From assembly GCA_965203485.1 (NCBI GenBank), contig OZ241892.1, positions 480,001-544,000 on the forward strand: a DNA stretch of 64,000 nt, written 5' to 3'. Below the pieces are notes generated by a model, which saw only the letters and a list, made by a program, of their open reading frames with translations, did not search any database and was not told the origin of the DNA. Positions within the stretch are counted from its first letter, which is position 1, and the number at the start of each line of letters is the position of its first letter. This document shows positions 1-64,000 of this stretch, in pieces. This stretch comes from Longimicrobiales bacterium. GTDB lineage: Bacteria > Gemmatimonadota > Gemmatimonadetes > Longimicrobiales > Gaopeijiaceae. The position numbers and the translations under genes are program-made.

Positions 1-356
1 GCGAAGTCGAGCGCGAGTACGAGGGCGACAACCAGTTGCTGACCGAGCATGCGGTCCTCGACGACAACGGCGACGGCGAGGGCAGCCGCAGGCCGGACGG
101 CGCAAGCGGCGGGGACGGCCAAGTCGCGCGGCTCGCGTTTCTTGCGGCCGGCGCCGCCGGCGTGCCGAAGGGGGAAGCAGCGACGCCTGCGCTTCGCCGA
201 CTGTTCGACGAGAAGGCCGAGATCGAGGCGCGCATCGGCGCCCTCAGGTTGGCGAAGCCCCAGTTGGAGTTGCGCGAGTACGAGGACCAACTCGAAGAGC
301 TTCTGGTCGAGCTTGCATTGAAGAACCGCGAGATCAGGGCCGCCGGAGGCGCGTAG
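1..356 (+). CDS. Partial (5'-truncated) conserved hypothetical protein, C-terminal part
   Basis: Open frame from the window edge (EVEREYEGDNQLLTEHAVLDDNGDGEG...coiled-coil end) with host-like codon usage; stop at 354-356. Confidence 0.6.
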   Translation, partial: EVEREYEGDNQLLTEHAVLDDNGDGEGSRRPDGASGGDGQVARLAFLAAGAAGVPKGEAATPALRRLFDEKAEIEARIGALRLAKPQLELREYEDQLEELLVELALKNREIRAAGGA

Positions 357-396
357 CGGCATCCGCCGCCAGCGGCCTACCTTGGTCTCCCGATCC

Positions 397-936
397 ATGG
401 CCGATCCTCCGCCCAGCCCCGAGCGCAGCGCCCTGATGGCGCGCATCGCGTCCACGGACACCAAGCCTGAGCTCGCGGTCCGCAGACTGCTCCATGCGCT
501 CGGGTACCGCTACCGGCTCCACCGCAAGGACTTGCCCGGCACGCCGGACATCTGCTTCGTCGGCAGAAGGAAGGCGATCTTCGTCCACGGTTGCTTCTGG
601 CACCGCCACGAGGGCTGTCGCCGCGCCACGACGCCCGCGACCCGCAGGTCGTACTGGGAGGAGAAGTTCCGCAGCAACGTCGTTCGCGACCGGCGGAACC
701 TCGCCGACCTCGGCGACATGGACTGGGACTCGCTGGTGGTGTGGGAGTGCGAGACCGCCGATGTCGCAACGCTCGCGAACCGGCTCGTGCACTTTCTGTC
801 GGGACCGCGCGGGACGGCCCGGCTTCGAAGGCTCGAGGGCATTGCGTCGAGCGCCGAATCGGTCGGCGACGGGCCACCCGCCGGCCCAGTGGCCGGGTCC
901 GGGCCAGGCGGATCGCGTGGCGACGGTGGGGCCTAG
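397..936 (+). CDS. vsr: Very short patch repair endonuclease Vsr
   Basis: RSALMARIASTDTKPE, DLPGTPDI, FVHGCFWH, W..K...NV.RD and VVWEC motifs typical of Vsr. Confidence 0.92.
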   Translation: MADPPPSPERSALMARIASTDTKPELAVRRLLHALGYRYRLHRKDLPGTPDICFVGRRKAIFVHGCFWHRHEGCRRATTPATRRSYWEEKFRSNVVRDRRNLADLGDMDWDSLVVWECETADVATLANRLVHFLSGPRGTARLRRLEGIASSAESVGDGPPAGPVAGSGPGGSRGDGGA

Positions 937-954
937 GAGCTGCGGGCGTGAAGA

Positions 955-1013
955 GGCCGATGCCCCGCTCGCTTCGGGTTGCGCTCGCGGCCGGCTTCGC
1001 GTTGCTGGCCGGC
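955..1013 (+). repeat. 59-bp direct repeat, copy 1 (start of glycosyltransferase gene)
   Basis: 56/59 identical to 2930-2988. Confidence 0.9.
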
Positions 1014-2915
1014 GTGGGCGCGCTGGTCGTCGACGACTACGGCGTCTCGGCGGACGCGGCGCTCAAGCATCGGTTGGCGGCGGAGACGGCGGCGTACGTG
1101 CTGGAGGGCGACGAGGCGTTGCTGGCCAACGGGATCAAGAACGACGGCGTGGTGTTCGAGCTGGGCCTGCTGGCGGCGGCGCGCCTGCTGGGGCTGGAGG
1201 ACAGCCGGGACAGGTATCTTGCGTATCACGCGTTGTCGCACCTGTTCTTCTTGTTGGCGGGCGTGGCGTGCGGGGCGCTGGCGTACCAGGTGACGGGCAG
1301 CCGGGCGGCGGCGTGCGCGGCGCTGCTGTTGTTCGTGCTGCATCCGCGGCTGTACGCGCATTCGTTCTTCAACACCAAGGACGTCCCGTTTCTGGGGATG
1401 TTCATGGTCTGCCTGTTGCTGGTTCGCGCGGCGTTCCGCAGGGACGCGGCGCTGGCGTTCGCGTTGTGCGGAGTTGCGGTTGCGGTGGCGTTCAACACGC
1501 GGGTCATGGCGTTCGTGCTGGTGCTGGCGGTGGTGGCGATGCGGGCGCTCGACTGGCGGTTCGCGGCGAGCGGGGCGGAGCGCAGGCACGTGCTGGCGAC
1601 GGCCGGGTTGTTCCTGCTGGCGTTCGCGGCGACGGTGTACGGGACGTGGCCGCGTCTTTGGGAGGAGCCGGTCGCGGGGTTGTACGGAGCGTTTCGGTGG
1701 ACGTTGAAGACGCTGGAGCTGTTCGTGCTGTTCGACGGGGAGGTGTTCTTGATGGCCGACGTGCCGCGGAGCTACGTTCCCGCGTGGATCGGGCTGACGA
1801 CGCCGCCCGTCGCGTTGTTGCTGGGTCTGTGCGGTTCGGCGCTCGTGCTGGCGCGTTGCGCGAAGCGGTTCGGCGAGGCGTTGCGCAACACTCCGTTGCG
1901 GTTCGAGTGCTTGTGCTTGGTCGCGTTCTGGGGCTCGGTTGCGGCGCTGGCGCTGGCGGGCGCGAACGTGTACGACGGGTGGCGGCCTCTCTTCTTTCTG
2001 CATGCGCCGTTCGCGGTCTTGGCGGCTCTGGGGGTGGGGGCGGCGCTGGCGGCGTTGCGGAGCCGCGCGTTGCGGTTGGGCGCAGGGGTCGCGGCGCTCG
2101 CGGGGATCGGGAGCACGGCGCTGGCGATGAAGGACGTTCATCCGTACGAGAACGTGTACTTCAACTTCTTCGCGGACCGGGAGACGCCGGAGCGGTTGCG
2201 CGGGCAGTACGATCTGGACTACTGGGCGACGTCCTACAGGGAAGCGCTGGAACGCCTGTTGCAACGGCGCCCCGGCGGCGAGATACACGTGTACGCCGCC
2301 GACGTCCCGTTGTTGCTGGCCAACCGCGCGATCTTGCCGCCGGCCGACCGGGAGCGAATCGTGGCCGGGACCGAGGGCGTGGCCGACTACTACGTCTCCA
2401 ATCATCGAGACCACGTCGGGACCGGCAATGCAGGCGGCCGCCTCGTCGCTCCCATGATCTATTCGCGGCAAGTCTACAACAACTCGATCATGTCTGTGGT
2501 TGCAACGAATGTCGCAATGGTGGGCGAAGACGTCGCCGACGCTTATCGGGATGCGTACGGGGCGGCCATGAGCGGCGCCCTCGTCGCCGACGGGCTTCTC
2601 CGCGTCTATCTTGACGGCGCCGAGATTCGCTTTGTCCAAGATCCTTGCCTTCGGAACACGATGGGAGCGGAGATCACGCTGAACATGTGGCCTCTGGACT
2701 CGGAGCTTGCCGCCGAACGGAGGGGCGACGATCCCTGGGCACGAGAACGGCGCACTCGCGTTCGATATCACTTGGGAAGGAAGGCCGCTCTCGTCGACGG
2801 GGCCTGCTGGGCCGAGATCGAGTTGCCGTGGCGCCCGGCGCGCTTGAGGATGTTCCTGCGGACACAGTCTCGCGCGTTCATTTGGCGGGAGGAGATGGTG
2901 CTTGGCGACAACTAG
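960..2915 (+). CDS. Polytopic membrane glycosyltransferase (GT-C fold, ArnT/PMT-like) with soluble C-terminal domain
   Basis: Many hydrophobic helices; DYGVSAD, HPRLYAHSFFNTKDVPF, YFNFF and YDLDYWATS motifs. Confidence 0.65.
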   Translation: MPRSLRVALAAGFALLAGVGALVVDDYGVSADAALKHRLAAETAAYVLEGDEALLANGIKNDGVVFELGLLAAARLLGLEDSRDRYLAYHALSHLFFLLAGVACGALAYQVTGSRAAACAALLLFVLHPRLYAHSFFNTKDVPFLGMFMVCLLLVRAAFRRDAALAFALCGVAVAVAFNTRVMAFVLVLAVVAMRALDWRFAASGAERRHVLATAGLFLLAFAATVYGTWPRLWEEPVAGLYGAFRWTLKTLELFVLFDGEVFLMADVPRSYVPAWIGLTTPPVALLLGLCGSALVLARCAKRFGEALRNTPLRFECLCLVAFWGSVAALALAGANVYDGWRPLFFLHAPFAVLAALGVGAALAALRSRALRLGAGVAALAGIGSTALAMKDVHPYENVYFNFFADRETPERLRGQYDLDYWATSYREALERLLQRRPGGEIHVYAADVPLLLANRAILPPADRERIVAGTEGVADYYVSNHRDHVGTGNAGGRLVAPMIYSRQVYNNSIMSVVATNVAMVGEDVADAYRDAYGAAMSGALVADGLLRVYLDGAEIRFVQDPCLRNTMGAEITLNMWPLDSELAAERRGDDPWARERRTRVRYHLGRKAALVDGACWAEIELPWRPARLRMFLRTQSRAFIWREEMVLGDN

Positions 2916-2929
2916 CGCGGGCACGCCCC

Positions 2930-2988
2930 GGCCGATGCCCGGCTCGCTTCGGGCTGCGCTCGCGGCCGGCTTCGCGCTGCTGGCCGGC
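2930..2988 (+). repeat. 59-bp direct repeat, copy 2 (start of TPR-peptidase gene)
   Basis: 56/59 identical to 955-1013. Confidence 0.9.
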
Positions 2989-5583
2989 CCCGAGGAGGTG
3001 CGCGCGGCGCCGGAGCGCTGGGAGGTTCCGTCGCCGGGCCAGGACGGCTTGGCGGCGTGGCGGGCGGGCCGCTACGGCGAGGCGGTGCGAATCCTGCGCC
3101 CGCTCGCGCTGGCCGGGGACGCGGACGCGCTTGCGGGCTGGGTCGGCGCGCTTCGCGAGACGGGCGACTACGCGGGGGCGGCGGATGCGGCGCGCCGGGG
3201 ACGGGAGCGAGGGGTGCCGGGCGCGAGGGCGTTGCTCGGCGCCGCGTTGCTGGAGACGGGCCAGGTGGCGGATGCCCGGGCCGCGCTTGAAGCCGGCGTT
3301 CGGGGCGCCGGTGCGGAAAGCGCGCTGGCGGGCGTCGAGCTGGGCGTGCTCGAGTACCGCTACGGCGACCGCGAGCGAGCCCGAGCCCTCTTCCACGGCC
3401 TCGTCGAACGCTACAACTCGGCGGTTGCCGGCGCGCCGCTTCCGTACGCGGAACTCGTGGCGGTCGGCCGGGCGCTCGTCCACCTTTCCCGCTGGCGCTA
3501 CGAGCGTGCCCACGACGCCCTCAGGGTGCTGGACGAGGCCCAGGCGTCCGGTCCCCGCGACCACTCGGCGCGGCTCGCGACCGCCGAACTCTTCCTGGAG
3601 CGCTACGACGCCGCTCAGGCGACCGAGGCGTTCCGTCAAATCCTTTCGGAGAACCCCTCCCATGCGCGGGCTCGCTTCGGTCTGGCCCGGGCCGGACGCC
3701 TGGAGGGCGCGGGCGGCGCGGAGCACGTCGAGGCCGCGCTCGAGACCAATCCGAACTTGTCCGGGGCCCGAAGTCTGCTGGCCCGCATCCACTTGGCCGG
3801 CGGCGACCGCGAGAGCGCCCGCAAGGAGATTCGGCGCGCGTTGCGAGCCAACCCCGCCGCACTGGAAGCGTTGGGCACGCAGGCGGCGATCTTCCACTTG
3901 GCGGACGATTCGGCGGACCATGCCGCCGCGGTCCGGAGCGCTCGCGAGGCGTCGCCCGCGCCGGCGCCGTTCTTTGTCGTCCTGGCCGAGATCGCGGCCG
4001 ACCACCGCAGGTACGAAGACGCCTTGGCCTTCGCTCGCGCCGCGGCCGCCGCCGACTCGAACAGCTGGTTGGGCTGGGGCTTGGCCGGGCTGAACTTGGT
4101 TCGTTTGGGACGAATCGAGGAGGGCCGCGAGTTCCTGGAGCGCGCCTTCGCCGGCGACCCGTTCAACCTCTGGTTCAAGAACACGCTGGACCTGCTGGAC
4201 AAGTTGGCCGAGTACCGCGTCGTCGAGACCGACCACTTTCGCATCGTCGCGCATGAATCCGAGGTCGGGCTGATCGCGCTGTACATGGCCCCGGTCGCGG
4301 AACGCGCATACCGCGAAATGTCCGAGCGGTACGGCAGAGCGCCACCCGGGCCGATCCGCATCGAGGTCTTTCGTCACCACGCCGACTTCTCGGTCCGCAC
4401 CGTCGGCCTGACCGGTTTGGGGGCGCTTGGCGTGAGCTTCGGGCCCGCCCTGGCCATGGACTCGCCCGCCGCCCGCGCCCGCGGCGAGTTCAACTGGGCG
4501 TCCACGCTCTGGCACGAAATCGCGCATTCGTTCCACATGGCCCTCTCCGGCAACCGCGTTCCGCGTTGGTTCTCCGAGGGATTGGCCGTGCACGAGCAAC
4601 GCAAGGGCGACGCGACGTGGGGCCGGCATCCCGGCGTGAGCTTCGTCCGCGCGCTGGCGTCGGGCGGCTTGCGGCCGGTCCGCGAACTCGACAACGGCTT
4701 CTCGAGTCCGCGCCGCCCGGCCGAAGTCTCCGACACGTACTACCAAGCGTCCTTGGTGTTCGAACTCCTCGAGGAGCGGCACGGATTCCAGGCGATCGTC
4801 GACATGCTGCGCGCCTACGGGGACGGGGCGAGCAGCGAGGAGGCGTTCGAGCAAGCGCTCGGCGTTCGCTTGGCCGACTTCGAGCAGGAGTTCGACGCGC
4901 ATCTGCAGCGCCGGTTCGGCGCGGCCGCGGCGTCCGTGGGCAAGGAGCCGCCGGCCGCTCCAGGCGACTTGGCGGGCGCCCGCGCCGCCGTGGCCCGCGA
5001 CCCGGACCGGTTCGAGCTTCGGATGATCCTCGGGCGCGCTCTCTTCGACGCGGGCCGCCTCGAGGACGCCGCCCGCCACTTCGAAGCGGCGCTGGTCCTC
5101 TTCTCCGAGTACGGAGGGGCCGACGGGCCGCACTGGTACTTGGGCCGAATCCGCGAGGAGGAAGGCGACCTGGCGGCCGCGACGAGGCATTACCGGGCGA
5201 TCGTTCGCCTGAGCGAGAGTCACTACGAGGCCCGCATGGCGCTGGCTCGGGTGCTGGGCAAGGGGCGCGACGTGGCCGCGGCCGGCGTTGCGCTTCGCGA
5301 CGCGGCGCAGGTCCATCCCTATTCGACGGCGGACCGGATGCGCGCCGCCGAACTCCTGGAACAAGCGGGTCGGCTGGACGAGGCGGAGATCGAGCGGAGG
5401 GCGGTGCTGGCCCTCGACCCGGTGGACAAGGCGGCTGCCCATTTCATGCTCGCCCGCGTGCTGCACGGCAAGGGAGATCGCAGCGGGGCGCGCAGCGCTT
5501 TGCTGGCCGCCTTGGAGCTGGCGCCCAACTACGAAGAGGCCCTGGACCTGCTGCTGGAACTCAGGCGAGAGGAGCGACGGTGA
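2935..5583 (+). CDS. Secreted TPR-repeat protein with gluzincin (peptidase MA-like) domain
   Basis: Signal-like N-terminus; TPR-like repeats flank WHEIAH (HExxH) and PRWFSEGLA (third zinc ligand E). Confidence 0.8.
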   Translation: MPGSLRAALAAGFALLAGPEEVRAAPERWEVPSPGQDGLAAWRAGRYGEAVRILRPLALAGDADALAGWVGALRETGDYAGAADAARRGRERGVPGARALLGAALLETGQVADARAALEAGVRGAGAESALAGVELGVLEYRYGDRERARALFHGLVERYNSAVAGAPLPYAELVAVGRALVHLSRWRYERAHDALRVLDEAQASGPRDHSARLATAELFLERYDAAQATEAFRQILSENPSHARARFGLARAGRLEGAGGAEHVEAALETNPNLSGARSLLARIHLAGGDRESARKEIRRALRANPAALEALGTQAAIFHLADDSADHAAAVRSAREASPAPAPFFVVLAEIAADHRRYEDALAFARAAAAADSNSWLGWGLAGLNLVRLGRIEEGREFLERAFAGDPFNLWFKNTLDLLDKLAEYRVVETDHFRIVAHESEVGLIALYMAPVAERAYREMSERYGRAPPGPIRIEVFRHHADFSVRTVGLTGLGALGVSFGPALAMDSPAARARGEFNWASTLWHEIAHSFHMALSGNRVPRWFSEGLAVHEQRKGDATWGRHPGVSFVRALASGGLRPVRELDNGFSSPRRPAEVSDTYYQASLVFELLEERHGFQAIVDMLRAYGDGASSEEAFEQALGVRLADFEQEFDAHLQRRFGAAAASVGKEPPAAPGDLAGARAAVARDPDRFELRMILGRALFDAGRLEDAARHFEAALVLFSEYGGADGPHWYLGRIREEEGDLAAATRHYRAIVRLSESHYEARMALARVLGKGRDVAAAGVALRDAAQVHPYSTADRMRAAELLEQAGRLDEAEIERRAVLALDPVDKAAAHFMLARVLHGKGDRSGARSALLAALELAPNYEEALDLLLELRREERR

Positions 5584-6509
5584 GCGCGGCCGAAGGCGCG
5601 AGCGGGGTCGCCGGCCCGCGAACGGGGTGGCCGGCCGCCTCCGCGTGTCGCTCGACCGGGGGCGGCCGCCGCTCCCGAGCCGCATGGGCCGGGCTCGGCG
5701 TGGCCTTGCTGGGGACGGTGCTTTCCGGGTTGCCCCGCGGCCGGCCGCCGGGACCGGTCGCGGGTGTGGGCGAGGCGCCGCGGGCGCGCCCGGCCGAGTC
5801 CGGGCCTCACCGTGAGGTTGAACGGCTCCAGGACTTCCGCAACCTTCCCTACGACGGAGCCTACACGTTCGTGCGCGTGCGCTTCAACGTGGAGGGGCGG
5901 GGCGGCCCGGGACGCGGCTTCGGGCGGCAGGCGCCTTGGGCGCACGACTTCCCTTACGCCGACCGCAACTTCGCCAGGATCCTCGACGAGGTGACGCTCG
6001 TCGGGCCGCACACGGACGGCACCAACGTCGTGAGCGCGGACAGTCCCGAGCTCCACCGCTATCCCGTGGCGTACGTCGCCGAGCCGGGACAGTGGCGGCC
6101 GACGCAGGCCGAGACCGACAACTTGGCGGCATACCTCGCGAAGGGCGGCTTTCTGATCCTGGACGACTTTCGGGGCGCGAGGGAGTGGCAAACGGTCGAA
6201 GCCGTCTTCGGCGCGATTCTGCCCGGCCACCGCTTCCGGTTGCTGGAACTGGAGGAGCCTGTCTTCAATTCGTTCTTCCAGATCGAGACGCTGGACTTCT
6301 CGCCGCCCACTTTCAGGCAGTACAAGCCCTATTTTTTGGGCATCCACGAGAACGACGACCCGGTTCGGCGGCTGATGGTCGTCGCCAACTTCAACAACGA
6401 CATCGGCGACTACTGGGAATACTCGGACACGGGCTGGTTTCCGATCGACCTGTCCAACGAGGCGTACAAAGTCGGTGTCAACTACGTGATCTACGCTCTC
6501 ACGAGGTGA
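5580..6509 (+). CDS. DUF4159 domain protein
   Basis: YTFVRVRF, WAHDFPYADRNF, YLAKGGFLILDDF and GVNYVIYALT motifs; GTG start overlaps the upstream stop; exact start uncertain. Confidence 0.8.
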   Translation: MSAAEGASGVAGPRTGWPAASACRSTGGGRRSRAAWAGLGVALLGTVLSGLPRGRPPGPVAGVGEAPRARPAESGPHREVERLQDFRNLPYDGAYTFVRVRFNVEGRGGPGRGFGRQAPWAHDFPYADRNFARILDEVTLVGPHTDGTNVVSADSPELHRYPVAYVAEPGQWRPTQAETDNLAAYLAKGGFLILDDFRGAREWQTVEAVFGAILPGHRFRLLELEEPVFNSFFQIETLDFSPPTFRQYKPYFLGIHENDDPVRRLMVVANFNNDIGDYWEYSDTGWFPIDLSNEAYKVGVNYVIYALTR

Positions 6510-6512
6510 CGC

Positions 6513-7601
6513 TTGTCCGCAACGCGCAACGAAGGTGACGGCTCGGCCGCACGACACGACCGCAACGCCGTCCCCGTCCCGAACCCCGAGGCGGACGCCG
6601 GCTCCGGCGCGGACGTGGCGCTGGCCGAGCGCGTCCAGGCCGGGCGCGAGAAGATCCTCTCGGAACTCCGCAAGCTCGTGATCGGCCAGGACGAGGCCGT
6701 CGAACACGTCCTCCTTACTTTGTTCGTCGGCGGCAACAGCTTGCTGGTGGGCGTGCCCGGACTGGCCAAGACGCTCCTGGTCCGCGCCGTCGCGCAGGTG
6801 GTGGACATGGATTTCTCGCGCATCCAGTTCACCCCGGATCTCATGCCGTCCGACATCACCGGCACCGACATCATCCAGCAGCGCGAAGACGGGACGCGGG
6901 GACTGGTCTTCGCCCCTGGACCGGTCTTCGCCAACGTGGTGCTGGCGGACGAGATCAACCGGACTCCGCCCAAGACGCAGGCCGCCCTGCTGGAGGCCAT
7001 GGAAGAGAAGCGCGTCACCGTCCAGGCCAAGACGTACGACCTGTCGCCGCCCTTCTTCGTCTTCGCCACGCAGAACCCGATCGAGCTGGAGGGCACGTAC
7101 CCGTTGCCCGAGGCGCAGCTGGACCGCTTCATGTTCCACATCCGCATGGACCACCTCGGAGAAGACGACGAGATGGACGTGGTGCGCTCCACCACCGACG
7201 AGACCGAGCCGCGACTGGAAAAGGTGGTGTCGCGCGAGGATCTGATCGCGTTTCAAGACTTGGTGCGGCGGGTGCCCGTCGCCGACCCCGTGCTCCGCTA
7301 CGCCGTCAGCTTGGTTCGGGCCAGTCGGCCCTCCGCCAACGGCGGGCACGGCTTTGTGCGCGACTGGGTGTCGTACGGCGCCAGCGTGCGCGCCGCGCAG
7401 TATCTCGTCTTGGGCGGCAAGGCGCGGGCGCTCTCGCAGGGGCGGCTCACCGTGAGCTTCGACGACGTGCGGGCTCTCGCCTTGCCGGTGCTTCGGCACC
7501 GCATCCTGATCAACTTCCGGGCGGAGTCGGAGGGCCGCACGACCGACGAGCTGGTGGCCATGCTGCTGGACGCGGTGCCCGTGCCCGGTTCCGGGATGTA
7601 G
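6513..7601 (+). CDS. moxR: MoxR family AAA+ ATPase
   Basis: GVPGLAKT, RIQFTPDLMPSD, LADEINRTPPKTQAALLEAM, ATQNPIELEGTYPLPEAQLDRF. Confidence 0.95.
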   Translation: MSATRNEGDGSAARHDRNAVPVPNPEADAGSGADVALAERVQAGREKILSELRKLVIGQDEAVEHVLLTLFVGGNSLLVGVPGLAKTLLVRAVAQVVDMDFSRIQFTPDLMPSDITGTDIIQQREDGTRGLVFAPGPVFANVVLADEINRTPPKTQAALLEAMEEKRVTVQAKTYDLSPPFFVFATQNPIELEGTYPLPEAQLDRFMFHIRMDHLGEDDEMDVVRSTTDETEPRLEKVVSREDLIAFQDLVRRVPVADPVLRYAVSLVRASRPSANGGHGFVRDWVSYGASVRAAQYLVLGGKARALSQGRLTVSFDDVRALALPVLRHRILINFRAESEGRTTDELVAMLLDAVPVPGSGM

Positions 7602-7611
7602 CATCGGCCCC

Positions 7612-8523
7612 ATGGCGAGCGACTCCGCCGGATCACGGCAGTCCTTCCTCGACCCGGGCGTCCTGGCACGGATCGACAATCTGGAGCTCCTGGCCAAGAC
7701 CGTCGTGGACGGATTCATGCAGGGCATTCACCGGTCGCCTCACCTAGGCCTGAGCATGGACTTCGCCGAGCACCGTCCGTACATGCCCGGCGACGACATC
7801 AGGCGCATCGACTGGCGGGTCTACGCGCGCACGGACCGCTTCTACATCAAGCAGTTCGAAGCGGAGACCAACGCGGACGTGGGCCTCCTGCTCGACGTGT
7901 CGGCGTCGATGGACTACGGCGCCAGCCCCTTGTCCAAGCTGGACTATGCGCGCTTCCTCGCCGCCTGCCTGGCTTGGTTCTCGGCCGGCCAGAAGGATCG
8001 AGTGGGCATCTACGCGTTCGACGACGACGTGGTGGAGCACGTGCGGCCGGCCGTCGCTCACTTGGACAAGGTGCTGCACGCCGTCTCGCGAGTGGAGGCG
8101 GGCGGCGCGGGGAACTGGGCCCGCCCGCTGGCCCGCGTCGGCGCCACGTTTCGGCGAAGGGGGATTCTGGTCGCGGTGTCGGACTTCTACGACGATCCGG
8201 CTGTTCTCGCGTCCGCGCTGGGCAGGTTCCGCGCCCAGGGGCACGACGTCGTGGCCTTCCACGTTCTCGACCCGGCCGAGATCGACTTCCCCTTCGGCCA
8301 GCCCGCCAACTTCCGCGACGCGGAAACCGACAGGGTCCTGCCGGTCTCGCCCGAACAGGGAGCCGCGGCCTACCGCGAGCGCGTGGGCGCCCACTTGGCC
8401 GCGCTGGAGGAAGGGTTCGGCAAGAACGGCGTGGACTACGTGCTCCTCAACACGGCCGAGCCGCTGGACCGAGCCTTGTACGCGTACCTGGCTTTTCGGC
8501 GCAGGACGCCGAGAGCGCGATAG
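7612..8523 (+). CDS. DUF58 / vWA domain protein
   Basis: FAEHRPYMPGDDIRRIDW, DVSASM (MIDAS-like), VSDFY; directly follows moxR. Confidence 0.92.
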   Translation: MASDSAGSRQSFLDPGVLARIDNLELLAKTVVDGFMQGIHRSPHLGLSMDFAEHRPYMPGDDIRRIDWRVYARTDRFYIKQFEAETNADVGLLLDVSASMDYGASPLSKLDYARFLAACLAWFSAGQKDRVGIYAFDDDVVEHVRPAVAHLDKVLHAVSRVEAGGAGNWARPLARVGATFRRRGILVAVSDFYDDPAVLASALGRFRAQGHDVVAFHVLDPAEIDFPFGQPANFRDAETDRVLPVSPEQGAAAYRERVGAHLAALEEGFGKNGVDYVLLNTAEPLDRALYAYLAFRRRTPRAR

Positions 8524-8525
8524 GC

Positions 8526-10733
8526 ATGGGGCTGCTCGCGCCCTTCTTCCTGATCGGCTTGGCGGGCTTGGCGGTGCCCGTGGCGATCCACCTCACGCGT
8601 CGCGAGCGCGGCAAGCCGGTCCGCTTCCCTTCGCTGATGTTCGTGGAGCACGTCCCCTTTCGGGAACGGTCGCGGCGGCGGATCCGCCACTGGGCGCTGC
8701 TGGTGTTGCGCTTGGCGGCGATCGTGCTCCTGGCGACGGCGTTCTCCCGGCCCTTCGTGCGCGGCGGGGGGCTGGCGACGGCCGGCGCCGCCGGACCCGA
8801 AGAGGTCGTGATCCTGCTGGACCAGTCGTACTCGATGGCGCTCGCGGACCACTGGTCCCAAGCGGTCTCGCGGGCGAGGGACGCGGCGCTTGCGCTGAGG
8901 CCGCAGGACCGGGTGTCGCTGGCGGCGTTCGCCGAGTCGCCGAGCTTGGTCGCGCGTTCCAGCGTCGCGGCGGCGCCGGTGCTGAGGGCTCTGGACACGC
9001 TGGAGACGACTGCCCTGGGGACGCGCATGGCGCCCGCGCTCAAGCTGGCCGGCGCCGTGCTCGACGCGTCTCCGTTGGTCCGGCGGCGCGTTGTGCTCGT
9101 CAGCGACTTTCAGCGCGTCGGGTGGCAGCCCGACCGCGACGCAGTCTTGCCCGAGGGGGTCGCGCTCGAGACCGTCGTTGTCGGCGATGAAGGCGCCGGT
9201 GCGGAGAACTTGGCGATCGGCGGGCTGGAGTTGCAGCGCGCGCCGGGCCAGGGAAGGGACCGCGTGTCGGTACGGGCAAGGGTGGTGTCGCTCGGAGGGC
9301 GGGGCGGCGGCGCGGGACCGGCGAGCGGGGCCGGGGCGAGTGCGTCCGGCGCGTCCGGTCCGGTTGGTCTCGTCGGCCAGGTCGGCTCGCTCGGCGCACC
9401 GGCGCCCGGCGGTCCTGCCGCCCGCCAACTGGAAACGCGCGTCGTGCTTTCCGTCGACGGCACGGAGGTGGAGACGGTGGGCGTTTCCGTGCCCATGGGG
9501 GGGGCGGCTCAGGTGTCGTTCGGCGCGTTCACGCTCGGCCACGACTTCACCAAGGGAATTCTGCGCGTCGAGGACGACGCGCTTGCGGCGGACAACATGG
9601 TCCACTTCGTCGCCTCGCCGGGCGCGGGCGTCGACGTGCTGATCTGGGACCCGCGCGGTACCGGGCCGTCCAACCTCCATCTGCGACGCGCCCTCGAGGC
9701 GGGCGGGCCGGCCGGATTCTCGGTCGGCGTGACGGCGAGCGCGCCTTCGGCCGAGGAACTGGACGCGGCGGACCTGGTGGCGATGACCGGCGCCGCGGTC
9801 GTGGGAGGAGCGTCGCTGGTTCGGCTCACGGATTTCGTCGCGGCGGGCGGGGGGTTGCTGGTCGTGCTGGGCGAGACGGGCCCGGTCGGCGGTGGGCGCC
9901 GGGGCGGGGGCCGCGCCGAGCTCCTGCCGGTGACCCTCGGGCAGGCGGATGCCCCGCCGGACCCGCGCCGCCTGGGCTTCGTGGACTATGATCATCCGGT
10001 CTTCGCAGCGTTCCGGGGGCCGCGGTCGGGCGACTTCTCGCGGACTGCCTTCTACCGCACGCGCCGCATCGAGGCATTGGGCGGCGGGCGAGCGCTGGCG
10101 CGGTTCGACGACGGTTCCCCCGCGCTGGTCGAGGTGCGCTTGGGCCGCGGACGGGTCCTCGTTTGGGCGGGCGGCATGGATCGCTTGTGGAGCGACTTCC
10201 CATTGCAGCCCGTCTACCTGCCGTTCGTGCACCGCGTCGCGAGCTGGCTGGGGGCGCGCGGCGAGTCCGCGGAATGGCACGTCGTGGGCACGACGGTGGA
10301 CCTGGCCGCGCTGGCGGAGGCGGTCGGAGCGGACGGGATCCCCCCCGACGCGGTGGCGATGACGCCGGGGGGCGGTTCGGCGCCGGTCGACCCGGCGGCG
10401 CCGTTGCTGTTCCTGGCAAAGCAGGGGATATGGGAAGTCCGGCCGCCCGGCCGCCGCCCGGAGCGCCCCCTCGCGCTGGCCGCCAACGTGGACCTGCGCG
10501 AATCGGATCTCGCCAAGCTCGACTTGGCGGAGTTTGCGGTAGCTGCAGGCGGCGACCGGACGGGCGCGGAGGGCGAGTTCGATGTCGGCGAGGCGACCCC
10601 CGAAGAGGCGTCCGTCCAAGACGTCGAACGGCGACAGGCGCTGTGGCGCTACTTGCTGGCCGGGTTGTTCCTCCTGCTCGTCTCGGAGACCGTGCTCGCC
10701 AACCGGCTGTCGCGAGCCCGAGCCGCGGCCTGA
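8526..10733 (+). CDS. BatA-domain/vWA membrane protein
   Basis: N-terminal LAPFFLIGLAGLAVPVAIHL...FPSLMF (BatA), LDQSYSM MIDAS, NVDLRESDL, C-terminal TM helix LWRYLL. Confidence 0.88.
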   Translation: MGLLAPFFLIGLAGLAVPVAIHLTRRERGKPVRFPSLMFVEHVPFRERSRRRIRHWALLVLRLAAIVLLATAFSRPFVRGGGLATAGAAGPEEVVILLDQSYSMALADHWSQAVSRARDAALALRPQDRVSLAAFAESPSLVARSSVAAAPVLRALDTLETTALGTRMAPALKLAGAVLDASPLVRRRVVLVSDFQRVGWQPDRDAVLPEGVALETVVVGDEGAGAENLAIGGLELQRAPGQGRDRVSVRARVVSLGGRGGGAGPASGAGASASGASGPVGLVGQVGSLGAPAPGGPAARQLETRVVLSVDGTEVETVGVSVPMGGAAQVSFGAFTLGHDFTKGILRVEDDALAADNMVHFVASPGAGVDVLIWDPRGTGPSNLHLRRALEAGGPAGFSVGVTASAPSAEELDAADLVAMTGAAVVGGASLVRLTDFVAAGGGLLVVLGETGPVGGGRRGGGRAELLPVTLGQADAPPDPRRLGFVDYDHPVFAAFRGPRSGDFSRTAFYRTRRIEALGGGRALARFDDGSPALVEVRLGRGRVLVWAGGMDRLWSDFPLQPVYLPFVHRVASWLGARGESAEWHVVGTTVDLAALAEAVGADGIPPDAVAMTPGGGSAPVDPAAPLLFLAKQGIWEVRPPGRRPERPLALAANVDLRESDLAKLDLAEFAVAAGGDRTGAEGEFDVGEATPEEASVQDVERRQALWRYLLAGLFLLLVSETVLANRLSRARAAA

Positions 10734-10890
10734 GCATCCGAGCCTGCGATCCATGCCGCCGGGCGGGGTCGCGCAACGGCCCTCCCTAGATTCCACAAGG
10801 TACCGGCCCACGGGGCAGGGTTGCCGCAGCGCTTCCTCCGCCGCTCGCGACGCCCGCTGGTCCGCGATGGCTTGGCAACGGAGACGTCGC

Positions 10891-12396
10891 ATGTTGAAGA
10901 TCACGGCGCGGAGCCGCGTTGCCGTCCCCTCGTCGACCGCCGCGCCGCGGTTGCGGACTCGTTCGCGCGCGGCGGGCCGCCGACTCGCGCTCGCGGCGAC
11001 GCTTGGCACGGCCGGTTGTGGAAGCGGGACCGGCACGGAGCCTCCTCCTGGAGGAACGCGGAACGAGCCGCCCGTGGCCGCGTTTGCCGTGGACGTCTCC
11101 GAAGGGTTCGCTCCTCTTGAGGTGCGGTTCGACGGAAGCGGGTCGCGGGACCCGGACGGAAGCGTGGCGTCTTGGACATGGGAGTTCGGCGACGGAACGC
11201 GGGGGTCGGGACGCGTGACCACGCACGTCTACCAAGAGCCGGGGGTCTACACGCCCGCGCTGACGGTGGCGGACCAGCGCGGCGCGGTGGACAGGGGAGT
11301 CGGCGAGGCGATCACGGTCAACAGTCCGCCGGGGCAGGGGGACGCGGCGATCGCGGGGGTCGTGTGGCACGACGCGGACGCGGACGGCGTGCGCGCCGAA
11401 GGCGAAGACGTCATACCGGCGATGCTCGTCTTCCTCGACGAAGACGACGATGGCGTGAGGGACTCGCTGGAGGCGGCCGCCCTGACCGACTCGGCGGGCC
11501 GGTACGAGTTCAGGGGACTGGACAGCGGCCGCTCCTACTCGGTGACCCAGGAACTCTCCCTTGGCTGGACCAATACGGCGCCCGGGCGAGGATCGTCGGC
11601 CGGCTTCGCCCGTTCGCGCCCTCCCACGGCGCCCATCATCGGCGGCGGCTTCGCGGACGCGGGCGAGTTTCCGTTCCAGGCGGCGTTGCTGAAGGCGGCT
11701 TCGCGGACCCAGTTCTGCGGGGCCACGTTCATCGCCGCGAGCTGGGTCATGACCGCGGCGCACTGCGTGGACGACGGCGTCGAGCCCGATTCGGTCGTGG
11801 TCCTGGCCGGAACCCACGACTTGGCGAGCGGGGGCGAGATCCTGGACGTGGCGCGGATCGTCGTCCATCCCGACTTTTCCGCCGAACAGTCCTTCGTGAA
11901 CGACCTCGCGCTCCTGGAACTCGGAGGCCGCTACATGTACCCGCGCATCGAGCTGCTGTCTCCGGGCGTGGCGGCGCTGGCGGCGCCCGGCGCGGTGGCC
12001 ACGGTGGTGGGCTGGGGGTACACCGCGGCCGGCGGCAGTCCTTCGACTCTCCTCAAGAAGCTGGCGGCGCGGATCGTATCGAACGACGAATGCCGCACGC
12101 AGCTGGGCAACCACGTGCAGGGCGTCACCATCTGCGCGGGAATCGCAGGAGCGCCCGGCGCCACCTGCCACGGGGACTCCGGCGGTCCCCTGATGGCGCC
12201 GTACAGGAGTCGTTGGATGCAGGTCGGCGTGGTCAGCTTCGGAGCGACGATATGCAACCAGCCGTCCGCCTTCGCGCGCGTTTCGGCGTTGCTGGACTTC
12301 CCCGCCGACAACGTCCCGGCAGAGCGCTCGGGGACGGTCGTGGTGGACTGGGCCGCCGGCACGGCCGCCGAAGTCGACTTCGGGAACTTCCGCTGA
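10891..12396 (+). CDS. Lipoprotein with PKD domain, SdrD-B-like domain and S1 (trypsin-fold) serine protease
   Basis: Lipobox-like TAGC; PKD WEFGDG; IIGG start, TAAHC, NDLALL, GDSGGP triad; start codon uncertain. Confidence 0.85.
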   Translation: MLKITARSRVAVPSSTAAPRLRTRSRAAGRRLALAATLGTAGCGSGTGTEPPPGGTRNEPPVAAFAVDVSEGFAPLEVRFDGSGSRDPDGSVASWTWEFGDGTRGSGRVTTHVYQEPGVYTPALTVADQRGAVDRGVGEAITVNSPPGQGDAAIAGVVWHDADADGVRAEGEDVIPAMLVFLDEDDDGVRDSLEAAALTDSAGRYEFRGLDSGRSYSVTQELSLGWTNTAPGRGSSAGFARSRPPTAPIIGGGFADAGEFPFQAALLKAASRTQFCGATFIAASWVMTAAHCVDDGVEPDSVVVLAGTHDLASGGEILDVARIVVHPDFSAEQSFVNDLALLELGGRYMYPRIELLSPGVAALAAPGAVATVVGWGYTAAGGSPSTLLKKLAARIVSNDECRTQLGNHVQGVTICAGIAGAPGATCHGDSGGPLMAPYRSRWMQVGVVSFGATICNQPSAFARVSALLDFPADNVPAERSGTVVVDWAAGTAAEVDFGNFR

Positions 12397-13961
12397 TGCC
12401 GCCGCCGGGCTGGGCGAATCGGCGCGGCCGAGCGTCGGCGCGCCGAACGAAGGGGCGGCTGCGGCGCTGGGGGCGCGCCGCAACGGCGGGGTCTTGGGCG
12501 CGGTTCGGCCCGTCTCCTCCCCGGCGCTTCGTCGCGGCGGCGTGGCTTCTGGCCTCGGCGCTCGGAGGCTGCGACGCAGTCGATCCAACGCAAGTGACCA
12601 ACCCCAGCACGACGGACGAGGACCTGGCGCGCTCGCCGGAACCGACCAAGGCGCTGCTGCCCGGCCTCCGGGCTCAGTTCGCCCGCATGATCAGCTCGTA
12701 CGTGACCGTGACGGCGGTCGTCAGCGACGACTACTCGATCCACGGCACCGGCCTCGTCGTCGACCTGGACGATCCCATGGCCGTCACCCCGGACCTCCTG
12801 AACGGAACCGGCACCAGCGCGAGCGGCGTCTACTGGAACGTCCAAGAGCTCCGGGCCCTGGGCGACTTCGTCGTGGACGAGATCGCTCCCGCCGACGAGA
12901 CCGCCACTCCCGCGCTCGTCGCCGAGGCCCGCTACTACCGCGGCATGGCCTACTTGACGCTGGGCGAAGTCTTCTCCTTCGCGCCCCACGAAAAGGACGG
13001 GCTGCCGCAATCCTCGTCAGCGGCGCTCGCCCGCGCCGTCGCCGATCTCGAAGCGGCCGCCGCAGTGGGTCCGCAGGCGCAGGCGGCGCTCGCCCGCGCC
13101 TTCCGGCTGATGAGCGACGCGCCTTCGGCCGAGGCGGCGGCCAACGCCGTCTTGAACGCGTCGGCCGACTATCTCCTGGCGCAGCCCTACGATCCGCAGT
13201 CGATCCCCAACATGCCCGCGGCGTTTCTGTCGCTTCGATCGCTGCAGGAAATGCAGCCTCTTCCCCGGCTGGACTTCCTCGACCCCAAGTACACCAAGCG
13301 GGACTCGGCCATCCCCGTGGCCAAGGCCGAGGAGATGCACTTGATCCTGGCGGAGATCGACTTGGCGGCCGGCCGGCCCGCGGACGCCGGCGCGCACTTG
13401 GCCGACGCCATCCGGCTGGCGGCCGGGCGGGGCACGATCGCGTTCGACGAGACGGACGAACGCCGCAACGCCGACCGCAGCCTGCGTCCCCGCAGTTCCG
13501 AGGTCCTCGTTCGGGCCGACGCCGGCAGCCCGTATAGGGCCGGGCTGGTCGTGGACCGTCCCGCCAAGGACCTGCAGGTCCCCAACGTCTCAGCCACGTC
13601 GCTGGACGCCGACAGCGTCGCGGCGCTTTCCGCTGCCGCCGAGCTGTGGCACGCGCTCTGGCTGGCCCGTCAAGAAATCCTGTTCTTGGAAGGGCGCCGC
13701 TTGGCCGACCTGGGGATCAAGCTGCCCATGATGCGCCGGGAGATCGACCAGAACTCGCGGATCGTCCCCGGCAGTCCCGGAACGAAGACGACAGCGCCCC
13801 CTTGGTTGCCCAGCGGCCCTCGCTACGCCATGGACGCCTACGTGCCGCTGGCTGTCTACGAGGGCAACGGCCGCGATGCCCAACTGCTGGAGACCGAACT
13901 CACGATCGTCGTGGACATGAACCGGCTGCTGGTGGAAAACGGAGCGTCGCCTTTCCGATAG
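12396..13961 (+). CDS. SusD/RagB-like lipoprotein
   Basis: LGGC lipobox; AEARYYRGMAY, AEEMHLILAE and RQEILFLEGRRLADL resemble SusD motifs; start uncertain. Confidence 0.65.
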   Translation: MPPPGWANRRGRASARRTKGRLRRWGRAATAGSWARFGPSPPRRFVAAAWLLASALGGCDAVDPTQVTNPSTTDEDLARSPEPTKALLPGLRAQFARMISSYVTVTAVVSDDYSIHGTGLVVDLDDPMAVTPDLLNGTGTSASGVYWNVQELRALGDFVVDEIAPADETATPALVAEARYYRGMAYLTLGEVFSFAPHEKDGLPQSSSAALARAVADLEAAAAVGPQAQAALARAFRLMSDAPSAEAAANAVLNASADYLLAQPYDPQSIPNMPAAFLSLRSLQEMQPLPRLDFLDPKYTKRDSAIPVAKAEEMHLILAEIDLAAGRPADAGAHLADAIRLAAGRGTIAFDETDERRNADRSLRPRSSEVLVRADAGSPYRAGLVVDRPAKDLQVPNVSATSLDADSVAALSAAAELWHALWLARQEILFLEGRRLADLGIKLPMMRREIDQNSRIVPGSPGTKTTAPPWLPSGPRYAMDAYVPLAVYEGNGRDAQLLETELTIVVDMNRLLVENGASPFR

Positions 13962-14096
13962 CCTTTCGCGCGCCTCCCCGGCAAGGCGTCCGTCGTTTGT
14001 CCGGGGATCGGGCCATGGCGGCCAGGCTCCGCCCGGGCCTACGCCCGCCGCCGCCGCTTGCCCCCCGCATCTCGACACGGCGATATTCCAACGACG

Positions 14097-17000
14097 ATGG
14101 ACGATCCTCGCAGAGCCACCGCCACGGGCCGCCAGCTCCGAGCGGCCGCCGACGTCCGCAGGATCGTGCGCCAAGTCCGGCGGCGCTGGCGCCTCAAGCT
14201 CGTGTTGCGCGGCATGGCCGTGGTCGCGGCGGGCGGCCTGCTGATCTTCCTGGCGTCGGCCGTCGGCTTGGAAGTCCTGCGGTTCCGGCCCGAAGCGGTG
14301 ACCGTGTTCCGGGCGGTCCTGTGGATCGCCACGGTCGGCCTCCTGGCCCGGTTTGTCCTTTGGCCCCTGTTCCGGCGCGTGTCGGACGAGCGCGTGGCGC
14401 TGTACCTCGAAGAGCACGAGCCGGCCCTCCAGTCGAGGATGCTCGCGGCGGTGGAGTCCTCGCCGGCCGGCCGGCCCCCGCGCACCGACCTCCATTGTGC
14501 GATCGTGGAGCGGGCGGCCGAAGAGTGCCGCCGCCTTCGCTACGGCGCGCACATCGAGCGGTCTGCGATCCGCCGGGCCGGAGGCGCGCTCGCGGGCGCG
14601 CTCGCCGCGGGCTTCATCCTCTTCCTCGCCGGCCCGGGCTTCCTCCGGCACGGGGCGCCGGCCCTCCTCTTCCCGGCGCGGGCGGCCGAAGCGGTCAATC
14701 CGTACCGCGTGACGGTCGAACCGGGCGACACGACAATTTCGCGCAACTCCGACCTCCGCGTCTCGGCGGTCCTCCACGGCTTCGACTCCGACGACGTGGT
14801 CCTGTTCACGGAAGGCGCAGAAGGAACCGGCTGGTCCGCGATGCCGATGATCGGCGACGGCGCGGGAACCTTCGACGGCCTCCTCCTCAACGTCGCGGAA
14901 CCAGCGCGCTACCACGTCGAGGCCAACGGCGTCCGCTCCGAGACGTTCTCGGTGCGCGTGGCCGACCTGCCCGCTATCGACCGCCTCGAGATGGAGTACC
15001 ACTTTCCATCGTACACGGGCTTGGCGCCCCGCCGCTTCGAGTACGGCGGCGACGTCGCCGCGCTGGCCGGCACCACCGTAAGGCTTGTAGCCACATCCAC
15101 CATCCCGTCGCCGGGCGCCGTGCTCTTCGCCGACTGGGGCGACACGATTCCGATGCGGCCCGCCCCGAACGCGACGCCGGCGCCCGAGGCCCTGCCGGAC
15201 GCCGGTTCGTCCAGCGCCGTCGCCGATGTCGGCCCCATGCCCGCCGCGGACGCGGACACTGGTCCCGCGGCCCCGCGCGCCAGCGCCTTCGAGGGCTCCT
15301 TCGTGGTCCGCCGCGACGGCTTCTACGGGATCCGCCTTCAAACTGCGCAGGGCGCTTGGGTTGCGGGCGCGCCCGACTACCGCGTGGACGTCCTTAAGGA
15401 CCAGGAGCCCTCCGTCTCCTTCAGCAAGCCCGGGCGCGACGGGCAGGCGACCTCGATCGAGGAGGTCTTCTTGGAGGTGCGGGCCGACGACGACATCGGC
15501 GTATCCGAGGTCCTCTGGGTCTACTCCGTCAACGGCGCCCCGCCCGACACCGCGCGCATTCACGCGACGGCAGGCCCGCCTCTGCCCGAGGCGACGGTCG
15601 GCCACACCGTCTTCCTGGAGGACTTCGGCTTGGAGACCGGCGACCTGATCGCCTACCACGCCGTCGCCCGCGACAACGCGCCGGTTCCCAACGAGGCCCT
15701 GACCGACATCTACTTCCTGCAGATCCGTCCCTTCCGGCGCGACTTTCGGGAGGCGCAGAGCGGCGGGGGCGGAGGCGGGTCCGGCGTCGGCCAAGGCACG
15801 ATGGAGGACGACCTTTCCGGACTCCAGCGCCAAATCGTCGCAGCCAGCTTCAACTTGGTCCGCGACCGAGAGACGTACGACGCCGACGCATGGGACGAGA
15901 ACGTGATCAGCGTCGCCTTGAGCCAGCAACGGCTCCGCGAGCAGGTCGAAGCGCTCGCCCAGCGGATCGTCAACCGTGGAATCGCCGGGGCGGACGAGTC
16001 GTTCACGAGGATCGCGGAAGCGTTGCCCCGGGCGGTCGAAGCGATGCGCGAAGCCGAGGACTCGCTGCGCGCCCTGAATCCCGCCGCTGCGATCGGTCCC
16101 GAGCAGCGCGCCCTCCGCGAGCTGCAGAAGGCCGAGGAGACCTACGAGCGCTTCGTCTCGCTGGAGGCGCAGCAGCAGGGCGGCGGCGGACAGGGGGGCG
16201 GCCCCAGCGCCGAGGATCTGGCCGATCTCTTCGAGTTGGAGACGGACAAGCTCCGCAACCAGTACGAGACCGTGCAGCGCAGTCGGCAAGAGACGACGGA
16301 CCAGGCGGTCGACGAGTCGTTGGAGAAGCTCCGGGAGTTGGCGCGCAGGCAGGAACAGGAGCTCGAGCGCCAGCGGCGCCGGGCGGCCGCGCAGCAGGGC
16401 GGGGGAGGCGGAGGCGCCCGAGAGTTGGCCGAGGAGGCCGAGGAGGCGGCCCGGCGGCTGGAGCGGCTGTCTCGAGAGACGGGCGATCCGGGCTTGGCGG
16501 GCGTCTCGCGCCAGCTGGAGCAGGCGGCCGACGCCATGCGCCGGGCGGCGGCGACGCGTGGCTCCGAGGGCGTGGCCGAGGCGCAGGCCGCGTTGCGAAG
16601 GCTCCGGGGCGCGCGCGAGCGGCTCGAAGACGTGCAGGACGAGCGCGTGGCGAGGGAAGTGGAGGACGCGCGCAGGCGGGCGGAGGGCTTGGCGGAGCGG
16701 CAGCGTGACGTCGAGAACCGCATGGAGGCGATGCGGCGCGCGGGCCGCCCGTCGGCGGACCAGATCCAGCGGATTCGGGACACGAAGGACGAGATGGCCG
16801 AGGAGGTCGGCGAGGTGCTGGGCCGTCTGGAGCGGGCCGCCAACGACGCGAGGCGCAAGGGGCGCGGAGCCGCGGCGGAACTGGAAGAAGCCGTCGAAAC
16901 GATCCGCGAGACGCAACTCAGGGAACGCTTGCTCTATTCGCGCGGCCTGGTGGGGAGGCCCGGCCAGGAAGACTACGCCGAGGCGTTCGAGAACCAGACC

Positions 17001-17675
17001 GCGCAAGCGATTCAGTCGCTCCGCAACCGCCTGGACGAAGCCGCCGAGGCCGTGCGCGCCGAGACCGGACGGGACCCCGCCGCCGAGGCGCTGGACGCGG
17101 CGGGCGACCTGGTGCGCAGCCTCGAGTCCATGGACCGCCGGATGGACGCGAAGGCTTCCGCTGGAGACGATGCCGAAGAGCATTCCGCGAGGGAAGAGGG
17201 GCCGTCCGCGGAGGCCCGGGGCGATGGCTCTCCTGGCGGGGGCGGCCCAGCTTCCGACGGACTGGCCCCCGGACGGCGTGGCGCCGGCTCGCTCGGCCCT
17301 GGCGGACGTCGATCCTTCAGCGGCGACGAAGTCCGCCAGCTGCGCCGAGAGATTCGAGAGCGTGCCGGCGAGCTGCGTGGCTTGGCGGAGCTGGTCGAGC
17401 GCGTCGGCGTCGACGCCGACGAGCTGGCCGCCATGATCGCGGCGATGCGCGCCCTGGACAGGGACGGCACGTACGCCGACGCGGCCGAAGTCCGCCGCCT
17501 GCACGCCGAGTTGCTCGAGAACATGAAGCGGCTCGAGTTTCGTTTGCGCCGCGAGTTCGCTGCCGGCGCGGAGGAGCGCCTCCTCTTCCAACACTCCGGC
17601 GACGTTCCCGAGGAGTATCGCAAGCTCGTCGAGGAATACTACCGAGCCCTGTCCCGGAGCGGCGGCGCCAGGTAG
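14097..17675 (+). CDS. DUF4175-like membrane-anchored Ig/coiled-coil protein of MoxR-vWA loci
   Basis: N-terminal TM helices, YHFPSYTGL, RADDDIGV, long coiled coil, terminal VPEEYRKLVEEYYRAL. Confidence 0.75.
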   Translation: MDDPRRATATGRQLRAAADVRRIVRQVRRRWRLKLVLRGMAVVAAGGLLIFLASAVGLEVLRFRPEAVTVFRAVLWIATVGLLARFVLWPLFRRVSDERVALYLEEHEPALQSRMLAAVESSPAGRPPRTDLHCAIVERAAEECRRLRYGAHIERSAIRRAGGALAGALAAGFILFLAGPGFLRHGAPALLFPARAAEAVNPYRVTVEPGDTTISRNSDLRVSAVLHGFDSDDVVLFTEGAEGTGWSAMPMIGDGAGTFDGLLLNVAEPARYHVEANGVRSETFSVRVADLPAIDRLEMEYHFPSYTGLAPRRFEYGGDVAALAGTTVRLVATSTIPSPGAVLFADWGDTIPMRPAPNATPAPEALPDAGSSSAVADVGPMPAADADTGPAAPRASAFEGSFVVRRDGFYGIRLQTAQGAWVAGAPDYRVDVLKDQEPSVSFSKPGRDGQATSIEEVFLEVRADDDIGVSEVLWVYSVNGAPPDTARIHATAGPPLPEATVGHTVFLEDFGLETGDLIAYHAVARDNAPVPNEALTDIYFLQIRPFRRDFREAQSGGGGGGSGVGQGTMEDDLSGLQRQIVAASFNLVRDRETYDADAWDENVISVALSQQRLREQVEALAQRIVNRGIAGADESFTRIAEALPRAVEAMREAEDSLRALNPAAAIGPEQRALRELQKAEETYERFVSLEAQQQGGGGQGGGPSAEDLADLFELETDKLRNQYETVQRSRQETTDQAVDESLEKLRELARRQEQELERQRRRAAAQQGGGGGGARELAEEAEEAARRLERLSRETGDPGLAGVSRQLEQAADAMRRAAATRGSEGVAEAQAALRRLRGARERLEDVQDERVAREVEDARRRAEGLAERQRDVENRMEAMRRAGRPSADQIQRIRDTKDEMAEEVGEVLGRLERAANDARRKGRGAAAELEEAVETIRETQLRERLLYSRGLVGRPGQEDYAEAFENQTAQAIQSLRNRLDEAAEAVRAETGRDPAAEALDAAGDLVRSLESMDRRMDAKASAGDDAEEHSAREEGPSAEARGDGSPGGGGPASDGLAPGRRGAGSLGPGGRRSFSGDEVRQLRREIRERAGELRGLAELVERVGVDADELAAMIAAMRALDRDGTYADAAEVRRLHAELLENMKRLEFRLRREFAAGAEERLLFQHSGDVPEEYRKLVEEYYRALSRSGGAR

Positions 17676-17718
17676 AGCGGACCGCCGCCGACCCCGCCCC
17701 GTCCCGCACGGCGTTCGC

Positions 17719-18897
17719 GTGATGCCCAGAGTCGAGACCGGCCTTGAAGTTCTCGTCCGGCGGGGCGCCGCCGCCGTCGGCCTCGGCCGGGCCCGCGTCG
17801 GCATGATCGTCCACCCGGCTTCGGTTACGTCGGCACTGGCATTCGCCGCGGACGAGGTACGCCGGACGGGCTTCGACCTGCGCGCGCTGTTCGGTCCGCA
17901 GCACGGCGCGCGAGGCGAGAAGCAGGACAACATGGTTGAGTCCCGCGACTACACGGACCCCGCGACGGGCCTTCCCGTCCACTCCCTCTACGGCGATGCG
18001 CGAAAGCCCTCGCCCGAGATGCTGGCAGGGTTGGATGCGGTGCTCTTCGACCTCCAAGACGTCGGCGTTCGCGTCTACACCTTCGTTTGGACGATGGCGT
18101 TGGCCATGGAAGCATGCGCCGAGGCGGGTCTTCGGTTCGTCGTGCTCGACCGGCCGAATCCCGTCGGAGGCGATCGTCGCGAGGGCCCGGCGCTGCGCGC
18201 GGGGTTCGAGTCCTTCGTCGGGCTCCACCCCTTGCCCCTTAGGCACGGCCTGACCTGCGGGGAAGCGGCGCAGTGGCTGAACGCGGAGCGTGGAATCGGC
18301 TGCGACCTCTCGGTGGTTCCCTGCAAGGGGCTGCGGCGCGACATGCGCTGGGACGACACCGGTCTTCCGTGGATCATGCCGAGCCCCAACCTGCCCACCC
18401 CAGCGGCGTGCGACGTGTATCCCGGCATGGTCCTGTTGGAGGGCACGAACCTGTCGGAAGGCCGTGGCACCACTCGTCCCTTCGAACTCTTCGGCGCCCC
18501 CTGGCTGGACCCTCTCGCCCTCGCCGGCCGGCTGAACGCCGCAGGCGTGCCCGGCGCCGCCTTCCGGCCATGCCACTTCGAGCCGACCTTCCAGAAGCAC
18601 GCAGGCGTTCTCTGCGGCGGCGCCCAGCTCCACGTGACCGACCCGGCCGCCTTCGAGCCAGTGCGCGCCGCCGTGGAAGTCCTGAGAGCGGCCCGCGTGC
18701 TGGCCCCCGACGACTTCGAATGGCGCGCGCCGCCCTACGAATACGAGGAAACGCTTCCGCCCATCGACATCCTCTGGGGCCACGACGGCCTGCGCCTCGG
18801 CGTCGACGCCGGCGCGGACACCGACGCCATCCTGGCGGGGACGTCCGAAGAGAACCGCCGCTTCGCCGCGGAGGTGGAGCCGCGGCTGATCTACTGA
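17719..18897 (+). CDS. namZ: Exo-beta-N-acetylmuramidase NamZ (DUF1343)
   Basis: LFGPQHG, FDLQDVGVRVYTF, LDRPNP, PSPNLPT, EGTNLSEGRGTTRPFE. Confidence 0.9.
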   Translation: MMPRVETGLEVLVRRGAAAVGLGRARVGMIVHPASVTSALAFAADEVRRTGFDLRALFGPQHGARGEKQDNMVESRDYTDPATGLPVHSLYGDARKPSPEMLAGLDAVLFDLQDVGVRVYTFVWTMALAMEACAEAGLRFVVLDRPNPVGGDRREGPALRAGFESFVGLHPLPLRHGLTCGEAAQWLNAERGIGCDLSVVPCKGLRRDMRWDDTGLPWIMPSPNLPTPAACDVYPGMVLLEGTNLSEGRGTTRPFELFGAPWLDPLALAGRLNAAGVPGAAFRPCHFEPTFQKHAGVLCGGAQLHVTDPAAFEPVRAAVEVLRAARVLAPDDFEWRAPPYEYEETLPPIDILWGHDGLRLGVDAGADTDAILAGTSEENRRFAAEVEPRLIY

Positions 18898-19071
18898 CGA
18901 GCACGCGCGCCGGAGACCGCGCCGGCGTCGCTGTCGAGGTGACCATCCTCCGGCCCCCGCCTGCATCTCGCCGCCAAAGCCGCCACGGCGCCGGCCAATG
19001 GCGCAACGCCCGACTTCGGAGCCATTATGGTTGCCACCGCCGACAATCTTCCCTACGAAGGACGCAACCCC

Positions 19072-20862
19072 ATGCGCATCGCCGCCACGACCGTTCTGCT
19101 CCGCTCCTTGATCGCCGTGGTCACCTGGGCAGCACCGGCGGCGGCCGCCGCAGTCCAGACCTGGGCCGTCACGGACGTCCGCGTCTTCGACGGCGAGGCC
19201 GTCCTCGAGCGCGCCACCGTCGTCGTCGAAGACGGGCGCATCGCCGCAGTCGGCCCCGGCGTCGCGGTCCCGCCGAACGCCCGGACCATCGACGGCCAAG
19301 GACGCACCCTGCTGCCGGGCCTCATTGACGCCCACGGGCATTCCTTCGGCGATGCGCTCCACCGCGCTGTCGTCTTCGGCGCCACCACCGTCCTGGACAT
19401 GTTCACCGATCCGGACTTCGCCGCCGAGCAGCGCAGCCAGCAGCAGGCGGGCGCCGCCGCCGACCGCGCCGATCTCTTCTCGGCGGGCGTGCTGGCCACG
19501 GCGCCCGGCGGCCACGGCACCCAGTACGGCATGCCCATTCCCACGCTCGAGGCTCCCGAAGACGCCGCCGCCTGGGTCGCGGCGCGCGTCGCCGAGGGCT
19601 CCGACTTCATCAAGATCGTCGTGGAAGACGGCGCCATGCTCGGCAGGACGACGCCCACCCTTGACCTCCCCACGGTTCAGGCGCTCGTCGCGGCCGCCCG
19701 CGAGCACGGCAAGCTCGCCGTTGCCCACGCGACCACCGTGGCCTCCGCCCGCCTCGCCCTGGCCGCGGGCGTGGACGGGCTGGTGCACATCTTCGCGGAC
19801 TCCGCCCCTCCGGCGGACTTCGTAGCCCAGGCCGCCGCCCAAGGCGCCTTCGTCGCTCCGACGCTGACCGTCCTGGAGAGCGTCACGGGCAGGCCCGCCG
19901 ACGCCGACCTGGTCGGCGACCCCCACATCGGCCCTCTCCTCGACGGGCGCGAGCGGTCGCAGCTCGGCGCTTCCTTTCCTCTCGCGGCGGCCGGAGGCAC
20001 CCGATTCGACAACGCCCTCCAAGCCGTCCGCGCGCTGCACCATGCCGGCGTGGCCATCCTCGCGGGCACTGACGCTCCCAATCCGGGCACCGCGCACGGC
20101 GCGAGCATGCACCGCGAGTTCGACCTCTTGTCGGCCGCCGGCTTGTCTCCCGCCGCCGTCCTGGCATCGGCCACGTCCGTGCCCGCCGACGCATTTGGGC
20201 TGGCCGACAGGGGCCGCATCGCCACGGGCCTGCGCGCCGACCTCGTGTTGGTCGAAGGCAATCCGCTTGAAGACGTACGCGCCGCACGCGCGATCGTCGG
20301 CGTCTGGAAGGGCGGCCACCCGATCGACCGTTCCCCGCCCCCCGCGACGGACCACGCGCCCGCAACCCTCGGGACCTTGGCCGACTTCGACGACGGCCGC
20401 CTTTCCGCGGCTTACGGCGCGGGCTGGCAGCGTTCGACCGACGACATCACCGGCGGCAATTCCACGGTGGCGACGCGCGTCGGCGACGGCGGCGCAGCCG
20501 GCACCCCGCACTACTTGGCGGTCGAGGGCCGGATCGGCGACGCCTTCGCCTTCCCTTGGGCCGGGGCCATGTTCTTCCCGGGCGACGCCGAGATGGCGCC
20601 GGTCGACTTCTCGGCCGCGCGCGAGCTCGTCTTCTGGGCGCGCGGCGAGCCGGCCACGTACCGCGTCATGATGTTCTCCGAGAGCCTGGGACCGGTGCCC
20701 GTCCAGGTTACATTCGAAGTGACGGAGGACTGGACCGAGATCGTTCTTCCGTTGGCCGCGTTCTCCGGACTCGACGCCTCCGGATTGACGGCCGTTCTGT
20801 GGTCGGGAGGCCTCGCCCAGGGCGCCTTCCGGTTCGACATCGACCAGGTCGAGTTTCGCTAG
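19072..20862 (+). CDS. Secreted amidohydrolase-family protein with C-terminal CIA30-like domain
   Basis: LLPGLIDAHGH, GTDAP, GLRADLVLV; C-terminal beta domain (DFDDG...STDDITGGNS...FPWAG). Confidence 0.82.
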   Translation: MRIAATTVLLRSLIAVVTWAAPAAAAAVQTWAVTDVRVFDGEAVLERATVVVEDGRIAAVGPGVAVPPNARTIDGQGRTLLPGLIDAHGHSFGDALHRAVVFGATTVLDMFTDPDFAAEQRSQQQAGAAADRADLFSAGVLATAPGGHGTQYGMPIPTLEAPEDAAAWVAARVAEGSDFIKIVVEDGAMLGRTTPTLDLPTVQALVAAAREHGKLAVAHATTVASARLALAAGVDGLVHIFADSAPPADFVAQAAAQGAFVAPTLTVLESVTGRPADADLVGDPHIGPLLDGRERSQLGASFPLAAAGGTRFDNALQAVRALHHAGVAILAGTDAPNPGTAHGASMHREFDLLSAAGLSPAAVLASATSVPADAFGLADRGRIATGLRADLVLVEGNPLEDVRAARAIVGVWKGGHPIDRSPPPATDHAPATLGTLADFDDGRLSAAYGAGWQRSTDDITGGNSTVATRVGDGGAAGTPHYLAVEGRIGDAFAFPWAGAMFFPGDAEMAPVDFSAARELVFWARGEPATYRVMMFSESLGPVPVQVTFEVTEDWTEIVLPLAAFSGLDASGLTAVLWSGGLAQGAFRFDIDQVEFR

Positions 20863-20941
20863 AACGCCGTCGGGCGCCGCCGCTTGCCCAAGCGCCGTTG
20901 GACACAAGCACCGCCATACCGCTAGAGAAAGAGGTGAATCC

Positions 20942-23356
20942 GTGAACAAGCCCCCGTTCCCCGCGTCTTCCACCGGCGCGCTCCCCCGCGCCGCGACGCC
21001 CGCCGCCGCGTTGGCCGCGGGATTGTCCGCGCTGCTGGCGAGCGCCGCGCCGGCCGCAACCCAGAGCTACGGCTCAGCAGTCGCGGTGAACGGCGCCGAA
21101 GTGTTCGTCGGCGAGCCGCTCAACACGCGCACGGCCGGCTACGTATACGTCTACGGCAAGGACGGGGCCGAGTGGTCCGAGGCGCAGCGTCTCGAAGCGT
21201 CCGACGGCGGCCCGGGCGACTACTTCGGACGGTCGCTGGCCGTCGCGCATGGCGACCTGCTCGTCGGCGCGACCGCCGCGAACGAAGCGACGGGCGCCGT
21301 GTACGTCTTCCGAAGGACCGACGCGGGCGAGTGGACGGAAGTTCAGCGGATCGTCCCGAGCGACGCGAGCGCGGGCGACGCCTTCGGACGGGTCATGGCC
21401 GTCGCCGGCCCGCGCGTCCTGGTTTCGACGTGGGGCCGCTCCGAGGGCCGCGGCGCCGTCTACGCGCTGGCCAGGAACGAAGACGGCGAGTGGACGGAGG
21501 CGGCCCGGCTCGTTGCGGGCGACGGCTCCGCCAACGACCGGTTCGGCACGGCGCTGGCCGGAGACGACGACTGGGCGCTGGTCGGCGTGCCAGCCAAGAA
21601 CCAGAACAGGGGTTCGGTGTACGTGTTCCGGCGCGGCGACGACGGATGGAGCGAGACGCAGCGGATCGAAGTCGAAGGCGCCGACCCGGGGACGCGTTTC
21701 GGCGCCGCGGTCGCGACCGGACACGGCATGGCGCTGATCGGCACGCCCGGCGACCAGCAACTCAGGGGCGCCGTCCGCGGCTACGTGCTCGACGAGGCGA
21801 CCGGCCAGTGGTCCCCGGATGCCGTGCACGCCCCGTTCGATGTTCCCGCGCGGCTGCCAGTGGGCTTCGGGAGCGCGGTCGTGCCGGCCGGCTTCGGGGC
21901 ATGGATCGGCGCACCCGGCGCCGGGCTCTTCTACGTCCTGTCCTGGGACGAGGAGATGGGCGACTGGGGATCGCTCGCGAAAGTCCACATCGATCCTTCC
22001 TATGACGGAAACGGGATTGGGTCCGTCGCCGCGTTGGGCGACGACGTGGGAGTCGTGGGGCTCGTCGGCGACGACTTCGGCGCGGGCTCGGTTGCGGTCG
22101 TCGAGCGAGGCGGCGGCGCGTGGCGGGCGACCGCCAAGGTGGCGAGCGAGATCGCCCCGCTGGACGCCATCACAGGCGAGGACGTCGCTTGCGACGACGG
22201 CATGGCGGGCGAGTTCGCTTGCACGGACGTCGACATCGTTTCCTTCCTGCCCGTGCAGGAAATCGGCGGCGAGAGGGGCGTCGAAGTCAACGACGTCTGG
22301 GGCTGGACCGACCCGGAAACCGGCGGCGAATGGGCGATCGTCGGCCGCTACGACGGCACGTCCTTCATCGACCTGAGCGATCCGGCGAACCCGGTCTACG
22401 CGGGCAACCTGCCCCTGACCGAGGGCGCCCGCCCAGCCGTGTGGCGCGACATCAAGGTCTACGCCGACCACGCCTTCATCGTCTCCGACGGCGCGGGCGA
22501 GCACGGCATGCAGGTCTTCGACCTCACGCAGTTGCGCGAGCGCCGCGACGGGCCCGTCGCCTTCGAGGCCACCGCCCACTACGACGCCATACACAGCGCC
22601 CACAACATCGTGATCAACGAGAACACCGGCTTCGCGTACGCCGTAGGCAGTAGCGGCGGCGGCAGCACGTGCGGCGGCGGACTTCACATGATCGACATCC
22701 GCGAACCCGCCAGCCCCACGTTCGTCGGTTGCTTCGCCGACGCCGAGACGGGACGGCGCGGCACCGGCTACTCGCACGACGCGATGTGCATCACCTACCA
22801 TGGTCCCGACGAGGAGCACCGAGGCAAGGAAGTGTGCTTCGGCTCCAACGAGACGGCACTCAGCATCGCCGACGTGTCGGACAAGGACAACCCCGTGGCT
22901 CTGGCGAAGGCGACGTATCCCAACGCCGGGTACTCGCACCAGGGATGGATCGACGAGCAGCACGAGTACTTCTACATGAACGACGAACTGGACGAGTTGG
23001 GCGGGTCGGTCGCCTCGACCCGCACGCTGGTCTGGGACGTGAAGGACCTGGACGATCCCGTGCTGGCCAAGGAGCACTTCTCGGAGAACAAGTCGTCCGA
23101 CCACAACCTGTACGTTCTGGGCGACTTGATGTATCAGTCGAACTACGTCAGCGGCCTTCGCATCCTGGACATCGCCGACCGGGAGAACCCCAGGGAAGTC
23201 GCGTACTTCGACACCGTGCCGTGGACGGAAGACGCACCGGGCTTCGACGGCTCCTGGAGCAACTACCCCTACTTCAAGAGCGGCGTCATCGTCGTGACGT
23301 CCGGCAAGGAAGGCGTCTTCATCCTCAGGAAGGCCAACCGCAACTTGATTCCGTAG
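20942..23356 (+). CDS. Choice-of-anchor B family protein with N-terminal FG-GAP-like repeats
   Basis: Repeated D.FG / GAVYVF units; [43 protein letters not shown]. Confidence 0.85.
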
Positions 23357-23445
23357 CCGAGCAGGCCGGGCCGTCCGCGATTGCAGAGCCCGAGCGCTCG
23401 CCGCGCCAGCGGGTCGTCCCCACCGTCCGGCAAGAGAAGCCGTCC

Positions 23446-24381
23446 ATGATCATCAAGACCAGCCGAGCACGCCAAGTCCCCTCCTCCGAGATCACCTCCG
23501 AGGCCGACTACCTCGACCGTCGCGCGTTCCTGGGCGCCGGGGTGGCTGGGGCCGCCGGAGCCGCCGCCCTGCTGGGCCGCGCGCCCCCCTTGCTGGGAGC
23601 CGCGTTCCCGCAGGAACTCGAGCCGACGCCCGAGAAGGACGTCACTTCGTACAACAACTTCTACGAGTTCGGCCTCGACAAGAAGGATCCGGCCCGCAAC
23701 GCGCACACGCTTCGCACGCACCCGTGGACCGTCAGGGTGGACGGCCTATGCGGCAACCCAGCCGACTACCAGCTGGAGGAATTCGTCAAGCCTTCCGCGC
23801 TTGAGGACCGCGTCTACCGCTTCCGTTGCGTCGAAGCCTGGTCGATGGTGGTGCCTTGGCGTGGATTCCCGCTTGCCGACGTAATCCGGCGCGCAGAACC
23901 CGCGAGCGGCGCCAAGTACGTGGCATTCGAGACGCTGTGGGACCCCCAGCAGATGCCCGAGCGCCGCTGGCGGCCCCGCATCGGCTGGCCCTACCGCGAG
24001 GGACTGCGCCTGGACGAGGCCACGCATCCGCTGACGCTTCTGGCGACCGGCATGTACGGCAAGACGTTGCCCAACCAGAACGGCGCTCCGCTCCGCTTGG
24101 TCGTACCTTGGAAGTACGGCTTCAAGAGCATCAAGTCCATAGTCCGCATCACCTTCACGGAGGAAGAGCCGCCCACGACCTGGGCTACGCAGGCCCCCAA
24201 CGAGTACGGCTTCTACTCCAACGTTAACCCCGACGTCTCGCATCCGCGCTGGAGCCAAGCGCGCGAGCGTCAGCTGGGCAAGGGATTGTTCGCCCGCCGC
24301 GTGCCCACCTTGTTCCTCAACGGCTACGCCGACGAAGTCGGGCATCTCTACGAGGGCATGGATCTGGCGAAGTTCTTCTAG
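23446..24381 (+). CDS. msrP: Protein-methionine-sulfoxide reductase catalytic subunit MsrP
   Basis: Tat [51 protein letters not shown]. Confidence 0.95.
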
Positions 24382-24417
24382 GACGGTTCACCCGCAACCC
24401 CTGGCCGTTGCCACGGC

Positions 24418-24996
24418 GTGAACCGGATCGTCGTCCTCAAGGCCGCGATCTGGCTGGCCGGCTCCGCGCCCGTGGCGTGGCTGGCCGCCGCCGCCGCCCG
24501 CGACGCGCTGGGCCCCAACCCCGTCGAGACCATTATCCTCGTCGAGGGCCGTTGGACGCTGGTCTTCCTGCTGGCGACGCTGGCCGTCACCCCGGTCCGC
24601 CGCCTAACGAAGTGGAACCAAGTCATAAAGATTCGCCGTCTCCTCGGCCTCTTCGCCTTCTTCCACGCCTGCGTCCACTTCATGGCCTACGCCGGCCTGG
24701 ACCAGTACTTCGCTTTCCGCTACATCGTCGAAGACGTGCTGGAGCGGCGCTACATCACGGCCGGATTCGCCAGCTTGGCGCTCCTCGTTCCATTGGCCGC
24801 CACCTCCACCAAGGGCTGGATCCGGCGCCTGGGCAAGCGCTGGCGCCGACTTCATCGCCTAGCCTACGCCGCCGCCGCGCTGGGCGTCCTTCATTTCTTC
24901 TGGAAGGTGAGGGCCGACACCTTCTGGCCGCTCCTGTCGGCCCTCGTTCTGGCAACGCTCCTGGGGGCTCGCCTCTACTATCGCACGGTGCGCTAG
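24418..24996 (+). CDS. msrQ: MsrQ heme-binding membrane subunit
   Basis: TLAVTP, RRLLGL, PLAATS, WRRLHRLAY; follows msrP. Confidence 0.92.
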   Translation: MNRIVVLKAAIWLAGSAPVAWLAAAAARDALGPNPVETIILVEGRWTLVFLLATLAVTPVRRLTKWNQVIKIRRLLGLFAFFHACVHFMAYAGLDQYFAFRYIVEDVLERRYITAGFASLALLVPLAATSTKGWIRRLGKRWRRLHRLAYAAAALGVLHFFWKVRADTFWPLLSALVLATLLGARLYYRTVR

Positions 24997-25005
24997 CGCC
25001 AGCGA

Positions 25006-25303
25006 CTATCCGCCCAGTCTCCGCACCGTTTCGAGAAAGACCGAGAAGCTGCGGGAGCGGTTGCCTTCCAGGGCGAGTTCTCTTCCGATCGATCTTGAAC
25101 CCAGCAATTTCTGATGGCGGCCGCCCGTGAGCTTGACGAGTTCCCTCGCGGGTCCAACAAGGCTGTCGGGGTCTCTGTATTTCTTCTTCTTCTCGTACTT
25201 CACAAGCCTGGACAACAATCCCAATCCTCGCTCGACTGCAGCCAAGTCTCCGAAGTACCAACTCTCGAGCGGATCGTTCCTCAAGGAAAAAAACTACGTT
25301 CAC
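25006..25303 (-). pseudogene. DUF4276 family gene, internally deleted and frameshifted
   Basis: N-terminus MNVVFFLEERSARE in one frame abuts LESWYFGDLAA...NRSRSF in another frame; directly downstream of the ATPase. Confidence 0.75.
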
Positions 25304-25306
25304 GGC

Positions 25307-26491
25307 TTATGGATCAATTCCGAAAAACAATCCTTGTCTCCAAATACGTCCCATCTTGTCGCCGTCGTCCATAAACGCCCGAATTTGTTCGTCGTCCCGC
25401 GCTCGTACAATTTTCGTATAGCCATTGAATTTTCGCAAGCAATAAACTTCCTCTAATTGGGCTGCATTTAGAAAATCAGGCGAATGCGTGGATACTAGCA
25501 CTTGTCCACCTCGATTGGCGTACAGTCGAAACTCTTCCGCCAGCTCTTCCAGCAAAGCAGGATAGAGTTGGTTTTCCGGCTCTTCCACGCACAGCATCGG
25601 ATGCGGATCAGGATCATACAGCAAAGTCAGATAAGCCAGCATTTTTATGGTCCCGTCCGATACATGGCGGGCGAGAAACGGTCTCCGAAAAGCCTCATGT
25701 TGAAACCTGAGCAGTATCCTGCCTTCTTCTGTTTGCTTGGCTTCCACTCGTGATACGCCTGGAACGCGGGCTTTCAGGCGCTCGAGTATTTCGTTGAACG
25801 CATCGTGATGATGTTGATGAAGGTATTCCACAACCAACGGAAGATTATCGCCTTCGCGAGACAGGTGCTCCGCGTATCCGGCCTCTCGTTCTCTCCGAGC
25901 CTCGCTGATGTGGAAATCCGATATGTGCCAACGTTCAACCAAGTTGCCGAGCGCGACGACGGCCGGAAAGCGTTCGAACTGCGCCAAGCCCTTGATCGCC
26001 AAGAGGTCTGGAGATTTCAGTTCCTGGTCGTCGCGCTCGAGGTCGTCCGCGCTGGCGACCTCGGAGGCCTCGTTGGTGACGGCGTACCCCTTGCCTCTCT
26101 TGAAGTCGAGGAAATGCCAGGGTTTGCCGTATCGGTAGCGACGATACCGGAGGACCTCGCGGGCCACTACTGGCTTTCCGGCGTCTTCGTCTATCGCCAG
26201 CAAGTAGGTCGCGAGGGGCTCGCTGGGCGTCGGGCGATATTTGATTTCGATTTCGATTGGACCCGTGGCGCCACGACTGCGGACTTCGGAGAAACCGCGA
26301 CTTCCGCCCAGCTTGGAGAGGGCGATCTTGACGTTCGTGGTCATGGCGTCACGAAGGAATCCGAAGACCGACAACAACGTAGACTTCCCCGTGCCGTTCG
26401 CGCCGACGAGGATTGCCAAGCGCGGGAGGTCGCGCAACTTGACGTCCGCGAGGGCGCGAAAGTTCTTGATCCGTATCTGCTCAATGCGCAT
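25307..26491 (-). CDS. ABC-type AAA family ATPase (AAA_21/COG4637-like)
   Basis: IKNFRAL, Walker A GANGTGKS, signature VSDGT, Walker B CVEEPEN, STHSP; 3' half has lower GC. Confidence 0.9.
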   Translation of the reverse strand: MRIEQIRIKNFRALADVKLRDLPRLAILVGANGTGKSTLLSVFGFLRDAMTTNVKIALSKLGGSRGFSEVRSRGATGPIEIEIKYRPTPSEPLATYLLAIDEDAGKPVVAREVLRYRRYRYGKPWHFLDFKRGKGYAVTNEASEVASADDLERDDQELKSPDLLAIKGLAQFERFPAVVALGNLVERWHISDFHISEARREREAGYAEHLSREGDNLPLVVEYLHQHHHDAFNEILERLKARVPGVSRVEAKQTEEGRILLRFQHEAFRRPFLARHVSDGTIKMLAYLTLLYDPDPHPMLCVEEPENQLYPALLEELAEEFRLYANRGGQVLVSTHSPDFLNAAQLEEVYCLRKFNGYTKIVRARDDEQIRAFMDDGDKMGRIWRQGLFFGIDP

Positions 26492-26643
26492 GCGCGGCCT
26501 CGTGCGAGAGCATGTCCGATCCGGTGCTCAATTGTAGCCCCGCACCGAGCGATGACCAATAGGTCGCTTTCGCCATAGTCGGGCGTTGGTCCTCTCGTTC
26601 GTTGCGCATCTTGCAGGGGCCGTCGGCGCTCCGATCGCCCAAG

Positions 26644-29139
26644 CTACAAAATCGAATCCAGGTGGAAGTGCGCGCGCAGGGGCGGGTTGGGCCCGTGGAG
26701 GCTTCGGGCCAAGTCCACGCGGATCAGTCCGTCGAGAAGCGTCAGGCCCGCCCCGGCGCCGTAGTGTGGCCGTGCCGTGCCGAAGTTGCGCGAATCTCCA
26801 GCCCAGCCGCCGTCGAGGAAGACGCCCAGTCCCACGAACTTGAACAACCAAGTCGCTTCGACGCGTCCGCGGGCAAACGCCGGTCCGGTGAGCACGGCGT
26901 CCGGATGCCCCCGGAGCGTCCGCGCCCCGCCCAGATGCCATGCCCGTTGTTGCAGTGCACGGCCCCAGGTCGTGCCTGCGCCGGCCTCCGCGCCCAGCCG
27001 CCACCGTCCCCACCCGGTCGCGAAGAGAGGCAACGCCGTTCGCAGAGTTGCTGAAGCCGCCGCGTAGCCCTCGTGAGCGCCTCCGTTCACAGGCCGCCAT
27101 CTCGCCGCTCGCGCCGTCACTTCCAGCCCGAACTGCGCAACGGACGCTTCGGCGCCCCACCACGGCGAAAAGCGCATTTCGATCCCCAATTCCGCGCCCT
27201 CGTCCACGGCTGGATTGGCAGGGAACGCCCATCCGTCCTCGCCTGCCTTGAACAGGGCGAAGCCCGCTTCGGTGCGCAGCGAACGATGGCGCTCGGCGTA
27301 GCCCCGCAGCAGGACGGATTCGCGGGCGGCGGCGGGCGGGCGCCAAACGAGGCCGAGGCCGGTGGAACGGTAGTACCGGCCCCGGTCGCGCCCCGCGAAG
27401 AAGGCCGCGGCCGAGTTGCCGGCTCCCAGGTAGGCCCCCGCGGGGTCGGTCGCCTGCGTCTCGTCGAACGCCTCCAAGGTGAAGCGGCGCAGCACGGTCA
27501 GGCGCTCGACTTCGATCCGCAGTTGCGGGCGCAGCTCCGCCAGCCCCAGCCTCGCGGCGACGGAGAGGGCGTGCCTTCCGTCGAGTTGCCAAGCTCCCCG
27601 CAATCCGGGGGCCAGCCCTTCGACGCGGTTGTAGCGGAGCATGCCGCGATCGCTCCAAGGCCAGCCCACCGACCAATCCAGCGCGGGCCGGGGCGCCCTC
27701 GGCAACTGGGCCAGGCTTTCCGCGAAGGCGTCCAGCTCGGCTTCGGACAGGAAGGCGGGAGCGTCTTCCCAGATTGGGGGCGGGAGGTGCGGGCTGTCCG
27801 TCAAGCCCGTCCGGTCCTCCGGAACGATGAAGAAGGACTCGCGCCCGCCGGGCGGAGGCGCGTCTGAACGGAGCTGCGCCGCGAACGCTGTCGCCTCGGC
27901 CTCGCTGTCGAACTGAACATCCGGGAAGTCCGCACCGCCCGCTTCGACCATGTCGCTTGCCGTGGTCACGGACTCGATCCGATAGGTCTGCTCGAACGAA
28001 GCGGGGAATCGAAACGAACCCGCGCGGATTTCCGCCTCGAGCCGCATCGTGCGAGGAAGCCACGCCTTGAAGTCCCACAGCGCGTAGTCGACCGCGAGCA
28101 GGCTCAAGTCCATCGTCAAGGGTCTCGCGAAGGGCATGAATCGCAAGGGGCTGTCGCCAAAGCCTTCCTCCGTGTCCCGGGTCACGTCGAGTTGCCGGCT
28201 CAAGCGGTAGACGGCGCGCACCAGGGCCCCCGACTCCGGCTCGATCCACAGCGTGCCCGCGATCCGGTGCGGGTCCGCCCGCAAGGGCAGGACGTGCAGC
28301 TGCACGGCTCGGAGTTCGCGTCCGTCCGGGAATCGCAGGGCAACCGTGTCGCCGCTCTGGTAGCGGTACGATTCGTGGGCGTTCGCGGCCAGCGGATGGG
28401 CGAACCAGAAATCGTCCGCGGCGCCGATCGGGCCCATGTCGCGCAGCTCCGTGCGCTCGCGGCCCTCGGTCTTGGCCAGCCCGAACAAGAGCCGGTCGGC
28501 GCCGGGATCGAACGGGCGACTGAAGGGAAGGTCGTTCAGCCAGCCGCGGTCCTCGGCGGGCTGCACCGTCCCGGTGGGGTCGCGGGAACGCATGCCGAGG
28601 ACCTGGACGATGGGATGCTTGTCCCGCCTCCAGAAGACGCGCAACGCGGTCTCGCTGGCGTACACGGTGCGGTCCTTGAGCGAAAGGCGGACAGCTGCGG
28701 CGAGCCGTTGCTGGACCCGCGCGGCGTAGCTGACGATGGATTCGTCCAACCGGCGCCACTGGGCCGCCGCGGCGTCGTAGAGGTCCCGGGCCGCAGTATC
28801 CACGAAGGCTTCGGCGGGCGGCCGCGCTGGCTGGCGCCGCGAGGCGTCGGCTTGCTGGATCCGCGCGACGGCCGCTTGCGCTGGCGGCGGCCGGCCAACG
28901 ACGAGCGCCAGCGCGGCGAAGACGGCGACGGCGCACGCCGGGTTTGCGCCGCTCGGCAATCCACTCCTCCTCGCAACCTTCCATGGGACGAAGACCCTGC
29001 AGGCCTTGCCGAACAGCGGCACCAGCGACCCGGCGGCGCGCCCGTCCTCAATGACCACGTACTCGTTCCTTCCGGCGGTCCGGCCGATTCTGTCGAGTGG
29101 CAAGCCGTCGGCGCCGCAGCGCCAGTCGCGCGGCCTCAA
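26644..29139 (-). CDS. Hypothetical outer-membrane protein with C-terminal beta-barrel
   Basis: Long host-like ORF; LRYNRVEGL, FLDGGWAG, GAGLTLLDGLIRVDLAR; true start probably nearer 28.95-29.0 kb. Confidence 0.55.
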   Translation of the reverse strand: MRPRDWRCGADGLPLDRIGRTAGRNEYVVIEDGRAAGSLVPLFGKACRVFVPWKVARRSGLPSGANPACAVAVFAALALVVGRPPPAQAAVARIQQADASRRQPARPPAEAFVDTAARDLYDAAAAQWRRLDESIVSYAARVQQRLAAAVRLSLKDRTVYASETALRVFWRRDKHPIVQVLGMRSRDPTGTVQPAEDRGWLNDLPFSRPFDPGADRLLFGLAKTEGRERTELRDMGPIGAADDFWFAHPLAANAHESYRYQSGDTVALRFPDGRELRAVQLHVLPLRADPHRIAGTLWIEPESGALVRAVYRLSRQLDVTRDTEEGFGDSPLRFMPFARPLTMDLSLLAVDYALWDFKAWLPRTMRLEAEIRAGSFRFPASFEQTYRIESVTTASDMVEAGGADFPDVQFDSEAEATAFAAQLRSDAPPPGGRESFFIVPEDRTGLTDSPHLPPPIWEDAPAFLSEAELDAFAESLAQLPRAPRPALDWSVGWPWSDRGMLRYNRVEGLAPGLRGAWQLDGRHALSVAARLGLAELRPQLRIEVERLTVLRRFTLEAFDETQATDPAGAYLGAGNSAAAFFAGRDRGRYYRSTGLGLVWRPPAAARESVLLRGYAERHRSLRTEAGFALFKAGEDGWAFPANPAVDEGAELGIEMRFSPWWGAEASVAQFGLEVTARAARWRPVNGGAHEGYAAASATLRTALPLFATGWGRWRLGAEAGAGTTWGRALQQRAWHLGGARTLRGHPDAVLTGPAFARGRVEATWLFKFVGLGVFLDGGWAGDSRNFGTARPHYGAGAGLTLLDGLIRVDLARSLHGPNPPLRAHFHLDSIL

Positions 29140-32100
29140 GCGCTTGGCTGTTCGCGTGGCGCCGCGCCCTCCGGCCTTCCCGAAGACACCAGCCGAAAGA
29201 TGCTCTCCGCCACCCAGCGCTTGAAGGACTCGTCGTCGGAGAACCGCTTGAAGAACTGCATGTCGTCCTCGATGGTCCCGTTGACGGCGCGCTTCAGCGC
29301 CTTGTCGTGCTCGATCCGCACGTTCTGCCTATCCGATTGCTCCTGGGCGTTGCGAAAGGACTCGTCGCTCTTGACCGCCGCCGGCAGGTCCTCGGTGATC
29401 AGACGGCGAACGCGGTCTTCGTCGCGCCACTGGCCGTCTCCGCCCCAGCGGTCGTTGAACTGCGCGATGATGGCGGACAGCAGGTCGAGTTCCGGTTCGC
29501 GGGCATGGCCTCCTCCGCCCACGGCGGCCGGATCGATTTCTTCTTCGTCCTCGCTCATTTGGATCTCCCGCATGGCCTGCTTCTCGATGCGGTAGCTGTC
29601 CATGTCGATTGCCTCGAGGATGCCGCGCGACAAGTCCTCTTCCTTGGGCGCGGGCAACCTGGGGACCAGGAACTGCAGAAAGATCGACCGCTTCTCCCAG
29701 GGCGCGTACGTCCAGGTCAGGATCGACGACAGGAATCCGTAGGTGCGCAAGAACGTCTTGGCCTTGCCCTTGAAGTCCACCTGGCCGTCCTCGTCCAGCT
29801 CGTTCACGTAGACATTCACGCTCGCGTCGAGGATGGGATCGAGCTGGTCGCGGTCCGCTCCGTCCAGATACAGCTTCACGAACTGGCCCACCACGTCCGG
29901 GTCGTAGACCTGGCGGCCGTCCAGGACGCTCTGCAGGTCGTGGAGCTTGTCCGGGTCGGTTTCGCCCGAGAGAATCGTCGTCCGATAGTACGGCGCGAAC
30001 GCTGCCCTGATCGCGTCCTCGTCGTTCGCGAAGTCCAGCACGGTCACGTCGTGCTTCTTTGGACCGGCCCGGTTCAAGCGCGACAGAGTCTGCACGGCGC
30101 GCACGCCCGACAGCGGCTTGTCCACGTACATCGTGTGAAGCAAAGGCTCGTCGTAGCCCGTCTGGAACTTGTCGGCGCAGACCAGGATGCGGTACGGGTC
30201 GTCGCGAAACTTGTCGGCCGTCCGCGACTCGGGGAATCCGTTCAGCGACGCTTCGGAGACCGTGGCGCCGCCGTGTTCGCGCTCGCCGGAGAACGCCACG
30301 AGCGCCCGGTACGCTCGCTTCCGCTTCGCCAAGTAGGATCGGATGGCGTCGTAGTACTGGATGGCTCGCTGAACATTGCTCGTCACCACCATCGCCCTGG
30401 CCCGGCCGCCGATCTTGCGTTGCGCCACGACTTGATTGTGAAAGTGGTCGGCCATGATCTCGGCCTTCAAGCGGATTGCGTGGTCGTGGCCCTCCACGTA
30501 GCGTCGCAACTTCTTCGTCGCTCGCTTGGCGTCGAAGACCGGATCGTCCTCCACCCTCTTGGCCAGCCGGTAGTAGCTGCGGATCGGCATGTAGCGCTGC
30601 ACCACGTCCAGGATGAAGCCCTCCTCCACGGCCTGCTTCATGGTGTAGGAATGGAAGGGCCTGCGCTTGGTTTCGCCGTCGGCGCCGCGCTCCAGACCGT
30701 CCGGCCGCGGCACAGGGGTCCCGAAGAGCTCCAGCGTCTTGTTCTTGGGCGTGGCCGTGAAGGCGAAGTAGCTGGCGTTGGACAGCATCCGGCGGGATTC
30801 GACGATGCGGTTGATCCGGTCTTCGAGCGTGTCGCCCTCGTCGGCGCCGGCATCGTCCTCGTTCAAGGCGCCGTCCGCGCCGCCGTCCGCGTCCTCGCCA
30901 GCGGTTCCGCCCTCGGCGTCGTCGTCGCCCTCGGTAGCATCGTCTCTTGCGCTCCCCGCCCCCGACAGCGCTTGCGACATGGCCCCCGACTGCCGGCCCC
31001 CCTGGCTGGAGTGCGCCTCGTCGATGACGACGGCAAAGGTGCGGCCGCCGGCCTGTGCCCGAATCTCGTCCAGGATGAACGGAAATTTCTGAACCGTGGA
31101 GATGACGATCTTCTTGCCGCCCTCGATGAACCGGCGCAGGTCGCCGGATCGGCGGGCGTGGCCGACGGTCGCTCCCACTTGGGCGAATTGCTTGATCGTG
31201 TCGCGGATCTGCCGGTCCAGAATGCGCCGGTCGGTGACGACGACCACCGAATCGAAGACCGGCTTGCCGTGCCTAGCCAAGCCGATCAGCTGGTGGGTCA
31301 GCCAAGCGATCGAGTTGGACTTGCCGCTGCCCGCCGAGTGCTGGATCAGATAGCGCCGCCCCGCGCCGTGCCGACGAGCGTCGTCCAGCAGCTTGCGCAC
31401 CACGTCCAGCTGATGGTACCGGGGCCAGACCTGCGTCTTGCGCTGGCGTCCTGTTTCGGGGTCCCTCGTCGCCAGCATCTGCGCGTAGTTCTCGATGATG
31501 CCGGCCACGCTGTCGCGGGACAGCACGTCCTCCCACAGATACGCCGTGGAAAGCCCGGCCGGGTTCGGCGGATTGCCTGCGCCGTCGCGATGCCCCCGGT
31601 CGAACGGCAGAAACCACGAGTCCTTGCCCCGCAAGTGCGTGCAGAACCGCACGCGATGCTCGTCCACCGCGAAGTGGGCCGCGCACCGCCCCAGCTCGAA
31701 CAGCCTCTCGCGCGGACTTCGGTCGCGCACGTACTGGCGCACCGCGTCGTCCACCGTCTGCTTGGTCAGCCGGTTCTTGAGCTCGAAGGTGGCGATGGGC
31801 AACCCGTTGACGAACAGCGCCAAGTCCAGCGCCAGCCCCGCTTGGTCCTTGCTGTAGCGCAGTTGCCGCGTAACGGTGAAGCGGTTCGCGTCGTAGCGCA
31901 TCCTGGCCGCTCTGTTGCCCGGAGAAGGCGTGCCGTAGTAGAGGCCGACCTCGTGCCGCCCGTGCTGGATGCCGCGACGAAGCACTGCGATCGTGCCGTG
32001 CGTGCTGATCTGCCCTTGGAGGCGGGCCAGAAACTTGCGACGGACGGGGCCGTCTTCGTGCAACGCCAGGGCCTCGGCCGTGTCGGGCTGGGTGACGGAC

Positions 32101-32375
32101 AGGAAGCCCGCGAGCTGGGCGATATCCACGCAGTGCTCGCGGTCGTAGTCGCGGGGGTCGCCGCAGAGCCAGCCGGAGCCCCGGCGGGATTGGCCGTTGG
32201 GCGCGCCGGCCTCGTAAGCAGACCGAGGCTCCCCCGCCCGGAAAGGGGATGCGCGGCCGTTGCTGGGTGCGTTGCCGGCGCCGTCGTTGCCGCCAGCTTC
32301 CGGATCGCAGGGCGAGCCCGTCATGGCGGCGCAGATCAGCCGTTCAAGGCCGCGTTCGGTGGTGTCGGTGGGCAA
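29136..32375 (-). CDS. hsdR: Type I restriction endonuclease subunit R
   Basis: DLALFVNGLPIATFELK nuclease motif, QHSAGSGKS, DEAH, FTATP, QTLSRLNR. Confidence 0.95.
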   Translation of the reverse strand: MPTDTTERGLERLICAAMTGSPCDPEAGGNDGAGNAPSNGRASPFRAGEPRSAYEAGAPNGQSRRGSGWLCGDPRDYDREHCVDIAQLAGFLSVTQPDTAEALALHEDGPVRRKFLARLQGQISTHGTIAVLRRGIQHGRHEVGLYYGTPSPGNRAARMRYDANRFTVTRQLRYSKDQAGLALDLALFVNGLPIATFELKNRLTKQTVDDAVRQYVRDRSPRERLFELGRCAAHFAVDEHRVRFCTHLRGKDSWFLPFDRGHRDGAGNPPNPAGLSTAYLWEDVLSRDSVAGIIENYAQMLATRDPETGRQRKTQVWPRYHQLDVVRKLLDDARRHGAGRRYLIQHSAGSGKSNSIAWLTHQLIGLARHGKPVFDSVVVVTDRRILDRQIRDTIKQFAQVGATVGHARRSGDLRRFIEGGKKIVISTVQKFPFILDEIRAQAGGRTFAVVIDEAHSSQGGRQSGAMSQALSGAGSARDDATEGDDDAEGGTAGEDADGGADGALNEDDAGADEGDTLEDRINRIVESRRMLSNASYFAFTATPKNKTLELFGTPVPRPDGLERGADGETKRRPFHSYTMKQAVEEGFILDVVQRYMPIRSYYRLAKRVEDDPVFDAKRATKKLRRYVEGHDHAIRLKAEIMADHFHNQVVAQRKIGGRARAMVVTSNVQRAIQYYDAIRSYLAKRKRAYRALVAFSGEREHGGATVSEASLNGFPESRTADKFRDDPYRILVCADKFQTGYDEPLLHTMYVDKPLSGVRAVQTLSRLNRAGPKKHDVTVLDFANDEDAIRAAFAPYYRTTILSGETDPDKLHDLQSVLDGRQVYDPDVVGQFVKLYLDGADRDQLDPILDASVNVYVNELDEDGQVDFKGKAKTFLRTYGFLSSILTWTYAPWEKRSIFLQFLVPRLPAPKEEDLSRGILEAIDMDSYRIEKQAMREIQMSEDEEEIDPAAVGGGGHAREPELDLLSAIIAQFNDRWGGDGQWRDEDRVRRLITEDLPAAVKSDESFRNAQEQSDRQNVRIEHDKALKRAVNGTIEDDMQFFKRFSDDESFKRWVAESIFRLVSSGRPEGAAPREQPSA

Positions 32376-32447
32376 TGGCGAAATGGGATTGTGGACTCGC
32401 TTCTACACGGCACGGCCTGACGTTCGGTGGCTCGCAACCGAGGCAAC

Positions 32448-32564
32448 CTACCGGCACGCGAGCGGCACCCCGCTCCCGGATCGCTTCTTCATCTTGGCCA
32501 AGTGGTCGCAGGCCAGGGCCATCTCGAGCAGGACGCGCATGCTGTCGGCCCGCTCAAGCTCGAA
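32448..32564 (-). pseudogene. Degenerate fragment of an Rpn-family gene
   Basis: 32493-32540 matches 33349-33396 at 41/48 nt; encodes RVLLEMALACDHLAK versus RILLETALAYDYLAK. Confidence 0.7.
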
Positions 32565-32571
32565 TGTAGGG

Positions 32572-33735
32572 TCAGGAAGCCGTCCTCGCGTGCGCCAGCA
32601 GTTCCTGCCCGCTCGCGCAGTCGATGACGAGATCGGCGACCTCGGCGAGCCGCTCTGAAGCGGAGACCTCCTCCAACAGCGCGCCAAGCTCCTTTGCCGT
32701 CTCCGCGTCGAACTTCCGTCGCGCCAAGCGCACCAGGGTCGCCCGGCGCTCGAGCAGAGCACGCGCTTCGGCTTCCTGGCGACCTTCCTGCCGGCCTTCC
32801 TCGCGGACTTCCCGGCGAACCTCCTCGCGGACTTCCTCGCGAACCTCCTGGCAAACCTCCTCGCGGACCTCCTGGCGGACCTCCTCGCGGACCTCCCGGC
32901 GGTTCTTCTCGCGGTCCTCCGCCAACCAAATCTGTGCGACCCCGCCCGTCAGGTCGCCCATCTGCTTCACCTTTGCCACGTCCTCCTCCTTTGCTCCTTG
33001 GTCGATCATCAAACTTCGCACCCACGCCACCAGCCCCTCGCGCGCCGCGCTGTCGCGGGGCAGCAACGCCCTCAACACCGGCAACGCCTCCTCAACCTCG
33101 GCGCTGTTCGCCGCGTAGCGCAACTTCAGCGCCGCCTCGCGCGCCGTCGTCCCGCGCTCGATCTCCCGCGCCTCTTGCGCCTCCGACACGAGCACGAACT
33201 GGTGGCCGAGCGCGAACGGAAGGAACGCCTTCGCCTCGTCGGCCAGCAGATCCTCGAGCCGCGCCGGCGCCGTCCACCGCTCCGGCCCGACGTGCACGAC
33301 GATGGGCAGCACGGGCGGCAACCCGCGCGTCCGGCTCGCCTCTTGGCTCTTGGCCAGGTAGTCGTAGGCCAGGGCCGTCTCGAGCAAGATGCGCACGGCC
33401 ATTCGCCAGTCCGACGCCGCCTGGAACTCGAAAAGCAAGACGACGTAGAGCCACGAGTCGCGAAACGGCGCCCGCCACACGAGGTCGGCGTGGCGCGACG
33501 TGCGCAACTTGGGATCGACGTGCTCGGTCGGCGCCGGCTGGAGACCCTCGAGGTCGATGCGGTCGGCGACGCTGGCGGGGACGACCTTGCCGAAGACGTG
33601 CTTGGCCAGAAACTCGGCGACGATCCGCTTCTCGCGGTAGACGAGCTTGGCGCTCTTGTCCAGCGGCTGGTGGGCAGGCGGTTCGTCGTCCGGCTCGGGG
33701 TCGAGACGGCGGTCTCGGGGGCTGATGGGCGTCAT
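32572..33735 (-). CDS. Rpn family (YhgA-like) PD-(D/E)XK nuclease / putative transposase
   Basis: D..AK, ADLVWR, LFEFQ, MAVRI, LPPVLPIVV, EGRQEGRQE coiled tail, LARRKF. Confidence 0.85.
   Translation of the reverse strand: MTPISPRDRRLDPEPDDEPPAHQPLDKSAKLVYREKRIVAEFLAKHVFGKVVPASVADRIDLEGLQPAPTEHVDPKLRTSRHADLVWRAPFRDSWLYVVLLFEFQAASDWRMAVRILLETALAYDYLAKSQEASRTRGLPPVLPIVVHVGPERWTAPARLEDLLADEAKAFLPFALGHQFVLVSEAQEAREIERGTTAREAALKLRYAANSAEVEEALPVLRALLPRDSAAREGLVAWVRSLMIDQGAKEEDVAKVKQMGDLTGGVAQIWLAEDREKNRREVREEVRQEVREEVCQEVREEVREEVRREVREEGRQEGRQEAEARALLERRATLVRLARRKFDAETAKELGALLEEVSASERLAEVADLVIDCASGQELLAHARTAS
32773..32901. repeat. In-frame 12-bp imperfect tandem repeat (about 10 units; EEVR/QEVR/EEGR)
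   Basis: cctcgcggactt/cctcgcggacct-type units are visible; protein REVREEVRQEVREEVCQEVREEVREEVRREVREEGRQEGRQE. Confidence 0.85.
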
Positions 33736-34189
33736 GGACGTTGCGCCGGGGACGTGAACAAGGGCGGGCGCGCCCCCGGCCAGGCGGCGCTGGCCACGGA
33801 TTCGCCGTGCAAGGCTTCCGGAAGAAGCGTGCCATAAGACGGTCGCTGTCCGACGCCAGAATGCAAATGGCGGAATGGGACCCGTTGCATGTCCAAATGG
33901 GTCGATGACGGAAACGCCTCCGGCCAAGCGGTCGCCGATCGGCTTCATCCGGGGCTCGATGCGGGTTGCGAGGCGCGACGGGGCGAACCTGGTTCCTGGA
34001 AGGCTGAATGGTCGCGCCCGGCCGGACGCCCGCAGCTTTGACGGATGCCGGTTGCGGCTTTAAGCTTGCTGGTCCATGCGGTCCGCCCTCCCAGGCGGGG
34101 CGAACGAAATTCTGGACGTGTCGATTCGATTGCGATGCCAACGAAGCCGTCGTGGATCACCCAATCATCCAACGGGGCCTGGAACCAAT

Positions 34190-34954
34190 ATGATTGACGA
34201 AGTTCAACGCCTCGTGGACCAATACTGGAACTGGTTGCAGGAGCAGACGACAATCCGGGAGGTCGGAGACCACGTCGAGATCACGACTCCCTACCTGGAC
34301 CGCCACAACGACTGCTTCCAGATGTATGCTCGCCGACGCGAAGATGGATTCATCCTTACGGACGACGGCTACGTGCTCAACGACTTGGCGCAGGCCGGCG
34401 TCGACGCAACCAGCGGCAAGCGCGGATTGTTGCTGGAGGAAACGCTCAACGGCTTCGGGGTCCGGGAAGTCGCGGGTGCGTTGCAAGTGGAGGCGTCGCC
34501 CGAAGACTTCGGCCTGCGAAAGCACAACCTCCTTCAGGCCATGCTCGCTGTTTCCGACATGTTCTACTTGGCGTCGCCGACGGTCGAAAGCCTGTTTCAC
34601 GAAGACGTGATTGCGTGGCTCGACACGTCCAGCATCAGATACACGCCGAACGTCAAGCTCTCCGGCAAGAGCGGCTTCGACCACAAGTTCGACTTCGTCA
34701 TTCCGAAATCGCCGGATCAGCCCGAGCGAGTGTGCAGGTCCATCAACCGTCCCGACCGCAACGCGGCGCAAACCATGGTCTTCGCGTGGGAGGACACCAA
34801 GGAAGCTCGCGACCCCAACACTGTAGCCTACGCCATCCTAAACGACGCGGATCGGTCCGTATCACGGTTTGTCGACAAGGCACTCGAAAGTTACGATGTG
34901 CGGCCGGTCCGCTGGTCGACCCGCGAGGAAGCGATAAAGAAGCTAGCGGCATAG
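34190..34954 (+). CDS. DUF1828/DUF1829 domain protein
   Basis: EITTPYLDRHND, LTDDGY, KHNLLQAM, GKSGFDHKFDFVIP. Confidence 0.85.
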   Translation: MIDEVQRLVDQYWNWLQEQTTIREVGDHVEITTPYLDRHNDCFQMYARRREDGFILTDDGYVLNDLAQAGVDATSGKRGLLLEETLNGFGVREVAGALQVEASPEDFGLRKHNLLQAMLAVSDMFYLASPTVESLFHEDVIAWLDTSSIRYTPNVKLSGKSGFDHKFDFVIPKSPDQPERVCRSINRPDRNAAQTMVFAWEDTKEARDPNTVAYAILNDADRSVSRFVDKALESYDVRPVRWSTREEAIKKLAA

Positions 34955-35092
34955 GGAGGCATCGTGTGCTCTCCAGTCCCGCCCCCGAGTCAAAGAAATA
35001 GGTCCCGCCTTCCTTTTTGAAACGCCAGCCATTTTCCGTCTCGGAGGACTGGCGGTGCATCGGTCCCATGAGGACCGCGTGCCGAGACAAGC

Positions 35093-36679
35093 TCACGCCG
35101 CGGTCTCTATGTTCGTGCCGGCGATCCCTCGGACGTCCACCTTGCCGGTCACCACGTCGGAGATCAAGCGGGTTCGGTACTCGCGGAGCAGCTCCATTTC
35201 CCGGCGTGCGAGTTCTGCCGCTCTGTCGATCTTGGCGGTTTCGCGGTCGAGGAACGCACCGATGGCCTCCTGTTCTTGCCGTAACGGAAGAGGTATGACC
35301 AAGTGCTTCAGTCCGCTAGCGTAGATGTGCATTACCGTCACTCCACGTCCCATACAGGATTTCTGCCAGGAAGCATGTGCACAATCAAGCGCGTATCCAC
35401 TGAACACGGGATTCAATGCGCCAAAATTTGGTCGAAAGACTATGACATCTCCACTGCAACATGTATGTTCGCGGAGGAGAGTTGTGACTGATTTGCCAAT
35501 GTCGTCGAGCGTTTCGCCTGATCCGGCGAAGAGTACATCTCCATACAAAACTTGCGTGTAGCCCTCGCTCACCTGTTCCGATACAAATCCGAAAGGTGTC
35601 CTGACATGACGGTCGTACATCGTGTAAATGTCTCCGTAGCGTATGCATGGAACACCCGTCGTCGATCTGTCGTTGCGTGTGCCACCTGAGCCTTTGAAGA
35701 AGTCCCCGAACGTCCCGAGTGGTTTGACTTCCCAATGCTCCGGCACGTCCCCCAGCCACTCCACTCCGCTCGGCTTGAGTTTCGGATGCGGATCGAATCC
35801 GGCCTTGCGCGCCTCGTCGGGCGGAAGTCCGCGTGTCACGGTCCGGCTGACGAGGACGGTGCGGTGTTCATCGAGTCTCTCGACCAGAATCTCCTTTTGG
35901 CGAATCAAGGCGTCGATCTTGGCGGTTTCGCGGTCGAGATAGAGGACTATTGCACACGACTCGGAAGGAGTGGGCAAGGGTAATCGCAAGTTGCCAATCC
36001 AGTTCCAACTGGCTCTTGGCATTCTAGCACCAGAAGTGCGCAGGTTTACGTTGTCGATAAAACCGGGGGTCAGCAACGCATACAGGAGATAGCTTGCATA
36101 ACTCGAAGGATTTCTTTCCCTAAGAACAATAAACTCGGATGAACACAAGCCGTCAGCATCAGGACGGCATGCCTTGGCCAAGTAGGGGCGCAACTTGCCA
36201 AACAGAATGTCACCAGCGAGGAATGGAGCAAATGACGAGTTTCGATCTGCCGAGTGAGGGACAGGCGTCTCGAGTAGCCTACCGGTCCACGACTCAACCG
36301 AGTCCATGCCTACATGCAGAGGCTTGCCGATCGAGTCCTCAACATCGTGCTTGTTGTCAATCCTTGACAATACGCGCTGTAGTGGTTTGACCTCCCAATG
36401 CTCCGGCACGTCCCCCAGCCACTCCACTCCGCTCGGCTTGTACTTCGGATACGGCATGAGGTCCAATGCGCGGGCTGCCCCGTTCTCCGATTGCAGGGTC
36501 TTCGGCGATTTCACCTCGGACATCAGTCGACGCAATGTCGGGTCCGTGTATTCTTGGGACAGACGCCACTGTTGAATGTCGTCGGCCGTCATGTGTTCAA
36601 GCTCTTTGCCGATGCGGTCTCGGATCTCGCGCAGGTGCTTGACGTGGGTGAAGGGCCGATCGTCGGCGGAATCAGTCAT
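35093..36679 (-). CDS. hsdS: Type I specificity subunit HsdS with an N-terminal 74-aa antitoxin-like extension
   Basis: Two KPSGVEWLGDVPEHWEVKPL and two LDRETAKID conserved blocks, two low-GC TRDs, EYRTRLISDVVTGKVDVR end; HsdS proper begins near M at 36457. Confidence 0.93.
   Translation of the reverse strand: MTDSADDRPFTHVKHLREIRDRIGKELEHMTADDIQQWRLSQEYTDPTLRRLMSEVKSPKTLQSENGAARALDLMPYPKYKPSGVEWLGDVPEHWEVKPLQRVLSRIDNKHDVEDSIGKPLHVGMDSVESWTGRLLETPVPHSADRNSSFAPFLAGDILFGKLRPYLAKACRPDADGLCSSEFIVLRERNPSSYASYLLYALLTPGFIDNVNLRTSGARMPRASWNWIGNLRLPLPTPSESCAIVLYLDRETAKIDALIRQKEILVERLDEHRTVLVSRTVTRGLPPDEARKAGFDPHPKLKPSGVEWLGDVPEHWEVKPLGTFGDFFKGSGGTRNDRSTTGVPCIRYGDIYTMYDRHVRTPFGFVSEQVSEGYTQVLYGDVLFAGSGETLDDIGKSVTTLLREHTCCSGDVIVFRPNFGALNPVFSGYALDCAHASWQKSCMGRGVTVMHIYASGLKHLVIPLPLRQEQEAIGAFLDRETAKIDRAAELARREMELLREYRTRLISDVVTGKVDVRGIAGTNIETAA
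35718..35777. repeat. 60-bp direct repeat preceding TRD2 of hsdS
   Basis: 59/60 identical to 36381-36440. Confidence 0.9.
36381..36440. repeat. 60-bp direct repeat preceding TRD1 of hsdS
   Basis: 59/60 identical to 35718-35777. Confidence 0.9.
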
Positions 36680-36890
36680 CGGGCTCTGCCGACTGCCTTG
36701 AACGTGTAGGCGACTTTGGCTTGGCTCTGGACATCAGGCGGCGTAGTTTCGGGTTCTTGTATTCTCGAGACTGGTGCCACCGATAGGCCTCCTCGGCCGT
36801 CATGTGTTCGAGCTCCTTGTTGATGCGATCTCTGATTTCGCGGAGGTGCTTGACGTAGCTGAAGGACTTCTTGTCCGTAGGTTCAGTCAT
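36672..36890 (-). CDS. Small helical protein, putative antitoxin of the upstream PIN domain
   Basis: 72 aa; F..VK.LREIRDRI.KELEHMT pattern resembles small proteins found downstream of this PIN class; 8-bp ATGACTGA overlaps at both ends. Confidence 0.75.
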   Translation of the reverse strand: MTEPTDKKSFSYVKHLREIRDRINKELEHMTAEEAYRWHQSREYKNPKLRRLMSRAKPKSPTRSRQSAEPDD

Positions 36891-39333
36891 GGTGCTCGAT
36901 CTCCCGTGGTGAGCGGATGTCGATGGATTGGTGTTCCCGGACGACGTTGACGGAGTTGCATATCTGGATTCGCCGGGCGTTCACGATGTGCTTGAAGTTC
37001 CAGCTGACCAAGACGTCGGCCTCGGCGAGCGTGGCCAGCGCGATGTGCTCGGCGTCGGCCTGCATCGACGGCGCCAGGGCGCCCGCGTCAATATAGGCCA
37101 GGGCAAGGCGTTCCGCGTCTTCCGACGCCTGGACCTCCTCTATGTGCGCGTCCGGGACCTGCTCCAGGACGTCTTGGACCTCCTGTCTTGCGCCTTCGAG
37201 TTCCGTGGCGGTTAGGTGCGACAGAAGCAGAACGTGCTCTCCCCGACCGAAGGCCTTGAACAGACGGCATGAGGGCTCCCGGAACTCTTCGTCGAAGCAC
37301 CCGCCCACGACGGTGGTGTCCACGTAGACCCGCAATCGCGCCCCGTAGGGCATCGGCCGGGGCTCGGCCACGAGCGCCGCCAGCAGGGCGTTGGACTTTC
37401 GGCGCACCGAACGGATGTCGGCTCGGATCGCGCGCAACGGCCGCATCGGCTTCGGCTTGTAGAAGTGGCGCGCGAAGTTGATCTCGTAGCCGGTCTTCAC
37501 CGAGTTGGGACGGTGCCAGGCGTCCGGCGCGTAGGGCAGGACCTCCCGGCGGAGAAAGGCATCCACGCCGCCCTCCTCCGTCAAGGGAACCCGCTCGGTG
37601 TCGCGAAGGTCGGGGTCCGGCTCGTACTCGACGACGGCGGGCGTTCCGTCCACCTGCGCCTCGAACCGGCCCACGAGCGCGTCGGCATCGACGCCCGTCT
37701 TCCACGCCCGCCGAATCACGGGCGCCGCCTCCGGGTCCCGCTCGCCGTCCTCCTTCAGGCGCTTGATCTCCGCCGCCTTGTAGACGCGCCCGGGCTCGGC
37801 CCCGGCGATCCGCAACGGCCGCTCGACCGTCGCCTTCGCGTATCCGAAGGCGTCGTTCGGGAAGATCTTCGACTCGTCCGTCTCCTCGAACGCCAGGAAG
37901 ACGTCGCACACGCGCTGGGCGTCCTCGTCCGACAGCTCGCAGTTCTTCTTGCCCAAGTTCTTGCGCAACGGCGTGAACCACCGGGTCGCGTCGATCAGCT
38001 GGACCCGGCCGACGCGATGTTCGGGCTTGCGGTTGGTCAGGACCCAGACGTACGTGGCGATGCCCGTGTTGTAGAACATGTTCAGGGGCAGCGCGACGAT
38101 CGCCTCGAGCCAGTCGTTCTCGATCATCCAACGGCGGATGTTGCTCTCGCCCTGGCCCGCGTCGCCGGCGAACAGCGAGCTGCCGTTGTGGACCTCGGCG
38201 ATGCGGCTGCCCAAAGTCGTGCTCTGCTTCATCTTGCTCAGCATGTTGGCCAGGAACAGCATCTGGCCGTCGCTGACGCGGGTCGCCAGCGAGAACTCCG
38301 GGTCGCGGCCGTGCTCGACCACGAACCGGGGATCGCGCATGTCGCGCTTGCCGCCCATGCGCTGCAAGTCGCTCTTCCAGCTCTTGCCGTAGGGCGGGTT
38401 CGACAGCATGAAGTCGAACTCCTTGTCGGGGAACGCGTCGTTGGACAAGGTCGAGTGCTCGGGGCCGCCCACGATGTTGTCGGCCGCTTCGCCTTCGCCC
38501 TTCAGCAGCAGGTCGGCCTTGCAGATCGCATAGGTCTCGGCGTTGATCTCCTGGCCGTACAGATGCGTGGCCACCTTCTTGCCGCGCTCCTCGGCCAGCG
38601 CCTGCAACGTCTGCTCGGCCACGGTCAGCATGCCGCCGGTGCCGCACGCGCCGTCGTAGAGCAGATACGTGCCGTTCGCGATCTCGTCGGCCACCGGCAG
38701 GAACACGAGCTTGGCCATCAGCTTCACGGCGTCGCGCGGCGTCCAGTGCTCGCCGGCCTCCTCGTTGTTCTCCTCGTTGAAGCGCCGGACCAGCTCCTCG
38801 AAGATCGTGCCCATGCCGTGGTTGTCGAGGCCGGGATGCCGCACCGTTCCGTCGGGCTTGAGCACGGGCTCCGGTCCCAGGTTCACGTCGGGCGACGTCA
38901 GCTTCTCGATCAGCGAGCCCAGCGCGTCCGCCCTGGACAGGCGCGGAACCTGGTTGCGGAACTCGAAGTTGTCGATGATCTCCTGGACGTTGGGCGAGAA
39001 GCCGTCCAAGTACGCCTCGAAGTCGGCCCGCAGCCGTTGCTGGCTGGCCCGCGCCTTCAGGTCCTGCATCGTGAAGGGCGACGCGTTCCAGAACGCTTGG
39101 CCCGCCGCCGCGCGCAGTCCGCCGTCCTGGTTCGCGACGCCGGCCTCGTCCAGCATGGCTTTCCGCTCCCGCACGGGCTGCTTGGTCGGCTCCAGCACCG
39201 CGTCCAGCCGGCGCAGGACGGTCATCGGCAGGATCACGTCGCGATACTTGCCGCGCACGTACAGGTCCCGCAGCACGTCGTCGGCGATGCCCCAGATGTA
39301 GTTCGCGATCCAGGCCAGCTGAGCATGATCCAT
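36883..39333 (-). CDS. hsdM: Type I m6A methyltransferase HsdM fused to a C-terminal PIN (VapC-like) domain
   Basis: GEHWTPRD, YDGACGTGGML, NPPY, FYNTGIATY, GYEINF..HFY; then RVYVDTTVVGGCFDEEF...ADAEHIALA...LVSWNFKHIVN...IRSPRE with no stop in between. Confidence 0.93.
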   Translation of the reverse strand: MDHAQLAWIANYIWGIADDVLRDLYVRGKYRDVILPMTVLRRLDAVLEPTKQPVRERKAMLDEAGVANQDGGLRAAAGQAFWNASPFTMQDLKARASQQRLRADFEAYLDGFSPNVQEIIDNFEFRNQVPRLSRADALGSLIEKLTSPDVNLGPEPVLKPDGTVRHPGLDNHGMGTIFEELVRRFNEENNEEAGEHWTPRDAVKLMAKLVFLPVADEIANGTYLLYDGACGTGGMLTVAEQTLQALAEERGKKVATHLYGQEINAETYAICKADLLLKGEGEAADNIVGGPEHSTLSNDAFPDKEFDFMLSNPPYGKSWKSDLQRMGGKRDMRDPRFVVEHGRDPEFSLATRVSDGQMLFLANMLSKMKQSTTLGSRIAEVHNGSSLFAGDAGQGESNIRRWMIENDWLEAIVALPLNMFYNTGIATYVWVLTNRKPEHRVGRVQLIDATRWFTPLRKNLGKKNCELSDEDAQRVCDVFLAFEETDESKIFPNDAFGYAKATVERPLRIAGAEPGRVYKAAEIKRLKEDGERDPEAAPVIRRAWKTGVDADALVGRFEAQVDGTPAVVEYEPDPDLRDTERVPLTEEGGVDAFLRREVLPYAPDAWHRPNSVKTGYEINFARHFYKPKPMRPLRAIRADIRSVRRKSNALLAALVAEPRPMPYGARLRVYVDTTVVGGCFDEEFREPSCRLFKAFGRGEHVLLLSHLTATELEGARQEVQDVLEQVPDAHIEEVQASEDAERLALAYIDAGALAPSMQADAEHIALATLAEADVLVSWNFKHIVNARRIQICNSVNVVREHQSIDIRSPREIEHHD

Positions 39334-39383
39334 GGCTGTTCGGCCTTTTCGCCTTGGAGGGCCGACGAACGAGGGCGCGAAAT

Positions 39384-40088
39384 CTACGCCGGCGCGCCCC
39401 CAACGCCAACCCGGTCGATTCCGTGGCGGTCGGACGGGGATTTGCGAGTCCGCATCTCCGACGCTAGTTCCTGCTCCAGCCTTCGTTGTTCCTTCGTTGC
39501 GTCCGCTTCCGCCACGATGCCGGCCCCCACATACGCCCGTACCGCTTCCGCCACCGATTCCACCTGAACGACGCGCGTGAGCTCGTCATCTCGCGCCGAT
39601 CGCCAGTGAAGCGCCACGCCGACGTCAGGCGCCACTTGCAACTCTGGCCTGCCCAACGGGTCTTCTTTCTTGAGCGTCGTCAGTAGCACGGCAGCCCCTC
39701 GCCACACTTCCACGAACCGGTCCCGCTCCTCCCTGCCCGGCATTTTGCCGCGTGGCTCGCGCTGGATTTCAGCGTGGGCTGGGTTCTCCGGTATAGGTCG
39801 GTCCGTGACGCTCCAAAGCCGGTGTCCTTCCGCATCGGTCAGCATGCGGATTTCTGCCGTCCTGGCCTTGATCGTGCCCCGCATGCCGCGACCGCCCATG
39901 ACTGCTTGCACATGGTGACTCCGGTCGACCGACGCACCGCCTTCCTCTTTGGTCCACCGGAGCGCTCTACGCGGAAACGCAGATCGAGGGACAGCTCCGC
40001 TACCCGTCTCTCGCGCTCCAGGGGGTAGCCGTCTCTCCAGTTCTTCGTTGTCATCAACCACCCCAAGCGCGTGTGCTCCCGGGCTCAT
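39384..40088 (-). CDS. Hypothetical protein, possible ADP-ribosyltransferase/RES-like fold
   Basis: E.L.RR, AF, ASVD and PENPAHAEI in the order expected for ART-like folds; by eye only. Confidence 0.5.
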   Translation of the reverse strand: MSPGAHALGVVDDNEELERRLPPGARETGSGAVPRSAFPRRALRWTKEEGGASVDRSHHVQAVMGGRGMRGTIKARTAEIRMLTDAEGHRLWSVTDRPIPENPAHAEIQREPRGKMPGREERDRFVEVWRGAAVLLTTLKKEDPLGRPELQVAPDVGVALHWRSARDDELTRVVQVESVAEAVRAYVGAGIVAEADATKEQRRLEQELASEMRTRKSPSDRHGIDRVGVGGAPA

Positions 40089-40127
40089 TCCCTCAGCCGG
40101 AAACTTCTCCCCTCGCTTGACCAGGTC

Positions 40128-40688
40128 TCAGACCTCCCCGTGCATCTCTTCCAGCCAAGACATGACCCGATCAAGTTCTTCTCGGCTGTGTTCCACAAAG
40201 CGTCCCTCCTCGCTCTCTTCGCTCAGTGTGCGGCTGATGTAATAGCCGACGGTGCCGTTTTCTTCCGTGCCGATCTCGACCCTGCCGTATCCACTCCGCC
40301 AGATGATGCAGATCTCCCACGCCTCGTCGGCGTAGACCTCGTCGGGTTGCTTCCATGCGTCACGCAACCCCAGCAACGCAGCGATGCGATTCCTGTTGAT
40401 CTCAATCTGCGGCATGATCCCTCCCTTGACTTGGGCCGCTCGCAAGGTGTCGGCGTCGATTGTGTCCAGGATCTCTCGCGTCGTCTTGGCTTCCTGTCCG
40501 CTACCACTCGTGTCAATTCCTCCAAGACCTTTCTCATCTATCTGCCATGTAGTGGCATTTCCAAGTGCTACGGTAGTGTCTTCTTCCTGTCTGGGCGGTG
40601 ACAAACGACTTGATCCTCGCCTTGCTACGTAGCGTCCGTGTCTCAATCCCACGTCGGGTACTGATGCGATCATCCCGGCCGTGGTCAT
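40128..40688 (-). CDS. Hypothetical protein, middle gene of the TIGR04255-like triad
   Basis: 186-aa ORF with ATGA overlap to the upstream gene; C-terminal I.W...GRVEIG...GTVGYY beta-rich part. Confidence 0.6.
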   Translation of the reverse strand: MTTAGMIASVPDVGLRHGRYVARRGSSRLSPPRQEEDTTVALGNATTWQIDEKGLGGIDTSGSGQEAKTTREILDTIDADTLRAAQVKGGIMPQIEINRNRIAALLGLRDAWKQPDEVYADEAWEICIIWRSGYGRVEIGTEENGTVGYYISRTLSEESEEGRFVEHSREELDRVMSWLEEMHGEV

Positions 40689-41530
40689 ATCTGCCCTCCC
40701 GGTTGATTCATTCCGATCCGCTTGGCGATGTCTTCGGTGACCAGGTTCCCGAACAATGCATGGATGCGTCGATGCAGTTTGTCGTATACAGCTCGGCCGT
40801 TGCTCTCGCTCTCATCGACAGAATGAATTTTCCCGAACGCCCTGTCGAGCCTCAGGCGCGCTGTTGTTTCTCGAAATCCCCAGATCGCGGTTGTCTCCAC
40901 CTTGACGATCGGACGGACCTTCTGTCCCTCCGCACGCAGTTCTGCCCCTATCTGAAACCGCTCCAGGATACGTTGCCCGTCGGGATCTTCAATCCACCCT
41001 TCCCCTATGTGCCACATCTTCGAATTCCCGGCTTTCGACGGTATCCGTTCTTCCCGGACTGCGAGCTTTGGATCGTAGGTGGCATCAGGGCCGTGCCAGA
41101 CGAACATGTCTTGGTAGGTGAGCCCAGCACTGCAAACCTGTGCGAGCGGATGGTCGTTCCCAAGAACCTTTCCTACGCTGGCAAACAGCTCGTAGGCCTT
41201 TTCGCTCACGCTCTTCCATCCCCCGTACTGAGCGCATCCGATTGTGATTGTCGGCCCGGCGACCTCCATCCACCACGCGGCCTGGCCCGTGCGCTTGAAT
41301 TCAACGTACTGCGTGGGCGCCAGCGGCTTTGGCCTGTCGTCCACAAGGGGCGTCGGGCCCACCGCGATCTCCATCACATGGCCACGCCTCACCGTCGGCA
41401 GCACGGCCTTCCAGTAGTTCTCGTAGCCTTCGTCCAGCTTCGCTCGCTCGTGCTCCGTCATCTCGCCACTTCCGGTGAGGCGGAAAATCACGGCCTCGAT
41501 GGCGTGATCTCGGTGCAACGGCTCAAACAT
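40685..41530 (-). CDS. TIGR04255-like protein
   Basis: HAIEAVIFRL, QYGGWKSV, AGLTYQDMF, LH......FGNLVTEDI...IG pattern. Confidence 0.65.
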   Translation of the reverse strand: MFEPLHRDHAIEAVIFRLTGSGEMTEHERAKLDEGYENYWKAVLPTVRRGHVMEIAVGPTPLVDDRPKPLAPTQYVEFKRTGQAAWWMEVAGPTITIGCAQYGGWKSVSEKAYELFASVGKVLGNDHPLAQVCSAGLTYQDMFVWHGPDATYDPKLAVREERIPSKAGNSKMWHIGEGWIEDPDGQRILERFQIGAELRAEGQKVRPIVKVETTAIWGFRETTARLRLDRAFGKIHSVDESESNGRAVYDKLHRRIHALFGNLVTEDIAKRIGMNQPGGQI

Positions 41531-41947
41531 GCTGGTACTGTCCTCCGGGTGCGTGCGTTTGGGCCTCGTCCGAGGCTTTGCGGCTCCTCTCGCCTACCTT
41601 CCGTCCGCATGCTCGTAGTGGCAATATGGAGTCAGGGCGCCTCGGGATCAACGGCCCAGCTCGTGTTCCGCGCCGGATCCGTCTTGCGGCCCATCGGTCG
41701 CCGACGCCTTTTCCGCTCGTCCGACGGGCGTGCCCTCGATCGGGGTGCCGCTGTCGCTGGAGGCGTCACCTTGCCCGGCATCCGCACGCGCGTCCGCGAA
41801 AAACCCGACGAGGGGTGAACGCATGGCCGCGACCGCACCCCAGGGTCGCTCCGGTCATGAGGCACGACGACGCCGGGGTTGCCCGTTTCGACTCCTTGCA
41901 CCGGTCCCTTGGCGTGGCCGCTCGCTCCCCGTGCCGCGCCCGAAGAA

Positions 41948-44830
41948 TCAGGCGTCCCGGCCCCTGCCGTCCCGAGAACCACCTTCCTCCTCCTTCTCCT
42001 CCGGCGCTTCCCAGAACGCCGCGTTCTCCGGCGCCGCTCCAGCCAAGGCCGCGCCGTACAGGGCCGCGTTGAAGAGGATGCGGAAGTTGCCGAAGGGCTG
42101 GCCGCGCCACTGGGGCCGCATCCCCAGCAGCACCACGCGCCCCTCTCCCATGGCGACGTCCAGCGCGGCGGCCTTGCCCCGAAGGCGCTTCTCGCCCAGC
42201 AGGTACCCGGACAGCAGGGGCGATCCGTCCGCGGCGTACTTGGCGAGCACCGATCCCTCGAAGCCCTCCTTGGTCGTGAACACGGGGCTTCGCTCGACTA
42301 CCACCATTGCTCGCTTCGGCATCCCCGACATCACCGGATGGGAGGGATCGACCTCCATCTCCACGATCGATCCGCTCATGAAGTACTCGGACGGCGCGAG
42401 CCCGGCCACCACGTCTTCCACGGGCAAGTGGAGATGGTCGATGGCGAAGAGGGCGGCGCTGTTGATCGCCACCAGCGTCCCGCCGGCGCGCACGAACCGG
42501 GCCAGCTCCCGGACGCCTCGCGGGCCGATACCGCCGGCGTACCGGGGCGGTACCGAGCCCTTTGCGAAGCCTTCGACGATCTGGTTCGCGCTCATGTCGG
42601 CCAGGACGATCACGTCGTAGCGCTCGCGCAGCCCGCCGGCCAGCACGTCGGCGTTTCGCAGGCTGGCGAACCCGAAATCGTAGGCTTCCAGCAACCAACG
42701 CGTCCAGCCTTCGTCCATGGACGGACGCCAGGGGCGGTAGAGGCCGATTCTGGGACGCTCCAACGCAACTGGATTGCCGCCGGTCTGCGCCGCATCGCTC
42801 GCTTGTACCCGGCCGCCAACGCCATCCGCGCGGCCGCCGCCGCCAATCCGCAGATGCAGTTCGCGAGCCAAGGCTGCCCGGGCGCTTCCCGGCAGGCCGC
42901 GTATCTCGTAGCGTCCCGAAGTCCCGCCTTCGCCGCCCTCGCCCGCGGCTCCCGGCACGAACCGCACCTGCCCCCCGGCGTCCCACGCTCGGTTGATCGC
43001 CTTGAACGCGTTGTTCTGGGCCGGGTCCGCGACCAGCGTCCCGCCGCTCCCCGCGTTGCTCTCCAGGGGCAGGATAGCCGCCGCCACCGGGTGACTGTTG
43101 AAGCCCACGCCCCGCGGCGAGTCGAAGGGCGCAGCGTCCACCTCGCGCGCCGCGTCCTCCGCACCCGCCGCGCCCCTCGCGTTCCCGGTGCCCCTCTCGG
43201 CTCCAGCGCCGCCGCCGCCCGTCTCCTCCCCGCCCGCGGGCCCGCCGTCCCAGCGCACCGGCTCGGCGGCCAGCTCGGCCAGCGCCGCCCGCACGCCCTC
43301 CGTCAGCGGCGACGCGGCCTCCACGACCCGCACGCCCATCAGGTACGGCAACGTCCAGCCCGAGACGTCGTAGGGCTGGTCCGGCGGCCCCTCGGGGTAC
43401 TGGCGCAAGTCCGGATATTCCTGCACCGCGAACAGCTGGCGCACGAAGTTGGCGAACTCCTGGTCCATCGGGATCACCCACGTGCCGGCCGAATGCGACA
43501 CCCCCTCGAACTCCACGGCCCCCTGCAACTGAAGGACCTCCACGCCGTTGAACGCCAGCCGCCGCAGCATCTCCACGGGCGCCACCGGGTCGCGCTGGTC
43601 TTGGGGCACGAAGTAGGCGTACGGCGGTCCGCTCTCGTACTGGGCGATCACGTCGCGCCCCGCCTGGTAGCGGTTGTACAGAATGTCGGTCCGGTACTTG
43701 GCCGCGAAGTCCAGCACCGAGATCGAAGCCGTGAGCATGTAGTCCACGGCGTCGCGCAGCCTCCACCAGCCTCCCTCCCAGGGACTGCTGTAGAGCGACT
43801 GGGGCCGCAGGTCGCGTGCGGTGCGGGGGAAGTCCGAAACGGTGTAGAAGTGCGGCGTGGCGTACCTGTACAGCGCGGCCTCGGTCAGGAACGACGCCAC
43901 GTTGTGGAAGTTGTTGGCGTGGTCCATGAAGCCGGGGTACCAGTTGTCGAAGCCGGTGCCCATGTGCGTGGCGCCCCGCTGGCCCCGCTCCTCCAGCGCC
44001 TGCGCCATGGACATGCCGATCAAGTTGACCGTGCGCCACATGAGCGGGTGCACGTGCGGCGAGATCGGCTCGGCGAACGGCGGAATCCAGATGCGGGTTG
44101 GGAAGGGCGAGCTCTGGTGGTGGTTGTAGAGGATTTGCGGCTCCCACTCCCGCACCACCCGCGTGACCATGCGCGACTCGATCTGGTTGATCATGTAGCC
44201 GTCGCGGTTGTTGTCGTGCCCGACGTACTTCTGGTAGAGGAACGGGATCGGCGCGACCTCGTACGGCGTGCCCAGGTTCGACCGGTACCACTCGGCCACC
44301 ATCGTCTGGCCGTCCGGGTTGATCGACGGCCACAGCAGGAGCACGACGTTGTCCAGGATTGCGCGGACCTCGGGATCGGCGTCGCCGGTCGCTAGGTCGT
44401 GCGCCAGCTGGATCGTGTGCTGTCCGTGCGCCACCTCGGTCGAGTGGAGGCCGCCGTCGATGTGCACGAAGGCACGTCCCTCGCCGGCCAGCGCGCGCGC
44501 TTCGGCGCCGGTGAGTCCCTTGGGATGGGCCAGCCGCAGCGAGATTTCCTTGTAGCGGTCGAGGTTCGCCAAGTTGTCGGCGCTGGACACGAGCGCGAGG
44601 TGGATGGGCCTGCCGAACGAAGTGCGCCCGACTTCGCGGAGTTCCACGCGGTCGCTCGCGGCGTCGAGCCGCCGGAAGTACTCGATCGACTCCTCGTAGG
44701 TGGCGAGGAAGAAGTCGTCGCCCACGCGGTGGCCCAGCACCGACTCGGGAGCTGGGACTTGGGCGCGGGCGCCGGAAGGGGCCGCAACGGCTGCCGCCGC
44801 CAAGCCGAGAAGAACGGCCGTGTTTCGCAT
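41948..44830 (-). CDS. M14 family zinc carboxypeptidase, secreted
   Basis: Signal peptide; IDGGLHSTE (HxxE), NPDG, HDNNRD, HHQ; C-terminal glutamine-amidotransferase-like domain. Confidence 0.88.
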   Translation of the reverse strand: MRNTAVLLGLAAAAVAAPSGARAQVPAPESVLGHRVGDDFFLATYEESIEYFRRLDAASDRVELREVGRTSFGRPIHLALVSSADNLANLDRYKEISLRLAHPKGLTGAEARALAGEGRAFVHIDGGLHSTEVAHGQHTIQLAHDLATGDADPEVRAILDNVVLLLWPSINPDGQTMVAEWYRSNLGTPYEVAPIPFLYQKYVGHDNNRDGYMINQIESRMVTRVVREWEPQILYNHHQSSPFPTRIWIPPFAEPISPHVHPLMWRTVNLIGMSMAQALEERGQRGATHMGTGFDNWYPGFMDHANNFHNVASFLTEAALYRYATPHFYTVSDFPRTARDLRPQSLYSSPWEGGWWRLRDAVDYMLTASISVLDFAAKYRTDILYNRYQAGRDVIAQYESGPPYAYFVPQDQRDPVAPVEMLRRLAFNGVEVLQLQGAVEFEGVSHSAGTWVIPMDQEFANFVRQLFAVQEYPDLRQYPEGPPDQPYDVSGWTLPYLMGVRVVEAASPLTEGVRAALAELAAEPVRWDGGPAGGEETGGGGAGAERGTGNARGAAGAEDAAREVDAAPFDSPRGVGFNSHPVAAAILPLESNAGSGGTLVADPAQNNAFKAINRAWDAGGQVRFVPGAAGEGGEGGTSGRYEIRGLPGSARAALARELHLRIGGGGRADGVGGRVQASDAAQTGGNPVALERPRIGLYRPWRPSMDEGWTRWLLEAYDFGFASLRNADVLAGGLRERYDVIVLADMSANQIVEGFAKGSVPPRYAGGIGPRGVRELARFVRAGGTLVAINSAALFAIDHLHLPVEDVVAGLAPSEYFMSGSIVEMEVDPSHPVMSGMPKRAMVVVERSPVFTTKEGFEGSVLAKYAADGSPLLSGYLLGEKRLRGKAAALDVAMGEGRVVLLGMRPQWRGQPFGNFRILFNAALYGAALAGAAPENAAFWEAPEEKEEEGGSRDGRGRDA

Positions 44831-44983
44831 GAGAAGTCCGTCCCGCCGCTGGTTGCGGTCGAAAGTGGCGGCGAAACGAGCCCGGATCGCCGGTGCGGCC
44901 GGCGCCCGCCATCTGGCCGCCGGCCGCACCATCGAGGTCCCGCCCGAAGCGCGAGGACAGGCTCGTGGCTCGTCCCTGCGTCT

Positions 44984-45739
44984 TCAGCGCGCTCCGATGC
45001 TGATTCCCACCCGGTACGTGATCAGGTTGGTCTCGCTCACCACGGGACTGAACTGAGGTCGCCCGCCGGGGCCCTCCCGCAAGTCGCCCTTGGTGAGATA
45101 TTCGGTCGTTCCATTGTGCTGGTACGAGGCCGACAAGTCCAGCGACACCGGGTGCTTGCCCCGCGACAGCCGCACCATCATCCCGCCGCCCGCCCGGAGC
45201 GAGAACTTGAGGTCGTCCAGGTTGGTGGTGGCCGCGAAGTCGTCCGACAGCAGTTGGGTGCCGCTGGCCGAGGACTCCGTGGCGAAGTAGGAGATGCCGA
45301 CCGTGCCGAACACGTACGGCCGCACCGGCCCGCTTCCCAGGACCAGTTGGGGCCCGGCGCCCGCCGACGCGATGTAGTTGGTCGTGCGCACCGTCACGTT
45401 CACGCGCTGGACCGTTGTGCTCAGCGGCGTCGTGAACGACTCCGATCCGTAGACGACGAAGCTGCCCTCCAGCCGGAGCGCGGCGTTTCGCCCTTCGTCC
45501 ATGTACAGGAGGAGCCCCGCTCCCCCTCCGCCGCCCAGGTTCACGAAGTCCTTGAAGGCTCCGATCGGATTTGCCAGGCTGCCGTGGAGGAAGAACTCAC
45601 CCCGCGGCAGGTCGTCGAGGTCGTAGTCGTCGTTGGAATTCTTGCCGGACTCCCAGTTCTGCGCCCAGCCGTTGTCGGCCGAGACGCCCAGCACGGTCGC
45701 GAGCGCAACCAGGAACCCGAGCTTGGACAAGCTCTTCAT
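44984..45739 (-). CDS. Outer-membrane beta-barrel protein
   Basis: GGAGG SD, signal peptide, amphipathic strands, VRPYV, terminal YRVGISIG. Confidence 0.7.
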   Translation of the reverse strand: MKSLSKLGFLVALATVLGVSADNGWAQNWESGKNSNDDYDLDDLPRGEFFLHGSLANPIGAFKDFVNLGGGGGAGLLLYMDEGRNAALRLEGSFVVYGSESFTTPLSTTVQRVNVTVRTTNYIASAGAGPQLVLGSGPVRPYVFGTVGISYFATESSASGTQLLSDDFAATTNLDDLKFSLRAGGGMMVRLSRGKHPVSLDLSASYQHNGTTEYLTKGDLREGPGGRPQFSPVVSETNLITYRVGISIGAR

Positions 45740-45811
45740 GCTCTTCATTCCTCCCAAGTGTGCATGGTGATCGTGACTTCGGGGACAGGCGTCTCCCGTC
45801 CCTGTCTTATG

Positions 45812-47221
45812 CTACACCGGCGCCCGCCATTTGGTTCCACGCGCGTCGGTGCGGCCCGAGCGCGGTCCCCGCGCAACCGCCAGCTCCTCGAGCACGCCGG
45901 GGTCCGTCTCCCTGTCGGTCCTGTCGGCCAACGCTTCCGCCGCCGCCGGCGTGCCGATCCGCCCCAAGGCCCAGGCGGCGTGGGCGCGCACCAGCGGCGC
46001 CGAGTCCTCCAGCGCCTCGCGAAGCGCCGGCACGGCCTCTTCCGAGCCCCAGTTCCCCAACGCGATGCAGACGTTTCGCAACAGGCCGTTGCGCCCCGGC
46101 CGTTGCGCCGCCGACTCCGAGAACTCGCGCCTGAACCGTCTTCCCGACATCGTCAGCAGCCTCAGCGCGAGCCGGACCAGGGGTTCGCGGTCGAAGCCCG
46201 GGCGGGGCGCGTAGGCGGCATCGGTCCGGGGCGCCGAGAACTTGGCGTTCCATGGGCAGACCTCCTGGCAGATGTCGCAGCCGAACACCCGGTTCCCGAT
46301 TGCGGGCCGCAGGCCGCGCGGCACCGGGCCCTTGAGTTCGATCGTCAGGTACGAGATGCAGCGGGTCGCGTCCATGACGGGCGCGCCGGACTCGTCGCGA
46401 CCCAGAAGAGCGCCGGTCGGGCACGCGTCGAGGCAACGGCGGCAGGAGCCGCAGTGGTCTTCGGCAAAGGGGGCCGAGGCGGCCAGCGGCAGATCGGTGA
46501 GCAGGACGCCCAAGAAGAAGTACGAGCCCTTGCGGGGATGGATGAGCATCGTGTTCTTGCCGAACCAGCCGAGCCCGGCTCGTTGGGCCAGCTCCCGCTC
46601 CAGCAGCGGGCCGGTGTCGACGTAGGCGCGCCCCTCGAGGGACTGCCCGGTCTTGGCGCGGAGCCGGTCGGCGAGGGCATGAAGCCGCTCCGTCAGGACT
46701 CCGTGGTAGTCGAGGCCGCGCGCATAGCGGGCGACCAAGGCTTCGCCCGCCCGGCGTCCGCCTCGGCGCGGCGCCGGCGCCTCGCCCGCCGACCCGCCGG
46801 CATCCGGCTTCGGTGGCCGTTCTGCGCGCGCGCAGGATCGCGGAGCCGCGTCGCCGTCGCCCTCGCGAGTCGCGGGCCCTTCGGCGCAGGCGTAGGACTG
46901 CGCCACCACGATCGCGCTGCGAAACGCCGGTAGCGTGCGGGCCAAGTCGGCTCGCCGCGCCAGGGCGTCCGGCCGCGACAGGTAGGACATTCGACCATGC
47001 CGCCCGGCCCCGATCCAGCGGCGCAGGTGGGCCATGTGCGCACTCCTCCCCTCGGTGACCACGCCGGCCAAGTCGAATCCCAAGGCGTACGCTTCGGCGA
47101 GCGCCGCGCCGGTCGTGAGCGCCGTCTCGCCGGCGGGGCGGGCGGACCGCCCGGTCGCCCGCTCGGCCGAGACCAACCGGGCGCCCGAGCCCATGCGCTC
47201 GTCCAAGAAGCTCGCCGCCAC
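45812..47221 (-). CDS. queG: tRNA epoxyqueuosine reductase QueG
   Basis: ARYARGLDYH, VDTGPLLER, CGSCRRCLDACPT, CISYLTIE, FGCDICQEVCPWN, HEAT tail. Confidence 0.95.
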   Translation of the reverse strand: MAASFLDERMGSGARLVSAERATGRSARPAGETALTTGAALAEAYALGFDLAGVVTEGRSAHMAHLRRWIGAGRHGRMSYLSRPDALARRADLARTLPAFRSAIVVAQSYACAEGPATREGDGDAAPRSCARAERPPKPDAGGSAGEAPAPRRGGRRAGEALVARYARGLDYHGVLTERLHALADRLRAKTGQSLEGRAYVDTGPLLERELAQRAGLGWFGKNTMLIHPRKGSYFFLGVLLTDLPLAASAPFAEDHCGSCRRCLDACPTGALLGRDESGAPVMDATRCISYLTIELKGPVPRGLRPAIGNRVFGCDICQEVCPWNAKFSAPRTDAAYAPRPGFDREPLVRLALRLLTMSGRRFRREFSESAAQRPGRNGLLRNVCIALGNWGSEEAVPALREALEDSAPLVRAHAAWALGRIGTPAAAEALADRTDRETDPGVLEELAVARGPRSGRTDARGTKWRAPV

Positions 47222-47230
47222 GTAGGGGCC

Positions 47231-48385
47231 CTACGTCGGCGCCTGGAAGTCTCGGCCCTTCCAAGTGACGTGCGAGCGGCGCAGGGCGCTACGGGCCACC
47301 ATGCCCCAAACGACGGCCGTGGCGACCGGGTATATCAGCCCAAGCCACGGCCTGCGGTTCATGGCCCACGAAACTCCGCCCCACATTGCGGCGCTGGCCA
47401 CGTACGCGATCCCGGCCCACGCCGCGGCGGGACCTGCCGCGTACCCTGCCGCGCCGGCCAGCAACACGGTGCCCGGAAGCATCCAGAACAGCGGATAGCC
47501 GATCAGCACGCTCGCCAGCAGCAGGCGCCCGCCAACCGGCCCGAAGGTCTGCCGGGCGCCGATGCTCAGGTTCTTCGTCCAACCCCCAACGATCTCGCCG
47601 AACGACTGGTACATTCGCGCCGACAGCCCGTCCCAGTCTTCGCGCACGGAGACGCGGCGTCCCTCGCGAGCGAACATCTGAGCGAGCTTCAGGTCTTCGA
47701 CGACCGCGTCCCGGACCGCCTCGTGCCCGCCGACCGCCTCGTACGCCGACCGCCTGACCAGCACGTAATGCCCAACGGCGACCGCCCGGCGCCACTGCCG
47801 TTGCGGCACGGGCCGGTCCAGCCGGGGGAACGCCTGCAGCAGCATGAAGAACACGTGGGGCTGGACCAGACGCTCCCAGAAGCCCTCCATTTCCTGGCGT
47901 CCCGCGACCGATACCATGTCCGCGTCGTCCTCCTCCATGGCGGCCGCGGCCCTGGCCAGCGCACCGGCCTCGTGCCACGTGTCGGCATCGACGAACAGCA
48001 GCCATTCCCCGTGCGCAACCGCCACCCCTTGGTGGCATGCCCACGGCTTGCCCACCCACCCGGGCGGCACCGGGCGGCCGTTCACGACCCGGATGTCCTT
48101 GGCCCGCCCCCGGTCCGTCGCCCGGACGAGGGCGCCCGTGCCGTCGTCCGACTCGTCGTCCACGACGATCAGTTCGAAGTCGTCCCAACGGGACTGGGCC
48201 AACGAACCGACGCACCGCTCGATGTTTCGCGCTTCGTTGCGAGCGGGCACGATCACCGAAACGAACGGGCCTGGCGCTTCCCGCCTGGGGACGGGCCGGG
48301 GCCGTTTCAGGCGAAGCGCCTGCACGGCCAAGCCCGCGACCCAGAACCCCGCGAGCGCCATGGCGACCGGCCAAGTCATGGGCAC
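47231..48385 (-). CDS. Glycosyltransferase family 2 (CrtQ/HpnB-like)
   Basis: VSVIVPARNE, VDDESDDGT, GWVGKPWAC, FVDAD, VVEDL; C-terminal TM helices. Confidence 0.88.
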   Translation of the reverse strand: MPMTWPVAMALAGFWVAGLAVQALRLKRPRPVPRREAPGPFVSVIVPARNEARNIERCVGSLAQSRWDDFELIVVDDESDDGTGALVRATDRGRAKDIRVVNGRPVPPGWVGKPWACHQGVAVAHGEWLLFVDADTWHEAGALARAAAAMEEDDADMVSVAGRQEMEGFWERLVQPHVFFMLLQAFPRLDRPVPQRQWRRAVAVGHYVLVRRSAYEAVGGHEAVRDAVVEDLKLAQMFAREGRRVSVREDWDGLSARMYQSFGEIVGGWTKNLSIGARQTFGPVGGRLLLASVLIGYPLFWMLPGTVLLAGAAGYAAGPAAAWAGIAYVASAAMWGGVSWAMNRRPWLGLIYPVATAVVWGMVARSALRRSHVTWKGRDFQAPT

Positions 48386-48428
48386 GCCTTGCGTTCGTCC
48401 ACACCGTTGCTCCCGGCGAAGGCGGCGA

Positions 48429-48501
48429 CTCCCGCGGCAGGACTCGAACCTGCGACCCGACGGTTAACAGCCGTCTGCTCTACCAGCTGAGCTACGCGGG
48501 A
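48429..48501 (-). tRNA. tRNA-Asn (GTT)
   Basis: TCCCGCG acceptor stem, TAGCTCAG..GGTAGAGC D arm, GACGG-CTGTTAA-CCGTC, GGTTCGAGTCC; CCA not encoded. Confidence 0.96.
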
Positions 48502-48717
48502 TTCCACTGCGCCAAGCGCAGAGGTCGAACAATCGCGGCTCCCTCGGCGGGCGTCAATCCCGCGCCGACCCGCCTCCGAGGCCGACCGGCCCGCCCGGAG
48601 CCAACCGCCTGCAAGCGCTTGCCCCGCCGCACCTGCGCTGCCCATAGATTACGAGGCGGCCGGCGACGGTCGGCGGGACCGGCCGCTTCTCTCATGAATG
48701 AAGGCGTGGGTCCGGAG

Positions 48718-49227
48718 ATGAATCGCTTCAAGCAGAGGGCGGCAACGGCGATCGTTGCCATCCTAGTGGCCGCATGCGGCATCCGCACGCGCTCTTCCTT
48801 GCCCGACGCCAACGCGGGCACCATCATCACGGCCGCCGAGATCGCGCGCAGCGAGGCGACGACGATGTGGGAGGCGCTTCAGCGGACCGTTCGCCATGTC
48901 CGTTTCGAAGAAGCGGGCAACGGCAAGCCCGTGCGCGCGCACCGGCGGGGCGCGTCCAGCATCGTCGTGGTCGAGGAGATCCCCGTCTTCATAGACCGCG
49001 TGCGCGTTCCCAACCTCTCCGTGCTCGCCTCGCTCCCGGCCGGGAGCATCTCGCGGATCCAGGTCCTCACCGGAATCCATGCGACCACCCTCTACGGCAC
49101 CAACGCCGGCGACGGCGTCATTCTGATCCACACGCGTGAGGGCGCCGACCCTCCCAGCGCGGGCCCGGCCGGCGCGAGTCGCCCAAGCACGCCCGTCTCC
49201 CCCGGCCCGGGCCCGCGCCACACGTAG
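48718..49227 (+). CDS. Small lipoprotein with TonB-dependent receptor plug-like domain
   Basis: VAAC lipobox; IITAAEI, ISRIQVL, ATTLYGT..GDGVILIHT. Confidence 0.75.
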   Translation: MNRFKQRAATAIVAILVAACGIRTRSSLPDANAGTIITAAEIARSEATTMWEALQRTVRHVRFEEAGNGKPVRAHRRGASSIVVVEEIPVFIDRVRVPNLSVLASLPAGSISRIQVLTGIHATTLYGTNAGDGVILIHTREGADPPSAGPAGASRPSTPVSPGPGPRHT

Positions 49228-49358
49228 CCGGTTCCATCCGAAGGGCGCGCCCGAGTCGGTCCAAGCACGCCATCTCCCTCGGTCGCCGGCCCCGACCCGC
49301 CCGACGAACAGGGGGCGCCCCGCCATCGCGGCGAGACGCCCCCTGGGGCGACCTGCGC

Positions 49359-50681
49359 CTACGCCCCGCGGCTGATGCAGATGTCGCCGGTGGCCTGCAG
49401 CTCGGCGAGCGCTTCGTTCTCGTGCTCCTCGAACGGGATCGGGAAGTTCACGTCCGTGCCGTAGACGCCGCCCTTGAAGAAGGCGCCCGTGGGGAACACG
49501 TCCTCCGGCGAAAAGGAATGTTGCCGGATCATCCGGCGAAGGTCGCCGACCCGATGGCCGGTGGCGAACAGCCAGCGCGCCCGCTCCTCGAAGACGAGTC
49601 GCATCCGGCTCGTCGCCGCGCCCGGATCCGTCAGCGCGTTCAGCGAAGCCGTCCGCCGCAACGCGTTCAGCGTCTCCAGCCACGGTCCTGCCGGCCCTTG
49701 GGAGGACAGCTCGTGCTCGGCCTGGATCAGCCGTGCCTCGATGCCGCTGGCGAGTGCCACGTCCGACTCCCAGGAATCGTACTTGAGCTGATGAAACAGC
49801 GGCGTGTTCTCGTCGAATCCGTTCGTCCCCGCGTCCCGCCAGGACACGCGCGCATCCTCCTCCGAACGGAAGGGCACGCCGTTCCCGCCTTCGCCGTCCG
49901 AGATCGACCAACGCCGCTGGCTCACGTTGAGTTCGTAGATCGCGTTGCGCTGGCCGAACTCGCCGCCCTCCTTGCTCCGAATCATGTAGGTCCAGTCCGT
50001 CGGCACGTTCGCCGCCGCGGAGGCCGCGCCGACGAGGTCGCCCAGCGAGAGGCGCGCCCGGGCCAGCCCCAACGCCGCCAAGGCGCTCTGGTCGGCATTG
50101 CCCGCCGCGGCCGCGTCGGCGCTGCCGAAGCTCTCGGCCGCCGTCTGGAAGATCTGCTCCGTGGTCTGGCGGTCGCCGTACACGATGTCCCCTTCGTTCG
50201 GCGTCGCGCTGAACGGCACGCCCGAGCAGTAGTTCTCGCCGAAGAAGATGTTGGCGAAGCCGTTCAGGTTCCACATCTCCGCGATCCGGGCGTCGCCCGG
50301 CAGCAAGTCCGCCATCCGGTCGGCGGCGTTCTGCGTGGCCACGCGCGCCCGGTGCAACTGGCGGTACTGCCCCAGCAGCGTGCCGTTCCTGTCGTCCATC
50401 TCGCGCCGGTCCACTTGGTTGCGGGTCGGGAACGTGCCCGACAGATGGAACTCGTCGGACAGCATCCCCACATACACCACCTGCCCCCCCCCGCCGCTCG
50501 AGAACGCCGAGGCGAACTGGCCGATGGCTCCGGCCCAGTACAGCTCCGCCCCCTTCGCGCCCACGACGTCGCCGGGCGTCACGATGTCGGGGTCGACGAC
50601 CTCCAGCAGGTCGCTGCACGCGGACCCCGTGACGGCCAGCGCCGCCAACGCGACCCAAGCCTGCTTCTTGAAGCTCTTCAT
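49359..50681 (-). CDS. SusD/RagB family lipoprotein
   Basis: GSAC lipobox, LSDEF, EARLIQAE, EERARWLFATGHRVGDLRR, FPIP; downstream of susC. Confidence 0.88.
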   Translation of the reverse strand: MKSFKKQAWVALAALAVTGSACSDLLEVVDPDIVTPGDVVGAKGAELYWAGAIGQFASAFSSGGGGQVVYVGMLSDEFHLSGTFPTRNQVDRREMDDRNGTLLGQYRQLHRARVATQNAADRMADLLPGDARIAEMWNLNGFANIFFGENYCSGVPFSATPNEGDIVYGDRQTTEQIFQTAAESFGSADAAAAGNADQSALAALGLARARLSLGDLVGAASAAANVPTDWTYMIRSKEGGEFGQRNAIYELNVSQRRWSISDGEGGNGVPFRSEEDARVSWRDAGTNGFDENTPLFHQLKYDSWESDVALASGIEARLIQAEHELSSQGPAGPWLETLNALRRTASLNALTDPGAATSRMRLVFEERARWLFATGHRVGDLRRMIRQHSFSPEDVFPTGAFFKGGVYGTDVNFPIPFEEHENEALAELQATGDICISRGA

Positions 50682-50692
50682 TGATCGGTCTC

Positions 50693-53600
50693 CTAGAATG
50701 TGAAGTTCACGCGCAGCGTGTAGTAGCGAACGGGCGGCTGCGTCAGGAACTCGGACACGCCGAAGTTGTCGCCGGAACCGTTCCAGTTGATCTCGGGATC
50801 CATGCCCGTGTAGTCGGTCCACACGCCCAGGTTGCGCCCGGTCAGCACCACCTGCGCGCGCGACGCGCCCATGCGGCCGGCGATCGACTGGGGGAGCGAG
50901 TAGCTCAGCGAGACCTCGCGGAGCTTCACGAAGTCGCCCTTCTCCATGTACCCCGCCACCGTCTGGCTTGGGTGCAGCACGGCCGCGACCGCCCGCGCTT
51001 GCTCGTCGAGCGGCGACGCCGGATCGATGAGACCCTGGCAAATCCGGAAACGGCAACGGAACCGTTCCGTGTTGTTGTAGGCGATGTAGTCGCCGCGATA
51101 GTCGAGCAACCCGTAGACGCGAAAGTCGCCGAACAGCGAGATGCTGGTCGAGAACGTCAGCTGGTTCTCGGGCTGGCCCGGCCCCAGGTACACGATCGTG
51201 TCGCCGACGACCAGCTCGTCCGGCGTGATGATCCCGTTGCCGTCGGCGTCGCTCCAGCTCTCGATCGGCCGGCTCCACTGGCTGCCCAGCGGGAAGCCGG
51301 GCACGAACCGCGTCTGCGACCCGATCGGCTCGGTCCCTTCGCCCAGCGACACCAGCTCGTTCTGGTTGATCGAACCGGCCAGCGTCACGTCCCACGCGAC
51401 GTTGTCGGTCTCCACGACGGTGCTGCTGACCGACAGCTCGAATCCCCTGTTGGACACGTCGCCGATGTTGATCCACCGGCTCGCGCTCGCGCCCAGCGAC
51501 GGCGCCAGCGGCACCGTGATCAGCGCCCCGCTGGTGGCCTTGTCGTAGTAGGTGAACTCGACGGCCGCCCGTCCGCCGAACATCTCGGCGTCGAAGCCGG
51601 CCTCGATCTCGCTCGACTCCTCCGGCTCCAGCGTGCTGTTGCCGATGTTGCCGATCGACACGCCCGATCCCGTCTGGTCGGCCGGCGTCGTGATGGCGCT
51701 CGCCGACAGCGTCCGAATCGCGTCGTCGGATCCGGGCTGCACGCCCGACTTGCCCCACGCGACGCGGAACCGCAGCTGGTCGAGGAACGCGAGGTCGGGG
51801 AAGAACGCCTCCTCCGAGGCGATCCACGAGACGCCCGCCTTGGGATAGTAGATCAGGTCGAAGTCCTGGCCGAACGCGCTGTTGTCGTCGGCCCGGATCG
51901 CGCCGGTCGCGAAGAGGCGGTCGTTGAGGCCGAACGTCTGCTCCACGAAGACGCCCGCCGTCTTGTCGAACGTGTGGAACTCGCCGGAGAACGTCTCGGC
52001 GGCCGCTCCGATCGAAGACGCGCCGTTGACGATGTCGATTCCCCAGGCGTTCGTGCCCTCGTACTGGTTCTCGAAGTACTGGACGCCGACCGAGGTCTGC
52101 GACGAGACCGCGGCCGTGAGGTCGAAGGACGCCTTGCCGCTGGCGTCCAGCGTGTACTGGTACTGGTTGATTCGGTCGGTGTCCTTGCGGCCCAGGTTGC
52201 GTTGGCCGGGCACGCCGATGTCGCGTCCGAAGAAGGAAATGTCCTTGCGGCTGTAGAAGTCCATACCGGCCGTCGCCCGGGCCGTGAGCCACTCGAACGG
52301 ATCCCAGCCCACCGTCCCGCTCGCCGTCAGCCGCTGGATGTCCTGGTACAACGTCCGCCCGAACAGCTGGGCGGGGGCCTGGAAGCCCCAAGGACGCTCC
52401 CGGGTCGAACTCCCCAAGAACGCGCTGGGAAGCAAGCCGAACGAGTTGTTGTCGTTGCCCATGTAGGCGAAGTGGCTGTCCAGGTAGCCCGTGCGCACCG
52501 AGAGCGTCACGTTGTCGGCGATCTGGCTGTTGAGGTTGACGCGCAGGTTGCGCCTCTTGAGCTGGTTCGGGCGTCGAACCTCGCTCGTGATGGGGATGCC
52601 CCGCTCCTCGAGATCGAGGCGGTCCGGTTCCGGCAGCTTGTACGGGCCGACCTCGGTCTCCATCTCGCCCGCCACGTAGTAGTTCATCCGTTCGTTCCCG
52701 CCGGACAGCGACAGGCCCAGCTGGCCTCGCCCGCCGCGGTCGATCGGCGAATACTCGGGATCGTGCAGCACCTGGAAGGTGTCCAGCCCTTTCTGAGTGC
52801 AGCGTCCGGCGACGACGTCGTTGAGCAGGCACCGGCGGGCGTAGGCCGTGCCCGCGTCTCCCAGGCCCGCGTAGTTGAGCGGATAGGTGTTGGGCTCTTG
52901 AATGAGTCCGCCCTCCGCCCAGACGTTCCAGCGCGTGTCGCCGGGCTGGCCGCGCTTCGTCGTGATGCGGATCACGCCGTTCGCGGCCTCCGTGCCGTAG
53001 AGCGTCGCCGCCGACGGCCCCTTGACGATCTCGATGTCCTCGATGTCTTCCAGGTTGAAGTCGTCGAGCCGGGAAGACTCTTGGCCGCCCGCGCCCAGCC
53101 CGCTGTTGCGCGAGTCCACGCGGATGCCGTCCACGTACACCAGCGGGTCGTTCGAGAGCGAAATGGAGCTGGCGCCGCGAATGCGGACGCGCGACCCCAC
53201 GCCCGAAGTTCCTGCCGAACTGAGCACTTGAACGCCTGCCGACCGTCCCTGGAGCAGGTCCGCCAAGTTGTTGGCGGGCAGTTCGGGGACCAAGTCGGCG
53301 GCGTCGATGCCGGCGACCGAGTTGGGCAGCTCCCGCTTCCGCTGCTCGCCCGTCGCCGTGACGACGATGCCGTCGAGCTGGAGCGTGGACACGGTCAGGT
53401 CGAAGTTGACTTGGGCCGTCCCGCCCGGGGCGACCGTGAACTCGTGCGCCACCGGGCCGTAGCCGACCGACACGGCGCGCAGCGAGTGTTGCCCGGGCGG
53501 GATGTTGGGCAGAAGGAACCGGCCTTCGGCGTTCGAGAGGGTCGAGTAGTTTGTTCCCTCGACGAAGACGGCCGCGCCCACGATGGGCTGGCCGGAGTCC

Positions 53601-53707
53601 CCGTCGCGAACGATGCCGGTCGCGGCGCCGCGGTCTTGCGCGGCCAGCCCCGCCGACAGGAGCGCCGCCGCCGTCGCGGCAACGCCGATCTGACGAAGTA
53701 GCGTCAT
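50693..53707 (-). CDS. SusC/RagA family TonB-dependent receptor
   Basis: Signal peptide, RIRGASSI, DIEIVKGPSAATLYGTEAANGVIRITTK, FVKLREVSL, YTGMDPE, terminal F. Confidence 0.93.
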   Translation of the reverse strand: MTLLRQIGVAATAAALLSAGLAAQDRGAATGIVRDGDSGQPIVGAAVFVEGTNYSTLSNAEGRFLLPNIPPGQHSLRAVSVGYGPVAHEFTVAPGGTAQVNFDLTVSTLQLDGIVVTATGEQRKRELPNSVAGIDAADLVPELPANNLADLLQGRSAGVQVLSSAGTSGVGSRVRIRGASSISLSNDPLVYVDGIRVDSRNSGLGAGGQESSRLDDFNLEDIEDIEIVKGPSAATLYGTEAANGVIRITTKRGQPGDTRWNVWAEGGLIQEPNTYPLNYAGLGDAGTAYARRCLLNDVVAGRCTQKGLDTFQVLHDPEYSPIDRGGRGQLGLSLSGGNERMNYYVAGEMETEVGPYKLPEPDRLDLEERGIPITSEVRRPNQLKRRNLRVNLNSQIADNVTLSVRTGYLDSHFAYMGNDNNSFGLLPSAFLGSSTRERPWGFQAPAQLFGRTLYQDIQRLTASGTVGWDPFEWLTARATAGMDFYSRKDISFFGRDIGVPGQRNLGRKDTDRINQYQYTLDASGKASFDLTAAVSSQTSVGVQYFENQYEGTNAWGIDIVNGASSIGAAAETFSGEFHTFDKTAGVFVEQTFGLNDRLFATGAIRADDNSAFGQDFDLIYYPKAGVSWIASEEAFFPDLAFLDQLRFRVAWGKSGVQPGSDDAIRTLSASAITTPADQTGSGVSIGNIGNSTLEPEESSEIEAGFDAEMFGGRAAVEFTYYDKATSGALITVPLAPSLGASASRWINIGDVSNRGFELSVSSTVVETDNVAWDVTLAGSINQNELVSLGEGTEPIGSQTRFVPGFPLGSQWSRPIESWSDADGNGIITPDELVVGDTIVYLGPGQPENQLTFSTSISLFGDFRVYGLLDYRGDYIAYNNTERFRCRFRICQGLIDPASPLDEQARAVAAVLHPSQTVAGYMEKGDFVKLREVSLSYSLPQSIAGRMGASRAQVVLTGRNLGVWTDYTGMDPEINWNGSGDNFGVSEFLTQPPVRYYTLRVNFTF

Positions 53708-53965
53708 TTCGTCTCTCCAAGAAGAGTGTGCATGGATTGCGTCCGCCCAGGCCTGCGGCGTCGCTCCTCGGGGAGCGCGGCGGCCCATGCGCAGTCCGGC
53801 GGACAACATGACTGCAGACGCCGTCAAGCATAAGGCGCGCGGCGTTCCTTGGCCAGAGGGCAACGCCCGCTTCGGCGCCGCGGGCTCCGCGCTGGGGGCC
53901 AGCCGTGCCCGCGGACGCCGAAGCGGCGCCTCTGAGCCGCCGCCCCGGCCCGCGGGCCGCGCCCC

Positions 53966-55000
53966 TCACACGTTGAACCGGACGTGCACGACGTCTCCGT
54001 CCTCGACTACGTAGTCCTTCCCCTCCACGCGCATCTTGCCTGCCGCCTTGGCCGCCGCCTCGGATCCGTGCTCGGCCAACGCCTCCCAGGACGTGACCTC
54101 CGCCCGGATGAAGCCGCGCTCCAAGTCGCTGTGAATGCGCCCCGCCGCCCGCCTCGCCGTCGTTCCCCGGCGAATTGTCCACGCCCGCACTTCGTCCTCG
54201 CCCACGGTAAAGAACGCGATCAGGCCCATCAGGTCGTGCGCGGTGCGCACAAACCGGGCCAGCGCGGGCTCCTCCAGACCGATGTCATTGAGGAAGGCCC
54301 GCTGGTCCGCGCGGTCCAGCGTCGCGATTTCGGCCTCGGCGCGGGCCGAGAGCGCCATTGCGGCCCCGCCGGCGGCTTCGACGCGGGCCGCCAGCGTCTC
54401 GTCCAGCGGCTCCGACGCCCGGTGCTCGTCCTTGTTCACGGCCACCAGCAGCGGCAAGTCCGTGAGGAGTCCGTAGCCCTTCAGGAACCGCCGGTCGAGC
54501 TCGGTCTCGGGCACCAGCCGCAACGGCGACTCGCCGGCCAGCGCCGCCGTCATGATCTCGAAGGCGGCGATCTCGCGTTCGTCCGCCCGCTCCTTCCGAG
54601 CGCGGTCCAGCCGCCGCTCGGCGATGGCGAGGTCGGCCAGCACGCACTCCTCCAGGAACAAGGCCAGCGCGCGTTCCGCTCCGGCCTCCCCCGCGCCCCC
54701 GCCGCCCACGAAGTCGGCGAGCACCAAGCAGATGGCGTCCTGCTCCCTCATGCGCTGCAACGTGCGCGGCTCCAGCGCGCCGCCGCCGTGGTCGCCCGGC
54801 ACGTCGCAGAAGTTCACGGCCGCGCAGGTCGTCTTGCGCGGCGAGTACAGGCGGGACAAGAAGTCGACCCGGGGGTCGCTCACCGGCACGGCCGCCAGTC
54901 GCACCTCGCCTCCGTGCCCGGTCGGCGCCTCCAAGCCGGTGAGCGCGTTGAACAGCGTCGTCTTGCCCGATCCGGCGAAACCCGCCAATCCGAACTTCAT
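53966..55000 (-). CDS. ychF: YchF-like Obg-family ATPase (DUF933/TGS)
   Basis: GFAGSGKTTLFNALT, FFTVGEDEVRAW, AGRIHSDLERGFIRAE, EGKDYVVEDGD. Confidence 0.85.
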   Translation of the reverse strand: MKFGLAGFAGSGKTTLFNALTGLEAPTGHGGEVRLAAVPVSDPRVDFLSRLYSPRKTTCAAVNFCDVPGDHGGGALEPRTLQRMREQDAICLVLADFVGGGGAGEAGAERALALFLEECVLADLAIAERRLDRARKERADEREIAAFEIMTAALAGESPLRLVPETELDRRFLKGYGLLTDLPLLVAVNKDEHRASEPLDETLAARVEAAGGAAMALSARAEAEIATLDRADQRAFLNDIGLEEPALARFVRTAHDLMGLIAFFTVGEDEVRAWTIRRGTTARRAAGRIHSDLERGFIRAEVTSWEALAEHGSEAAAKAAGKMRVEGKDYVVEDGDVVHVRFNV

Positions 55001-55309
55001 GGAGCCTTCCTTGCGGCAGTTGCCCGCCCGGCAAAGGGCCCTCGCGGGCGCGCATGACGATAACCAGCGAAACGCGGGTTCTCCCATTCTTGCCATTCCC
55101 GCGCGATGCCGCGTCCGGGCGCCGGGGGCCGGCACGGGCTCCGCCTGCCGCGGGCGGCCCCGGACCGGTCCCAAAAAGCCGGCGAGCGCTCCCGCGCGCG
55201 AACCGCCTCGTCTTTGGGCCCGGGCGCCCCCCTTGGCGTCGCGCGGTTCCTTGGTTAGCTTCCCATGCTGGACTTCGACCGGGGGTGCGGTTCCGGCGGA
55301 GTCCGGACT

Positions 55310-55392
55310 GGTGGGGTACCGAAGCGGCCAACCGGGGCAGACTGTAAATCTGCTGGCTCACGCCTACGTAGGTTCGAATCCTACCCCCACCA
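55310..55392 (+). tRNA. tRNA-Tyr (GTA)
   Basis: GGTGGGG/CCCCACC stem, GCAGA-CTGTAAA-TCTGC, long variable arm, GGTTCGAATCC. Confidence 0.96.
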
Positions 55393-55436
55393 TGGGCGGA
55401 AAGGACGGGTTCCGGGCTCGCGAGCCCGTTCGCGTC

Positions 55437-55510
55437 GCGGGAGTAGCTCAGTTGGCTAGAGCGTCAGCCTTCCAAGCTGAGGGTCGCCGGTTCGAGTCCG
55501 GTCTCCCGCT
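55437..55510 (+). tRNA. tRNA-Gly (TCC)
   Basis: GCGGGAG/CTCCCGC stem, TCAGC-CTTCCAA-GCTGA, GGTTCGAGTCC. Confidence 0.96.
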
Positions 55511-55577
55511 CTGGCGTGGTTGCTTGCCGGGCTCGCCGAAGGGTCCGGCGTGGCGGCCTGCCCGCAAGGATTGGGGC

Positions 55578-55649
55578 GCTCTGGTAGCTCAGTGGTAGAG
55601 CGCTTCCTTGGTAAGGAAGAGGTCGCGGGTTCGATCCCCGCCCAGAGCT
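55578..55649 (+). tRNA. tRNA-Thr (GGT)
   Basis: GCTCTGG/CCAGAGC stem, TTCCT-TGGTAAG-GAA region with GGT anticodon, GGTTCGATCCC; usual position upstream of tuf. Confidence 0.96.
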
Positions 55650-55802
55650 TGGCGGAAACGCGCGGCGAGGCCGAACGGCTCGACGCCCAGCCGCGAAGCG
55701 CAGGCGCGCCCCGCCGAGGGGCCGCCGAAGAAACCAAGGCCCGCAGGGGCCGCCGAGAAATCAAGCGCCGAGAGGCGCCGCACCACCGGCGAGGGGGTAG
55801 AG

Positions 55803-56993
<1,191 letters not shown>

Positions 56994-57033
56994 GCCGGAC
57001 CGGGCCGCTCCCGCTCAGCGAACGACGTCCGCC

Positions 57034-57237
57034 ATGTCCCGCTTGTCCGGCGCCAAGCTCTTCGTGGAAGAGTGCGTGTCCGAGATGGAGAAGGTCACGT
57101 GGCCCGACCGCGCCCAGCTTCGCAACGCCACGTGGGTGGTCATCGCGTTCACGATCCTCATCTCCATCGTCATCTGGTTCATGGACCTGGTTTCGCGCCT
57201 GGTCTTGGTCGACTTCGTCATGGGACTGTTCCGATGA
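57034..57237 (+). CDS. secE: Preprotein translocase subunit SecE
   Basis: EMEKVTWP followed by a TM helix. Confidence 0.93.
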
Positions 57238-57800
57238 GCGCGGCGCCGATCCGCGCGTCCCAAGCGGACGCCGTGGGCTCTTGGTACGCGGTGCAGACCC
57301 AAGCCCGGCACGAGAACCGCGTCTGCCAGCTCATCCAGCAGGAGATCGACAAGGACGCCGCGCCCGACCGCGAGATCCGCGAAGTCATGGTGCCGACCCA
57401 CGAAGTGGTCGAGATCCGCAAGGGCAAGCGCGTGCCGGTCGTCCGGCCCCTCTATCCCGGCTACCTGCTGGTGCGGATGGTCCTCAACGACCGGACGGAG
57501 CACCGGCTCTCCGCCCTCAAGGGCGTGCGCCTGGTGCGCCAAGGCCAGGCCGTGCACCCGCTGCGCGAAGAGGAAGTCAACAAGATCATGGGCATCGAGA
57601 CGGAAGAGGAGGCGCCGGCCCGGGAGGAAATCCCGTTCCGCGTTGGCCAAGTCGTCGAGATCGTCCATGGGCCGTTCGCCGACTTCTCGGGATCGGTCCA
57701 GGAGGTGTACTCGGACAAGGGCAAGGTGAAGGTCGAGGTTTCCCTCTTCGGCCGTCCCACGTCCGTCGAGCTCGACTTCACCCAGCTCAAGGGCTTGTAG
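57234..57800 (+). CDS. nusG: Transcription termination/antitermination factor NusG
   Basis: [36 protein letters not shown]. Confidence 0.96.
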
Positions 57801-57823
57801 AGGAGCCCCGGAGGCGCCGGCGC

Positions 57824-58270
57824 ATGGCCAAGACCAAGACCAAGAAGATCCTAGGCTTCGCCAAGTTGCAGATCCCGGCGGGCCAGGCCAATCCGGCCCC
57901 CCCGGTGGGTCCCGCGCTCGGCCAGCACGGCGTCAACATCATGGACTTCTGCAAGCAGTTCAACTCGCGGACGCAGAAGCAGGCCGGCACGCTGGTGCCC
58001 GTCGAGATCACGGTCTACGCCGACCGGACCTTCTCCTTCGTCACCAAGACGCCGCCCGCATCCTTCCTCATAACGAAGGCCGCGGGCGTGGACAAGGGAT
58101 CCGGCGAGCCGCACGCGCAGAAGGTGGGCACGCTCACCCCGCAGCAGGTGCGGGAGATCGCCGAAGCGAAGATGCCCGATCTCAACACGACCGATGTCCT
58201 CGCCGCCATGCGGATGATCAAGGGCACCGCCCGTTCGATGGGCATCGAAGTCGTCGGCGAGCTGGCCTGA
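57824..58270 (+). CDS. rplK: 50S ribosomal protein L11
   Basis: [31 protein letters not shown]. Confidence 0.98.
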
Positions 58271-58292
58271 CCGGCGCCGAACGGAGATCGGA

Positions 58293-58988
58293 ATGGCAAG
58301 ACGCGGAAAGAAGATCGCCGGCGCGCGCGACGCCTTCGACCGGCAGTCCCGCTACGCCCCCGCCGAAGCGCTCGACAAGGTCAAGCAGCTGGCCTTCGCC
58401 GGCTTCGACGAGAGCGTCGACGTCGTCGCCCACTTGGGCGTGGACCCCCGCAAGGCCGACCAGATGGTGCGCGGCACCGTGGTCCTGCCGCACGGCACCG
58501 GCAGGACTGTGCGCGTGCTGGTCGTGTGCCAGGGCGAGAAGGAGGCCGAGGCCGAGGAGGCGGGCGCCGACTACGTGGGCGTCGAGCACGCGGACCGCAT
58601 CAAGGACGGCTGGCTCGACTTCGACGTGTGCATCGCAACGCCCGACCTCATGCAGAAGGTCGGGCCGCTGGGCCGCATCCTGGGCCCCCGCGGCCTCATG
58701 CCCACGCCCAAGGCCGGAACGGTCACCTTCGACGTGGCGCAGGCGGTCAAGGACGTGAAGGGCGGCAAGATCGAATACCGCGTGGACCGAACGGGGAACC
58801 TCCATGCGGCGATCGGCAAGGTGTCGTTCGCGCCCGCGGCGCTTCGGGAGAACCTCGACGCTTTCATGTCGTCCGTGCTGCGCGCCAAGCCCGCGGCTGC
58901 GAAGGGGGCCTACCTGAAGAGCGTGACGGTCTCGAGCACCATGGGGCCGGGCGTCGCGGTGGACCCCAACAGCTTCGCGAGGTCCTGA
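58293..58988 (+). CDS. rplA: 50S ribosomal protein L1
   Basis: LGVDPRKADQMVRG, LGPRGLMPTPKAGTV, SSTMGPG. Confidence 0.98.
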   Translation: MARRGKKIAGARDAFDRQSRYAPAEALDKVKQLAFAGFDESVDVVAHLGVDPRKADQMVRGTVVLPHGTGRTVRVLVVCQGEKEAEAEEAGADYVGVEHADRIKDGWLDFDVCIATPDLMQKVGPLGRILGPRGLMPTPKAGTVTFDVAQAVKDVKGGKIEYRVDRTGNLHAAIGKVSFAPAALRENLDAFMSSVLRAKPAAAKGAYLKSVTVSSTMGPGVAVDPNSFARS

Positions 58989-58991
58989 CCC

Positions 58992-59525
58992 GTGGACAGG
59001 CAACGAAAGGAAGCGTTCGTCGCCGGCTTTCGCGACAAGGCGGCCCGGTCGAGCGCCATGTACCTGACGGACTTCACCGGGCTCGACGTGAAGGCCATGA
59101 CGGACCTGCGCAACCGGCTCAAGGGCGCGGGCGCCGAGTACTTGGTCGTCAAGAACCGCTTGGTCAAGCGCGCGTTCGACGACGCGGGCATGACGGCCAT
59201 GGCCGGCGTGCTCACCGGGCCCACAGGCGTGATCTTCAGCTCCAACGGCGTGGTCGAAGCCGCCAAGACGGTGGCCGACTTCGCGAAGGAGCACGACGGC
59301 AAGCCGGTCATGAAGGCGGGCTGGCTGGAAGGGAAGGCGCTGCAGCCGGGCGACGTGGCGCGCCTCGCGGAGTTGCCGTCGCGCGACGGACTGCTGGCGA
59401 TCCTGGCCGGCGCCCTGGCCGGTCCGACGGCCGCGCTGGCGAGCGCGATGGAAGCCAAGGCGAGGGAAGCGGCGGGCCTCTTGGAGGCGTTGCGCGACCA
59501 GAGGAGCCAAGAAGGCGAAGGATGA
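58992..59525 (+). CDS. rplJ: 50S ribosomal protein L10
   Basis: DFTGL, VVKNRL, LTGPT, LAELPSR; synteny. Confidence 0.95.
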
Positions 59526-59580
59526 CGAGAAGGCGAAGCACGACCAACCCAAGGGCGGAGGCCCAGGAGGAAGAAACACG

Positions 59581-59961
59581 ATGGCTGTGAACCAAGAGGA
59601 ACTGCTCGAGACCATCGGTGGCATGACCGTCCTCGAGCTCTCCGAGTTCGTCGAGGCGTTCAAGGACAAGTTCAACGTCACGGCGGTCGCGGCGCCGGTG
59701 GCGGCGATGCCCGGCGCGGGCGGTCCCGCCGAGGCGGCCGAGGAGGAAAAGGACGAGTTCGAGGTCGTCCTCGAGAGCTTCGGCGACAAGAAGATTCAGG
59801 TCATCAAGGTCATCCGCGAGATCACGGGACTTGGCCTGAAGGAGGCCAAGAGCCTGGTCGACGGAGCGCCGAACCCGATCAAGGAAGCCGCGCCGAAGGA
59901 CGAGGCGGACGAGATCAAGTCCAAACTGGAGGCCGTCGGCGCCAGCGTAGCCGTCAAGTAG
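59581..59961 (+). CDS. rplL: 50S ribosomal protein L7/L12
   Basis: [36 protein letters not shown]. Confidence 0.98.
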
Positions 59962-60146
59962 GTGGCTCGCCGTCGCCCTCTCCGCGGGACCCCGCTTCTC
60001 GGCGCGCCACGGCCGGTCGCGCCGCCTTCGCCCGTCGCTCTCGGTCGGCGAGCCGCGTTCGCTTGCGCGACGGCATCGCTTCGCGCAGGCGATTCGCGGC
60101 GCCCGGCCCCGCGCGCTTGTTCTCAATGACGACTAGGGACACTGCA

Positions 60147-64000
<3,854 letters not shown>

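Follow-up and report, generated by a model that had tools for sequence, protein, structure and literature searches.

It is already known that toxin-antitoxin genes can be nested in restriction-modification (R-M) loci and that guardians such as PrrC exist; for the known cases it is mostly unknown how a gene placed in this way 'reads' the state of the R-M complex. PrrC is described as an 'R-M guardian', an anticodon nuclease of the Type IC R-M locus EcoprrI that is held silent by the R-M proteins and serves as a back-up when restriction is disabled (PMC12707154; 10.1101/2024.01.29.577857). PIN-type toxin-antitoxin genes transcriptionally coupled to Type I R-M subunits, some of them without a recognisable antitoxin, are reported by Matelska, Steczkiewicz and Ginalski (2017; PMC5499597), in whose account of these operons a direct interaction between toxin-antitoxin and R-M components had not yet been shown at the time. 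An engineered direct HsdM-HsdS fusion of EcoKI is reported to be functional (Roberts et al., 2012; PMC3510504). Here we analyse a Type I locus from a Longimicrobiales genome, in a 64,000-nucleotide stretch of DNA (the window), in which a predicted PIN nuclease domain is fused to HsdM and a small putative inhibitor domain (A) is fused to HsdS. The original prediction, made from the sequence, treated this reciprocal fusion as not known from a described system, and our literature search likewise found no paper on an HsdM-PIN or A-HsdS fusion.

Layout of the locus

HsdM, HsdS and HsdR, the components by which Type I R-M systems were recognised here, are all present in the locus (Table 1). The HsdM protein carries HsdM_N at residues 9-145 (Pfam E=4e-20) and N6_Mtase at 171-487 (E=1e-49) followed by ∼175 more residues, matches the PADLOC model MTase_I (PDLC03029, E=7e-231) and is 55-89% identical to the HsdM of eight related loci. 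HsdS matches Pfam Methylase_S and PADLOC Specificity_I (E=1e-97 over residues 77-519), and tblastn detects an internal repeat within it. The hsdR gene, separated from hsdS by two inserted genes (2.7 kb) in the window, encodes HSDR_N, SWI2_SNF2, ResIII and T1R_D3-like domains (Pfam) and is 58-62% identical to hsdR of related loci.

Table 1. Positions of the features of the locus within the window.
Feature	Position	Strand	Basis
hsdM-PIN, single open frame of 816 aa	39333..36883	minus	ORF and domain search
hsdM proper (residues 1-641): HsdM_N, N6_Mtase, C-terminal region of the family	37411..39333	minus	Pfam, PADLOC
Helical linker (~642-661) and VapC-like PIN (~665-812), in frame with hsdM	36883..37410	minus	AF2, Foldseek, relatives
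Junction 1, ATGACTGA: stop of hsdM-PIN overlaps start of 72-aa gene	36883..36890	minus	sequence read
A1, free copy of the small partner, 72 aa, putative PIN inhibitor/antitoxin	36672..36890	minus	relatives, co-fold
Junction 2, ATGACTGA: stop of A1 overlaps start of A2-hsdS	36672..36679	minus	sequence read
A2, paralogue of A1 fused in frame to HsdS N-terminus (residues 1-~60 plus leader to 74)	36458..36679	minus	identity, HMM
A2-HsdS fusion, whole protein, 528 aa	36679..35093	minus	Methylase_S
HsdS proper: two target-recognition domains and conserved helices	35093..36457	minus	Pfam, PADLOC
hsdR, 1079 aa	29136..32375	minus	Pfam

The predicted anatomy, that is, an hsdM-PIN frame free of internal stops, a small ORF and then an HsdS whose N-terminus is a paralogue of that ORF, was borne out together with its coordinates. 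A1 and HsdS residues 1-68 share 37/68 identities (54%; E = 2e-23), an HMM of the A family matches A2 at E=4e-30, and the genome holds just these two copies of the domain. The claim that both junctions use the same 8-bp overlap also holds on direct reading: the plus strand is tcagtcat at both 36883-36890 and 36672-36679, which is ATGACTGA on the coding strand, and the overlap of junction 1 recurs identically in two related loci (L023 and L024). An unfused HsdS translated from an internal start at codon 75 (Met) is conceivable but finds no support: the 20 nt upstream contain no clear Shine-Dalgarno sequence, and this residue is Val in two of seven A-HsdS relatives. The promoter/terminator scan, which returned one promoter-like site with 1.1 expected, was uninformative.

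The PIN domain and its small partner

The assignment of a PIN domain to the C-terminus of HsdM, as originally predicted, relies on fold and relatives because the Pfam call is below the cut-off (PIN_3, E = 0.016, 16.5 bits against a threshold of 27). NCBIfam gave no match for this domain, and a PIN profile searched against PDB sequences returned only noise (best E=0.26, chaperonins). The AF2 model of the domain (pLDDT 92.2, pTM 0.85) has PIN/VapC structures as its best Foldseek matches in the PDB (1w8i, 3zvk, 3h87 and 6ifc; probability 1.00, E from 1e-4, TM (target) 0.54-0.68). Its homologues comprise 2737 representatives, mostly of ∼150 aa, and 29/30 of the standalone relatives match Pfam PIN or PIN_3 at E <= 0.1, some of them passing the Pfam cut-off. 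Of 32 sequences spanning 45-100% identity, 31-32 retain the putative catalytic residues D672, E711, D760, D773 and N779; family-wide, conservation of D31, E70, D119 and N138 reaches at least 90%. These models and comparisons support a VapC-type PIN domain, with the central parallel sheet and flanking helices of the PIN fold and an intact acidic site, whose conserved residues are those behind strand 1, at helix 4 and behind strand 4, plus one more. One fused HsdM-PIN fragment (P0187) carries Ala in place of the first Asp. A substitution of this kind, along with the broken A2 domains of some relatives, would suit a relic in which the captured PIN has become inactive and the small domains are breaking down; given the retention of the site residues over so wide a range of identity and dN/dS values of 0.07-0.54 among A copies (below 1 for all pairs), we consider such decay very improbable.

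The partner A belongs to a family for which Pfam, NCBIfam and PADLOC gave no match, the best hit of its profile among PDB sequences was at E=0.19, and an Atlas search returned just 68-aa 'hypothetical protein' clusters; neither a DNA-binding domain nor a known antitoxin family was recognisable in these four sequence resources (Pfam, NCBIfam, PADLOC and PDB sequences). A1 has 18 close relatives of 60-72 aa, and its distant relatives sit immediately after PIN genes. Three helices (12-27, 32-41 and 47-55) are predicted by the AF2 model of a natural single chain, A'-PIN2 (pLDDT 89.7, pTM 0.65), from which secondary structure alone was taken. The proposal that the 72-aa protein is a conserved partner of PIN found wide backing: an A-family ORF lies directly downstream of PIN in 62 of the 74 metagenome loci with room downstream and in 6/10 viral contigs, and two standalone PIN-A modules (L020 and L021) occur in the same phylum. 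On the Leptospira plasmid pLiSL47, a 'VapC family toxin' gene overlaps the gene of a 63-aa hypothetical protein, which matches the A profile (E=4e-12), by 8 nt, as many bases as in the window though with different letters, and the pair adjoins a replication gene. PIN and A are thus found as adjacent, co-oriented and coupled small genes that travel together, the arrangement expected of a type II toxin-antitoxin module. The cassette is autonomous, since an HsdM-like gene is nearby in only 1/80 metagenome loci, and the distribution supports a widespread, self-standing and mobile two-gene unit that gives a large PIN family, present on plasmids and phage-like contigs, an as yet unnamed partner family.

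This distribution also bears on whether PIN could be a working defence nuclease, acting for instance on invader RNA/DNA or on hsd transcripts with A as its regulator, rather than a self-directed toxin. Some PIN-like domains are DNA nucleases, the HsdM fusion has been stably maintained, and PIN nucleases are raised as possible restriction modules of Type I operons in section 17 of PMC5499597. We nevertheless regard this as improbable, as the nearest folds are VapC toxins, PIN-A stands without R-M genes in 79/80 metagenome loci and beside a plasmid replication gene in the manner of addiction modules, and hsdR was found in those related loci whose flanks are long enough to reach it.

Co-folding of PIN with A1 on custom alignments gave a score of 0.84, while the best of three controls reached 0.28; that mark is reached by 116/157 solved complexes and by 2/215 mismatched pairs. 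The runs share at least 86% of contacts, with a partner pLDDT of at least 71. The predicted interface covers PIN residues 32-40, 68-75, 114-121 and 137-138, which surround the catalytic residues; in silico, then, A is supported as a cover of the acidic active site. Of the two antitoxin copies put forward for co-folding, the result pertains to the free A1. The interface is no better kept between A1 and A2 than the rest of the domain, because identity is 17/31 there against 37/68 overall.

Recurrence of the two fusions

The genome is probably metagenome-assembled, as are the records of its nearest relatives, and an assembly or frame error could in principle produce apparent fusions. A check of the two junctions, for which reads had been proposed, was made on contigs and revealed no indel at either: both junctions are spanned by Logan contigs of runs X1 and X4, with 0 differences, and by a contig of X6, from a third study, which shows 20 substitutions but is free of gaps. 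The HsdM-PIN fusion recurs in 25 independent protein clusters of 808-822 aa (HsdM_N + N6_Mtase + PIN) and in nine genome loci including the window, and the A-HsdS fusion in seven other related HsdS proteins, with an A domain 61-88% identical and differing target-recognition domains. Because gap-free contigs cross the junctions and both fusions recur in independent assemblies, we confirm that they are not assembly artefacts; error is refuted for the strain of the window, and the chance that it explains the fusions is negligible.

The reciprocal arrangement originally predicted is therefore real in both halves and recurrent, but it is not the basic plan of these loci. In the genome search for HsdM-PIN beside an antitoxin-HsdS, an intact A domain on HsdS was found in 1/9 HsdM-PIN loci, namely the window, whereas the other eight have an HsdS without the domain and one to four free A copies. 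The number of A copies between hsdM-PIN and hsdS varies, being one in six loci, two in the window, three in L023 and four in L024. Equal longest-contig figures (636783 for P0170 and P0179; 194573 for P0174 and P0194) give a mere hint that A-HsdS and HsdM-PIN share contigs elsewhere. The comparisons define a conserved HsdM-PIN enzyme family, whose members annotation pipelines label simply HsdM, and a narrower A-HsdS fusion.

It is conceivable, and we attach appreciable though less than even weight to it, that the functional unit is HsdM-PIN with free A only, and that A-HsdS arose neutrally through duplications and deletions in a fast-changing tandem A array, with in-frame readthrough into hsdS and no role in the complex. 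The variable copy number and the bare HsdS of most loci fit this reading, and the 8-nt overlap places each junction one indel away from fusion. A further fusion that looks accidental, A'-linker-PIN2 (246 aa), is present in L023, and a tandem duplication would account for its junction. Two of the seven A-HsdS relatives are shortened, with a start falling inside the A domain, and a contig of run X5 (one strain) has a 2-nt insertion within it; the same change in the window sequence would end the frame after 52 aa. Against neutrality, the five full-length relatives retain the domain at 61-78% identity despite exchanged target-recognition domains, dN/dS of A2 versus the other copies is 0.24-0.50, and the helix docked onto PIN in the co-fold retains A1-like residues in most of the fused copies. 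The HsdS-borne A is a lineage-specific add-on out of a fast-changing tandem array.

A putative mechanism and the known systems

We favour, with a fair degree of confidence, a reading in which a toxin-antitoxin-type cassette entered the operon between hsdM and hsdS and became part of the Type I methyltransferase. Its components would be a VapC-like PIN nuclease and, after it, the small three-helix inhibitor A; PIN would hang off the HsdM C-terminus by a helical tether and be kept silent by A lying over its acidic active site. In the lineage of the window, the A gene would have duplicated and one copy become the N-terminus of HsdS, and the assembled M2S1 complex would therefore hold one tethered and one free inhibitor to serve its pair of PIN domains. 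As for the geometry, PMC3510504 reports a functional direct HsdM-HsdS fusion of EcoKI, and therefore the end of M and the beginning of S can lie side by side in the complex. If the operon, HsdS or A were lost, or if the complex came apart, the nuclease would be freed of its inhibitor, with addiction to the operon and/or abortive infection as the outcome. The RNase activity and toxicity of PIN, the instability of A, neutralisation within M2S1 and its geometry, and the trigger, for which the original prediction put forward Ocr-, ArdA- or Stp-like proteins, are what we infer. Points that weigh against this reading are the sub-threshold Pfam call for PIN, the absence of a recognisable antitoxin family or DNA-binding domain for A, the toxin-first gene order, the scarcity and breakage of A domains on HsdS among related loci and the 2.7 kb of inserted genes between hsdS and hsdR.

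A stronger form of this, which we advance tentatively and think rather unlikely, is that M2S1 acts as the sensor of a suicide switch, in which pulling the complex apart or removing HsdS would fire the tethered PIN RNases and abort infection. Candidate triggers would be DNA-mimic anti-restriction proteins, proteolysis and operon loss. Should the switch exist, it would be the first case of an R-M guardian forming a covalent part of R-M subunits, resting on a large, undescribed toxin-first PIN-inhibitor family with 2737 PIN representative clusters. HsdM-PIN and A-HsdS may in any case make survival of the cell depend on an intact defence complex, and since the subunits themselves carry both partners, the coupling can be read from the sequence and is open to direct tests with few constructs.

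Among the known systems, the EcoKI fusion of PMC3510504 shows that additional covalent links are tolerated at the C-terminus of HsdM and the N-terminus of HsdS and that these ends are near enough to each other for joining; unlike the fusions of the window it is artificial and has no toxin or inhibitor. The cases of PMC5499597 resemble the locus in that PIN nucleases share operons with hsdM, hsdS and hsdR, but those described there are separate genes of other PIN families (e.g., DUF433-PIN_10), and its section 17 contains no covalent HsdM/HsdS fusion. VapBC type II modules share with the cassette the PIN fold, the acidic site, a small partner predicted over the site, translationally coupled genes and an occurrence on plasmids and phage-like contigs. 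Unlike in VapBC, the toxin comes first and is here a domain of an 816-aa enzyme, and its partner, a three-helix protein of ∼60-85 aa, is unnamed and gave no DNA-binding domain. Among toxin-antitoxin modules, it is less usual for the toxin gene to come first. As with PrrC, in the published accounts consulted, an RNA-directed suicide nuclease (here putative) is encoded between hsd genes and physically tied to R-M proteins. The hallmark ABC-ATPase N-domain and anticodon-nuclease C-domain of PrrC are not in the window protein, which has PIN and no ATPase. PrrC is a protein of its own, of the ABC-ATPase type, and it is the complex itself that silences it, whereas here the PIN domain is covalently part of HsdM and has a dedicated small predicted inhibitor, both free and fused to HsdS.

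Locus anatomy and integrity of the fusions

Our analysis confirmed the gene order of the original prediction, namely hsdM with a PIN extension (HsdM-PIN), a 72-aa ORF, and an hsdS whose product begins with a paralogue of that ORF, with the same 8-base overlap, ATGACTGA, read in the sequence at both the hsdM-PIN/A1 and the A1/A2-hsdS junctions. The small domain, a putative PIN inhibitor that we call A, is found in exactly two copies in the genome (a single 3.56-Mb contig), the free A1 and the HsdS-borne A2, which share 37/68 identities (E=2e-23).

Features of the Type I R-M locus and its neighbours in the window
Feature	Coordinates	Strand	Remarks
hsdM with PIN extension, 816 aa	39333..36883	-	part of Type I R-M locus
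A1, 72-aa gene	36890..36672	-	
hsdS, 528 aa	36679..35093	-	residues 1-68 = A2
hsdR, 1079 aa	32375..29136	-	
DUF1828/DUF1829 protein	34076-34954	+	inserted between hsdS and hsdR
Rpn/YhgA-like Transposase_31 protein	32572-33948	-	Transposase_31 E=9e-18; inserted between hsdS and hsdR
three co-oriented ORFs (234, 186, 281 aa)	39384-41530	-	upstream of hsdM

The stretch is present in sponge and marine metagenome runs. Logan contigs of three sequencing runs crossed both junctions without an indel: those of X1 and X4 had no differences across both junctions and the HsdM-PIN linker, and a 7.9-kb contig of X6, from another study, carried 20 substitutions and no gap. In X5, a run of a third study, the PIN/A1 junction was also spanned without gaps, and a 2-nt insertion was found at 36574, inside A2; placed into the window's sequence, it stops the frame after 52 aa and leaves a 501-aa open frame for HsdS. 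Both fusions are real in the window's strain.

Among the neighbouring genes, the DUF1828/DUF1829 protein matched the PADLOC candidate defence model PDC-M24B (E=1.5e-99), and a DUF1828 protein is also encoded immediately upstream of hsdM in L023, a related locus of another genome. The Rpn/YhgA-like protein ends in a long run of REEVRQEV-like repeats; rpn genes are described in a review as toxic defence genes of an E. coli Type I island (PMC12707154). The three ORFs upstream of hsdM, which had no match in Pfam or PADLOC, may be further defence-island cargo.

The PIN domain and its partner A

Structure prediction and sequence relatives identify the C-terminal domain of HsdM as a PIN domain. The Pfam match to PIN_3 was weak and under the cut-off (E=0.016), yet the whole profile was aligned, and by sequence no solved structure in the PDB matched. 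An HMMER scan of 1.84 billion representatives returned 2737 relatives at E <= 0.001 (793 at E <= 1e-10), mostly standalone proteins of ~150 aa, and 29 of 30 standalone relatives tested matched Pfam PIN or PIN_3 at E <= 0.1. The AlphaFold2 model, built from an alignment of 100 relatives, had a pLDDT of 92.2 and a pTM of 0.85, and its top Foldseek matches in the PDB were PIN/VapC proteins (AF1683 and VapC of Rickettsia, Mycobacterium, Salmonella, and Shigella). At the canonical positions, D672, E711, D760, D773, and N779 are conserved in 31-32 of 32 sequences, fused or standalone.

The prediction that the 72-aa protein is the partner of the PIN was borne out by gene neighbourhoods, which show A to be a conserved partner. 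Counting an A-profile match that starts -60 to +200 nt from the end of a standalone PIN as a pair, an A gene followed the PIN in 62 of the 74 metagenome loci with at least 180 nt downstream (6 further loci were too short) and in 6/10 viral contigs. Close relatives of A1 number 18 and are 60-72 aa long. Distant relatives (31-42% identity) were detected in 10 of 400 other genomes of the phylum, where six of the copies come immediately after an HsdM-PIN fusion, two immediately after a standalone PIN of 156-161 aa (L020, L021), and two are orphans (L014, L016). Since an HsdM-like gene was flanking just 1 of the 80 metagenome PIN loci, the PIN-A cassette is autonomous and mobile. On the Leptospira plasmid pLiSL47 (L105, 1486-2131), such a standalone cassette stands directly after the replication initiation gene; PGAP annotates the PIN gene as a 'type II toxin-antitoxin system VapC family toxin' and its partner, a 63-aa protein whose gene overlaps it, just as 'hypothetical protein'. 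The gene order of the cassette is toxin first, A second. No named match to the A family was found in Pfam, NCBIfam, PADLOC, or the PDB, and the family is undescribed.

When PIN and A1 were co-folded, both as alignments, the score was 0.84 against 0.28 for the best control; this mark is attained by 116/157 solved complexes and 2/215 mismatched pairs, a calibration that is rough here because of the custom alignments. At least 86% of contacts were common to the runs, with a partner pLDDT of at least 71. The predicted interface comprises PIN residues 32-40, 68-75, 114-121, and 137-138, flanking all catalytic residues, and residues 11-56 of A, which supports, short of proof, a role of A as an inhibitor covering the PIN active site.

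Conservation of the fusions and flux of A copies

HsdM-PIN recurs in nine genome loci, which span two or more families of the class, and in 25 clusters whose members are 808-822 aa long and have HsdM_N and N6_Mtase domains (PIN identity 45-100%). The A domain was found on seven other HsdS proteins (495-542 aa), whole in five of them (61-78% identity) and incomplete in two, which begin inside it; their target-recognition domains differ, with 44-74% overall identity to the window's HsdS. Among the nine genome loci, six combine a single free A with an HsdS lacking the domain, and an intact A domain on HsdS is confined to the window. dN/dS was 0.07-0.54 over all pairs of A copies and 0.24-0.50 for A2 pairs.

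In L024 (6001-6844, +), hsdM-PIN and an unfused hsdS are separated by four tandem free A genes, which alternate between two sequence types, each gene overlapping the next. In L023, a free A is followed by a 246-aa A'-linker-PIN2 protein, a third A, and an hsdS with a weak A remnant (E=0.16). This natural protein (6212-6952, +) joins an A domain, an HsdM-type linker, and a second PIN, with its own A gene after it; its junction fits a tandem duplication, apparently of the hsdM-PIN 3' end together with A. Going by these comparisons, the basic conserved plan is HsdM-PIN with at least one free A, the region from PIN to hsdS a fast-changing array of A copies, and the HsdS-borne A a recurrent product of that array, confined to one lineage and sometimes broken.

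Other genes were also noticed in these loci. Between its hsdS and hsdR, L013 has a further PIN-type TA pair (5940-6493; DUF433, E=2e-13, and DUF5615/Mut7-C-like, E=5e-4), and translations of L015, L017, and L018 contain ORFs resembling it by eye. GmrSD-type (DUF262) restriction genes lie between A and hsdS in L018 (5939-7945, -) and L019 (8271-10499, +), and in L018 an ORF that looks integrase-like by eye separates the 5' part of hsdM from the rest.

Possible mechanism and relation to known systems

The most likely reading, which we consider fairly probable, is that a TA-type nuclease-inhibitor cassette has been welded into the methyltransferase. The original interpretation finds partial support. 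The PIN with its site residues, the conserved partner, and the co-fold over the active site speak for the proposed mechanism; the occurrence of the reciprocal fusion in only one of nine loci speaks against it and leaves room for the main rival, a functional cassette whose fusion to HsdS is neutral, which we hold to be a real if doubtful possibility. Under the welded-cassette reading, translation of HsdM-PIN, A1, and A2-HsdS is expected to be coupled through the chain of ATGACTGA overlaps. Since an engineered EcoKI M-S fusion works (PMC3510504), the C-terminus of HsdM and the N-terminus of HsdS can be neighbours, which makes it geometrically plausible that an inhibitor tethered to HsdS reaches a PIN tethered to HsdM. 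In an M2S1 complex, A2 could serve one PIN and A1 the other, as originally proposed. The pay-off may lie in operon addiction, in a PrrC-like safeguard against anti-restriction, or in the two combined; a specific anti-restriction trigger seems unlikely.

Matelska et al. (2017, PMC5499597) reported transcriptional coupling of PIN-type TA genes to Type I subunits, in some cases without a recognisable antitoxin, and stated that direct TA-R-M interaction was yet to be demonstrated. Section 17 of that paper mentions no fusion, and its Supplementary Figure S7 may show related operons. In keeping with the original statement that no such system was known, neither an HsdM-PIN fusion nor an antitoxin-like domain on HsdS was found in the full-text literature, a scope mostly outside subscription journals and REBASE. 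PIN-GNAT-EVE proteins near Type I systems have a different architecture (PMC7641849), and PrrC/EcoprrI and the 'guardian' idea have been reviewed (PMC12707154; 10.1101/2024.01.29.577857). In essence, a TA or guardian nested in a Type I R-M system is known, and what is new here, besides the undescribed partner family, is its covalent fusion to the M and S subunits.

Follow-up and report, generated by a model that had tools for sequence, protein, structure and literature searches.

In the 64,000-nucleotide stretch of Longimicrobiales DNA analysed here (the window), the methylase gene of a type I restriction locus continues in frame into a VapC-type PIN domain, and we propose that this tail may act as a back-up kill switch built into the restriction system. 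Toxins encoded inside type I loci are already known, and what is new here is that the PIN domain is covalently part of HsdM. Residues 1-660 of the product are HsdM (Pfam N6_Mtase, 1e-49, and HsdM_N, 4e-20; PADLOC MTase_I, 7e-231), and in the ORF running from 39333 to 36883 the HsdM tail (FYKPKPMRPL..IRADI..LL) passes into the last 156 amino acids without an intervening stop, and unfused HsdM relatives stop at about residue 656, right past the C-terminal helix. A reading of this DNA from its letters alone (the sequence-only reading) had described these tail motifs and the single uninterrupted frame, all of which are present on the minus strand. The type I set here consists of hsdM, hsdS and hsdR, with the methylase, nuclease and helicase sequence motifs all intact (Table 1).

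Table 1. The hsdM-PIN locus and its neighbours, in window positions
Feature	Positions	Strand	Remarks
hsdM-PIN fused ORF, 816 aa (P0002)	36883..39333	-	44 fused clusters; junction bridged by contigs
HsdM core, residues 1-660	37354..39333	-	motif I (YDGACGTGG) at 226 and NPPY at 312 intact
HsdM C-terminal segment and helix, residues 624-654	37372..37464	-	end point of unfused relatives
Linker VAEPRP, residues 655-660, before Met661	37354..37371	-	
VapC-type PIN domain, residues 661-816	36883..37353	-	from conservation, family scans and model
PIN residues D672, E711, D760, N779	37320, 37203, 37056, 36999		extra conserved acids D681 and E683
72-aa partner gene (P0003), putative inhibitor, overlaps PIN stop	36672..36890	-	clear SD
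Second partner copy, first ~70 residues of HsdS	36464..36679	-	54% identical to P0003 over 68 aa
hsdS, 528 aa (P0004)	35093..36679	-	two target-recognition domains
DUF1828/DUF1829 gene	34076..34954	+	PADLOC PDC-M24B, 1.5e-99; inverted cargo within operon
Rpn/YhgA-like gene	32572..33948	-	cargo between hsdS and hsdR
hsdR	29136..32375	-	nuclease (D..ExK) and helicase motifs intact

The identity of the tail as a PIN domain, proposed in the sequence-only reading, is borne out by family scans, fold and conservation together. In a PIN-clan HMM search of residues 661-816, the window's own tail matched Pfam PIN_3 below the cut-off (E 0.012, 16.8 bits against a cut-off of 27), whereas its aligned relatives, at E<=0.01, matched PIN (PF01850) in 54 of 74 cases and PIN_3 (PF13470) in 31 of 74. 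The predicted model (pLDDT 89.4) adopts the alpha/beta/alpha PIN fold and matches VapC structures, and in it one acid of the triad lies where strand 7-11 ends and the other two lie in helices 46-52 and 95-109. The D/E/D residues that had been thought present are conserved across the fused sequences (D672 in 43/44, E711 in 44/44 and D760 in 42/44). The fourth active-site position is Asn (S-W-N779), not Asp, in 44/44 fused sequences; in Asn-type VapCs a Glu at +3 replaces the missing Asp, whereas the +3 residue here is His782, and D681 (44/44) and E683 (43/44) might substitute for the missing fourth acid. By pairwise Nei-Gojobori estimates, in which the pairs are not independent, dN/dS of the fused PIN was 0.07-0.23 in 10 of the 11 pairs, the most distant pair giving 0.34, compared with 0.14-0.28 for HsdM. 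On the strength of the modelled fold, the tail is predicted to be a VapC-type metal-dependent ribonuclease; the 74 PIN family members gave no consistent PADLOC or NCBIfam match, and our literature search found no member of the PIN or partner family with a tested function.

The junction is spanned without gaps by contigs from three of four sequencing runs, with 0 other letters across it in X4 (record 13, from the study that probably also supplied this DNA), 35 in X5 (record 21, marine metagenome) and 42 in X8 (record 27, sponge metagenome), and the pieces listed for run X11 included no bridging contig. The records with the window's DNA are labelled marine or sponge metagenome or bear a code. 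Among the 49 longer PIN homologues returned, 44 carry N6_Mtase, 41 of these at full length (808-890 aa), and the PIN identity of the fused homologues ranges from 46 to 100%. Because contigs of three of the four runs bridge the junction and 44 of 49 longer homologues are fused, the fusion is not an assembly artefact.

The 72-aa ORF that overlaps the PIN stop (36890-36672), and the second copy of it with which the next ORF, hsdS, begins, carry most of the mechanism proposed below and were absent from the sequence-only reading. Free-standing PIN relatives from many phyla are likewise followed by an ORF of 45-75 aa that aligns with the 72-aa partner (consensus FDxVxxMRxIRDxLS). The partner profile was found behind 78/78 free-standing PINs, a count that is largely circular, behind 14/17 further PIN loci, some of them maybe near copies of training loci, and in 11/11 fused loci versus 0/72 unfused hsdM loci, and the upstream ORFs of 73 free-standing loci were heterogeneous, with no common gene. 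No consistent Pfam family was found among 81 partner members, with a FitA-like RHH match in 2/81 only, and the partner matched unnamed Atlas clusters (0.90-0.92). Tandem partner copies occur in 4/11 fused loci (two copies in G000, four in G001, three plus a broken one in G641, and two plus a PIN-partner fusion in G777) and in 1/78 free-standing loci, and some natural proteins join PIN and partner in one chain (P0087, probability 98%; P0045; P0100). From this invariant linkage, the partner probably binds and silences the PIN, which would suggest what the many small, unnamed family members behind uncharacterised Asn-type PINs in many phyla probably do.

The partner domain stands at the start of 13 HsdS proteins with differing recognition domains (12 besides P0004; 11 whole and 2 partial), and for 7 of the 12 further ones the longest contig is as long as that of a fused HsdM, an indirect tie. 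This second fusion is local and dispensable, because none of the 10 other fused DNA loci has it, close relatives alone showing it, and because it carries a 2-base insertion in run X5. As a separate observation, some HsdS alleles (P0072; L001 7297-8754) have two identical recognition domains and would read a symmetric site.

A one-frame junction was found in one of 60 relatives (G001), in 6 further genomes of 400 in the window's own phylum, and in 3 of 401 genomes from the phylum to which G441, with its acidobacterial locus (L004), belongs; these counts are not independent, because the compared genomes are kin. The nearest named locus (L001), from Longimicrobiales, which we take to belong to Gemmatimonadota, has a PIN 80% identical and is not counted apart, and one fused protein comes from a Gammaproteobacteria MAG. 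The fusion was not found in plasmids, in viral contigs, or in two additional genome sets, one of 301 and one of 401 genomes. The fused loci have the hsdM..hsdS context in 11/11 cases, with hsdR within the fetched DNA in 9/11. In a quick tree, a single branch (SH-aLRT 88) adjoining free-standing pairs unites 46/46 fused PINs with the divergent split copy of G290, and in the HsdM tree the fused label requires at least 6 changes. PIN domains of 55%, 58% and 59% identity sit on HsdM cores that are 95%, 93% and 93% identical (P0041/P0267, G777/G641 and P0033/P0043, respectively). HsdM alleles 95-96% identical to fused ones lack the PIN (P0264, P0265, P0278), and 70 of 80 metagenome HsdM relatives are complete and unfused; therefore, the methylase does not need the PIN. 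In unfused loci, varied and unrelated cargo genes follow hsdM, coupled to it through stop-start overlap. Further states are split (G290, G440), deleted with a partner remnant (G007), and duplicated (G777 and the P0080 group, the latter with partner, HsdM tail helix and PIN), and in G157 the PIN and partner are kept behind a 5′-truncated hsdM. Therefore, the trees, the PIN swaps on near-identical HsdM and the varied states point, at the level of sequence, to one capture followed by recombinational exchange, loss and duplication.

Several neighbouring arrangements were also observed. In G157 (L219 12153-14956), an integrase and relaxase-like element interrupts hsdM and leaves PIN and partner intact. 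A 903-aa protein (P0054) has HsdM joined at the same linker to the C-terminal half of HsdS, and L181 has an 887-aa HsdM-HsdS fusion. In a 428-aa protein (P0156), the same PIN family follows an HNH-like domain, a second fusion context or a read-through.

By analogy with known systems, we propose that the fused PIN may be a tethered back-up toxin forming a second line of restriction defence, a reading to which we give a probability of roughly 45%. A free-living pair, with the PIN first and a helical partner of 45-75 aa overlapping its stop, behaves like a toxin-first toxin-antitoxin system, and the sequence shows that such a pair entered the cargo position after hsdM in one type I family, where the PIN was joined in frame to the end of HsdM. 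VapCs act as dimers. The two HsdM C-terminal helices and the conserved helices of HsdS form a four-helix bundle in type I enzymes, as described in PMC10050889, and, by analogy, the HsdM helix 624-654 would have this HsdS-binding role here; since the PIN lies six residues past this helix, HsdS would bring two PINs together. In each M2S1 or R2M2S1 complex, two PINs would then lie side by side at the HsdS helices, near the partner copy with which HsdS begins in this clade. Upon host shut-off, which would stop the partner supply, or when an anti-restriction protein disturbs the complex, the PIN pair would be freed to cut tRNA, rRNA or mRNA and the infected cell would be arrested, as with PrrC and Ronin. 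Near-identical hsdM alleles have swapped PIN-partner cassettes, and the purpose of this exchange might be like that of HsdS target-recognition domains. A further elaboration, which we consider unlikely, is that the inhibitor comes in two forms, a free protein and the HsdS N-terminus, so that M2S assembly would gate a built-in, exchangeable RNase toxin. If true, this would be a self-guarding restriction system, in which anti-restriction binding, HsdS loss or a specificity swap would trigger cell arrest and PIN-partner cassettes would diversify like specificity domains.

Several observations weigh against the tethered toxin. The fourth acid is Asn with His782 at +3, and D681/E683 are putative stand-ins; near-identical HsdM alleles lack the PIN, and most metagenome relatives are unfused; the partner-HsdS fusion was found in 13 proteins, all from close relatives. 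Control of the PIN by the restriction complex remains putative, because G157 retains the pair after a 5′-truncated hsdM and free-standing pairs commonly occur where no restriction system is present.

The same G157 state would be expected if the pair were a selfish passenger, an ordinary toxin-antitoxin addiction module in a crowded cargo site, without cross-talk with restriction, in which the fusion is a tolerated accident using the hsdM promoter and start, the module stabilises the island and stays intact because loss of the partner is lethal. This alternative, which we hold to be rather unlikely though ahead of the others, also accommodates the many unrelated stop-start-coupled cargo genes behind hsdM, the coexistence of fused, split, deleted, duplicated and HsdM-half-HsdS (P0054) states, and the in-frame stops in 6 of 79 free-standing PINs, as expected of decaying toxin-antitoxin toxins. 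However, addiction alone would favour keeping the antitoxin rather than an unimpaired toxin, and yet the fused PIN has dN/dS of 0.07-0.23; moreover, the frame is kept in 44 clusters, down to 46% PIN identity, in two phyla and through PIN swaps. Passenger and tethered toxin explain the plasticity equally, but the conserved active site and frame are explained less well by the passenger.

It is improbable that the PIN is a structural enhancer resembling PcrIIC1 of Cas9, with dimerisation as its main role, so as to clamp together two HsdM subunits or complexes and alter the efficiency of methylation or restriction, the partner tuning the effect. PcrIIC1 of type II-C CRISPR-Cas9 (8wmm) is, like the PIN here, a PIN-fold accessory on the C-terminal helix of a DNA-targeting defence enzyme; in contrast to the covalent HsdM-PIN, it is a non-covalent Cas9 partner described as an enhancer, with 12% identity and with no small partner gene named in the available parts of the reports (PMC12669027, PMC13153721). 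The acidic triad is, moreover, equally conserved in fused and free-standing copies, and free-standing copies have no adjoining defence enzyme, type I genes lying beside only 1 of 78 (L053).

It is very improbable that the long frame is incidental and that the active form is a 17 kDa PIN made on its own from Met661 or released by linker proteolysis. An in-frame ATG does exist at 37353, some Met occurs no more than 14 residues from the PIN in 28 of the 57 distinct linkers, and two fused loci (G281, G395) have an ATG at the first strand of the PIN; the same codon, however, is CTG in G117 and ACG in G179, close relatives, a pattern that, from the codons, looks like a decaying former start. Of the 44 fused sequences, 9 have Met at the Met661 column. 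At the DNA level, 6 of the 10 other fused loci lack any ATG within 14 codons before the PIN, the G518 linker has no ATG, GTG or TTG in those codons, and across the 44 clusters no stop is fixed ahead of the PIN. The sequence-only reading had argued for a true fusion from the missing SD at Met661, and here the observation holds but the argument is weak, because the hsdM start scores no better against the anti-SD (-2.3 kcal/mol at Met661, -2.6 at hsdM, -7.1 at the partner gene); SD strength is thus non-discriminating in this genome, and the fusion stands on the bridging contigs, the sparse conservation of Met661 and the linkers without start codons. A pattern [VAR]xE[PS]..Y/F is found in 33 of 57 distinct linkers and is possibly a binding or cleavage signal; by eye, a similar [VAR]xE[PS]..Y pattern lies near HsdR N-termini (GEPRSAY here, GEPTPGY in G157). 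Least probable of all is that the PIN acts in cis on the invader (phage transcripts, R-loops or cut ends instead of host RNA), as its covalent tether to a DNA-scanning enzyme and its intact active site would allow, since the fold is VapC-like and not FEN-like among the matches listed, the partner is kept exactly as in free-standing pairs, and HsdR is intact, so that no nuclease needs replacing.

The tethered toxin resembles several known systems in part. PIN genes co-transcribed with type I subunits, mostly in unconserved arrangements, have been reported, and that study states that toxin-antitoxin and restriction systems had not been demonstrated to interact directly (Matelska et al., 2017, PMC5499597, Fig. 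S7). As here, those operons contain a PIN toxin, and sometimes an antitoxin, and a link was proposed; the genes there are separate, whereas here the PIN lies within HsdM, in two phyla and with a fixed downstream partner. The available text names no fusion, and the examined part of its Table S1 has no N6_Mtase or COG0286 entry. Our literature search, in which subscription journals are sparsely covered, found no paper on an HsdM-PIN fusion.

Type I proteins restrain PrrC and RonA until anti-restriction proteins release them, according to PMC12707154 and bioRxiv 10.1101/2023.04.06.535777. PrrC of EcoPrrI (type IC) and RonA, which acts with HsdMS in Ronin, are like the PIN here encoded in a type I locus, but each is a molecule of its own, PrrC an anticodon nuclease and RonA a membrane peptide, and neither is fused to HsdM; the available parts of these reports name no dedicated small inhibitor gene for them, whereas a partner gene is present here, and the trigger here is putative. 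No homology to PrrC or RonA was found with PADLOC/NCBIfam across 74 members, the effector being a PIN domain. The VapBC systems compared (Shigella VapC, 5ed0/3tnd; M. tuberculosis, 7vwo; NTHi VapC1, PMC4229260) share 12-20% identity with the PIN here and likewise comprise two overlapping genes, a toxin and a small partner, inherited together. However, their antitoxin lies upstream of vapC and is of RHH, AbrB, HTH or Phd type, whereas here the partner lies downstream and hsdM upstream, the toxin is fused to the methylase, and the partner has no consistent VapB/Pfam match. A covalent HsdM-PIN with a likely inhibitor beside the PIN and on HsdS would be a natural Rosetta-stone case for the link between toxin-antitoxin and restriction systems, and the HsdM C-terminus is a second exchangeable module of type I enzymes besides the HsdS recognition domains.

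The surroundings of the locus hold further genes of possible interest. The DUF1828/DUF1829 gene sits head-to-head with hsdS, and a distant relative lies between hsdS and hsdR in G518 (L244); the Rpn/YhgA-like gene (32572-33948, minus strand) contains a run of EVREEV-type tetrapeptide repeats. Related loci carry small toxin-antitoxin-like pairs, presumably DUF433/PIN_10-like, and DUF262-like genes between hsdS and hsdR or before hsdS (L219 6199-6752, L220 7062-7615, L224 6805-8268). Directly upstream of hsdM, a three-gene block of lower GC (39384-41530, minus strand), possibly another conflict module, comprises a TIGR04255-family gene (40685-41530; E 1e-5, below cut-off) and ORFs of 186 and 234 aa without family. 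In the genome G000 (contig C1), another, unrelated type I system that lacks a PIN lies about 35 kb from an array of 17 tRNA genes (2694800-2696932 and 2658372-2661405). An AAA ATPase on low-GC DNA at 25006-26491 (minus strand), which matches PADLOC HEC-01B (1e-189) and has a small gene downstream, is a second defence system of the island.
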